DNA of 64,000 bases from contig NC_043016.1 of NCBI RefSeq assembly GCF_006345805.1, positions 4,216,001 to 4,280,000 on the forward strand. Direction: 5' to 3'. Every line of letters begins with the position of its first letter. The first letter of the stretch is position 1. Shown in pieces: positions 1 through 64,000 of the stretch. Below the pieces are notes generated by a model. That model saw only the letters and a list, made by a program, of their open reading frames with translations, was not told where the DNA came from and did not search any database. Both the position numbers and the translations under genes were made by a program. Source of the stretch: Octopus sinensis. Lineage: Eukaryota.

Positions 1-1084
1 GAGAATTTCTTAACCAACAGGTTAAGTGAGCCTGCATGTGGTTCTTTATTTAGTCTGATGAGTTGGTGACTAAATCCCCATCTAATCACACTTTAAAAAT
101 CAAGGACATTAATACAGTCTTAGATATATCTGAAAAGAAAAGAGAAAATAGGTACAGCCAGTAATGACTGTAACATTTTGGTTATTTATCTGTTGGGAAA
201 GAACAAAAATTCATCATAACATCCTTGTTACCATTACAAAATAGGTATAAAAATCTAATTGAAACTGTCACAATATCTATGTAGAATTTCCAAATTCTTC
301 TATTTTATCTGAACATTTACACTCCACATGAATTCAGTACAAACTACAGGTCACAATAAATCATAACTTTTCACTAAGATTTGTGTGTGTGTGTGATTAT
401 TTTTGTTGTTACAGTCAACACCTCTTTGAAGATTTCTGTTTTTATTTTGTTTTATTCTGTCGTTACCATCATCATAGCCATCATTATTTTACTTCAGGAG
501 GCATCTGTGTGAAGACATATGGAGATATTCTTACATGATTGAACCATGACAAATATATTTTGGCTAGATTATTCCACCTTTTGCTGAATTTCTCCTCCTT
601 GTTCTCCTCAGTTAGCATAATGGTGTGTTTGTATTTAATCATGTCATATGTAAATCCATTAGGACTCACTTGTATAAACATGTAGCAGTATAGTTTAGTA
701 GTTTATTTTAAAGTCATGCAACCATGTTTGGAAGTGAAAATAAGATTCTACCAAAATGTCATTACTATGGTGAAAACAAAATGGAAAAAATAACTCAAGA
801 GCAAAATCATACGCAATTCCTGCTCTTTTTTTTTTGTCTCTTTTTGTTATAGATGTATTTACAACAAGTTATATTATACGCATGTGGGAATATGAAGAAG
901 AAGTGTTTTGTGATGTCTGTTGTTGACATTGTTATTCCGTTTGAGGCTCAGCTATGATCCAGGAATGTTGCAGCAGCACCAGCTCCCCCACCACCACCAC
1001 CACCACTAAGTGGCATAGGTAGCATTGTGTATCGATGACTACATTTTCCATGGTACCCTATCTCTTTTTCAAGACAGGTTGTAA

Positions 1085-1300
1085 AGGTGTGTGGCCTAGT
1101 GGTTAGGATGTTGTACTCATGATACTAAGATTGATTCCTGGACTGGATGCTGTCTTCTGTTCTTGAACAAAACATTTCATGTTGTGCCATTTCACTCGGC
1201 TGTAATTCTGTTTAGCCTGTGACAGACTGGCATTCAGTGGTGGATGTTGTGGCCTTGGTCATCTTATCCCTGTGGAAACCTGGTAATTGAGTCCTAGCAG
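1085..1300 (+). mobile_element. Degenerate tRNA-derived SINE
   Basis: A-box-like gtggcctagtggttagg followed by a SINE-like body (gttcttgaacaaaacatttc) resembling other copies in the window. Confidence 0.45.
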
Positions 1301-1425
1301 TCAAGACAGTAATGTCCAGCAGTTGATGATGAAAATGATGTATAATATGGAGGAGATTTAGCTGTTATTTTCAGTATGCCTCAAGATCTCCTGGTTGATT
1401 TGATTCATGTCTAATGTGTTCATAT

Positions 1426-3212
1426 CATCATCATCATCATAGTTTAACGTCCATTTTCCATGCTGGCATGGGTTGGACAGTTCGACTGGGGTCTGGGAAA
1501 CCAGGATGCTGCACCAGGCTCCAATCTGATCTGGCAATGTTTCTATAGCTGAATGCCCTTCGAAAGTGTAGAGGGTGATTTTTATGTGCCACCGGCACAG
1601 GGGCCAAAGGGGGCTGGCATCGACCCGTTTGGATGGTGCTTTTACATGTCACTGGCACAGGAGCCAGAGGGGGCTGGTATCAGCCACACTCTGATGGTGC
1701 TTTTTATGTGCCACTGGCACAGGAGCCAGTCAGGGCAAGGGGGCTGGCATTGACCATGTTTGGATGGTGCTTTTTACGTGTCACTGGCATGGGAAGCCAG
1801 ACAGGCAGCGCTAGCATCAGCCACAACTACAATTCCATTTGATTGTGGTTTGATTTGATCTTGATCTTGATGTACTTGACTCAATAGGTCTTCTCAAGCA
1901 TGGCATGTTGCCCTATGATCCAAGGGTACTTTTTGAGTTGGCTGGTTATGTGACACTGGTGTAGGCTACAGCTGTGATCTCACTTTATTTGCCAGGTTTT
2001 CTCAGTCACAGCATATCTCCAGATGTCTCAGTCTTTCGTCATTGCCTCCATGAGGTCCAGTGTTTGAAGGTCATACTTGATCACCTCATCCCATATCTTC
2101 CTGGCTCTCCCTCTACCATGGGTCCTTCCATTGTTTGGAAGCGGCACTTCCTTACACATCTCTCCTCATCCATCTGTAGTACATGACCATACCAGCACAG
2201 CCGTCTCTCCTGCATGCCACATCCGATGCTTCATATGTCCAACATTTCTCTCGGGGCACTCACACTCTGTCGTGTGTGCACACTGACATTACACATCCAG
2301 TAGATCATGCTAGCTTCATTTCTTTCAAGCCTACGCATGTCCTCTGCAGTCACAGCTCATGCATCGTACAATCTACCTTTCACTCTGAGCGAGAGGCCTT
2401 TTGTCACCAGTAGTGGTAGAAGCTTTCTAAACTTTACCCAGGCTATTCTTATTCTAGCAGTAATGCTCTCTGAGCATCCACCTCCACTACTAACGTGGTT
2501 GCCTAGGTAGCAGAAGCTATCAATTACTTCTAGTTTCACCCCCTGGTATGTGATGGAATCTGTTTTCTGAGCATCTGTGGTGTTTATTGCCCCTGTGCAT
2601 CTGCTGCGCACGAAAGCTATCTTCCCAGTTAATCTTCCTTTGATGTTGCTGCACCTCTTATGTATCCATAGCTTACACTGGGTACATCTTATGGAGTTTC
2701 TACCTACACCTTTTCTACAGATCAAGCAAGGCCATCTACCTGCAGGGCTGTGTGATGTGTTCGCTTTCCTACTTACTAAGACTTTGGTTTTTGCGACATT
2801 GACTCGAAGGCCCTTTGATTCTAAACCTTGCTTCCACACCTGAAATTTCTTCTAGTTCTGGTAGCGATTCTGCTATGAGGGCCAGGTCATCAGCATAGAG
2901 GGGTTCCCAGGGGCAACCTGTCTTGAATTCCCCTGTTATTGCCTGGAGGACTACGATGAATAAGTGTGGGCTGAGAGCTGATCCTTGGTGGACCCTTACT
3001 TCTACCTGGAATTCTTCACTATACTCATTACCAACCCTAACCTTACTAATGGCATCTCAGTATAGGGCCTGTACAGCCCTTATTAACCATTCATCAATCC
3101 CTAGTATCTGCATCACCCACCAGATATGGGATTGGGGGACCCTGTCAAAGGCTTTCTCCAAGTCCACAAAAGCCAAGAATAGGGGTTTATCTTAGGCTAG
3201 GTATTTCTCCTG
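1426..3212 (-). mobile_element. 5'-truncated, decayed RTE-clade LINE (RT C-terminal part, Cys/His finger, 3' UTR, (GAT)n tail)
   Basis: Minus-strand RT motifs (FVDLEKAFDRV, VHQGSALSP, LYADDL-like). ORF 2357-2839 contains GLRVNVAKTKV, CLIC..CTQC..WIHKRC and FCYLG. Tandem 3' UTR repeats and a (cat)n tail at 1426. Confidence 0.85.
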
Positions 3213-3989
3213 TTATATATGACAAAAGTGGTGCATATGTGTTGGAGCCTTGTTTTTTTTTTCCCCTTCTCATTGTGTAATGTAATGTGTGACTATTTTT
3301 TTATGTCAGTGGTTTGTACAGCAAACCACTGACATAAAAAAGTAAGTTCTCGCTTAGCAGTTACGATGATGAAGCTGTTCCAGCAGTGACTCTCCTGTGT
3401 ATTGAGGACACTGTTATCCATTGTGTTTTCTTCTTTTTTTTTTTTCCTTACATTGAAGATGATAGGTTTTGATTTGACAGAGATGTAGTGAATATGTAGA
3501 GCAGATTGAATGACTAGGCAGGAGGGGGGACACATACACACAAACACACATTTATATGTGTGTGCATAAACTCAGAATACTGACAATTTAGATTCATTTA
3601 ATTAAAATTTATTAACGAATACTTTATTTTTACGTATTGAGTTCTATGATTCATTACTTCACAGTGAGTCAACAGAAATTTAAGCACACACACACATTTT
3701 ATTGTTCATTTGAAAATGTGTGTATAAGTATGATGTATATATGTATTGTTGCATGGTTCATGTGTATTTTCAAGAAAAAGGATGAGTCTTCAAGGGTTGA
3801 GACGTACACATTATACTACATGAAGGCAATCAACAATGGTGCTACATTTACCTGGTGGCTTTTGCACGGCATTCTAACATGAAGATAGCCTACAAAATGC
3901 TCCATTTACCTGATGCCTCTCACCTGATAGGTTGATGCAAACTTTTTCAGCTATTACTGAAGGCTAACTAGGGAGATAGTTTTTGTATG

Positions 3990-5150
3990 TGGCAGATGCT
4001 CAGGAGCAATAAACACTGAAAATGCTCTGAGACCAACTTCTGCCACATTCCAGGGAGAAAAACTAGAAATAGTTGATAGCTTCCGTTACCTAGGTGACCA
4101 AGTCAGTAGCGGGGGCGGGTGTGCTAAAAGTGTAACTGCTAGAGCTTGGGCAAAGTTCAAAGAGCTCTTACTCCTGCTGGTGACAAAAGTCCTCTCGCTC
4201 AGAGTAAAAGGCAGACTGTATGACGCATGTGTACTAACAGCCATGCTACATGGCAGTGAAACATGGGCCGTGACTGCTGAGGATATGTGCAAGCTTGCAA
4301 GTAATGAAGCCAGTATGCTCCAATGGATGTGTAATGTCAGTGTGCATACCTGACAGAGTGTAAGTACCTTGAGAGAAAAGTTGGACATAAGAAGCATCAG
4401 TTGTGGTGTGCAAGAGAGACGTTTGCACTGGTATGGTCATGTGACGAGAATGGCTGAAGATAGTTGTGTGAAAAAGTACCACACCCTAGCAGTTGAGGGA
4501 ACCTGTGGAAGAGGCAGACCCAGGAAAACCTGGGACAAGGTGGTGAAGCACAACCTTCGAACTTTAGGTCTCACTGAGGAAATGACCAGAGACCGAGACC
4601 TTTGGAAGTATGCTGTGTGTGAGAAGACCCTGCAGGACAAGTGAGATCATAACCCGTGGCCTCTACATGGGATGTAGCCAGTCCACTTATGCATACCTTT
4701 CCTTCTTGGGACACAAAACTCTACTTGTGAAGACCTGTTGAGGCAAGTGAAAATCCAAATCAAAATCGAAATTGATCAACATCAATGGAAATTGCAGCTG
4801 TGATACCAGTGCCGGTGGTACGTAAGAGAACCATCCGAATGTGGCCGTTGCCAGCGCCACCCCGACTGGCCTTGTGCCGGTGGCACGTAAAAAGCACCAT
4901 CCGATCGTGGCCATTGCCAGCCTCGCTGGTGGCACGTAAAAAGCACCATCCAATCGTGGCCGTTTGCCAGCCTCGTTTGGCACGTAAAAAGCACCCACTA
5001 CACTCACAGAGTGGTTGGCGTTAGGAGGGTATCCAGCCGTAGAAACATTGCCAGATCAGACTGGGCCTGGTGCAGCCTTCTGTCTTCCCAGACCCCTTTT
5101 GAACCGTCCAACCCATGCTAGCATGGAAAGCGGACGCTAAACGATGATGA
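3990..5150 (+). mobile_element. 5'-truncated RTE LINE of the same family, opposite orientation
   Basis: FRYLGD, HGSETW, RRLHWYGHV and GRGRPRKTW motifs. 3' UTR has repeated ggcacgtaaaaagcacc and ends in ggacgctaaacgatgatga. Confidence 0.85.
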
Positions 5151-6304
5151 CTAGCCAATCTTTTTTAAGACAGTATTGTGTGATTTGAGGAACATTGGGC
5201 TGCTATTTATGATAGCTCAGGTACCCTCGGCAAGTTGCATTATATGTGTAGTATTCATGCATGTTCGCACACACACACACAGATATATATTCTGTGTAAA
5301 GCTATATATGCAGCTGTAAATATATACATACAGGTATGTAGAGTTATCTTATGTGTGAATGTGTATGCTTGTGTATGTATATGTATACATGTAGACATGT
5401 TTGTATGAATGTAGATACATGTAGTGACAAAACATGAACACTTATGTTTGTTTGAAAGCCATTGTTCTAAGATACAATAGCTCTCCCTACACAACCACCA
5501 CCACCATCATAAAAAGTCTGTTTGACTTCCAGACTGGCATGGGTTAGATGGGTCTTGCAGTTTGCATGATCTGGAAAGAATGTACTGAGCACAGTAAAAT
5601 GTGCATGATGTTGATATGTGTCCTTGACATATTGTACATTAAAAGGTTAGATATGTTGTAAGAAATAATAAACACAGCCAGAGAACCAAATAAATTCTCA
5701 GTTGAAGTATTCATTTCATATATCCACGTCCCATTTAGTCAAAAGGAAGGTGTAATGCCCATATTTCTTTACAGGTTTTCTGAGATATGTAGAAGTGGGG
5801 AAAGTGAAGATCTGATCCACATGATCACAACACTGCTACCTCTCCACTCGAGGTACCCAAGGGCCAGTTTGGTGGGATTAAACAGGGTTGCAAGGAAAGA
5901 CTAGGATTTGAACTCAGAATGCCAAGAGTTGGAACAAATCTCACAAAGCATTTTACCTGACTCTCTAAAAATTCAATCTTTTTCATTGATTTTGACTTGT
6001 ACTTTTATTATCATCCTTAGAATGATCAAGGGCAAACTTGACAGAGCAGGATTTGACATCAGAATGCAAAGAGCCAGAATATAGACCATTTGAGATTCTG
6101 TGCATTATACGAACAACCCTGTGATTTCGTCTCTATTATTAAATAATGAGTGTCCAGTGAATGGCCAGTTCACAAATCTTTAATTGTTTTCTGACTATTC
6201 AATTCATTCCAAGTCAGTGGTATATTTATTATGAAACAGTTTTATTCTATGAGAATTTAATAACTCTGTGTGTATGTGCATGTGTGCATGCACATATGCA
6301 TGTG

Positions 6305-6880
6305 TGTAGTAGTGCAGGAACAATAAGCACTGAAAGCACACAGGACTTAGTCTCTCTCAAATTCCCTGGAGGCTGTTTTGAAGATGTAGATAGTTTCTAT
6401 TACCTAGGTGACCAAATTAGCAGTTGTGGAGAATGCTGTGAATGTATTGTTTCTAGAATAAGAATAGGATGGAGGAAGTTCAGAGAGTTATTACCTCTGT
6501 TGGCAACAAAAAGACTCTCCCTCTCTCTCAGAGTGAAGGATAGATTGTATCATGGTTGTGTACAAATGGCTATACTCCATGGAAGTGAGACATGGGCTCT
6601 GAATGTAGAAGACATGCATAGACTGGAGAGAAATGAAGGCAGTATTCACCATTGGATGTGCAACATCAGTGTGCATGTAAGACAAGGTGGAAATGTATTG
6701 AGAGAAAAGTTGGACATAAAAGGAATCAAATGCAAAAGAGAAGACTATGTTGGTTTGGAGATGTGATGCATGTGTATGAAGATAGCTGTATAAAGAAGTG
6801 CTGATCACTGAAAGTGGGTGGTACCTGTGGAAGAGAGTGACCCAGGAAGACATGGGATGAAGTGGTGAGGATTAATCTCA
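6305..6880 (+). mobile_element. Older RTE LINE fragment
   Basis: ORF 6161-6766 contains DSFYYLGD, RIRIGWRKFRELLPLL and HGSETW, homologous to 3990-4640. Confidence 0.8.
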
Positions 6881-7339
6881 CTCTTCAGGTCTGTCTTCAT
6901 GACCTTGTTCATTGTATCAGTGCTATCTGGTAGCCCCACCCTCTCTATATACCCATGTTTTCACCCTCACTGCATTCCCCTCCCCCCTCTACATACACTT
7001 CCTGCCATTTATATTAATACCTCTGTACCTCAAGTGTATGTCTTGGCACTTGCCACCATATCTCTCCTGTTCTCTCTTGCACTCTTGCTGTCTCCCACTT
7101 TTTCCTGCTCTTCCCTCAAGCTGAATAAACATGTATCTCCTTTATAGCAGTCCCCCCTATTTCTGTCTTAATCCCTGATCTCTCTCTCCATCTGGCTGGG
7201 TAACCTTGTACTTTCTTTACACTGCAAGACACCTGTCTCTGTCCCTCTCTGTCTCACTATAACCATTCGTCATCTGACACAAAATCACCTCCTCCAATGT
7301 CCTCTCCCCTTTCAAAGGATTTTTGTCTTACGAGTTACT

Positions 7340-7645
7340 TGATGACCCTGCCAGTGTTGGTGCCATGTTAAAAGCATCCAATCGATACTGTAAAGTAGTT
7401 GGCGTTTGGAAGGGCATCTAGCTGTAAAAACCTTGCCAAAACTGACCTTGGCACTGCTTGAGCCACGTAACAAGCACTCAGTCCACTCTGCTGGGTGGTT
7501 GGTGTTAGGAAGGGCATCCAGATGTAAAAATCCTGCCAAAACAGTCACAGAAGTCTAGTGCTAGCTCCTGCCTGGCCAGCTCCTGCCAAGCTGTTCAACA
7601 CATGCCTGCATGGAAAGCAGACGTTAAATGATGGTGATGATGATT
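7340..7645 (+). mobile_element. RTE-family 3' tail fragment
   Basis: ggtgttaggaagggcatccag...catggaaagcagacgttaaatgatggtgatgatga, shared with 5015-5150, 10560-10735, 18640-18805, 47640-47790, 56183-56440 and 58140-58285. Confidence 0.7.
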
Positions 7646-8489
7646 CTAACTAGTTTACTGTTTCTTTTAATTAGAAGATATTTCTTTTCAAACTCTGATT
7701 GAAGCGTAAAATGCACCCCCCCCCAAAAAAAAATGTAATTTAAAAAGAATTTAATTAAAAAATTTTGAAACCAATTAGTATTGTAACAATTTGGGTGTTT
7801 TTAACATACTTGCTAACTGTTGGGTAGAAAAAGAGATATATCAAGAAAGGTTTTCTGTAACAATATTACACCCTCTTGCCACCAAATTTTGATTTCTTTG
7901 TTCTTTTCACTATTTATTTGCTTCTTTGTTTTAATTTATTTTCTCTTAATTTGTTTGAGATAAATATTTTCATAAGAAATGAACTGCAATTAGAAGAGGA
8001 AGAGAGTGATCATAGCTTGTAAGAACTACTTTGAAATTAGATGTGTCTAGTTTGAATAAGATGTCTTTTGTTGTTTCCAAAAACTTAAGTATCAGCATCA
8101 ACTGTAGCATTGCTATTAACCCCTCAGAGATTCTGGTTTTATCCTTCCTTTTTTTCCTGCTCAATCTCATATTAGTTCTGACACAGCTAACTTATGACCG
8201 AGGTGTTTCTGGTGTGACTTCTTTGTGATTTTCTTTTTCAGACATAGTGAGTTACCTTTTTGAATATGCTTTCTTTTAAAGATGATTGAATACAATTTTT
8301 TGACAGGTTTAGTTGCTATTTCTAGTATATGCAGCTGGTATTAATTTCCTTTTTTTTTTTTTAATGAAAGTTAACATGCTCTAAACCCTAATGTTTAATG
8401 TGCACGTTTCTCTTCAAATCTGTATTAAAGTTACAGATTGCATTCATATGGCCAGTATACTCACGTCAATAAACTTCATACCTTCTTTC

Positions 8490-8872
8490 ATCTTTTACTT
8501 GTTTCAGTCTTTGGACTGTGGCCATTCTGGGGCACGACTTTAAAGGGTTTAACCAAACAAATCAATGCCAGTACTTATTTTTAAGTGCTTAATTTGTCAG
8601 TCTCTATTATTGAATTGCTAAGTTCTAAGGGCATAGACAGCCCAACAACAGTTGTCAAGCTGTGGTGATAGGGGACAAAGGCAAATACATACACACATAT
8701 ACACACAATTAATGGGTTTCTTTCAGTTTCCATGTGCCAAATCCACTAAACATGACTTTGGTGAATCGAGAACTAAGGTAAAAAACATTTGCTGCTCAAG
8801 GTGCCACGCTGTGGGATCGAATCCTAGACCACATGGTTGTGAAGCAAACTTAACCATACAGTCATGTTTGTG
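8490..8872 (-). mobile_element. tRNA-derived SINE (abundant family)
   Basis: Same cttttacttgtttcagtc...ggccat..gcac tail and caaggtgccacg..gtggga head as the copies at 19150, 22120 and 38925. Confidence 0.75.
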
Positions 8873-8890
8873 TTATATGTATATAATTCA

Positions 8891-9113
8891 CCCTTTCGTT
8901 ACCAACCTAGCTGAAACTGGTTCTGGTTCTGTAGTACAAATGTCTTGTTTTCATAAGTTTTGAATTAAAATCTTCCACCAAGCCTTAGTCACAATTTATG
9001 TTCCTAACACTAACTTAATGATAACTAAGTTATTTTACTAAATACTTTGTTATATTTAAAATTAATTGAAGGAAACACAGAGCATCTCAACACAATTATG
9101 GTCAACAAAAGGG
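8891..9113. mobile_element. piggyBac-type MITE
   Basis: Ends CCCTTTCGTTAC...caaaaGGG followed by TTAA (left site ttca). Same terminal inverted repeat (TIR) as the 1.1-kb piggyBac derivatives. Confidence 0.65.
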
Positions 9114-11694
9114 TTAAAAGATTTGGTAAATGACACAGCTAAAGTTCAGGGCTTGTGTTGAATTTTCAGATTATTTTAAAATTTAGGTCTGTGATTCTCA
9201 GGTGGTTCATGCAACAAAATAGTAAACTGTGTGTCCACAATAGCATTTTAAGGGCTTCTGAAAAACTTTTGCTTTATATGTACGTATTGGTATGTATTAC
9301 AAGAAACAGCAAAGTTTCTTTCTTTGACGTTCAACTGACACAAGTTAATGTGTGAGAAACGAATTAAGAATTTTGGAAGAAGTTCCCATGAAACTAGTTT
9401 TTAAACATTGAATGGCTAAGGGGTCCACCAGAACAGAATAGTTATCATAGATAAAAAATGGTTGAGAACCCCTGCTTTAGATGTATTGCAAGAAACAATT
9501 CTCTAACATTTTACATACAAGAAGTTTCTATGAAATTAGTTTTAAACATCAAATGGCTAAGGGGGCCCATCAGAATAGAATAGTTATCAAAGGGTTTCAT
9601 AGGTAAAAAATAGTTGAGAACTCCTGCTTTAGATGTATGTATTGGTCAGTAAGAATAACATAGGTGAGTCATGGGACTTGGCCCACTGTACTTTCATGTC
9701 CTTCTTCCTTTTCAAATGCTTACAGGGATAAAGAATTATTGTTATTATTTCTATCACTACAGCTGTGGTAGTAGAAGTCATCTAGCAGCAAAGGATATAT
9801 GGACATTTGAGTGTCTCAGAATTGAATGTGAGGTACTAATTTACTTGAATATCAGGGATGAGAGAAAGTAGCTTGGTAGGAAAGAGATTTGTTATTATAT
9901 AACCCCAGGCCAATTCTAAATGAGAAAACATGGCCCTGGGCATGGCAGCCATAACCACCCCTTTTTTTTTTTTTGACAGATATTATCTCTGATAAGGAAG
10001 TGTAATTTTAGAGAAATTTGATTGCTAATTCTAATGTATCAAGTGACCTTATAGAGACTCCTATCATAGTTCATAAAACCCTTTTTTCATACCAGTAATT
10101 AAACTCAAGCCACCTAAATGAAAGCTAAGATTCTTAGTGAGGCAAGAAGCACAAGCATATCCACATGGACAGGGATGAGCACAGTCATGAGTTGTGACTT
10201 GCTTGTCGCTGTTGCCAGGTGGTTATGGCAGCATTGATCTCTGCTGCATTCTGGCACCTTCTCAAAGTTTCAGCTTAACTGTCTGGTGAAGGTGACTTGC
10301 AAGCCACCCACTCATGGATGTTGTTTAATCCCAGTTCAATTCTGATTAAGTATACCATTGCTTAAAAGTATTCTAGTTATGACTATCTCTAGGATTTCAT
10401 TATCCAGTATGGTCTTCGTATTTTAAAAGAATAGAGTTTAATTTCAGATAAACTAGCTATTATTTCTAAGAGATCAAGTGACTTCACAAAGTTCCCTGTA
10501 TGATTAGTTGGTTGATATATGCAGAAAAAGTAATTGTTATGGTATGAACATTTAGCAAACAAAAGGCACTCACTACACTCTTGGAGTGGTTGGTGTTAGG
10601 AAGGACATCCAGTCACAGAAACCATGTCAGATCAGACTGGAATTTTGTACAGCTCTTACCAGTTCCAATCAGAGAATTTAACCCATGCCAACATGGAAAG
10701 CAGACACTAAAATGATAATAGTGATGATGATGATATTACATATTTATATATACTGACAATGAAGTTATGGAGAACTGGCAGATTTAGATCTTAAAATGTT
10801 GAGTCTCAGAGATAAAATGACAAATAGCAGAAATGCTTTGTAGTATACAGCAGATCTGTTAGACTAATGCCAGCTTGATAAAACAGAATTACAAATGATA
10901 TTAGTGAATATGTACAATGGAATATATTATAGTATTGGTTTGTATGAGTGCTAGTATTTAAACATGAGAGGAACTGAAGTTTGTTGGTCAGTTTATTTGT
11001 ATTCTTTGGAATAAATTTTAATTTTGCTTTTCAAATATATTTTTCTGAATATGTTTGGAAAAATATAGGGTAAATTTTGTTCCAGTTCACTGAATGTGTA
11101 ATCAAAGAAAAATGTTAAATGTTTGCTGGAATTAAATGTCTCCCCACCCCCTAAACTTCCATCTCTATTTTATTTTTCTCTCCATCCCATTTTTTTTTTT
11201 CTTCTTTATTTTTCCCTCCTGGTATTCAGTGCTTAACCATCAAAACAACATTGGCAGATTGCTAAACAGAAAATTCCCTGCATTTACTTAATAATAAACA
11301 AACAAGTAAACAAACTAATGATTATAAAAATAAACAAATAAAGAATGTCTTGAAATTTGACAAACGCATTTTATTTTTCTTCTTAATAGTAACTATGAGT
11401 GTGGTGGGGAGGGAGTTTTATTGAGATTTCTGAAATGTTTGCTGTTTGCTTATGTAGTCAGAATATGTAACCTTTCAAAGAATTAAAAAAAAAAAAAAAA
11501 AGAGTAAGAAAAACAAATTACGAAAGAAAATATGTATAAAAATAAAAAAATAAAAAAAATTATGTAGAAAATACTTCTGCATTTCATACAGTGGCTATAA
11601 TGGCAGCTAATAAATACAGAATTTTGAAGAAATTTGAACATCTGAATAACTAAGCATCTGGAACACAGACTTTTTAGATGCCTAGTTAGTCACC

Positions 11695-11736
<42 letters not shown>

Positions 11737-11800
11737 ACTCACTCTCCCTACCCCTCCCTCCCTCCCTCCCTCCCTACCTACCTACCTACATACCTACCAC
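11695..11800. repeat. (TCTG)n / (CCCT)n / (CCTA)n compound microsatellite
   Basis: Visible directly in the sequence. Confidence 0.9.
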
Positions 11801-12502
11801 CTTATTCCCAGTTCTCCATTTATTCTGCACCTTATCTCCCCCACTTTCCCTCCAAGCCCCACCCTATTCATGCCCTGGACAAAATTCAGAACAGCCTGCC
11901 ATTATTGTATTTCATTCTTAAACAGAAGGTATAGTAAAAAGGAAATTGTTTATTCCACTCTTTCTCTTTACACTCACACGCACACACGTACGCATGCATG
12001 CGTGTGTGCACTTATATATCTGTATCTATTTCACTACGTTCCAATAATATTCAACCCACTCACTGCTACCACTTTATTCCTTATTATAAGCATACGTGCA
12101 TATATATATATATACACACACACACACATATACAAAAGCACACATTCATTCCCTCTATCACATGCATATCTTACTACTGCAGCTATTAACATACACTCAT
12201 TTATACATTCTACACATGCACACATATATTTATAAATACCTTTTCATATGCTTGAAAGTAGTGACAAACACACACAGCACGCACGCACATTTTCACATGT
12301 TTACTAATATTAAGACATGCATGCACATAACACACAATTCCACAGACACACATTTTGTTGCGGTCTGTTGCTCTGTGAAACAATTAGACAATCATTCCAG
12401 ATATAATAGTTTCTGAATTTCTAATATGGAATTACCAAACAGATTCTTGACACTTTGCTACAGCTTTACAGTGTCAAAGATGTGGTTACTAATGTCATTT
12501 TC

Positions 12503-12539
<37 letters not shown>

Positions 12540-12903
12540 TTTTTTTTTCTTTAATTATTTCTGGAGTTCATATTAGCTATTTTTGTTTTCTGCTTATTTT
12601 GTTTTATTCTCCTTTTGATTATCCAAGCTATTTTCAATGTGAAATCTTGATGCCAAAGTTAAATTTACTGATATTGATTGAAATAGGATAAAACATGATA
12701 AAATGGAATAAAAATAAATAAATAAAAACATTAATATTCATTAACAAAAAGTCTTCAAATTCTAACGTTTGGAATTTAGATGTATGCTCCTCCACATTGT
12801 GTGTGTTTGTCAATGAGTACTATGTATTGTTTCTTTTTTATTTGTGTATATACATGCGTGTATGTGTGTGTATATATACACATATAAATATAAATGTATG
12901 TAT

Positions 12904-12935
<32 letters not shown>

Positions 12936-13774
12936 CTCACATATGTAGGAGTAGTTGTGTAAATATATACATACAATTGTATAAAGAGTTACTACTTCGA
13001 TCTTTGGTTTCATAGACTGACATACAAAGCATTCTTTCAAGCATGAATGAATCTATTGCAGAAAACTCTGAGTAGGCAGATATAAAGAAATAAAGTCAAC
13101 TACATGAGTTTGATAATCCCCCCCCCTCTCTGTGAAAGCAGCTGATTAGTAGAGGTTTTACAATGTCAGTTTGCTTGCAGTAACCAATCCAGCTTTCTGA
13201 TTGTCTATGTTCTGAGTTCAAACCTTACTGAGGTTAACTATGGTTTTTTTTTTCATGCTTTTTAGACTGATAAGGTACCAACCCTGTACTTAGGTCCAGG
13301 TTCCCCTTTCTCTTACTTTTTCTCTCTGACATCAGCTGTACTTTTATATATATATATATATATATAATGCTTTTCCAGGGCCCTAAAACCCTCAACCACT
13401 TAATGGGGTCATAGGAGTACAGCTATAATATTGTGGCTTGCTTGAACATTTTTAGACCTCACTAGGCCTAAGTACAGCTGATATATTTCCAAACAGATGA
13501 TGTCAGAGAGAAAAAGTAAGAGAAAGGGCAAACTGGACCTATGTACAGGGTTGGTACCTTATCAGTCTAAAAGATATATCTGTAATACAATATGTCACTA
13601 TTATTCGGTTGCCATAATAAAACTCTTGAGTTGCAGATGTCGGGACGGAAATCCACACTGGCATCTCTTCAGTTATCGAGGCAATCAAAATATGCTATGA
13701 AAATGACCGTTAAAGAAAGTTCAACTGTATAACCTGCTCCTAAATGAATGTTTATTTAGCTAAATGTTCCTTAA

Positions 13775-14855
13775 CCCTTTCGTTACTATATTTCTGACCA
13801 ATTGCACCCCTTATGTGTTTCAATTAATTTCTAACGTAATCATAAATTTAGTCTGGTTTCATTAAACAACTATAACATTTTTATTTATCGATATATTAAT
13901 CTGATTTTTGAAAGATAATTTAATGAAATATTCTCAACCAATTCTATACTATAATTTTTGTCACAAAGTGACTCTAATTGTAGGTAGATACAGGTAAATT
14001 CCACAAAATATAAAATTATTAAAATTTTGTTCAAACATCGCTATAGAAAATGGGTTATTAGCTAATATTCAATTGGGTATACAACAAAATTTTACGATAG
14101 AATTTGTTATTCTGGGTAACTTTCTGATACCCATAATAATATTTATGGCAAAATAGTCTTAATTTCATTTAAGGTTGTGGGAAACCACAAACTATCGTTT
14201 CTTTCGCTTTGTTTACGTTTAGCGTAATGGTTCGTTTCTGCCGTAATGATTTCAAATAGGCTCAATCGAAAAAGTAAATAGAAATAGCCTAAGGCTTTAT
14301 TCTCCTGGGAAAGTCTGTGGCTTGGTCCAGTTTCTTCAGAAAAATCACCAAAAGAAACAGTTTTTAAATTTTCACTCCATTCAGGTGCCAATTCATTTTC
14401 TTTATCGCTATCGGAGATCTCAGATTCACTGTTTTCACTTTCGGAAAATGAAACATCAGATTCATTATCAAATACCACTTGCTTTTTTTTTTCAGTCATG
14501 GAGTTAGATTTATGAAGGTCTTCAGTAGAAAATCCTTAGAATTCTGACTCGCTGCTTGATATAATGAAATTCGTATCCATTTTTTTGTCAGAATTACAAA
14601 TTTTGAAAACACAATAGGAACAAATTTCGGAAAAAAATCTCCCAAAATTCACGGAATTAAAATTACACTTCGATTATTGTACAAAACTGTAGTTGAACCG
14701 TTTACGAAGTATAATACGTGTTTTCACGAATGTACTGAAGAGATTTGCTCTGATATTCTCATTTAAATATGAATAGGTAAATTCGGGCGGCTTTGGGCGG
14801 TTTGGTCTCATAAACCAAAATTTTTTTTGGGCGGCTTTGGGCGGTAACGAAAGGG
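13775..14855 (-). mobile_element. Non-autonomous piggyBac element, copy 1
   Basis: TTAA|CCCTTTCGTTAC ... GTAACGAAAGGG|TTAA. ORF 14143-14499 has an acidic N-terminus plus YFYLLF..IITAETNHYA..WFPTTLNEIK, typical of the start of PGBD transposases. Confidence 0.88.
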
Positions 14856-15744
14856 TTAATGGAATTCTTATACAGAATCAAGACTACTAGAGTGGTCACA
14901 GTCCTGGATATGTTATTCCTCGCAGTCAAAGACCACTGGGAAAGAAGGTGTCTTCTAACTAAAGTGTTAGTTTTCAGCTGATAATTTATTTCTCAAAGTA
15001 ATTAAGTATCCAAATATAAGGATTTAGTAATAGAAAAAGGAAAATGGGATGTTGGTACTGAAAAGAGAAACTGTTGAGAATTGTGTAACTAAACCTCAGA
15101 ACTTCCATGTATGCACAGCATATGGAAAATAGCACCAGAATAGAAAACAAGATGGAAACAAAACACTGCAAAGAACCATGACACAGAAAAGGTAATGCAC
15201 TGAACATACATAATTGAAATCAGACTACTGGAAAGAATTAATAGAAATAAATGGTAATAAGAGAAGATAATGATGATAGTAAATAGGCTCTGAATTACTA
15301 TGTGCCTGTGCAACATTTAAAGAAGTGAAAAAATGGTTTCGAATCAGGAACAATAAAAGGATTAAGTAAATTTAATTCCTTGCTTGGTACAATAATCAAA
15401 ACATATGGATTGGTTATCTCCCTAACAAAAATCTTCTAATGGAAATACAGCATCTACAATTTCTAATGTACTTACAAGATTTAAAGAAAAATTAGTTTTG
15501 TAGTTAGTCCTGTTCAAAAAGTTTACAATAAATAACACTGCTTTCGTATTACTTAAAGAATGTCACCATATTACATTCAATGTTTCCATATAATTTCAAT
15601 ATATATTTAATATATATTTTCTGGAACATGATAGACATCTAAAACATAGGAATTTTCAAAAGGAATTTACGTCACAAATTTTTAAAACAAGTTTATATTT
15701 GACCCTTTTGTTAACCATGTTTTCTTGTTGAACTACACTGACTT

Positions 15745-17165
15745 TAATAAATCTCTGAGCGATGTATAAACAGTAGCCGTATAACATCATGAAGTATATT
15801 TGCCACCTAAATGTGGCTAACCCTTAACCCTTTCGTTACCAAACCGCCCAAAGCCAGCCGAAAAAATTTTTGGTAAATGTGACCAAACCGCCCAAACCCA
15901 CCTGTATTTACCTATCCATATTTAAATGAGAATATCAGAGCAAATCTCTTTAGTACATTCGTGAAAACATGTATTATACTTCGTAAACAGTTCAACTACA
16001 GTTTTGTACAACAATCGAAGTGTAATTTTAATTCCGTGAATTTTGGGAGATTTTTTTCCGAAATTTGTTCCTATTGTGTTTTCAAAATTTGTAATTCTGA
16101 CAAAAAATGGATACGAATTTCATTATATCAAGCAGCGAGTCAGAATTCTAAGGATTTTCTACTGAAGACCTTCATAAATCTAACTCTATGACTGAAAAAA
16201 AAAAGCACGTGGTATTTGATAATGAATCTGATGTTTCATTTTCTGAAAGTGAAAACAGTGAATCCGAGAGCTCCGACAGCGATAAAGAAAATGAAACTGG
16301 CACCTGAATGGAGTGAAAATTTAAAAACTGTTTCTTTCGGTGATTTTTCTGAAGAAACTGGACCAAGCCACAGACTTTCCCAGGAGAGTAAAGCCTTAGA
16401 CTATTTCTTTTTACTTTTTCGAATGAGCCTATTTGAAATCATTACGGCGGAAACGAACCGTTACGCTAAACGTAAACAAAGCGAAAGAAAGGATAGTTAG
16501 TGGTTTCCCACAACCTTAAATGAAATTAAGACTATTTTGCCATAAATATTATTATGGGTATCAGAATGTTACCCAAAATAACAAATTCTATTGTAAAATT
16601 TTGTTGTATACCCAATTGAATATTAGCTAATAACCCATTTTCTATAGCGATGTTTGAACAAAATTTTAATATTTTTATATTTTGTTGAATTTACCTGTAT
16701 CTACCTGCAATTAGAGTCACTTTGTGACAAAAATTATAGTATAGAATTGGTTGAGAACATTTCATTAAATTATCTTCCTAAAATCACATTAATGTATTGA
16801 TAAATAAAAAAGTTATAGTTGTTTAATGAAACCAGACTAAATTTATGATTATGTTAGAAATTAATTGAAACACATATTAATTGAAACACATATTTTGGTC
16901 AGAAATATAGTAACAAAAGGGTTAAGGGTTGATGCTACTGTAGTTTGTAGCCCCAGAAAGACAAATTCCTCCAGCTGGCTATTCACACACTATCTGTGCC
17001 CTATCAATATTTGCAAAGGGAAGTCATCGTTCCCATCTCCAGCCTCACGTGATACATGTGGACCCGGGTTTCTGGGTATTGATCCATCATCATCCGGATG
17101 GTGATGAGAAGTGATTCTCAATGCAAATATATATACTTTTTCCAGTGACGAAAAGTCACTGACTT
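15745..17165 (+). mobile_element. Possible Helentron/HINE-like non-autonomous element interrupted by piggyBac copy 2
   Basis: Subterminal inverted repeat aagtatatttgc (15792) / gcaaatat(atat)actt (17123), and a 3' hairpin cagtgac-gaaaa-gtcactg (17143-17161) followed by actt. Confidence 0.4.
15828..16921 (+). mobile_element. Non-autonomous piggyBac element, copy 2 (inverted relative to copy 1)
   Basis: TTAA|CCCTTTCGTTAC ... GTAACAAAAGGG|TTAA. Nearly identical reverse complement of 13775-14855, with the same transposase fragment at 16188-16560. Confidence 0.88.
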
Positions 17166-17732
17166 CGATTGTATTAATTTTGAAAATAATAATAAATTTA
17201 TTAATATAACCTTGTCGCTACTAAGCTGGTGTTTGGAACAAATTAGCATGAAATTTTGGTGGAGGGTTTTAAATTAGATCATTTTAAAATAGCAAGTTTC
17301 CATCATAGAACCAGTGCAGGTGGTCTCAGGTGGGTTGGTATTAAAACAGTTGTGATTTATTTTAAACATTAGCGCCACAAAATACATGATAATGATGCTT
17401 TGATGGAATTTTTTGTACTTTTCCTATCAAAATTGAAATTAACATTTAAAATACACAGACGCCAAACATTTTTTCTTAATAGTTACCTTATAATAGGTAG
17501 TAAGTAGATTGTTTTCATTCCAACATGTAGATGTATGTCTGTATTTGTCATAACATGTAGATTTCTGCATCTACATGTTTACTTAGAGAAAGACACGTAT
17601 TGGGTTCACATTCATTGAATGTGTGTGCTGATATATATATATATTCATATACATAGTACAGGCGAAGATATAAACCCTGGAGGGATAAAAATGCCCAAAT
17701 TATACTGGCTGAATATAGCCAGTATATATAGT

Positions 17733-18110
17733 ATATATAAAACTGAAGTTGTGTGGTGTGTCTCCTATGATTTAGATTCCTAACTACTCCCACATTTTGC
17801 GGTGCAGTTTAACCAAGTCGTGATTCATATCAAGCCCTTCTGGGTATTAGCGCACGTCTACGATGAGTCTGTGATTTAAAAAAAAATTTACCATCACTTT
17901 TTTCCATTTTTAATGCATTTTTTGCTATTATATAAGGGAAGTAACTCTCTAAAAATGTCTACGATGAGTCTACGATTTAAAAAAAAATTTACCATCATTT
18001 TTCCCATTTTTAATGCATTTTTTGCTATTATATAAGGGAAGTAACTCTCTAAAAATGCTTATATAGTTATTTCCCTTACAAACCCGAGCAACGCCGGGTA
18101 ATACTGCTAG
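17733..18110 (+). mobile_element. Non-autonomous Helitron
   Basis: 3' GC-rich hairpin (cccgagcaacgccggg) then CTAG|t. The 5' part is homologous to 28419-28650. Internal ~100-bp tandem duplication at 17857-18058. Confidence 0.8.
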
Positions 18111-19117
18111 TATAGTATATAACAATATAGGCACGTGCACACACACACACATGCCAAGAGAGAAGATGGAGGTAAGATTAATACAAGTTAATTAATAATC
18201 TTGTCAATGTATTAATAAACTTATTAATCTTCTCTCCATCTTCCCTCTTTATTTTTTATATGTATATACATATATATTTTTTACATACCTGTAACTTAGT
18301 AGTTCAGGGAAAGTGCCCAATAGAATAAATATCAGGCATTAAAAAAATAAGACAAAGGACTGGGGTCGATTCATTCAACTAAAAATTCTTCAAGTCAGTG
18401 CTCCAGCATGGCCATAGTCTAATGACTGAAACAAGTAAAAGGAAAAAGTATATATATATATGTACACACATGAGGGTGCATGGCTTACCGGTGGTACATG
18501 AAAAATAAACATTCGAGCGAGGTCATTGCCAGTGCCGCTGGACTGGCTCCTGTGCAGGTGATACATAAAAAGTACCATTTGACCGTGGCCATTGCCAGTA
18601 CTGCCTGACTAGCCCTCATGTACCGGTAGCATGTAAAAGCAACCACTACACTCTCAGAGTGGTTGGCATTAGGAAGGGCATCCAGCTGTAGAAACTCAGC
18701 CAGATCAGATTGAAGCCTGGTGCAGCCATCTGGTTCGCCAGCCCTCAGTCAAACCATCCAACCCATGCTAGCATGGAAAGTGGACATTAAACGATGATGA
18801 TGATATCTTATACATGAAGGGCTCTCCCATCGAAGGCAACGTGCGAGTGTTCAGCTTCTACCGAACGATCTGCACAAATGATTTGTTTATAGTGATGAAA
18901 TGTTTATGCTCCACATTATCTCATTCTTTCCATCAAACAGACGTTGTCTGGACAGGTGCACAGGTGTAGCATGTATCAGGTGCCAAAGTGATTGCAGAGC
19001 AATGGGAGATGAAGTGTTTTGCTCAAGAACACAACGCAACACCCAGTCTAGGAAGTGAAATCACAATCTCACCATCGTAAGTGCAACACCACAACCCCTA
19101 GGTCATGCACCCTCATA

Positions 19118-19147
<30 letters not shown>

Positions 19148-19148
<1 letters not shown>

Positions 19149-19570
19149 TTTTCCTTTTACTTGTTTCAGTCATTAGACTATGGCCATGCTGGAGCACTGA
19201 CTTGAAGAATTTTTAGTTGAATGAATCAACCCCAGTCCTTTGTCTTATTTTTTTAATGCCTGATATTTATTCTATTGGGCACTTTCCCTGAACTACTAAG
19301 TTACAGGTATGTAAACACACCACCACATGTTGTCAAGCTGTGGTGGGGGCAAAAAGACTTGCACACACACACACACACGTGCGCACGCACACAAACACGC
19401 ACACACATGATGGGTTTTTTTTAGTTTTTCAGTTTCCATCTACCAGATCCACTCGCAAGCCTTCGGCTGGCCTGAGGCTATTGTCAAAGACACTTGCCCA
19501 AGGTGTCATGCAGAGGGATTGAACCCAATGCCATGTGTTTGGGAAGTGAACTTCTTACCACACAGCCTGT
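19148..19570 (-). mobile_element. tRNA-derived SINE
   Basis: Full-length homolog of the 22120-22500 SINE. Confidence 0.8.
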
Positions 19571-22119
19571 GTGTGTGTGTGTGCATCCGTGTGCACACAC
19601 ATCTCGCTGGACAGTATGTTTAACTTTATAACTCCAAAGAAAGAGTAAATGCATGTCTGTTTCTTGATGTATGTTTCAATCACACAATGATTGGTATATT
19701 TATGATGAATGTACATTTTGGAAGATAGCAATATCCTCCAATTTCCCCCTTGAGACAAACCAAATCAGATTCTGAAGCAGACTGGGAAAGTATGGTAATC
19801 ATTATACTATTGTACTTTCACCCCATTAAAATTTTAGATTGCAATTTTCTTTCCCTTCATCTTTCTTTGAAAATATATTTTAAAGCAATATGATGTGAAT
19901 AGGCAGTGAAGATTGGTGGGGGAATAGTGTATTCTATAAGTTAGTAAGTGGGTGGGACTAATGTGTGCTTGGTAAAAGATGGAGAAGCATGAGCTTTGTA
20001 TGTTGAAGTCATTTCAAGGTTCTAGCTAAACTGATTCACAAAATATGCATTTTTTAGATGATGATGCAGTAAAAAACCTGAAAATTGGCTATAATAATGT
20101 AGTTTTCCAGTCTTATTGCTTTGAAAGTATGATGTTGTGGAGAAAAAGATTGGAGGAAAAGGTGACAGAGCTTTAGAAATAAAAATTTTTTTTTTAAATA
20201 CTATTTTTTGCCAATAGCGAGACAGAAATGTTTTGCGTTTAGCATAACAGTGTCAACTTTAAGATTGTACCCTGTGAAATTTATAGTTTAGCTTCTGTGA
20301 AATGACCTCTTCATTGTAGGTTTCTAAATAAACAGAAATACCTAATAAAATCAACATGGATCATCTTTCTGTTCCTTTTATCTCTTAATTGATTGTGTTT
20401 TTATTATGTTTCTTTTAATTTGTTAGATTAATATATTTGTCTGCATGTGTTTACTTTATGCGTATTTCAGTATTAGGTATACCTGTCATGTATTTGTGTA
20501 CATCATTAATATATAACTGCACGTGTTTGTTTGTGTCTGTCTCCAAAACTCCAAAGTTGAGTAATATTTTCATGCTTGGATTTGTAAAGTACGATAAGAA
20601 TAACACTGGTCAACAAAGAATTTGTCCCCAAAATATATGAAATGAAAAATATGTAAAAATACTAACACACAGAAAAAGCACTGAAAAATAAAACAAAAGA
20701 ATCTTGTGGTGTATAGCATCAACACGGAACAATGTGTGGCATAGACATGAGTGAAGTGAAGCACAACACAGTGTGCGGTTGTCATGGTAACAAGCTGCTA
20801 ATGCCACGCTGTCAGTTGATTGGCTAAAATTATCCAAATTTCCCAACTTTAATTCCAAATAACATCAGATTCTTTAATTTACGAGATAAAGTAATTGGTT
20901 GATTGTAATGAAAATTCAAAATTGCATTGATACACCAAAATTGAAAGCAATCCGAGCAAAATTAAAGGTAGCTCATTTTGTGAATGAAACTAACTAGATC
21001 CCATTTCAGGATAATTGCAGATAGTGAGAGGGAGGGAGAGTGAAAGAGGGGCAGAGGTAAAGAGAGAAGCAACCCCTTCAGTGAACTGACAAGAGTGTGT
21101 ACCAGAAACAGCAGCTTAAATTTTAATAAAGGATGTCATCTTTGTGTGCACAATGAGAAAAATGTGTGATTGTCTTGGCAGCAAAAGCTTTGATTTTATA
21201 ACGACTGCCCCAGAGATAACATGTGGTCTAAGAATCAGTGACATACTTCTAACTCATGCGTCCTCTAGAATAATCATAAATTTGAATATGACCTTTGAAC
21301 TTTACAAGTGTTAGCTATAAAATTGTTCCGTAAAATCAGGCTGAGAGAAAAAGTCAACCGGTAAGGAAGTTTACAAAAGACTTAATGCTAATGCTTTCAT
21401 TATGAAATCCTTTTATTAATAGCAATATATGTATTGAAAGTTAATTATAATAATTATAATATTTCAAACCCAGAATGTTTCAGAAATTGAACCATGATCT
21501 ATTGCTTGCCATGTAATCAATTACACAACAGATCACCTGCCATTCACTTATCTTAATCTATATACAAAATATTGCTTCTATTATTTTAACTGTGTGGCTA
21601 TTTTAGCTTCAAAGGGGAAATTTGGTCGGCACTTGCTCAAACAAAGTAAGTTATTTTATTAATGTGTTCCAGGCAAGGGCATGGTTAATAACCTTGCTTT
21701 GCAACTATGTGCAGTACTCTATGCACATCGGTCTTCTGTTATAGCCCCTGGATTGACCAATGCCATGCGAATGGAAGACCATTCATTACACAAACACAGT
21801 GTTTATTGACATCCCTATTATTTGATTTGAGGATTCAGTAAAAGGGACAGATACAAAATGTATCAGAGTTAAAAACTAAATATTGGAGTCGATTTGTTTG
21901 ACTGGAACCCTTCAAGGCGATGGCCTTGCATAGTTCAGTGACTGAAACAAGTTAAAGAGATAACCTGGTGGTGTTCTATTCTGCGATGTATTTGGACTTG
22001 AGACTCATCAAGAAGATCTTCCTACATGAAGAAATGGACATTAATATGATGGTGGTGATCATTGCTGATGGCAGTAGCAGTAGTGGTTTCTAGATTTGGC
22101 GTATTTATTTGCATATAAT

Positions 22120-22500
22120 ACTCTTTTACTTGTTTCAGTCATGCAACTGTGGCCATGGTGGAGCACCGCCTTTAGTCGAGCAAATCAACCCCAGGACTTA
22201 TTCTTTGTAAGCCTAGTACTTATTCTATCAGTCTCTTTTGCCGAACAGCTAAGTTACGGGTACGTAAACACACCAGCATCGGCTGTCAAACGATGTTGGG
22301 GGGACAAACACACATACATACATACATACATATAATGCTGGGCTTCTTTCAGTTTCCATCTACCAAATCCACTCACAAGGCTTTGGTTGGCCCGAGGCTA
22401 TAGTAGAAGACACTTGCCCAAGGTGTCACGCAGTGGGACTGAATTGGAACCATGTGGTTCGTAAGCAAACTACTTGCTACACACCCACTCCTATGCCTGT
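22120..22500 (-). mobile_element. tRNA-derived SINE (well preserved)
   Basis: Minus-strand head (gcaagtagtttgcttacgaaccacatggttcc..ttcagtccc), central (TACA)n, and 3' tail gactgaaacaagtaaaag. Confidence 0.82.
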
Positions 22501-23023
22501 ATATTTTTGTATAATGTGTACCACTAATGATGAGCTATGAAAAAATGTGCTTCCTTACATTTATTATGATTACTGTATGAAAAACACTGAAAATGTTTGT
22601 GTATTTTCTAACAAAAAAAAAAAATGATATTTGAAAGTGACCTTTGAACATTACAGGTATAGACTATAAAAATAAAGTCGGCTTGTGAAAAGTCAACCAG
22701 TACTGAAGGCTATAATAGACATAGTGGAAGTACAATTTTATTATACTTCCATTTTAATACTTCATTATCAGGTACTTTTGTCCTTGTGATAGAAACTTAC
22801 AGAGTAACAGTTCATTATAGTAATTCAAATATTTCAAGAAAAGAATATCCAGTTTTGTTTTTTTTTCTTTTTCTGTTTTCAGTGAGTATTCACATTTCAA
22901 TAGTAACAGTATGTATCATTCTAAACATCCTCTTGAAAATTTTTCAAGTCAATCACTCAATTCTATAATAATTGAGTAAAAAAGTACTTTAAGAAAGGCT
23001 TGTTCATTCTAATGTTTATAGAT

Positions 23024-25573
23024 CAGTGGTTCTTAACTTGAGTTCAATCAAACACCAGGGGTTTGTTGAGTCAGTCTCAGGGGTTTGGAAGGGTCAAGAT
23101 ACACACACACAGTACAGCCCGGTTCACACAAGCAATGTTGGGTTTTTGTCGGTCATTGAAAAATTGACTGCTGACAATTTGGCAACACAATTTTTCTTTG
23201 GCCATGTTAGATTACCAACATTCAGTTGCTTAATGAAAATCTGTTACACAAAATAAATTCCCATGATGAAATAGTTTATTAAAAGATAAATAATGATAAT
23301 AATATAAAATTTAATTTTGAAATGTTAATTCATAAATAAATGAAAAAAATTTTTAAAGCATTTTGAACACAGCCCAGGTTTATGTGTGTGTGTCCACTCT
23401 GTTCAGCCCACTCATATTATTTGTGATGTCATGCACCGCATGGCCATCACTGGCTGCAGCCGATCATGCTAAAGTCACTTGGCTTTGATATCTGTGCTGC
23501 AAGAAACTTGGTGTGTTCAGCAGCCGACTTGTGGCTGTTGTGGTTGTATGTCGTTTGTGATTTTCTTTTAATCTTTCAACCTCTTCATACTAACTATAGT
23601 CAATAAAAAAAAGAAAATGGTTGGATGAAAACATACAACATGGATTTACATGTATAAAGGAATGTGATGGGAGTCAGCATTGTTAATGCATGATATGCAA
23701 TACCAAGTTGAGCAGTTCTAGTCTAGCACCGGCAAAACTAATGGAACACTTCCTAAAGCTGCATGGAGGTGGGAAATACAAGAATACAACACTCACTGAA
23801 TTCAAGGTGAAGAGAATCAGATTCAATGGAAAGACTACTCTGCGTGCTTTTGGCTTTGTACTCATGGACAAACTGATCCTCACAACATCGTATGAAGTCG
23901 CGTACCTGATCACAAAGCAGAGCAAGCCACACACCATTGGTGAAACACTCATAAAACCAGCTGCATTGAAGATGGTGAATATCATGCTGGGAAAAGCTGC
24001 TGAAGGTCAGTTATCTCAAGTTCCTCTATCAGCAGCAGAATATAGGACATGGGTGATGACATCATGGCTCAAGTCGTTGAAGATCTGATTTCAAGCCCAG
24101 CAAAATTCAGCCTCCAACTTGACAAGACTGCTCACGTTTCCAACCTAAGCCAGCTTGTTGTATATGTGTGCTATGTGAGACATGACATGATAAAGGAAGT
24201 TTTCTATTTTGTAGGCCTCTTACAACAACAATCAAAGCAGCTGATGTGAAGAAACTCGCGGATGGCTTCTCCAGAAACAACATACTTTCATAGAATATAG
24301 TTTTTGCAGATTGTTTGGACAGAGTTCCAGCCCTGGTTTTGGAGCACTGGTGAAATCCGATGCACCACACATCATTGTTATGCACAGGCATGTGTTGATA
24401 ACCTTGCCTCCAAAACTGGCTGAAGTATTAAAAATTATAGTCGAATGTGTGACCTACATGCAAAATAGTGCTATGAAGCACCATATCTTCAAAGAGCTTT
24501 GTAATGAAATGAGTTCTGAATTCAAGGTACTTCTGTACCATTCTAACATTCGGTGGTTATCCTGGAGAATGGGGCTGAATCTTTTTTTTTTTTTGCCATG
24601 CATGTGGAATTTATCTTGTTTTTATGAGAGTACCAACATTGTCATGCAGATTGCTTTGAAAATTCCGAGTTCCTTCTCATTTTGGCGTATGTGGCTGATA
24701 TTTTTGATGCTCTCAATCATCTCAGTTGCCAGATGCTGGGCAGTGGGGTTAACATCACTGAAGTGGAAGAAAACCTGAAGGCATTTAAAAAAAACAACAA
24801 TCTACCTTTATGGAAATGACAAACAGAGGATGATAACTTCACAAACTTTCCTCTGCTGGGCAACTGTGTAAGTAAGATTGAAGACATGTCTGGAATTGGA
24901 GACTTTTCTGTACCTGGGGAGATGAACCAAGCAATTGCCATGTACTTAGATGAGCTTGCAAAGTCTCTCGACGTATACTTCCCCACCAGAGAGTCATATC
25001 CAGAATGGATGGGACAGCCGGTCACGTTTAGTGTTGCAACAGCAGATGTCAATGATAAATACCTTGACAAAATCATTGAACTTCAGCAGAGCCAGCTTCA
25101 ACAGCAACTCTTCAGAACAACAACACTCTCATCATTATGGTGTCATCAAATCATACTATACCCTCTTGAGATACTCACACCATTTGTTCCAATGAATCTT
25201 TGTGAGCAATCCTTTTCAAATATGGTAGACATGAAAACTTAGAAAAGGACAGACTTTGTTGTGAAAATGATATGAGAGTGACACTTGCGAAAGCCGTGCG
25301 ATTCTGAACTTGTAAATGAAAGGCTACAGCAAAAGTCACATTTATTTGCAGTAAATATTCATTGAGTTATGTTTTTTTGTGTGAAATTCCTGTTTTGTTG
25401 GTTTTGTTCTTTGATTTTTGTGTGCAACTGATGCATAGTTTATTTTTTGCATTAATAAAATATATACCTGTCTTTTGAAGAAATATTTTATTCTTCCAAT
25501 CAAAAAAGGGTTTGGTGAATGCACAGATGATGCTTGCAGGGTTCAGTTCTTCCAATAAGGTTAAGAACCACTG
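23024..25573 (+). mobile_element. Full-length decayed hAT (Buster/Charlie, ZBED5/SCAND3-like) DNA transposon
   Basis: 14-bp TIRs CAGTGGTTCTTAAC / GTTAAGAACCACTG and an 8-bp target-site duplication (TSD) ttaTAgat / ctaTAgat. Frameshifted transposase motifs: CMIC..L.EH..KLH, SYEVAYLI..KPHTIGETLIKPA, FSLQLD, LLYHSNIRWLS, LCEQSFS. Confidence 0.92.
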
Positions 25574-25682
25574 CTATAGATAATGGTCATGAAAATGACC
25601 TTTATTCTGGAAAAGGCTTCATATTTTTCATGTAAATTGTCAATGTATGTGAAGAATGATGCGCGCATGTAATCATTAATTT

Positions 25683-28418
25683 GTATATATAAAAGGCAGG
25701 ATGTGTGTGTATACGTGAATGTAGTTTATGCACGTTCACAAATTAGCACGCATGTCGCTCCAATTTTAGGAGGACATTCGTCACAATCCTAGCTGTATTT
25801 TCGTCAAATTATTTTTCCCGAGGCACTTGCTGGTAGCGGTAAAAATCGATCTTCAACCTTAACTTTAACCAATTTTGAAGTTTGCTAACATGAGTTAAGT
25901 CCCCTTCTTGCCATAGTCAAGTGAAAATGTGTGTGTATGTGTAAGGGAGAGAGAGAGAGAAGTTGTGTTGATGTATGTGTGTGTGAGGGAGAGAGAGAGT
26001 GACAGCATAAAATGTTTTTTTTCTTATAGTGTTCAAATTTAGGATGTTTTTGAAAGACACTATATTTTATAATCAGATTATATATACTTTCTCACACAGC
26101 AATTAAAATATATCTATTTTAAATCGTTCATCTTTCTCCCCCCTCTCTCTCACACACACACATTACTTTGGGTGCGAAAGAGTTTTGTTTTTATTTTATG
26201 TCAAGTAAAAAAGCATTCTGTTGATAATCCATTTATTTAACAACATAGAAACAAAGAGGTAGGTAACAATTTGTCAGTGAATTACACTACACAATATAAA
26301 TGGGTAAAATTTCCGAGGCTCCGCCTCACCCCACCCCGTTCCTCAGACCACAAAGAGGGTTTTGTAGCATATTAGGAGGCCAGGGTAGTTGATTCCACGC
26401 AAAAAATCCGATTTTTTCTTCTTAGTGAAAATTGTGCGAGTGTTATCTAAAAATTTGCCTGGGGTTTTTCATGGTAAATTTGAGATTAAAAACAAATGTT
26501 TTCCATATTCTTAATCTCCGTATTTTTTCACGTACATTAAAAAATAGATGGTGAAAAGATGAATGGGTGGTGGGGGTTAAAATTTCTGAGGCTTCCACCA
26601 CACCACACCCCGTTTTTCAAACCACAAAAAGGGTTTTGTAGCATATTAGGAGGCCAGGGTAGTTGATTCCACACAAAGAATCCAATTTTTTTTTCCTTAG
26701 TGAAAATTGTGCAAGTGTTAATCTAAAAATTTAATCTAAAACCTTTTTCCCATTCATTTCTGTTTATGAAATTATCTGTACGTAATTTTGTCTTCTCGGT
26801 GGTCAAGGCAAATGATGACTGGCAAAGCAACAGTGCCCTAATGCTGACATTGGATACAATGACCTGATCTACAATAACATGCTGATTGAAATCAAGGATG
26901 CCCTGCTCAAAATGGGTAGGGAAGCATTGAACACATTCGGTTTGCCATCCTCATTGCCACACTCCCACCAAAGTTACTTTTGGAGTTGTCATATGGTGCT
27001 GATGGCCTTGTGGAGTACCTGAGAGTAAATGAACTGAAATTGCTCCTTGATCAGAGGCTGGTGTATGAAACTGTCCTCAGTGCCATTGAAAAACAGGCGG
27101 GCGGCATTTTTTTCTTCAATGCTGCTAGAGAAACCGGCAAATCCTTTGTAACACAATTAATACTCGCTAAGATTCATCGCGAGAAACAAATTGCGCTAGC
27201 TGTTGCTTCCTCAGGAATTGCTGCTACGTTATTGCCAGGAGGTAGGACAGCGCATTCGGCATTCAAGTTGCCTTTACATTTGGTGAGGGCCAAGGTTCCT
27301 ACTGGCAACATTGGCAAAAATTCAGAGGAAGGTGAAGGTCTTAGACAGTGCCGTCTGGTTGTATGAGACGAATGCACAATGACCAATAAGGGTGCCCTTG
27401 AGGCACTGGACCAGTCACTGAAAGATATCAGGGATTCTACAGCTTCTATGGGTGGTGTAACTCTATTGCTTTCAGGAGATTTCTGGCAAACCCTTCCTGT
27501 CATCCCTAAAGGGAGCTGGGCTGATGAAGTGCGTGCATGCCTTAAGTCATCCATGTTGTGGCTCCAGGTTAAGACCTTAAGCCTAAGCACTTACTTGGTG
27601 ATAGCACGTCTGCAGTATTTGCAAAAGACATTTTAGCCCCTGCTTCACTGATGCTATCACCCTAATTTCTCCTCCTTTCTCTTTGCAAGTGTGCAACGAT
27701 TAAAATGAAAGTATTATATAAAACGAGAGAAGTGTACCTTAAAAAAAAAACAACACAGCAAACAGAAACAAATAAATACATAACGATTTACTAAAAACAC
27801 AATTTCTTCAATTAGAGTTTACCTATGATTTTTCGGTCATGGCATACAAAATTTCAATTTCACCCCCATTTCAGAAAAAATTCAAGAAAACTAAATATTT
27901 TAGCATTTCACTCTGCATATTACTCCCACTTCCTCTTTACACACATAGACACGCAAATATATAAATAAAATTGTAAGCTAACGTGTGTGTGAGTGTGTGT
28001 GTGTGCATCTGTGTGTGTGTGAGAGTGCGTGTGTGTCTGTGTGTGTGTGTGTGTGAGTGTGTGACAGGGATGAGCAAATCAAACTGGTCATCCTTTTTGC
28101 TAGATCACCTAACATCTAAAGTTATCTCTAAGTAGCAGTCGCCCAAAAGTGTATATAGACACATGTATGTATAATGTGTGTGTGTATATATTTCCATAGA
28201 GGTAACCATTCACTCCATACAAAGTTATTTAGGACAAATTGGATGAATATAAGATCTAAAGTATATCCAAGTAGCAGAAAGATCGCCCAAAAGTGTATAT
28301 AGATATTTAAATGTATTTATATATTCATCTATACACACATGTATGTATAATGTGTGTGTATATATTTCCATAGAGGTAACCATTCACTCCGCACAAAGTT
28401 TTCTAGGACGGACGAAAA
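25683..28418 (+). mobile_element. Helitron derivative with a decayed Pif1-type helicase segment (about 26820-27636)
   Basis: Motifs ETGKSF (Walker A remnant), AVASSGIAATLLPGGRTAHSAFKLP, DECTM and GGVTLLLSGDF.QTLPV. Helitron-like 5' end tatataaaaggcagg. Internal direct repeats near 26305/26578 and 28130/28268. Confidence 0.8.
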
Positions 28419-29264
28419 TCTTTATATATAAAAGAAAGGTTGTGTGTCTGTCTACTCCGATTTAGATTCCTAACTACTCCCATATTTTGCGATGCAGTTT
28501 AACCAAAACCGAGTATCTTATAGTCGTGATTCATATCGAGCCCTTCTGGGTATTAGCGCGCGTCTATGATGAGTCTACGATTTTACAAATAATTTACCAT
28601 CATTTTCTCCCATTTTAATGCATATTTTTTTAATAAAGGGAAGTAACTCTCAAACTTCACACCAATATGCGTGCTCATATGCGACGTAATATCACATCAG
28701 CAGCATTTCCTCACACCCTCCTTGCACTTGGCGAAGGCAAAATACCAGGGGATGAAAATGGTAATATTGCCATCGATTCCATTTGTACCGTTGTTAAGAT
28801 GCCTTCTGATCTCAGAGATGCAGTGTTCCAAGATCTACAAGCTAATTATCAGAATATGGATTGGATTGGCCAAAAGGCTATACTGGCCCTGAGGAATAAA
28901 ACTGTTCACCATATTATTGATGAAATGCTAAGACTCATTCCTGGGGAAGTCTATGTATATCGGTCTATCAATACAGCTCCTGACCCACAGGACGTCATCA
29001 ACTATCCAATAGAGGTACTCAATTCCTTTGAGCACCCCGGACTAACACCACACATTCTCAAACTTAAAGTTGGTGCCCCTATAATGCTCATCAGAAATTT
29101 GGTTCCCCCAAAACAATGCAATGGCACACGTTTGATCGTTAAGTCCTTATCTCTCAGCGTAAACTTATATCAATATTTGCCTGAATAATCATCATAATTC
29201 AGTGCAATCATTAACAGTACTTTCAAGCAATTCAGCCCCGAGCAACGCTGGGCAATTCTGCTAG
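28419..29264 (+). mobile_element. Helitron with a C-terminal Pif1 helicase fragment
   Basis: a|TC 5' end and 3' hairpin cccgagcaacgctggg plus CTAG|t. ORF 28667-29188 contains NMRA, LLALGEG and LKLKVGAPIMLIRNL..CNGTRLIV. Confidence 0.88.
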
Positions 29265-29287
29265 TATATATATATATATATATATAT

Positions 29288-29830
29288 ATACTTTATAATT
29301 AGGGTTCAGCAAAGATTTGCTTTACCACATACCGAAGTTTAGAAATAGCAGTCAAAAAATCTTAGCTATTTCTACTACTTTAAAAAGGGACTCCCAGAAA
29401 AACCAAAATACTTGAAAACAATCCACGCAGGCAGAGAGGAAAAATAACGAAAATCAATCCATATCTGGTCACCCATTTACGTGAGTTTCGGAATTAGTTC
29501 GGTATAAAGAATATAGAATTATACTTTACCCAACCATTTTCGCTCATCAGCATGGGACTCCAGCAATATTAAATTAAAGGCACTGGAAGAATTGAATATA
29601 TCTCTCCACCTAATGGTATCAGACAGATCATATTCAGAGTCCCTTTTTAAAGTAGAAGAAATAGCTAAGATTTTTTGACTGCTATTTCTAAACTTCGGTA
29701 TGTAGTAAAGCAAATCTTTGCTGAACCCTAATTATAAAGTATTACTTAAGTTTACCGTGAAATGGTCCTTTTTCTTGCCGAATTCTACTTGGTGAAATTA
29801 TTGATTACTTCTTAATAAATTAATTTTACC
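29288..29830 (-). mobile_element. Probable Penelope-like terminal repeat remnant with an inverted ~105-bp duplication and a hammerhead motif
   Basis: Inverted arms 29288-29393 and 29637-29742. Minus strand reads cccatg-CTGATGA...C-GAAAC-tcac-GTA-aatggg. Confidence 0.55.
29472..29556 (-). ncRNA. Type I hammerhead ribozyme-like motif with a long stem II
   Basis: CUGAUGA and GAAA cores are intact. Stem I CCCAU/AUGGG, GUA cleavage triplet, imperfect long stem II. Confidence 0.5.
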
Positions 29831-29909
29831 CTTTGTTATATATGTGTATTGTTATATGTTGTTAACCCATGCTAGCATGGAAAGCGGACGCTGAACGATG
29901 ATGATGATG

Positions 29910-30170
29910 ATTGTTATATGTTGTTATATATATATGATAATGTATATATTGTTATATATATATATGATAATGTATATATTGTTTTGTATATATATATATA
30001 TATATATGATAATGTATATATTGTTATATATATATATGATAATGTATATATTGTTTTGTATATATATATATATATCTATATATATATGATAATGTATATA
30101 TTGTTATATATATATATGATAATGTATATATTGTTATATATATATATGATAATGTATATATTGTTTTGTG
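29910..30170. repeat. AT-rich minisatellite (~29-40 bp unit, atatatgataatgtatatattgtt)
   Basis: About 7 tandem units visible. Confidence 0.9.
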
Positions 30171-30212
<42 letters not shown>

Positions 30213-30364
30213 ACTACCTACACTATAAAGCTAGTGATATTTATACTGGATGCTATATAACTGACTGTGTATATGTTGACCTGCTCACACTATAAGTTAA
30301 TAATTACAAATGGTTATCATCCCCTTTTAATCTCATCTTTTTTTTTTAACTGCATCACTGTTAG

Positions 30365-30580
30365 CTCATTAGCATTTAAACTGACCATATCTGGCCCAAA
30401 TATTCTATCTGTTTTATTTTCAAACAGGCCAGACTGCACCTCTTGCACCTACTTTACAATATTATTCTAAAAATAAGCAATCACATTAACATCTCAAAGT
30501 TACAAGATAAACATGGTTAATTGAAAACAATGTGAATAAATGAACATTATACTTGACAGAGTATTCTGAATACTAAAGGG
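30365..30580. mobile_element. TTAA-type (piggyBac-like) MITE, older copy
   Basis: Homologous to 63050-63282. Right end ctaaaGGG|TTAA. Confidence 0.6.
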
Positions 30581-33500
30581 TTAAGCTATTTGTCGCAGTT
30601 GCTATTTATATAAAGGAAAAAGAAAATCCACAAGTTGATCATGGCCAGTGCATAAATATTAACATTAGAAAGGCATGGTATCATAAAAATGATCTTTCCA
30701 GTAAGGCTCTACCATTAAGAACTTAATGGTAGCTTGGAGTAAGCTTACTGCGAAGAAATTTAAGGACACCTTATAAGAATACTGGATTTGGATCATATTA
30801 TAGGGTGGAGTGAACGGCTAGGGAATTAAAGGAGTGGAAAACTGTAACTTCTATTTAGTAACAAAACATTTCTCAACATGTGAGTGGCAAGTGATATTAG
30901 ACATGTTAAATATCTAGGCCATATGACAATGAAATATGGTGAGTGCAGAGGTTGAACATTTAGAGTAGAACAAATTAACTATTATCTGTTGCAGCATGGA
31001 ATTTTAACTGGCATGGAAGCTAAGGTAATTAACATAAGTGTGTTGAGAAAGTAGCTAATCTGATGTGGGCAGGAGAGATTAGCACCATCATTATCACTAC
31101 CACCACCACCACCACCATTATCACCATTACTCCTATCATCATCATCGTCGTCATAATCATCATCATCATCACATCCTTTTTTTATGTTTTTGTTTTTAAG
31201 CTGTCATAGGTTCAGCAGTTTGTCATAGCTTCATGTTCATTTTTGTTTGAATTTCTTCATGGTTAGCATGTGCTGCAGCTGGCAGAGCCCATGTCTCATG
31301 CTTACATTCCATTTTTTGCCATTTTTTCTATGACTTGGTGCTCTTCCAATCAGTAGCTGTTCTTTCTTTTATAGATTATAACGGGTGTATTTCATTGTGC
31401 CATCAGCAGTAGAGTAGTTGCTCCATATGAGCAGGACTGAAGTGTTTCCTCTAATCTGTGTTCTTACTCAGAGTTACTTCCCTCTTAAACAAGTACACTA
31501 TACCACCTAATATGGTCCACTGTGTAATCACCCAGAATTCCTCACATTGCTCCACATATTGTCACAGTCCTTTGTTTTTCTCCACCACCATATATCAGGT
31601 GTCATTCCTCTTTCCATGCCACCTGTCATCATCCTTTAGTTCATCATACCACATGCCGCCATACTTCTTCTTTCCAAATTATCAGCTATAGTTTGTCTCA
31701 TCATTCACCATTGTTTCATCTCATCACTCAACAGTCTTTTGTCTCACCATCTATCTTTTGTCTTGCCACCTATCAATCTTCTTTAGCATCTGTTGCTGTC
31801 ATCAAAAGAAAATCCAATCTTTTGTTACGTATGTTATTGTTATTGGCCAGATTTCTTACAACCAGATACTGTTACTCTTGTTAGACATTTTAAAGGAAGG
31901 ACTGGGCTTTTTTTTTTCCACAAGAAAGGTTTCCTAAACACAAGGGCTTAAGAGTATTTTCTAACATATTTTGCCTGAATCGTGCTTACCATTTTAATTT
32001 GGGTTTGAAGGAGTTAAGGGAATGAGATTGTCCAAGAATGGTTGAGGGGTTCAGGAAAGTAGGCACACCAAACAGTACTGGAGATGGTAGTCTATGAATA
32101 AGTGTGAGTGCTGTATAGTAGCTGTTAACCATTCAGAAATATCCATCTCTTTACAGCTAATAATTTAAATGAGAAATACTCTGCATATAAACTATGTTAG
32201 GTTCCACATTCACAATATCCATACTAATAAAAATGAATTTCTCTGCATATGCTTGTATCCACATTGCTTCTGGGCTTATAGAATAGAGATAACACTCACA
32301 AAATAAAATGAAAGTACAGACCCTACCAACACACACACAAAATGTAATGCACAAGCATACATTCATACAAATGTGAATTTCTATGTGTGTGTGGCTGCAT
32401 GTCTTCCTGGCTTATAGACTAAGCACCATTAATGTCTTCTCCCAACAAAAATACATATTTGGAATTGGGGTAATCCTAGAAGTGTTTCTACACTACTTTG
32501 GTTCACCAGCTTGAGGTGTATCTAATGAAGTAAATATAATGGCCCTGCAGAGCACCCTAAAATACCTTTATTTCTTATGACCAGCAAAATGCCAACTAAG
32601 GAATATAACATTTGAAGTAGAAGTTTATAGCATAAATAAGATGGTTATTGGTTGAAGTATATTTAAAGAGATAAGAATTTAGATGACAAACAATGAGAAT
32701 AATTAACATTTTTGGTACTCCATTAAGTTTTACATGTGCTTCAGCAGTAAAGCACTCCTTGTGTTGGTTGGGATTAAGTTAGCACTGAGTAACAATTTTG
32801 TTATTCATCAAATCTTTCTTCATGAAGAGAAATTCCAGGAACATGAAATAGTAATCAATTTCCTCTTTATTAACCCTTTTGAGACTCTCATTGTTTTGGA
32901 ATGTATGGCCAAAAAAAACCAAAATGTTTTTCCTTTTGAGCTTGAAATTTTTGCGTGCATGTAGAATAGAAAGGATAAAATGTCTAAAACTCTTTCATCT
33001 GTATGTAAAACTATATTATATAGTGTTACATTACATCTACTGAAAGACGACCTCTGAGAGGTTATTATACATCAAAATGTTTATTTTATTGGGCTGATCA
33101 ATGAGCCCAGGAGTCCCAAGGAGATTAAGAACATTTCCTGAGTATAAAATTTCTTTTAAATCATGAGCCAACTTAATTTGTCTTTGAAATGGTTTGAAAC
33201 TCAAATAAAAATTCATGAATTATAGAAGTTTTAATTATTTTCATTGAAACTGTGTTAGAAAAATTGTAGATGATAATGTGTATGAGGGATTATCATTGTT
33301 TAATGTTCGTTTTCCATACAGGAATGGGATGGCTGGTTTAGCAGGAACCAACAAGCTAGAAGACTGTGTAAAGCTCCAATGTCTGCTTTGGCAGGGGTTC
33401 TTCCACTCGGTGTCCTTCCTAATAACAGACTGCACTGGATTCATTTTTCATAACACTGGCTGTGGTAATTTGCATGACAAGGTTCCTTAATGCATGTAGG

Positions 33501-35439
33501 GGTGTAATATTAAGGGAGGTGGCTTTATGCTTGACGATGAGAGGCAGAAACAGCTGTCTTGCAGTACAAAAGGTGCATGGTTACTCCAGCTGGGAAAAGG
33601 AGAGATGGTGAGCATAAGAGATGTGATCCAGAGGTTTGGTAAAATTGTAAGAGTATGAAAAGGAGAGTAGCAGATGAATAGAGATGGTAACAGAGGTGAA
33701 TTTAGTGGACAGCGGTGTGGTCAATGGTAAATATCAGTTGAGAGGTAGAAAGGTGGAGGAAATAAGATTGGGGAAGGAAAGTGATAGATGGCAGCTCAGA
33801 TGATTTGCAGTGTTGGTAGTGTTGCAGAGCTACACAGTGTCAGGGACAAAGTCAGTGATAAACAGGGGTGGAAATAGTGCATGATGAACATAAGTGGTGG
33901 GGATATACCATTGTTCTCTCATGAGAGAGTGTAAAGGGGAAGATTGGAGGTGAAAGGGGCATTTAGTGGAAATTAAGATTCTATGGGATGGAAGTGAGAA
34001 ACAAATTGCTCTAATGAGTGTGAGTGTAAGAAAGGGATAAAATATGTTCAGTCCTACTCTGATATAATTGCAATAGCTGAGTGAATAGTGTCATAGTGAG
34101 AATATTGATGGAGATAGGATGTTAGGAAGATGCGGGAGAAGAGACATCAAGCGCAGCAGATTAGGTGCACGAGCATAGACGCAAAAGATATGGTTCTAGG
34201 GGTTTATTTGTGATATATGCGCATGTATTTGTGTGTGTGTGTGTGTATACACACATGCACATTATTTATTTACATATACACAGTTATATGCACATCTGTA
34301 TAAGTAGTGCTTGAATATATGTATGCATGTGTGCGTATGCTAGTGAAAGAGGGAGAGAGAGAATTTGTGTTATATATAAAATTTGTTTTTGTCAGTTTTC
34401 TCTCACACATACACATAAACATGTAAATTTCTATGTATACACACACACACACACACATCTTGCAGAATCTGACAAAATTTATTCTGTCTCTCCCCCTCCC
34501 CCCCCTCTCTCTCTTTATCTATGTTCAAGAGAAAGAAGCATACAACAGACATACCTCTCAGACAGTATCTTGAATGTCAATTTTCTGTGTCAACAGCTTC
34601 TAAATGCAAGGACACCTTCAATGAAATGAAATATTGTGAAGAAATGTTTTATAGATATCGTTTACGTTCAGATTTGTGGGTGGTTTTCAAATGGGTACAT
34701 TTCTTATTTTATTTTCATTATTTGGAGAAAAGTATCAACTATGTGTATCTGAATGGATTAAAATTCTTGGTTACAGCATTATCATCATGTTACAATATTT
34801 GTAACTAACCAAAAATAACAAGATGTAAGGGTACACTTACAACTTGTGTAATGAATGTGGATTATCTTAATCTCAAACATATTTATGTATAGATTTAAAC
34901 ATGTGATTTGTACATGTATACTTCCACACACACACACCATTCATGGGCATTTTACACCCATATATTCCTGTGCATACATATTTACTTGCAGGCATTTATA
35001 ATGTACTCTTAAACCTCATTTTTACTAGACACTCTTCCATACTCAGTCACCAGCATCCATACACGTTTACATTTTCATAAATACACATACATTCATAGAT
35101 GTACGCTTTCTCTTATGCTTTTTCATATAGATTCATTCACGTTACTTTTCTATCAGTACAAACACATACCTACATGTACACATTTACTCATGTTGGAGCA
35201 CTTTCCAAGCAAGTACAACTTTGAAACAATGCATGTATGTATGCACACATGCATACGCAACCACCTGCTTCGGAGTATGGTCGTAAAAGAAAGCATCTTT
35301 TTTGTTCATCTTCCATTAGATCTTTAGAAGATCTCATGATCCTTTGTATGAATTAAAGAGGTGCTTTATCTCCTCCACAAGTACCTAAGTTCAGTCATAT
35401 TTTGCTTTTGTTGTATTGGCATGAATCCTGCTGCAACAA

Positions 35440-35612
35440 AAATAAATGTCAAGATGCAAGTGAATCTTGGCTGTGGAAACTCCTTGTTAATGGTCCGTAC
35501 ATGTTCTCTTTCTCTTGTATTTCTCTGACCATATTGGTGTCCAGAAGGCAGCTCATTTCCACAATGGAGCTTATTTTGCCTTGTTGTGCCTCACAGTATG
35601 TGGTCAGTTGTA
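35440..35612 (-). mobile_element. Possible decayed restriction-like endonuclease (REL) C-terminus of an R4/NeSL-type LINE
   Basis: Minus-strand translation IVEMSCLLDTNMVREIQEKENMYGPL resembles the REL motif I.E.SCP.D.N...K..EK...Y. Very degraded. Confidence 0.4.
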
Positions 35613-37386
35613 TTTTAATTTGGTTGCTGTTTTAATTTTTTTAAATATGTATATATGTGCACATGCATGTAAAATATGTTATTTCTTTTCTAACAGCAAA
35701 CACAATACAGTTTTTGTTTTCTTGAACAGTGCCAGTTCATTTATATAAATGTATAATTTTAATTAGACCTCCACCATTAATGATAGGATCCTATCTCCTC
35801 TCTGTTTCTCTTTTCCTTTCTCTCTCTCTTCTCTCTCTCTGCCATTTGCTTTCTATCTATTTCCTTTCAATGCACTTGTAAAAAAGTTTTGCCATCTGTC
35901 CAACTCCATACATTTGATCATTGTAACATAATGCAATAAAATGTTCTGATGATCTGTTGTGGTTAAGCATCCAGTAGCATTTGGAACCTCCACTGCACAG
36001 GTTCCAAACAACCACGAGTGAAACATATGTAGGAAGCAAATGCTATAAACTAGTGTTTATTGTAATTTCTCCTATATTTGCTTTGTATATCATTACCATA
36101 ATAGAAATCAAACCACTTTCCTAGAAGCAGACTGGATGATGATAATCTACACGAAGCACTAAGTTTAGCAATAGCAGATGTTTCCAAATACAGCTGACAT
36201 CTCAAAAAAAGAAGAAAAAAAACTACCCATCTACTTTACACACCATCATGGGCTGCACATACATGCAGTTATGGACTGCAGATTCAACCAATATGCCTCA
36301 ATGGAATATATGATCAGAGGCTGCACTATGGACATGGAACGACTGATGTGATGTTGACTTAGGTCATTTTGTTGTTTCATTATTATATTGTGTAATATCA
36401 TTTGCCACACGTCTTCAGATACATAATATTCTTATGTCTGTGTGTCTGATTTATCTATGTGTACTTATATGGCTGTGTACCCACGCACAATTGTATATGT
36501 GTATATGTCTATACATTTATATAGATTTGGAGGTATCTATGTACAGAAATGTGTTCAAGTGTATGTATTTGTGTATAAACTCACAAAGATTCTCCTGTAG
36601 ACGTATGTAAATGTGTCGGTGTGTAAATATAGATATATATGCGGGACTTGGTGAATATGTGTGAGTACATATGAGTATATGTCTGTCCTTGTGTTGGTAC
36701 TTATGAGTGTAAAAGAGCCATACCCAAGCGGTATTGCCTCTCTCTGACCATTAATCGGCACTGACTTTAATAGCACCTATTGTGTGTTAGTGTGTGTATG
36801 TGCGCCAGACTACACGTGTTTAATGCATTTGCACGTGTGTGTACATTTGTATGAGAGTGTAGACATGTGCCTGACCATGTGTGAGTGCATTTGTATATCC
36901 ATATCTACTAACAGTTATATGTAATAATTTTTTGTGCTTTATGATATATTTATTTCTTTTCACATCTGCTCTTTGCCATTGTTCTTCTATGAAAATGACA
37001 CAGTATCCGTCAATTTGCCATTTCTATCATTGAAGCCCAAAAAGTGAACGTGTAATTATGAGTTGTGTGAAACAGAGTTTATTTTAATGCGATACCTCTT
37101 GAACATGAACTGAGGAGACTGATCTACACCGAAAGATACACCTAAGTCAGTTGTACAGTATCCCCACTCCCACAAGGGATTGATGCCACATGAGTCAAAA
37201 CGGTTGTAGTGATCAGTAAATGTTCTCATATCTTTCGCCTGTCTTATTAATCAAATACCCAACGAACTGAGAAAGTGGATGTGCTTTGCTAGTAAACTGC
37301 CAGGTGTATACCATACAATTTATTAACTATCATAGTTGCAGTGAAATGACTGAAACAAATAAAAGAATATATATTATATAGACATA

Positions 37387-37421
<35 letters not shown>

Positions 37422-37479
37422 CATACACACATCGATGCTAGATGTGTTGAAATAGTTGTCGTGATTAACAACAAATTCT

Positions 37480-37720
37480 CGTATATTCCATCTTCGGTCT
37501 TTCATTTGCCATGTAGTTGGAGGTCTAAAAAGGCATGTTAAGAGAGTGCATATTGGTGGCGCCTGTTTCTCCTGCCAGCCATCACAGTTGTCTAGTATGT
37601 AATAAAATGTGTAAAAGCTTGGCGGGTCTTCAAAGTCATAGAAGAGCATCACATGGCATCTATCATTTCAGTAAGTCCTCTTGGCAATGGCTTTTCTCAT
37701 GTAATGAGGATGCAGCTGTT
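37480..37720 (+). mobile_element. 3' end of an old RTE LINE with a C2H2 finger
   Basis: CLVCNKMCKSLAGLQSHRRASH resembles the RTE ORF C-terminal finger. Confidence 0.4.
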
Positions 37721-37889
37721 ATGTTACACATACATACATAAACCGTTTATCCCTACACATTGTTTTCTCTTTCTGTTCTTTTTCCTTTCATCCGTTTCTG
37801 TTGAAGAGCATAGGCTCAAAACTTTTCCACTCTTCCTCAGCATCAAACTAATACACCTGCTTGTTGTTCCCTTACATGTCAATGTGAAT

Positions 37890-39480
37890 GTGATACATCT
37901 CAACTTTGCCAAGATATATCACATGGGATAATATGTCGCAAACTACTTGACCTTGGTTTTACATGACTTTTTAAAGGACAGAAGTCAAACAGTTGCAGCC
38001 AATGTTGCTCTCCCTGGGGCAACATCAGACTGCAGTGGAGTCCCTCAGGGAACTGTACTGAGACCACTACTGTTTGTAGGGCTCTCTCAGACGTGCCCTC
38101 AGTCGTACAGTCAGCCACTCTCATCAGCTATGCTGATGATACGAAAGTAATTCTGGCTGTCAAGGACCCTGATGACATAGTAAAACTGCAAAACGACTTA
38201 CATGCAATATACAAATGGCCTGAGGAAAATAACATGCAGTTCAATGCTCATAAGTTTCAAGTACTCCGCTGTTGGCCCACAAACAAACTACAATCAGAAT
38301 ACATAGGGCTCGGGTGCAGGACAATCCCTGAGTTAGAATCAGTGCGTGACCTGGGAATCCAAATCAGTAATGATGCAACATTACATGTGCATATTACCAC
38401 GATGGTAACACTGTGCAGGCGAGTCTCTGGATAGATCTTTAGATCATTCAGAATTAGAAATAATGATACCTTGCTATTCCAGTGGAGGACATTTGTCTTC
38501 AGTTGTATGGATTACTGCTCCCAAATGTGGATGCCACAATGTGTCAAACTGGTGGCAATCCAGTGCCACTACACAAAGAAGATTGACTCAGTGAAACAGA
38601 TGAGCTACTGGAGAGGCTACAAGAACTGAAGCTCTATTCCCTGGAGAGAAGGCAAGAAAGATATACATATGTGATATACATCTGAAATATCTTGGAAGGC
38701 AGTGATAGGCATATGAAGCAGCCTGGAAGGTCTAGCTTCCAATGTTGGAATTAAAAACTATACTAACCACTGAAGTGGACGGTACTGCATAATACCAAAG
38801 TTATTGTCTTCTTCATCTCAGATAAAGACCCAGTATAGCAACAGCTTGGGTTTCATGGCAGCACAACTGCTAAGAAATCTCAGATATCGGTGAGGTGTAG
38901 ATGTGAAAACCTTCAAAAAGTATATTCTTTACTCTTACTTGTTTCAGTCTTTTGACTGTGGTCATGTTGGAGCACTTCTTTTAGTCAAGCAAATCGACCC
39001 CAGGACTTATTCTTTGTAAGCCTAGTACTTATTCTATCGGTCAGTTTTGCTGAACTGCTAAGTTATGGGAATGTACACACACAAGCATTGGTTGTCAAGC
39101 AATGTTGGGAGAACAAACACAGACACAAATACACACACTCACATGCACACACACATATATATACATATATATATGTATACATATGACGGGCTTCTTTTCA
39201 GTTTCCGTCTACCAAATACATTCACAAGGCTTTGGTCGGCTCGAAGCTATAGTAGAAGACACTTGCCCAAGGTGCCATGCAATGGGACTGAACCTGGGAT
39301 CATGTAGTTGGTAAGCAAGCTACTTACCACACAGCCACTCCTACGCCTATCTGGACAAATTCTATTTGCAATGCCAGATGAGCCCACACCACAACAGGAG
39401 ATACAGAGAAGAGCAGTTTTGTCCAACTCGCTTCTTCATCAAAAGCTACAGAAAAGAAATCCCAAAACAGTGAAAGGTAG
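37890..39480 (+). mobile_element. Decayed CR1/Jockey-group LINE RT, interrupted by a SINE
   Basis: Motifs SGVPQGTVL.PLLF, SYADDTK, LQNDL..IYKW..NNMQFN..KF, RDLGI, DYCSQMW and LKLYSLERR. Resumes after the SINE with LDKF..MPDEP. Confidence 0.85.
38925..39348 (-). mobile_element. tRNA-derived SINE nested in the LINE
   Basis: Homologous to 22120-22500. Confidence 0.82.
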
Positions 39481-39489
39481 TGCTCTGGC

Positions 39490-39554
<65 letters not shown>

Positions 39555-40327
39555 TCTTCACTTGTTTATTACTGTTTTTATTTTATCTTATGTCCATTGT
39601 CAGAATGGATTAAGTAAGGTAGGAGGATACACATGGATAGAAAGGGTTGCTAAAGAGGTCACACAGGTGTGCTGAAAGATTTCAGGACAATGGACATATA
39701 AGATAAAATAAGAACAGTAATAAATGAGTGAAGAATGAATTTATAGTGCATGTGTTTATTTGGCAGAAAAAAAATCAGAAAAAATTACCATCCCGAAATA
39801 CAACAATATCTGTTTTCAACACATGACTTCACATCAGGAATCTTGTAACACAAATTCAGAAACATGTATGTATATATTTATATGGTAAATGAAAGACGGA
39901 AGATAGAAACCATAGAATATAATTTTCAGGAGATGCCGTCTCTATTAACGGGTATTTTTAAAATACTTAATGGAGTTCTGTTTATCATTTATGCAGTCAT
40001 CGTAATTGTTATAATGTTTTGTCGTTGAGATGGGTTCTCTTTCATTCCTGATGAGAAGATACATTATTTTACACCGTTTATGCCTTTGGAATAAAACCAA
40101 TGTTGTCTTCGAAACATATGTCGAAAGTAAAAGAATTTGAATAACACCTGTGTTCAACTCCATTTATTTACTTATACTACACAAATTACTGCATATTAAC
40201 CCAGAGTTTCTACCTTTGAATAGGTAGCTACATCCTTGTTACTTGCGTGAATTTTGCTACCCTGGTAACTGTTTATTGAATTTTATATGTTAAAGGTAAA
40301 CAAAGAATAATTCATTCATCCATTTAC

Positions 40328-40368
<41 letters not shown>

Positions 40369-40481
40369 TACATATTGTGTATACATGTGTATATATACAT
40401 GTGTATATATGCATGTATATTCATAAGTGTGTGTGTGTATGTGTATATATATATATATATCATGCGTATTTGCTTTATATG

Positions 40482-40522
<41 letters not shown>

Positions 40523-41118
40523 TATATATATAATATATATATATATACATACATATAAAGCAAATACGCATGCACGCATGCGTATACATTGTATTTGCTT
40601 TGTCTGTTTAGTTTGTCATTTAATGTTTCTCTTTTTTGTATTAATTTTAAGAAAGCCATATCAGTTCATTTTCAGAATTATTTACATTTAATATTTCTGC
40701 AAGAAAAGGATTTCTTGTCGGTTGAAATACCAATGAAATAAAACTAGTTTCCCAATTTATAAATCTCTCAAATTTGCTACCAACATTGCCGAGTTGTCAT
40801 GCATACCTTGAATATATCTTTTTAATTTCAAATATGTTTAATTCTGTGCAAACTTGTGTAGTATTTGTTGACTGAAAAATCAATAGCATATCAATTTGAA
40901 AATGCTTTGAAAGTTTTCTAAAAATGAATCCATATACCTATTCATACAAAGCTTCTTCACCATCATCATTTAATGCCTGCTTATCATGCTTCTTAAAGTA
41001 TATTACCAAAGTAACACTCACATGCACACTCATGTATATACCCTGTATTTTTATGTATGTATATAATCACTTCTTTATTTTTCTCATTTATAGTCTGGTT
41101 CTATTTCATTGTTTTCAG

Positions 41119-41166
41119 GTATAATCTCCTACACAGAATATCTGTTCCTTTTGTGTGTCCTAACCA
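41119..41166 (+). CDS. MICU3: Internal exon (48 nt, phase 1-1) of a MICU2/MICU3-family mitochondrial calcium uptake protein
   Basis: Acceptor ttgttttcAG| and donor |GTaagt. Translates to (G)IISYTEYLFLLCVLT(K), which matches the MICU3 motif GVISYTEYLFLLCILTK that I recall. It joins in frame to the exon at 58673. Confidence 0.9.
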
Positions 41167-42070
41167 GTAAGTATTGTAAATATTTTCATATTTTCTACTC
41201 TTCTTATCTTTCGTGAGGCTGAAGCTTGTGTTACAAAAGTCAGAATTGCAACTCACTGAGTGAACCAGGTGAACCTGTGTTGTCCTTACTTGGTGTACTG
41301 CTTGTCACGAAGACATTTTTCTGTTTAGTGAAATAGTTCCAAAGTCATTACAATTAGGTCCCTTCTCCCCAAATTGTATTAGTAAAATTTTATTTAGGGT
41401 CTGCTGCAAACACTCATGATCCTTTAATATGAAGTGGACCAAGCAATGTTCCAGGCATTCTGGTCTATCATCCAGCTTTAGAAGGACTACTAAACTTGTT
41501 GCTTCTTTGATTGTCCTGTGTAAATTTGGGTCTTCTTATTTTTCTTTGATATAACAAGAGAGAAAGGCTTACATGTAAAGTTAGCCATCTGATAAGTAAC
41601 CTTTGTTTTGAATTGCTGAGTCTCCTCTCTCTATATAAACAAGTTTGCGTGCGCACATCGTATTTGTTTGCTTTGCCATGTATTGTCTCTCCATGTGTGT
41701 GTGTGTTTTAATAAAGCCATATTAGTGCATTTTCAAAATCCCTTACATGAAGACAGTCTCCTGACTTCATGTAAGGGATTTTGAAAGTCACCAGAGTGTT
41801 TTTAAAACTTTACTTTTCCACTCATGTTGAACATTCATGAGTTTACAATTGTTTTTTTACTGATTCTGAATCAATATCTCTTGTTCATGGACTCTCAAAG
41901 AGTTCTTTTAATGGGGAAGTACACTCTCCAATCCATGTATTCCACAAGGCATTTTTCCCCCCTCAAACAGTTCTTTATCATATAGTTTATCTAGACTCAT
42001 CAGTATACATTATTTATATTATATATTATTTACATTTGACGGATATTTGTCCTCATCTTGTTTGTTGTTA

Positions 42071-42114
42071 ACACAATATTTCGGCTGATATACCCTCCAG
42101 CCTTCATCAGGTGT
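42071..42114 (-). ncRNA. Minimal PLE-type hammerhead ribozyme
   Basis: ACAC-CUGAUGA-A-GGCUG(10 nt)CAGCC-GAAAUAUU-GUGU: stem I, stem II and a palindromic stem III. Confidence 0.7.
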
Positions 42115-42257
42115 CTTGCAGAAATTTTGAACATGGGTTCTCATTCCTAAGGTACTTTTCAATATTGTTTTTATTATTATGCCCACGGGCATATGATGTA
42201 GTGGTTGAGAGCATGGACTACTAACCCCAAGATTCCGAGTTTGATTCGAGGCAGTGA

Positions 42258-42301
<44 letters not shown>

Positions 42302-42366
42302 TAATAATAATAATAATACCAAAAAATACCTTAGGAATGAGAACCCAGGTTCGAAATTTCTCCAAG

Positions 42367-42410
42367 ACACCTGAAGAAGGCTGGAGGGTATATCAGCTGA
42401 AATATTGTGT
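42367..42410 (+). ncRNA. Minimal PLE-type hammerhead ribozyme
   Basis: ACAC-CUGAAGA-A-GGCUG..CAGCU-GAAAUAUU-GUGU. Confidence 0.65.
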
Positions 42411-44986
42411 TAACAACAAACAAGATGAGGACAAATATCCGTCAAATGTAAATAATGTACATAATTCCTCATCTCTTAAATATAGAACTATATGGTCAGT
42501 ATTCTTCACCAAATATGTTTCCTTGTTCTGAAATACATGCACACATATATATGTCATTTGGTAAAGATGAAGGAGTTGTCTATGAGTCTATCACAAACAT
42601 TCTGAGTTTGGAGAGAGTAATGTTCTTCAATAGTTGCAAGTTGAGCTTTGAAAGACATGGTCATCGAGGAGGAAATAGTGTCAGAAGGAAAGACTGGCTG
42701 TTAATGCTGGAGGGAAATATGGGAAAGGAGATGAAGAGGGAGGAGTGATTCAAGCACAACTGATTATAGATGGCAGGAAACCACCCATCTTTCAAGAACA
42801 AAGATCAGTATAGCTGGTCCTCCAACGCTCTCAGCTCGCACACAAAGATCTAGCTCTATAATAGCACAGTTCTATCTCTATGCTAGTGATACATGGCATA
42901 GCACCATGAAAATAGAGTTAGATGTTTTTCGATCAGTGATACTGGAGAGGGATTCTTAGAACATACTGGCTAGACCACATAACCAATGAAAACATTCTGA
43001 AAGAGAGCCAACACAAGATCACTTAACAAATTCATCAAGGAATGAAGCTAGCAGTTCATATAGAACTCTAAGTTCTAAGAACAGTTCAAAAGAACTCTAT
43101 TGTAAAATAGCTTTCAAATGGACACAACAGAGAGGGGAAAAGAAAGAGAGGCAAACGAAAAAGTACAAAACATTCATAGATAACATGGAGGAGGCTAATA
43201 TTGGATACAGAGAAAATTGCAAGCAACAGAAATCAGTGGCATCGGCTTGCTGCCCAATGTGCTTAAGATTACAAAAAAACTTATAATGAGCGGAGATTTT
43301 GTGACATACCACTCATGTTTAGGGTTCATAGATATATATATATGTTTTTTTTAGTTTTGATGGATAGTGTTTATGTTTGTTTTGTAAAGAAAACCAATAG
43401 ACATTTTTTTTTGACATCTGTTATTGAAGCTTGTGCAAGTTTTGCATGAGCTGTACAGATGTGCAGGATATTTTGGTGCCGAAAATCATGAGGAATGAAG
43501 AGTGGACATAGTTGGAGGTGATGACAACTATGTGCTGATCATGTGTCGTGATTGGTGCTGCCCCCCCTCCCCTAGCCAAGAGACAAAAGATGGATGGAAA
43601 CCATTGGTAGATAGTTTAACTAGATTTGTGACAGATACAATTTAGTGCAGCAACACTATGACAAAATTCTTTGCAAGAGAGAGTCACTGGTGGATGCCAT
43701 GGGAAAGCAGATCTCCATCAGATCTAGCTTTATTAAAATCATAAAGGTGGTTATAAAAGGAGGCAGATTGAAAATGATATACTAAGTTGTTATTAACAGC
43801 TACTTAATGGCTGCCTCCATCAACTTAAAGTGATGGAACTGAGTGCAATAGAATGGTAGTTTGCATGATCAAAGGGGTTTCTGCTCTTGCAAGTGAAATT
43901 CATTGTAGTATGTTTCCAAAAACTGTGATATATCCCTGGTTAGAGAGGAGAGTCTGGTGAAGAAAAAGGCTATGCCTCTTTCAATTGCTCGTTTGTCTGA
44001 AAGCAATGGAAGTAATATTACCAGGGCCACTATCCTTGCTGGTATGAGGCAGTTGAGCCTAGAATAAAGCACCTGTGTTGCTACACAGTCTTAGCATAGT
44101 TCTAGTGGAGCTCAAACCAGTCAGGTTAGTTAAAGGATGGCTGGAGCTGAGGTGGCACATTGCATATACAGTTTTACAGTGGGAAATTATTTTTAAAGTT
44201 GTGGATGGTATGATATTTAAAAGTGAAGCTGTTTGGATTGTTGATCTGAGTGTCAGTTCAAGATGTATGAAAATGAAACTAATTGCTGTAGAAAGTTGAG
44301 GATTAAGAAAGATTTCATTATTTTCTATATCACCCACATGGAATAAAAGTAACAGTGATGAAGAGTTGTGTGTATAGAAGCAACTGATGGCTTACATAAG
44401 GTATGTATCCTTAATGCAGGAAGTAATAAGGTCATAGATGTTGTTGATGATTCAAGGATTTCTGAGAGTAATACAGGAATGGTAGAGGGAGAATTTTAAC
44501 CGAAATAAATAGTTCTTGATGCTGATATTCAATGGGAGAAATGAGTGTCATGGCAAGTGGATCTGTTGGTATACAGACATTATGTTTGAGGATAGAATGT
44601 AACCATGACAGTTGAGATGGACTGCTGATTGGAGTTGATAGATTTGTGTCTTGGCATGGAGTATGATTTGCATGTTACTAAGAGGGATGGGCTTTAGGCT
44701 TGATAATCGATAGCTCTAAAAGAAACATTAATGTGTACAGAACACCTCATAACCAATGCCCTAGAAATAAAGCACCACCCCAAAAGCAGCTGCAGAATAT
44801 GCTCACCCAACAGCAATTTCTTACTGAAGTGACACAAGCATAAAACCACTGTAAAATCAGCAGATGGTATTGAGAAAACATTCATAGTTTTAGCTGAAAA
44901 TATTTTTCAGTTCTAGTCTATAAAACACATAAATTCCTTCTTTGAAATTTAATGACAAAAATGAACATTACATTGCTGTCTGTGTA

Positions 44987-45049
<63 letters not shown>

Positions 45050-45238
45050 GATGTTAAGTGCTGCTGATGAGGCTATATAGGCTAGAGACTTACCTCCCTT
45101 TGTCAGTCATTAAGTATAGCGCTTTAGTGACTTTGGAGTTAATTTAACTCTTATCTTAGCATAAGCGGTGCTAGTCAGCACCCTTCGTCACTTTTGTGAC
45201 TTCTATTATTTATATATCTATACACACATACACACACT

Positions 45239-45706
45239 TATATTACTCAAAGGAATTCCAACTCTGTCTGTTTTTTATGGGTTTTTTTTTATATTCTTAT
45301 GATATTAATGTAGAATATATAGTAAGAAGCAAATGAAATGACGTATTGATTGTCTTATTGAACAAATGAAATATTGAAAATTAAATATTAAATATCTATT
45401 CTCATTGAACTAGTATACTCTCTTGCCTTTAAGCATTCATCGGTTCAGATTGTGACAGGTATGTGAAAGACTGTCTTTCACATACCTGTCACAATCTGAA
45501 CCTGATGAATGCTTAAAGGCAAGAGAGTATACTAGTTCAATGAGAATAGATATTTAATATTTAATTTTCAATATTTCATTTGTTCAATAAGACAATCAAT
45601 ACTTCATTTCATTTGCTTCTTACTATATATTCTACATTAATATCATAAGAATATAAAAAAAAAAACATAAAAAACAGACAGAGTTGGAATTCCTTTGAGT
45701 AATATA
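45239..45706. repeat. Near-perfect ~468-bp palindrome (1-nt loop at 45472) built from a PLE-like terminal repeat
   Basis: Centre gaaagac-t-gtctttc. Arms match by eye except for a few differences. The right arm contains a decayed hammerhead at 45497-45539. Confidence 0.92.
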
Positions 45707-45737
45707 TTTTTTTATACACAATCATACAAACCTCTTT

Positions 45738-45778
<41 letters not shown>

Positions 45779-46268
45779 AAGAAATTGAACACTTAAGCAT
45801 ACAGCCATAAAACATTATTGTCAAAAAAGTTATACCATATGCAAATGGCAATATGATGTGCAAAGCAATAGTATATTAATAACAGAGAGGAAATTGACAA
45901 TATATTAATGCTATAGAATAAAGACACGCGTATTAATAAGAGAAGAGAACATTTAAATAGATGAGCTGAAACATTTACAATTTGTGTACACAAAAATAGG
46001 ATTCTGTTATATTCCTTCACGATACGTTGAAGATGAATTATCTCCCTTACATACCTCCCATGTTGCAATAAGATAAGCAAAAAAAAGCTACCACATGGAG
46101 AGACACTAAGAAGAGATTTGACCTATTCTGTTTGGCTAAAATCCCTGAAAGGATGAAAGCAGTAAATAAATAGTTTTAATCCAAATCCTGGGTATCTTTT
46201 TTTTTTTTTTAATTTATAAAATCTGTATACTACTGCAAAGAATACATACATACATATATTAATATATA

Positions 46269-46321
<53 letters not shown>

Positions 46322-46819
46322 TGCAAGGAATTGTGTGTGACATTATTAACTATGCTAATCTTTCATCTTTGCTCCTGTAATACTCAATTCAATGAAGAAT
46401 GATTTCTGTTGATGCCGTAATATTAGCATTGTTATAATCCTCTTATCTTCAGTTGTTTCTGTTAGACTGAAGTAATGATATGTACAGTCTTAATGGTAAT
46501 GGTTAATGTCCCAATATGTGCCAATGAGTAATGGATGTTGGATACCACCTATCACCTTCAATGCCACAAGGAACATTTTCCTACATATTTTTGCAATATT
46601 CAGGTATATTGTTCTCTAGTTCTTTTTTTTTTTCTTGACATCATTGTTACTCAGTAGGAAAGCTGTTATTCACATCAGCTATATATTCAATTTGTAAAAG
46701 AAAAAAAAATGGAATATTATTAATATGACATTTCTATTTATACAAAGCTAAGCGTGTAACTCCTCAGAATCGTTAGTACTTCAAAATGTTGCTGTTAATT
46801 ATAGAGTGTTACAAAAAAA

Positions 46820-47790
46820 ACCTCTCGTCAAATATAAATGAAAGCAGACATGCCATTCTATGTACCTAGTGCAAGCCAAGGACACACAAAAGATGCAGTG
46901 GAATAGATGGAAGATTAACAGAGAAGTAGTATTTGTGTGTAGAAGATGTACAGGAGCCATAAAAACCACAGATACAAGAGAAATCAATTTCCTTAAATGT
47001 CCTGGTGGGTCTCTGGATGTTGTAGATAATTTTTGCTATCTAGGTGGCCTAATTAGCAGTGAAGGAAGTTGTACAGAAGTGTAATTTCTAAATTAAGTTC
47101 AGGATGGAGAAAGCTGAGAGAGCTTTTATGTCTGTTGGCAACCAAGAGTTTCTCACCTTGAGTGAAGGAAAGATTGTATGATGCTCATGTAAGAACTATG
47201 AGTGAGATGTAGGCTCTGAATGCAGAGGACATGTTAAGACTGGAGAGGTATGTTTTGCTGGATGTGGAATGTCAGTGTCCATGTGTAACAGAGTATTGGT
47301 GCATTGAGAGAGAAGTTTGGCATAAGGGGAATTAGATGCAGTGTGCAAGAGAGGAGACTGCATTGATTTGGTCATGTGATGCAGATGGATGAGGACAGCT
47401 GCATAAAGAAGTGTCAATCACTTAAAGTGGAAGGAAGTTGTGGAAGATGGAGATGCAAGGAGACATGGGACAAAGTTTTGAAGGTTGATCTCAAAATGCT
47501 GAACCTTATGAAAGAGATTACAAAGGACCAAAGTATTTGGCAGATTACTGTACTTGAGAAGGTTTGCCCACCACAGCAGAACTGAGATCCTAAAACCAAA
47601 GTGTCACTTAAAAAGTACTAGTGCTGGTGCCACTTAAAAAGCAGTGGTTGGCATTAGGAAGGACATCCAGCCATAGAAACCAAACCAAAACAGATGAATG
47701 GCACCTGGTGCAGACCCTGAAATTACCAGTTCCTTTCAAGCCATCCAACCCATGCCAGCATGGAAAATAGATGTTAAATGAGGCTGATGA
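46820..47790 (+). mobile_element. Decayed RTE LINE 3' fragment
   Basis: FVCRRCTGAI, DNFCYLG and GHV..MDEDSCIKKC motifs plus the family 3' tail. Confidence 0.8.
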
Positions 47791-48090
47791 TCATCATCAT
47801 CACCATTTAACATCCTTGTTCTATGCTGGCATGGATTGGACGGTTTGACTGAGTTCTAGAGTGCCAGCGGCTCTCCAATCTGATCTGGCAAGGTTTCTAC
47901 AGCTGGATGCCCTTCCTAATGCCAACCACTCCAAGAGTGTAGTGGGTGCTTTTTACGTGCCACCAGTACGGGAGCCAGTAAGGCGGGCCTGGCATCGATC
48001 ACTTTCGGATAGTGCTTTTTATGTGCCATCGGCATGGGAGCCAGTCAGGGGTTACTGGCATCAGCCATGTTTTTGGATGGTGCTTTTTTA
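47791..48090 (-). mobile_element. RTE-family 3' tail, tail-to-tail with the previous element
   Basis: (cat)n..tttaacatcc..catgg.ttggacgg...ggtgctttttacgtgcc. Confidence 0.75.
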
Positions 48091-48502
48091 TTCTCTAAAA
48101 TAATTCTTTCTTGTTTGTTCTGCTCCTAAAATGACTCTTTTGTGTCTGTGGTTCCTTTTGTAAACTGCAAACATTTATATTAATTCATCAAATAACTTCC
48201 AAATTGTAATCTCTCCCTCTAAAATAATCCCTTCCCTTGTTTCTTGACTACATATATGTACGTATTTCATAGGGTTCACTAAAATAATTTCTTTCTTGTC
48301 TTATTCTCTCTTATTACTTTTTGCAATGGCTACTCCCTGCTATATCTCTTACTAGGAGGATGATATATATAAAAGAAATAATTGAGATCAGTTGGATTAG
48401 GTACTTAAGTTGAAGCACCAAGTCAGTCATGTATTATCCACACAGCTTTATCCACACAAATTGACCAACATCAGTTGGTTATTTTTTAATACAAAACATG
48501 AC

Positions 48503-48540
<38 letters not shown>

Positions 48541-50784
48541 ATGTATATGTACTTGTATACACACACAGATGTGTGTGTGTGTATATATAGATATATACAT
48601 ATAGTGTGTGTGTATGTGTGCATTTTGTGTTTATATTTTATAACACAGTGGTTTGACTAATAGATGTTGGTAGAATAATTAAGACTGAATTAACTATTGA
48701 GGATAGGATATGATTGACTAAACTATTCCAAGAATCCCAACATGACTGCACTCCTATAACTAAAAGCAGTAAAAGAATGTGTGTATGTCTGTGTTTGTGC
48801 TAAAAGGACTAATGGTTATTGTAGCATTGCACCCTATCATAAACCAAAGTTAAGTTGGTCCCCAGCTTATATGATAAGAAATAAAATAAGGTTTTACTTA
48901 AGTGTGTGATTATAAAAAAAGACATTCAGGTCTAGAAACATTTGTCCCCAAATAAAACCTATTCAACCATAATAGCAGTGAAATATAGTTCTGTAATACT
49001 AAGTATATATATATATATATAAAAGACTAAAATGCAATAGCTATTTCTATGGTTTTAGTGTTCCTTTTCTTTATGAATATTCTTGTTAGTACAAAATTAG
49101 TTCTCTCTGTTTTGTTTATTACTTGTTTTCATTTGAGCTTTCTCTTTTTGTTTCTTTTACCTTGTCATTTATAATTAAAACATTCTAACAAAACAAGTAG
49201 TAAACTAAGAAAGTGGATAATTTTGTATTCATATTGACATTATTAATTATACTTGTACACACAAATATTGTGTGTGTGCGTAATGATATACTGGGATGCT
49301 ACAAGATCATGTCTTTGACATTGTATAAAGTGACGTTGAGATTATGATGAGATTAAACACTTGTGTCAATATCCCCAATCTACAGTATGCTGAGTTTTCA
49401 TCTAGCTCAGACACTAACAGGATGTCTTCAACATATGGCAAGACATGTACAAACCAAATCAGACTGCTGGCCTAACTTATACACTGTCATTTGCCAATGT
49501 TGACATAGTTCATGAACATGTCTGTCGAATTCAATATCTTCCTGGGAACCTACAGTATTATTGATGTTAAGATTTTCCATGGGAAATACACCCAATATAA
49601 TCTGGCACTCATTATTCAAAAACAAAATAAAAGCAGACACAATAAAAAGCAATATTATAACAACAATAACTGTAAGTCTAAGAGTAAGAATTTCTTTTTT
49701 TCTTTGGTTTTGTTTTTGCCTATTTTTATAGTAGCTACTCTTTATTATTTTTTAATAGTGTTTAGTTTTCAATAATTTATTACTTGAAGATTTTAGTTGT
49801 ACCTTGAAAGAGTATCATCTTGCAGAAATTTTCTTGATTTTTAGCAAGAAATATTTAACTAAATTCTAAGATGATGGTTTAACACCAACATTTTTAAATC
49901 ATCATTCATGAAGTTTCATTGTTAAAATACATTATAAATGTTCAGTTTATCCAATTTTAAACAGTTATTATAATGTGATTTACATTTCTTTTTTAATTCT
50001 ATTTTTTTTTTTTTTTAATCCTTGAAATCAATTTCACATTCATTTCTGAATTTATTAAAAGTTATTTTATCTTTAATCTTTTAAAACGTGTCTTGAAATA
50101 CCTCCATATGCAATATTGCTCTTAGCCCAGTTTCTCTTACTTAATTCCTTGTTTTCTTTAAGTGATATTACTTTGTGAAAATGTTAATCTTTAAAATTGA
50201 AAAGTTTTGGTGGACTATAAAGAATTCATCATCCTTCTTTTTTTTCCTTTTTTCTTATAGAAGAATAACAGCTACAACATGACTAGATAAAAGTTTCAAG
50301 ACTGTGTTCTTAACACTATTAAAATTATTTCTACAAAAACATAAGTGAGCACAAATATGCAGTGTGTGTGTGTCTGTGTGTGTGTGTTTTTATAAAAATT
50401 TGCTTTGTAACCATTTTTAGATGCTGTTTTAGATTTCCTTGTTATGAAGTAGATTTTATCAGTGATTTTTTTTTTTTTGTCTTTCTTCTAATTGCATTTA
50501 ATTTTTTCAGAATTTTAATCTTGTGTGGAAGATGAATATCAAATGTAAACTACTTAGTAGTAGTGTTGAACCAAAATTCATTTAAGGAAAATTTACTTCA
50601 GCCATAAACAAGTGTACCATAGCCTCACATTCTGCACTTTCATGCTCAGTCTTCAAATATAAGTTTTATTTCAGATAAGGAACTTAGCTGTGGATGAAAA
50701 GTATCCACCTACATAATATTTGCTTACATTTTCATAGTTTCAGTAATTGGACCATATTTAGGCGATAATAATTGGACTATATTA

Positions 50785-51000
50785 AGGCGATGAGCTGGCG
50801 GAATCAGTAGCATACCAGACAAAATGCTTAGCAGCATTTTGTCCATCTCTATATTCTTAGTTCAAATTCCACTGTGGTCAACTTTGCCTTTCTTCCTTTT
50901 GGGGGTCGATAAAGTAAGTACCTATTGAGCACAGAGGTCAGCGTAATCAACTTATCTCTTCCCCTTAAATTGCTGGCCTTGTGCCAAAATTTTAAACCAA
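50785..51000 (+). mobile_element. Second SINE family (tRNA-like head)
   Basis: ggcgatgagctggcggaatc...gttcaaattcc..tttgcctttc.tcctttt.ggggtcgataaa. Related copies near 58375-58545 and 60130-60300. Confidence 0.6.
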
Positions 51001-53320
51001 TAATTGGACTACAACCATGCTGAAGGGTTTGTGTTTTTTTTTTTTTGTAATCATTCTTCAGTACTATTTACTTATTGATTTCTGCTTATTGAACAGATAA
51101 CTTTTACCACTTTTGTGCAATGGTGTGCAAAACAAAAAAAAAATTTCGTGAATTCTGTTTTTTTTTTGGGGGGGGGGGTTAGCAGTGCAGTCTGCCCCTG
51201 GTGGTGAGCACTGTCTTATGTGGTTTGCTTCTTGAGGAAGGTTGTCCATGCACATTGTCTAATGTGAAGGCATCAGTTTTGAGAGAACAATCAAAAGTGC
51301 ATTTATTATTTTGCACCTTTGGTTATCTACAAACATCTACTGGGGTACAGAATCTGAGAAATGAATTTCCCGTTTTGACTTTGAAATAACCAAATCAAGT
51401 AGAATATTAGAAAAATATCTGGAAGAGAAATTATTTTATGGATTATTTATATTTACTCACTAATGTTTGGGGGTCTGAAACTTTAATTTTTTTCTTGATT
51501 TATGCATAAACATACAAATCATTTGACATGGGATCAATGCATTTAAGAAAGTAATTAAACTTTTGTTAGTTGAAGTTTTATGGGTGAAATTATTCTAAGC
51601 ACAGGAGTGGGGAGATAGATATAGGGGACTTTTACATTTTGATATTGGACAGTGCAGCTACTGTGTTTGTGTGTGTGTGTAATGAGTTCAACCAGTATTG
51701 AAGAAGGTGATAGATATAACTTATTCTCAGTACAGTCACCCCATCAGTTGAATGTTCTTTTGTTATTTTGAACTTGCTTTAAAGTAATAACATTATTTTA
51801 ACACATGCATATTTTGTGTGTGCATAAATATGGCAATAAGTGATAGATTTTATATATTACTTTCCAGAACAAGGTCTTGTTCACCTTATTGCCTTCTTTT
51901 TTTCTTTTTCTTATTAGTTATTTCCAATTTTAAAAAACTTGTAGTTTTGTTAGCAACATTGAGCCTACAGACTATCACACTCATTAGGTGTGATAGTCTT
52001 TAAAGAACAAAAGGGGATCATTAGGTTAAATATCTGAGTTGAATAATTGCATGTTTTTCCTGTCAATACGTTATTGTCCTAATTTTCCTTTTTTAATCAA
52101 GACATTTTCTTCTAAGACCTAAACTGTAGAGATAAAATTAAAAGCTATAACAAATAAAAAAAAGAAAGAAAGAAAAAAATGAAATTTAAAGGACTTCAAT
52201 AGTCCCCGTCCTTTATAAATTGTTCAAAATGTAAATTTCATAGTTCTGCTTTTGAAGAAGCTTAAACATTATTTCAAATAAAATGCTTACATTGGTACAC
52301 CAGAGGTTGGCCATAAGTAATTTCAGAAATAGACACATTTTAAATAATTTCAATTGAAAATGTAAACTTTTTTGAACCCCCACAACATTGTAGATTAACT
52401 ACTGACCCCCCCCCCCCTGAATTTTATTGATCTGTAAAGAGTATTTGGGAGTCCGTGTGCTTATTATATATTCTCCTTTTTTCAAATTAATGGTGCTCTT
52501 TGTCTGGTTGAATCATATGAATAATAGTTTTTACTTAAATGGAGGATTAGCATATCTAAATGTTTGCAGTTTTTAATAGAGTTGTCCTAATTCTTGGATT
52601 CAGGGGCTTGGGATAAAAGATCCATTGTGTCATATTTGTGAATTGAATTTGGAGATGGTATTGCAAGAGCACTTCACTCATCAGCACCTTTCAACTAACG
52701 TGTCTTGTCTGTTAGTCAAGCTTCTTTTCTGTCATACAATAAATTATTTTGCCTTTCCAGTTAAAGTTAATTATGCATTGTGGTGAATCCATTTTTAAAT
52801 CTCCGGAAAGCAATGATCTAACATTCATTAAAGCCTATTAAAATCTTTATTATAGGCATGTAGCCTGGACAAAGAGTGGACATAACAAGGACAGACACAA
52901 CACCACAGTGGGGACAATAACATAAAACAAATGAGGATGAATATTATATAAAAATGAAAAATGAAATGGTTGCATGGGCCCTACTCCTCATAGAGTACCA
53001 TTTGAACATTTGTACTCACTATATTACAATTATGCTATTATTGTCTGTTGTTTTTTTCTTAAGTATCATTTTTTTAACCTTTTTTTCCTTCGAAGCACTT
53101 TTCTCTTCTTTTTATTTTTTCTTTTATCAAAGTAATTTTACTTACACATCTTTTTTTTTTTAAATGCCTCATCTAAGGCTCCAAGTCTCTGAGTAATACT
53201 TCATCTCCTTGTTTTATCATGTTGTTTCCATTAGATGGACTGCGTAGTTCCCTTCAACAAATGTTCTGTTCAATTTGTCCATTTCTTGACAGGTGTTATA
53301 GAAGTTTCAAATCACGATGA

Positions 53321-55446
53321 TGGCAATCCCTCAAGGTCGAGGATGATGGTCTTTGCGCAAATTTACTGGTGAGTCCGTAGGTGACCGATAGGACCAATTC
53401 TTGCTTGAAAAGATCGGTCGCAATGCGGACATCTAGTGCCGGAAGAGAGAGTTGCACATAGTTGTTGTTGGGGCTCCTTCCGTCGTCGTCTTTTCTCCTC
53501 CAGCTTTGCAGACCTTTTCGACTCGAAAGTCGCCGTTCCCTCATGGATGGTGGTTTTCCAGAGTGGTCTGTTTTTTGCCGTTTCCTCCTAGTTAGTGAAG
53601 TCGATGTCACACTTTTTGAGGTTCGTTTTCAGGGTGTCCTTGTAGCGTTTCTTCTGGCCTCCTTTTGTACACTTGCCGTCTTTGAGTTGGGAGTAGAAGA
53701 TCTGTTTGGAAAGTCATTCATCAGTCATTCTAACCACGTGGCTGCTCCATCTTAGTTGGCCTTTGATGACATAGGCTTCGATGCTGGTCATTTTTGCTTC
53801 TTGTAGCACGTTGATGTTAGTTCTTCTGCCTTCCCAGCTAATGTTAAGGATCTTCCGAAGACAGCGTTGGTGAAATTTCTCAAGCGTTTTCAGGTGGTGA
53901 CTATATGGGGCCCAGGTTTCGGATGCTTAAAGGAGGGTTGGAATAATGACTGCCCTGTACACCATGAGTTTGGTTTCGGTTCGGATGTCCCGATCAGCAA
54001 AAACTCTTGTTCGAAGCTTGCCGAAAGCTGTTCCTGCACACTTCAGACGGTGTTGGATTTCATCGCTGAGGTCTACCTTTGCTGACAGATGGCTCCCAAG
54101 GTAGCAGAAATGGTTCACATTTTCCAGTGGAATTCCTTTGAGTTGAATCGATGGCGGGTTGTCAACACGGGCATTGGGAGGAGGTTGGTAGAGTAAGTGA
54201 GTCTTCTTGATGTTGATGCTCAGTCCAAGTTTAGTATATGCATGATGAAAAGCATTTAGGATCTGTTGGAGGTGATCCTCTCTGTAAGCTGCTACACTGT
54301 TGTCGTTGGCATATTGGAACTCTAGCAAGCTTCGCGCCATTGTCTTTGACGTACTTTTGAGGCGAGCAAGGTTGGAAAGCTTGCCGTCCATTCTGTACGA
54401 GATCTCGATGCCAGGTGGAAGGTCATCTCGTATGATGTACAACATCTCGTATGATGTAAAGAGAGTTGGCGCTATCATGCAGCCTTGCTTCACTCCGGAA
54501 GTGACTTTAAAGGGCTCAGAACTGCCTCCGTTGGTCTGGACTCTGGTGTGCATATTGTCGTGGAGGAGTTTGAGGATCCGGATGAACTTATCTGGGCATC
54601 CATACTGGGCGAGAATATCCCAGAGGAGTTCTCGCGAGACACGGTCAAAGGCTTTGGATAGGTCAATAAAGGCCAAATAGAGCAGTTGGTGTTGCTCACG
54701 ACATTTTTCTTGTAGATGTCGCAGCGTGAAGATCATGTCGGTTGTGCTTCGTGATGGCCTAAAGCCGGTCTGCGTCTTGGGAAGGATCCTCTCTGACAGC
54801 GTTTTGAGACGGTTGTTCAGGATGTGTGCAAGAATCTTCCCAGCAGTTGCTAATAAGGAAATACCCCGGTAATTTCCACACTCAGAACGATCGCCCTTTC
54901 GTTTGTAAATGGTAATGATGTTAGCATCCCTGAAGTTGATGGTACAACTTCATTTGTCCAGATTTTGACCAAGAGTTGGTGGAGCTGGTGTTGGACAAAA
55001 TCACCTCCCAGTTTGTAGATCTCAGCTGGGATTCCATCAGGACCCGTGGCTTTGTTGTTCTTCATTGCTGTGATAGCAATTTTGACCTCTTCGAGGGATG
55101 GAATTCGAGCGAGAGAGTAATCTTTGGCCTTTTTAGGAATCAAGTCAAGTATGCTTTTGTCGATGGTAGCCTTGTGATTGAGGAGGTCATCGAAGTGTTC
55201 TCTCCATCTGTCTCCTATTTCGGTGTTGCTTTTCAGGATGGTCGCTCCATCTTTACTCTTCAGAGGAGCCTGTCCATGTGTGGAAGGTCAGTATATTTCT
55301 TTCGTGGCTTTGAAGAAACCTCTGGTGTCGTTTACATCTGCTAGCTGCTGGATTTCACGAGATTTGTGTCTCCACCACTGGTTCTTCAGGGTGCAGGTTG
55401 TCCTTTGAACTGCAGCTTTGCAACACATCTTGCTGGTCTCGGGATC
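53321..55446 (-). mobile_element. Young 5'-truncated RTE (BovB-like) LINE
   Basis: Motifs GPDGIPAE, GFRPSRSTTDMIF, FIDLSKAFD, GVKQGC, QYAND and YLGS, with a C-terminal CPHC..HLRTH finger. 9-bp TSD tcacgatga at 53312-53320 and 55447-55455. Visibly more GC-rich than its flanks. Confidence 0.92.
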
Positions 55447-57336
55447 TCACGATGACATAGTCGATGAGATGCCATTTTTTAAATCTTGGATGCTACCATG
55501 AGACCTTATATCATATAAACATACACACACACACACACTTCAGAATTCAGTGATCCCATGTCGAGTTCCACTGTTATTATAAACAGGATGAGTAATATGG
55601 AGAGTCATTGTTTGAGAAGTCATTTCCTTAGAAAATGTAAACGGGCAATGCAAACATTCCTGGAGAATGTCAAAATGTAGAAGTTGCTCATTTTAGCCAA
55701 TGTCTTTGATCTTATAATATCAAGTGACTGTCACTGCCAAGATAATGTTGATAGGTTCTGAACTCAGTTCATAAATACGTCATAAAAAATGTTTTCAAGG
55801 GTTGTTGAATATATTATTGAATTTCGGAGGAACACTGCAATGTGAAGTAATCAAAATGCTGACAATGCTAGGATCTCAAGATGAAATAATCAGTATTTCA
55901 TGGGCAATACAGCTTCAGATTCAGTGTTTTAATTAATGTTTTTAATTGCTCCCTCTATTATGTTAAAAGCTTGTTTCCATTGACAGATCTTATCTTTCGA
56001 TATATGATTTAGAGTTTTATATTCTCAATTCTCTGTGTTTCATGTCTTTACAAAATCAAAGATAATTCACTGCCACTGTCAATAGACATGATAGTGATTT
56101 ATCCATTGTGAATTATCCATGCATTTGTATCCATTTATAATGCCCAAAAGGTATTGCCACTTGTTATTTGTTAGGATCAAGTTCATCATCATCATTGTGG
56201 TTGTTTAACGTCTGCCTTCCATACTGGTGTGGGTTGGTTGGCTTGACAAGAGCTGGCCAAGCAGGAACCAGCACCAGACTTCTGTCTACTTTGGCTTAGT
56301 TTTTACGGTTGGATGCCCTTCCTAATACCAACTACCCTGCAGAGTGAACTGAGTGCTTTTCATGTGGCACAAGCACTGGCAAGGTCTGCTTTGGCTTAGT
56401 TTTTACAACTGGATGCCCTTCCAAATGCCAACCACTGTGTGGACTAGAAATTGTAGCCAGGATTGAATTTGATTTTCCAACTGTAGTAGTGTGAGGATTA
56501 TGGTCCTTCTAGAGGTATTGCGTATAACACTAATAGTGGCACCTCCTACTTATAATGTAGAAATAGTATCTTGAGATGTAAAGCTTTGTTTCCATGTTTA
56601 TTCCTTGGCAAATATAAAAGAAAAATCTCTTCTGTGAATGACATGGGGCATTTTTTATAATGTATTCGAAGAGTCCTTCCATTTCCTTGCTTGTACAGAT
56701 CACTCTCTCATCCAGTTTCTTTCTCCTACTTCTTCTTTTCCCCATGTGCAAGCAGATGTGTTCTTGTGTTCCATGTCATTTGCAGCCAGTTGCTCAAACA
56801 CAAAGGATGCAAAACTTTACTGCCTTTCTTTTATTTCCCTCCTGAGGAAGGACTCTGTATAAAATATTTGATACTCTACTTCCAGTAGCAATTTCATAGT
56901 ATTCTTTATATCACATTGAGTGTGTGTGTGTGTTTGTGTGTTTGTTTATTTGTTAAGTGGGCTAAGTAATTGTGCTTCATTTTAAGATGATCAACACTGT
57001 AAAATTCACCTAATAAAAAGTCTGCTTCCTCTGAAATATTGAGTATTTTTTAAGGGTAAGCCTTGTTCCTATATGTCAGCTGTCTTAACCAGTCAATGCC
57101 ATTCTTGTTAGACATGATATTGTAATCATTTGGTTGTTATTATTGTTTATCATCATACTAATTTTGTTGATGTCATTTCTTTTGACACCAGTACCCGATT
57201 GTTATCAGCAGACTGAATTTTCAGCCTTCTCCTCACCTCAATGTCAATGTTCTTGCATAGATGAGTATCTCAGTCACTGTATAAACAATATTTTTAATTT
57301 GCCAGAGATTTCTCTGTTATGTGTGTGACTATTTCA

Positions 57337-57388
<52 letters not shown>

Positions 57389-58672
57389 TCTCCCCCATAT
57401 CAATTTGTCTGGCCAGTCCTTCAAATTTTGTCCTTTTTTTTTTATTTCCATGTCTTACATAATCACTGCCATGAGAATCTATTGTCGTTTTAGTCGTCTT
57501 TAACATTTTCGTCTTCAATATCTATATAATGGTAATTCTGTTTGCAGCGGCCCCTGCATTGTTGTTGTTAGAATTTTCTTTTGGAGTGCTCGTTCTTGTT
57601 GCAATGTATTCATACATTACTGAGTTCTGATGCCTTGCAAGCCCGTTCGATTAAAACCAGCAACATCTTCCAACTTACTTTGCTTGTTGCTGTTATTGAT
57701 AGATTGGTTTAACTTTGTTTTTATCTCCCTATAATTAGTAAAACAAAGCAATCGCATTGCAGTAGGTTCACTAATATAATCATGGTCCTTTCATTGCAAA
57801 ATTAACTTGGCACCATGTTTTAGTAATGTTAGAAATGGTGCAGTACTGAACCTTGTTCTGAGATGAAATTTCCCAAGATAAAATTCTCCAGATAGCTTCC
57901 TAAAGCCAAAATGTACTGCAATTTATTGCAGCTACTACTCTCTCTAATTTTGTGACCTTTGTTGTCGTTATTGTTGTTGTTGTTATAAATATTTTTATTT
58001 TTATTTTACTATTAATATTACTATTATTATTATCATTAATATTATTATTATATTGCTATTATTAATATTATTATTATCAATATTATTTTTATTATTTTAT
58101 CATTATTATTATTATTACTATTAGTAGTAGTAGTAGTATTCATTGTTTAACACCTGCTTTCCATGCTAGCATGGGTTGGACGATTTGACTGAGGCCTGGC
58201 AAACTAGATGGCTGCACCAGACTCCAGTCTGACCTGGTAGAGTTTCTACAGCTGGATGCCCTTCCTAATGCCAACCACTCTGAGAGTGTATTATTATTAT
58301 TGTAGTGTTGTATTAATATTATTATTATTATTACTATTATTATTATTATTATTATTAACGTATATTGAACAAAATAGTTTGCCACATTTTTTACCAGCTC
58401 TTTATGTTCTGAGTTCAAATTCCACTTTGGCTTTCATCCCTTTGGGGGTCAATAAAATGAGCCCCAGCTGATCGTTGGGATTGATGTAATCAAGTAACCC
58501 CATTCCCACCAAAATTTGAGGCCGTGTGCCTGTGCAAGAAAGAATTCTTCTTTTTATCATCGTCAACCTTGTGCCAACATTTGAAACCCTTATTATTATC
58601 ATTGTTATGGTTTTGAAATTTCCATGCTTTACTTTTTCATACATTTTACATTCCATTTTTCTTTTTTTGAAG

Positions 58673-58755
58673 AGCCTCGTTCTGGATTTAGAATCGCTTT
58701 CAATATGTTTGATGCTGATGGCAATCAAATTGTTGACAAAAGAGAATTTCTGGTT
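58673..58755 (+). CDS. MICU3: Internal exon (83 nt) of MICU3 encoding an EF-hand
   Basis: Polypyrimidine tract plus gaAG| acceptor and |GTaagt donor. Translates to (K)PRSGFRIAFNMFDADGNQIVDKREFLV, with a canonical EF-hand loop DADGNQIVDKRE. Matches recalled MICU3 KPHAGFRIAFNMFDTDGNEMVDKKEFLV. Confidence 0.93.
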
Positions 58756-59311
58756 GTAAGTAGACTTTTGACAATATTTGCATCCTTTTGCTCACTAGCT
58801 GCTACTTGTTTTTTCATCTCAATATATTTTTCTCTTAACACATAAAGACATAGAAACATAGTCACATGCACATACAGATATACATAAGGATTAAATCTAG
58901 GTGAGATCATTTATATTGTAAACTACACAAGAAACGACACCAAAGAAACTGACCCTGTTTCTCTGGCCATTTGAAAGCACACCATTTGAAATTCTATGCT
59001 AATAGTCAAATCTTTCAATCTTCCTGTTTCCTCTAATTTTATAACGAAGTATTTATGATTTGTTTGGTGTGACAAATGTTCAATGATTCCTTTAATAAAA
59101 GCCTTTTGTCATAATCTCGTACTAACTCACCCCTTCAAGGATTATGGCTTCTATTTCCTGCAGGAAAACATATCTTAGGTAAAATAGTTCTTGTAATCAC
59201 AGAGCAAATTTCTATTCTGTCTGTTGTATCAGTGTTTGTATATAGGTATGTATGATTTAAAGGAATATATACACATACATGTGTAGATCTGTCTATCTAT
59301 CCTCTATCTCT

Positions 59312-59362
<51 letters not shown>

Positions 59363-60384
59363 TACGTACATACATGTATACATACATATGTATGTATGTA
59401 CGTACATATGTATGTATGCATGTGTCTAGATAGACAGAAACAGACAGATTGTGTGTGTAATTGCTATACACACACACAATCTTTCTTTCACACACATGCA
59501 CATCTAACAAAGAATGAATGCACAAAGAAAAACTATTGTACTTTGCATTTCTCAAGTAAGACGAAGATACTTGATGCCCCATATCTGTAACCCAGCCATG
59601 CCCACTTTGTAAATAATAGTTAACTCTCCACAATCTCAAGACTGGAAGGTAAACCATTGTTAATGCCTTATCATCAAATAATGACAATGGTATTTACAGA
59701 AAATGAGACAAATAAAATCTCTGAAATATGTGTTCATTGCAAGTTTTAATAGATCATCTTCCAAAGTCTGGCTTTGTTCATTACAAAACTACATCAACAA
59801 TCATTTGCACTTTTTGACTTTGTTAATAACTCTGCAATTGCAAAATTATTTATGATTTATCAAACTTGAATGTTCAGCTTAGTTATATAAATCAGTTTAA
59901 TGAAGCAAATGATGATCATATGAAGGTGTATATAGGAATACACTTGTACATTGAAGACCATGGCAGTAAATGAATTAATTGTGATTTTTTTCAGACTAGA
60001 TTATTCTTCCCTAATGGCATTGTGGATATAGTATTGTACTATGGGCTTATCATAGATTATAACACTGGCCTCCTGCAACCAGTATTATTGTATGGCTTTC
60101 TGACACTCATTAGTAATTCCTATATGCTGTCAAAGGACTCGGATGCCTCTCAATTGATACAGCTAATGCTCAAATTCCACCTAGGTAGGCTTTGCCATTC
60201 ATCTTCCCAGGGTTGATACAACAAGTACCAGTTGAGTCCTGAGGTTGATGTAATCAACTTAGCCCCTAAGTTTGCTGTGACTAAATTTGGAACTAAAATC
60301 AGAAAGTAAATAAACACCAGCTTTCTGCTTCCATATTATTGACGGTTGAACAATTTTTATATCATTTTATGAGTGTATATGTGT

Positions 60385-60735
60385 GCATACATCTCTCTAT
60401 CTCATACATATATATGTGTATATATATATATGTATGTGTATATATGTATGTGTGTATATATGTATATATATATGAATGTATGTATGTGTGTATATATGTA
60501 TATATATATATATATATGAATGTATGTATGTGTATATATGTATGTATATATATATGTTGTATATATGTATATATATATATATGTTTGTTTATATATATAT
60601 ATATATATATATATGTTTGTTTATATATATATGTATATATAAATGTATGTGTGCATGTGTTTATATATATATATATATGTGTGTATGTATGTATGTATGT
60701 ATATATATATATATATGTATATGTGTGTGTGTGTA
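60385..60735. repeat. Long degenerate (TA)n/(TATG)n microsatellite
   Basis: Visible directly. It explains the spurious YI/CM-rich ORFs here. Confidence 0.95.
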
Positions 60736-61867
60736 TGAATAATAAGGTTATTAATGAGAGAAAATTATTATCATAATACAAACACTCTTACATAGGGCAT
60801 GTAAAATATTTAATTTCTTTCTTTACCTTAAAATAAATACAGAACTAATTTCATGTCCCTGAATTGACTGGTGAATCACTTATTTTCTTGCAGTATTATG
60901 TACATTCTCCATGTTATGGAGATGTTGCATTCCTGAAAATCTTGCCGTAACCCAGAATTCCAAAATGCAAAATGTTTTCTCCAGATAACTTCCATGCACT
61001 ATATAGAATTCCACATAAGTTCAAGATTTTCAAGAACACAATGTTTCCATAATACCAGGAGCAGAGTGGTGGCCTGTACTTCATTAAAACAAATCATTGA
61101 TTTGGGAATTATATTTTCAAAGATAGTATCGTATTCCTAATAAGTCCTTGTTCCTTTTAAATATAATTTGTCTTTGATTCTATTCTCTGTGGATTTTTTT
61201 CTTCTCTTTTTAAACAAAAGTCAAGTTCTCCTAATAAATTCTTATTTCTTTTTTATATCTGTCTTTCTTTAAAATAGTTTTTACCACACTACTACAGCAC
61301 TTACTGCATGCATTCATTCTTATTCCTTACCTTTGATAAGTCACTCATTTTCTCAGTTTCCTACCTTATCATTTCCCCATTCTATTCACAAAACTTGTAA
61401 CATGTTTTCTATTATTATTATTATTATTATAACTTTATTTTCATTTTGTTGTCATTTAATTTTTTTATTCAAAAGGAAATATAAAAATATAAAATCTCTT
61501 CTAAAAATGTTTTTTATCCTCGTACATCTTTATACACAAAAATTTTATACATACACAAATATACACAACTATATGCTTTATGAATAAACTTTTACCTGTA
61601 TAGTTCAGGCAGATTAGCAAAAAGTGTGAAACAACCTCATAATCCCTAGATTAATATCGGTAAATTTTCATGTAGCCCTTTGATACCCTATAGGTCTTTG
61701 GACAAAAGCATTGGTACTTTCTAAGTAGGTCCCATTTTGAATCCACTTCAATTCTAATTGCACATTCAGAAACATGACATCTATAATAACAATCGAAAAT
61801 CAAAACATGTCTAAACAAAGTGTACACAGAAATATTAAAACAACTTTTATCTCTAGCAATAATTGCA

Positions 61868-62700
61868 AAACTATAGCATCTTGAGAGATGAGGAATTATT
61901 TACATTTGATGGATATTTGTCCTCAAATCTAGGTTCTCATTCCTTAGGTACTTTTCAGATGTTATTGTTGTTGTTATTATTCAGGTTACTGCCTGGAATC
62001 GAACTCAGTACCTTGAGGTTAGTAGCCAGCTCTCTTAACCACTAAACCATATGGCAGTTATGGAGTGAGTTTTAGGGCTTATAAATCTAATATTTTCCTA
62101 CTGTTCCTTAATACCGGTTTTCCATATGCTACTCATATGTACACTCGGTCCGCTTAGGAGGTTGTTGTGTCCTAGCATATTTGCTACTGCTTCTTCTAGT
62201 TTTTGTATTTTCCAGTGGTGTTCTCTATCTATTATTTTAACTTCATCCCACAGGGGGATCATGTATGGAAAAGGAGAGACCACCTCCCCCTGTGGGATGA
62301 CGTTAAAATAATAGACAGAGAACGCCACAGGAAAATACGAAAACTAAAAGAAGCTGCACATATGCTAGGACACAACAACCTCCTAAGCAGACCAAGTGCA
62401 GATATGAGCAGCATATGGGAACCAGTATTAAGGAAAATAGTAGATTTATAAGCCCTAAAATTCACTCCATAATTGCCCATAGGCATTTGGCATAGTGGTT
62501 AAGAGTGCAGGCTACTAACCCGAAGATTCTGAGTTTGATTCCAGGCAGTGATCTGAATAATAATAATATTAGAAAAATACTTTAGGAATCGGAACCCAGG
62601 TTCAAAATTCCCCCAGGATACCTGATGAAGGCTGGAGAGTACATCAGTTGAAAAGTTGTGTTAACAACAAACAAGATGAGGACAAATATCCGTCAAATAT
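61868..62700. mobile_element. Penelope-like retroelement 3' ends in inverted arrangement (GIY-YIG C-terminus plus terminal repeat)
   Basis: Both strands encode PLWD.VKIIDRE.H.KI.KL.EA..MLG.NNLLS.PS..MSSIW, typical of the end of a Penelope GIY-YIG ORF. Inversion point near 62257. Both arms continue into a tRNA-like module, and the + arm ends in a hammerhead. Confidence 0.85.
62618..62661 (+). ncRNA. PLE-type hammerhead ribozyme (slightly decayed)
   Basis: AUAC-CUGAUGA-A-GGCUG..CAGUU-GAAAAGUU-GUGU. Confidence 0.55.
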
Positions 62701-63049
62701 TACTATTCAGTTAGTTGGGTGGTAATTAGGTATCTCTAGTGTAGTTCACATTGTTTCTTTCCTTTGTACCACATCTACAGTATAATAATCCACTACTTCT
62801 GTACTCTAGAAGTTTGTTCTTTCCCTCTCCCTGCTTACTAAATGACATGTGAAACATCCTAATCAATGCCCTTCATTCTCTAATTGTTAAAAGAACGGGT
62901 TTTGCCATCTGCACACTGTAAACAAGCAGTACCTATCCTTATCCTATTTCTCTGTGTTGCTTCCCATTTTTTTTTTCTTAAACATTTTCACATCATGTCT
63001 GTATATTCATTGAATAAAAGAAATCCAAACATATCTTAACAATCATTAA

Positions 63050-63282
63050 CCCTTTAGCATTTAAACCAGCCAAATGTGGTCAAAATATTCTACCTCTTTT
63101 TATGTTCAAACTGGCCTCTTTATGTTCAAACAGGTATGTGTGCTTCTCACACACACACCCTACAATGTCATTCTAGGAATACGCAGTTGAAATGTGTATG
63201 CTACAAGATGATGCAGGATTAATTCAAATTAATGTGAATAAATAAGCCTTGCATTTGACAGAATAATTTGAATGCTAAAGGG
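63050..63282. mobile_element. piggyBac-like MITE
   Basis: TTAA|CCCTTTAGCATT ... AATGCTAAAGGG|TTAA: 12-bp perfect TIR and TTAA TSD. Confidence 0.82.
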
Positions 63283-64000
63283 TTAAAATAAGAAAAAGTT
63301 AAACAACTTGTTACAGTGTTTATTAGTTATCCTCTTACTGCAGAACTTCAGACATTGGACATGAAGAAATCTGAAATATGGAAATATATGAGAGGTTAGT
63401 CATTCAAAAGAGTAGCAGCCCAATGATGCTGTGTAGAGCAATAGATTAAGAAAAGCAAGTGAAAACAGTACATAACAGGGACCATTTCTAGACTGGATGT
63501 TCATAGCAATGGTTCATTGTATTTTTGTCTTTACACCTCCCTGGCTGTGCTTCCAACTCTCTAACTTTATCAACAAATAAATCTCTGCATTGAAGGACAG
63601 TAACTTCTTTTTATAATGGTCAACTTTTAATTCTTCAATTTCCCAGGAGCCACATGCATTTTACTCCATATCTTAAGTTTAAGAATATTTCTTTGTATAC
63701 TGACTATCAGTAGCTAGCAAAGCTTAAACAAGAATTAACAAATTATGGGGGGAAAAAAAAAAAAGCAACGACAAAATTATCTTAAAACCAAAGAACTACT
63801 TGATGAAGCATAAGTGCAATAAATTTGAAATCTTTTTAGAAAAGATCTGAGACTCATGGAGAACATCTCACTGGTGCACTTGTGGGACTTCAGTCCTACT
63901 GTGGCAACCCCATGTTCTTCATTATCATTGAGTATAAAATAACTTCAAGTTCCTTTAAATCAAACTCAGATGTCTTAAGATGGTATCTGTGAGTCTTAGC

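Follow-up and report, generated by a model that had tools for sequence, protein, structure and literature searches.

A tRNA-derived head in the terminal repeat of an octopus Penelope-like retroelement is a candidate internal Pol III promoter

In the genome of Octopus sinensis, a segment resembling a tRNA lies directly after the stop codon of a Penelope-type endonuclease frame, which raises the question of what the boxes of a Pol III promoter are doing at the end of an element that encodes its own proteins. Such promoters are typical of SINEs and other parasites that encode no protein; autonomous retrotransposons, to our knowledge, are considered to depend on Pol II or, in the case of R2, on read-through by Pol I. 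An earlier note on this DNA (the window, a stretch of 64,000 nucleotides) had described a tRNA-like module, an (AAT)n tract and a hammerhead ribozyme following the endonuclease stop in this order, and had proposed that the module is native to the family and that an internal Pol III promoter, together with ribozyme processing, makes short mobile RNAs. The boxes, the tract and the hammerhead were all found (Table 1).

Table 1. Parts of the inverted arms in the window; offsets are counted from the A-box T
Feature	Positions	Strand	Remarks
C-terminal end of the Penelope-like element (PLE) ORF, 5'-truncated, with GIY-YIG endonuclease region and stop	62257-62451	+	From the translation
Short palindrome, family form TGCCC-AC/AT-GGGCA	62474-62485	+	5' side at -14
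tRNA-derived head	62488-62556	+	A box 62488-62498, TGGCATAGTGG; B box 62531-62542, GAGTTTGATTCC; cloverleaf decayed
(AAT)n tract	62557-62572	+	Length varies; arms often break here
Minimal type-I hammerhead	62617-62662	+	Core CTGATGA...GAAA; cleavage predicted after 62657; damage in stem III
3' end of plus arm	62663-62698	+	Close to the proximal one of the family's two 3' ends; in long copies, equals the first codons of the ORF
Inverted arm	61881-62260	-	Endonuclease end, tRNA-derived head, AAT tract; hammerhead deleted
Boxes of the inverted arm	A box 62039-62049; B box 61995-62006	-	tRNA-derived head; A box TGGTTTAGTGG, B box GAGTTCGATTCC
Head-start short copy	42180-42489	+	Starts exactly at -14 (A-box T at 42194); hammerhead 42366-42411; finishes at the distal family 3' end
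Inverted partner of the 42180 copy	42030-42179	-	Starts in the AAT tract; undamaged hammerhead core at 42070-42115

The plus arm holds the last 64 codons of the ORF, with a frame that ends in ...WEPVLRKIVDL and a TAA at 62449-62451, and these 64 residues are 53% identical to the C-terminus of P0001, an 847-aa RT protein. The same module had been reported on the opposite arm, where both boxes are indeed present but the hammerhead is deleted, and in a third copy, which we recovered as a plus arm with an inverted partner on its left. By pairwise similarity, the loci in the window are truncated, inverted end-pieces of an abundant protein-coding retroelement of the Penelope/Poseidon type.

The element is about 2.9 kb long. 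The family majority sequence, built from 21 long copies, has 2,927 nt and a single frame of 835 codons, and the unit is ordered as head, (AAT)n, hammerhead, RT/endonuclease ORF, head, (AAT)n and hammerhead. In the majority sequence the AUG of the ORF is located about 107 nt after the A box and upstream of the hammerhead, which places the hammerhead inside the reading frame. A natural copy of the element shows 42% identity with an Anolis protein across 398 aa, and the closest protein is P0001 (54% identity), in which RVT_1 is present; a direct Pfam match to GIY-YIG was obtained on P0001 only and was sub-threshold (E 0.23). RVT_1 was also matched in the natural copy (Pfam), and the homologs bear PF00078/PF28514/PF26215, with PF01541 in some of them. 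On pairwise similarity and four structural features, this is an EN+ Penelope-like element of the Penelope/Poseidon type: it has a single ORF with RT and, at the C-terminus, a GIY-YIG endonuclease; pseudo-LTRs arising from partial tandems, with inverted truncated arms; an optional tail of 30-40 bp, with 82 of 198 arms ending in one cluster and 96 in a second one about 28 nt away; and a minimal type-I hammerhead in the pseudo-LTR, with the architecture described in PMC4209133. In residues 1-70 of P0001, at the N-terminus, a hammerhead-shaped peptide is kept in frame with the ORF, with in-frame indels relative to the octopus family.

The head is fixed in this element. We scored 150 genomic matches to the C-terminal (endonuclease) end of the ORF; among 30 loci found by the endonuclease-end peptide alone, 28 had the head, complete or in part, immediately behind the stop (27 with a score of at least 50 and one with an internal deletion; one of the 28 is the window itself), and the remaining two ended at the first bases of the head. 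The module is thus native to the family and no chance SINE insertion, as had been proposed. Chance is also ruled out by the thousands of genomic copies, against zero matches for reversed-pattern controls. From the 14 loci in a blind 1.2-Mb sample of the 2.72-Gb assembly, about 32,000 loci can be extrapolated genome-wide (Poisson range about 17,000-53,000). To the question whether RT-bearing copies carry the module, the answer is that long copies have it on the 3' side and some have it upstream of the ORF as well. This upstream repeat was overlooked in the earlier note, and it means that the promoter would serve the coding RNA. About nine independent cases have a repeat directly upstream of the ORF: two begin at the head (L283, L291), two extend beyond it (L290, L313) and five begin downstream. 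RNA reads of another species contain the same spacer-head junction. One long copy was found four times together with its flanks (L274-L277), at about 98% identity and on different contigs, by duplication or assembly redundancy.

Only the A and B boxes survive of the tRNA features: the family-majority boxes fit the general A/B-box consensus while the stems have decayed. Detection of the two modules by program, as envisaged earlier, did not succeed; at the locus no tRNA was called by ARAGORN or by Rfam (RF00005), the cloverleaf was not predicted, and the Rfam search called no hammerhead. A functional or suppressor tRNA was rejected, the cloverleaf being undetectable by ARAGORN or RF00005, and so was RNase P-type cutting at tRNA +1, given that the acceptor stem is lost and the copy edge lies at -14, not -7. 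When compared with 20 distinct genomic tRNA sequences, the head was most similar to Arg(TCT), with a score of 48 and a shuffle maximum of 25-27; one Ile(AAT) gene scored 44, nearly as good. A pattern search for Ser(GCT), the tRNA that the segment resembles according to the earlier note, gave no match, so that this tRNA is absent from the compared set and a Ser(GCT) origin is not established. Among 80 related PLE loci, many on short contigs, the box pattern beside the ORF end matched in two, neither of them a head (the match at L369 looks spurious), and ARAGORN found none in 58 of these loci, again with many short contigs. The other match, at L348:2513-2580, is a tRNA-like insert above the Rfam cut-off, about 490 nt upstream of a PLE fragment.

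The copies of the repeat have a sharp 5' edge. Exact 20-mer counts over the genome, which tally arms and in which every word decays independently, were 753 at -126, 834 at -30, 4,938 at +22, 7,366 at +100 and 12,110 at about +190 from the A-box T. The step at the head is therefore 5.9-fold over 52 nt, compared with 1.1-, 1.5- and 1.6-fold over 78-96 nt elsewhere. A similar picture came from individual arms. The first 30 matches along C1, a sample in which one pair is a duplicate and one locus contributes two arms, included 23 that start between -14 and +13, none between -15 and -68, and seven that extend to the ORF. Of the 14 loci in the blind sample, five start between -7 and -15, one at +6 and four at +60 to +77, four are in or reach the ORF, and no start was observed between -16 and -311. 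The ORF was reached by two of 30 hammerhead-anchored and two of 30 head-anchored loci. We infer that the 5' side of the palindrome, at -14, is the hard upstream edge of the head-start copies and the putative RNA start.

The anole element PAc (Poseidon_Ac of Anolis carolinensis) offers a guide to how such copies might arise. Its RT has two start sites inside the first ORF codons and needs ORF sequence beyond them; it copies to the 5' end of the RNA and nicks at ATT, and hammerhead cleavage is dispensable in vitro (PMC11167929). In the octopus element, the head of any copy would let TFIIIC/TFIIIB initiate an RNA. The RT would then start at two sites within the first ORF codons (the 'tail'), as that of PAc does in vitro, read the RNA back across the hammerhead and run off at its 5' end, giving head-start copies of about 270 nt that would often be folded back into an inverted arm. 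Copies that pass the head into the endonuclease end, such as the 62257 locus, would come from RNA reading through the whole ORF into the next repeat. Many arms start or end in the (AAT)n tract or sit in AAT microsatellites (L165, L211, L105, L316), which fits the ATT nicking preference of PAc, and the tract may act as a self-target.

Because a start of the RNA at the head is probable, and Pol III is a probable polymerase given that start, we regard the head, on balance, as a likely internal Pol III promoter, from which the RNA would begin some 13-14 nt ahead of the A box. Rather than an independent SINE, the short copies probably represent run-offs of reverse transcription; if they run off RNA started at the head, that RNA would continue into the ORF and the step would mark its 5' end. 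The small number of independent upstream repeats that begin at the head counts against this. A bolder version makes the whole 2.9-kb coding element a Pol III unit. Its RT/endonuclease message of 835 codons, free of terminators, would be driven by a captured tRNA promoter, and translation would begin, with no Pol II cap, at the AUG upstream of the hammerhead; we put this forward tentatively and find it somewhat doubtful. Pol III RNA is uncapped, which counts against a coding Pol III unit. The processivity of Pol III has also been argued to restrict such elements to short, non-coding ones (PMC10886601), and the pseudo-LTRs of known PLEs contain an intron and an internal promoter of the LINE type (PMC8557442, PMC2377424).

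Four or more T form a Pol III terminator (PMC3141230), and the absence of TTTT had been set as the expectation for a Pol III unit before any counting. The sense strand of the 2,927-nt majority sequence contains no TTTT, together with 32 A4, nine C4 and no G4 runs. The natural copies hold 21 TTTT in 40.0 kb, and seven of 21 copies have none. In the ORF, 2.9 TTTT are expected by synonymous shuffle (P 0.026), 3.7 by pyrimidine resampling (P 0.012) and 5.2 by base shuffling (P 0.003); the equally absent GGGG has a P of 0.30 under the synonymous shuffle. Related PLE ORFs, taken from the 58 of 80 PLE loci with frames of at least 350 aa, are not depleted (528 observed and 480 expected TTTT, one of 58 free of them). 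L346:2812-4955 is a TTTT-free ORF of 2.1 kb from a 48%-identical relative that has no head and a T-rich 3' region, which indicates that a Pol III promoter is not needed for the trait to arise. No usable copy of a second PLE family was found in the octopus genome as an internal TTTT control. In the stretch from the stop to 90 nt past the hammerhead, TTTT is present in 20 of 21 relatives, and the octopus family has none. The depletion of TTTT is real but modest.

The same results bear on the reading that the head is the RNA start but that the RNA is made by Pol II, the tRNA piece being a relic of an old SINE or tRNA insertion that adjoins, or became, an ordinary internal PLE promoter. All characterised PLE promoters lie within the pseudo-LTR (PMC2377424, PMC8557442), a capped RNA would solve the problem of translation, and the step in copy ends is silent on the polymerase. 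This reading nevertheless leaves out why both boxes were kept when the stems were lost, and why the edge lies before the A box at a distance like that between a Pol III start and its A box. It also has against it that T-rich stretches, present in the relatives, are missing from the repeat and that no GT..AG spliced joint occurs among the 15 of 102 RNA-read joints listed. We consider it unlikely.

Alternatively, the step could be an artefact of reverse transcription, with the cDNA on a long read-through RNA folding back at TGCCC..GGGCA and the head a passive passenger. The copy edge coincides with this palindrome, which is the strongest 24-nt hairpin within a 704-nt region, and many head-start copies have an inverted arm beginning at it, so that stopping by fold-back is a live alternative to a Pol III start. 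However, hammerhead stem II, of similar stability (-8.4 versus -9.1 kcal/mol for the palindrome), is spanned by the step of merely 1.6-fold; a long inverted partner is missing from seven of the 23 head-start arms in the C1 sample, and several of the inverted partners present are joined from other positions. Since it also leaves both the intact boxes and the absence of TTTT unexplained, this explanation seems to us rather improbable.

A third possibility is a separate SINE family: the head-start copies would then descend from master copies of their own and depend on the PLE for mobilisation in trans. About five-sixths of the arms holding the middle of the head lack the upstream sequence, and the head-start copies have the layout of a SINE; as in a tRNA-derived SINE, a head with A and B boxes forms their 5' end. 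However, no independent non-autonomous lineage emerged: the head belongs to the coding element, variants are common to head-start and ORF-linked arms (divergence 0.052 versus 0.060), no private marker appeared among those tested (in a pooled sample biased by the queries), and the head was never seen on another body in the sampled loci. PAc, moreover, depends on ORF sequence past the sites where the RT starts (PMC11167929), and the short copies do not contain such sequence. A separate SINE is thus very unlikely.

The hammerhead bears on the remaining claim of the earlier note, that ribozyme processing is the source of short mobile RNAs. In 109 cores of this putative ribozyme, stem I is GACAC/GTGTT and stem III is palindromic; the commonest form, GAAACGTT, accounts for 32 cores, the rest are mostly CpG-decay variants, and the plus-arm copy is damaged in stem III (GAAAAGTT). 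The idea that the hammerhead cuts Pol III transcripts and so releases short mobile RNAs, perhaps circular ones, in the manner of schistosome alpha elements or retrozymes, is favoured by the order of Pol III boxes and type-I hammerhead and by the predicted co-folding of two copies via the palindromic stem III, yet it is scarcely credible given that copies start at the head and not at the cut, run about 50-85 nt beyond the cut site to the two 3' ends, and, in the samples studied, are dispersed or inverted with no cleavage-bounded head-to-tail arrays. Three raw unstranded RNA-seq runs from another species gave equal depth on both strands and no pile-up of starts or ends, and anole PAc inserts in vitro without hammerhead cleavage (PMC11167929). 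The lack of a pile-up of starts counts against a Pol III start at the head as well, although reads from both strands alike do not distinguish between polymerases. Of the earlier proposal, an RNA start at the head is supported, as it agrees with the sharp 5' edge shown by the copies; the ribozyme part is not, and the template RNA is probably left uncut by the hammerhead.

The octopus element resembles several known systems in part. With PAc it shares a single ORF for RT and a C-terminal endonuclease, a pseudo-LTR on either side, truncated arms in inverted orientation, a pair of 3' ends separated by about 30 nt and a hammerhead that overlaps the ORF start region (PMC11167929). Unlike PAc, it has a tRNA-derived head with A and B boxes and a sharp copy edge there, no intron was seen, and its sense strand is TTTT-free. 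Penelope of D. virilis and Chlamys-3 likewise have a start site and an internal promoter in the pseudo-LTR (PMC2377424; PMC8557442), but their promoter is LINE-like and overlaps a spliceosomal intron, whereas the octopus start would coincide with tRNA-type boxes. The TRIMp3 elements (Cassandra, Helenus, Ajax) also carry a Pol III promoter derived from a small RNA in their terminal repeat, with the tRNA fold lost; they are, however, non-coding LTR elements of less than 1.3 kb, for whose autonomous partners the author expects Pol II, and the octopus element is a PLE encoding its own RT and endonuclease (PMC10886601). In the schistosome Sm-alpha/Sj-alpha elements a Pol III promoter is followed by a type-I hammerhead, but these are non-coding, often tandem and freed by cleavage, whereas the octopus module is the terminal repeat of a coding element with copies that are not bounded by the cut site (review PMC6765202). 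Animal non-LTR retrozymes are short hammerhead repeats related to PLE pseudo-LTRs and are defined as tandem arrays, unlike the octopus copies (bioRxiv 10.64898/2026.07.22.740005; PMC7761336); in the accessible text of the first of these sources, the words 'tRNA', 'Pol III' and 'promoter' do not occur. For Octopus vulgaris, Penelope and many unclassified SINE families have been reported, in an accessible text from which the word 'ribozyme' is absent (PMC13282606). No prior description of a tRNA-headed coding PLE was found in the literature; Repbase/Dfam, subscription papers and supplements, which lay outside this scope, may hold the family.

If the reading as a Pol III unit is true, this would be an autonomous retrotransposon on a SINE promoter and a natural Pol III protein-coding unit over 2.9 kb free of TTTT, in which uncapped translation and the role of the PLE hammerhead, in frame and downstream of the first AUG, become directly testable. 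The weaker reading also matters, since a PLE would then scatter tens of thousands of SINE-looking, tRNA-headed fragments that would likely be annotated as SINEs.

Other features of the window were noted. An EF-hand exon at 58672-58755 (+) has its best PDB matches in MICU3/MICU2, and the 62-kb locus therefore probably lies within an intron of that gene. Broken non-LTR RT frames at 53927-55287 (-), presumably RTE-like, contain three TTTT runs in 1,361 nt. The ORF list also includes decayed helicase frames at 26920-29188 (+) and decayed transposase frames at 23687-25242 (+), which we take to be Helitron-like and hAT-like, respectively.
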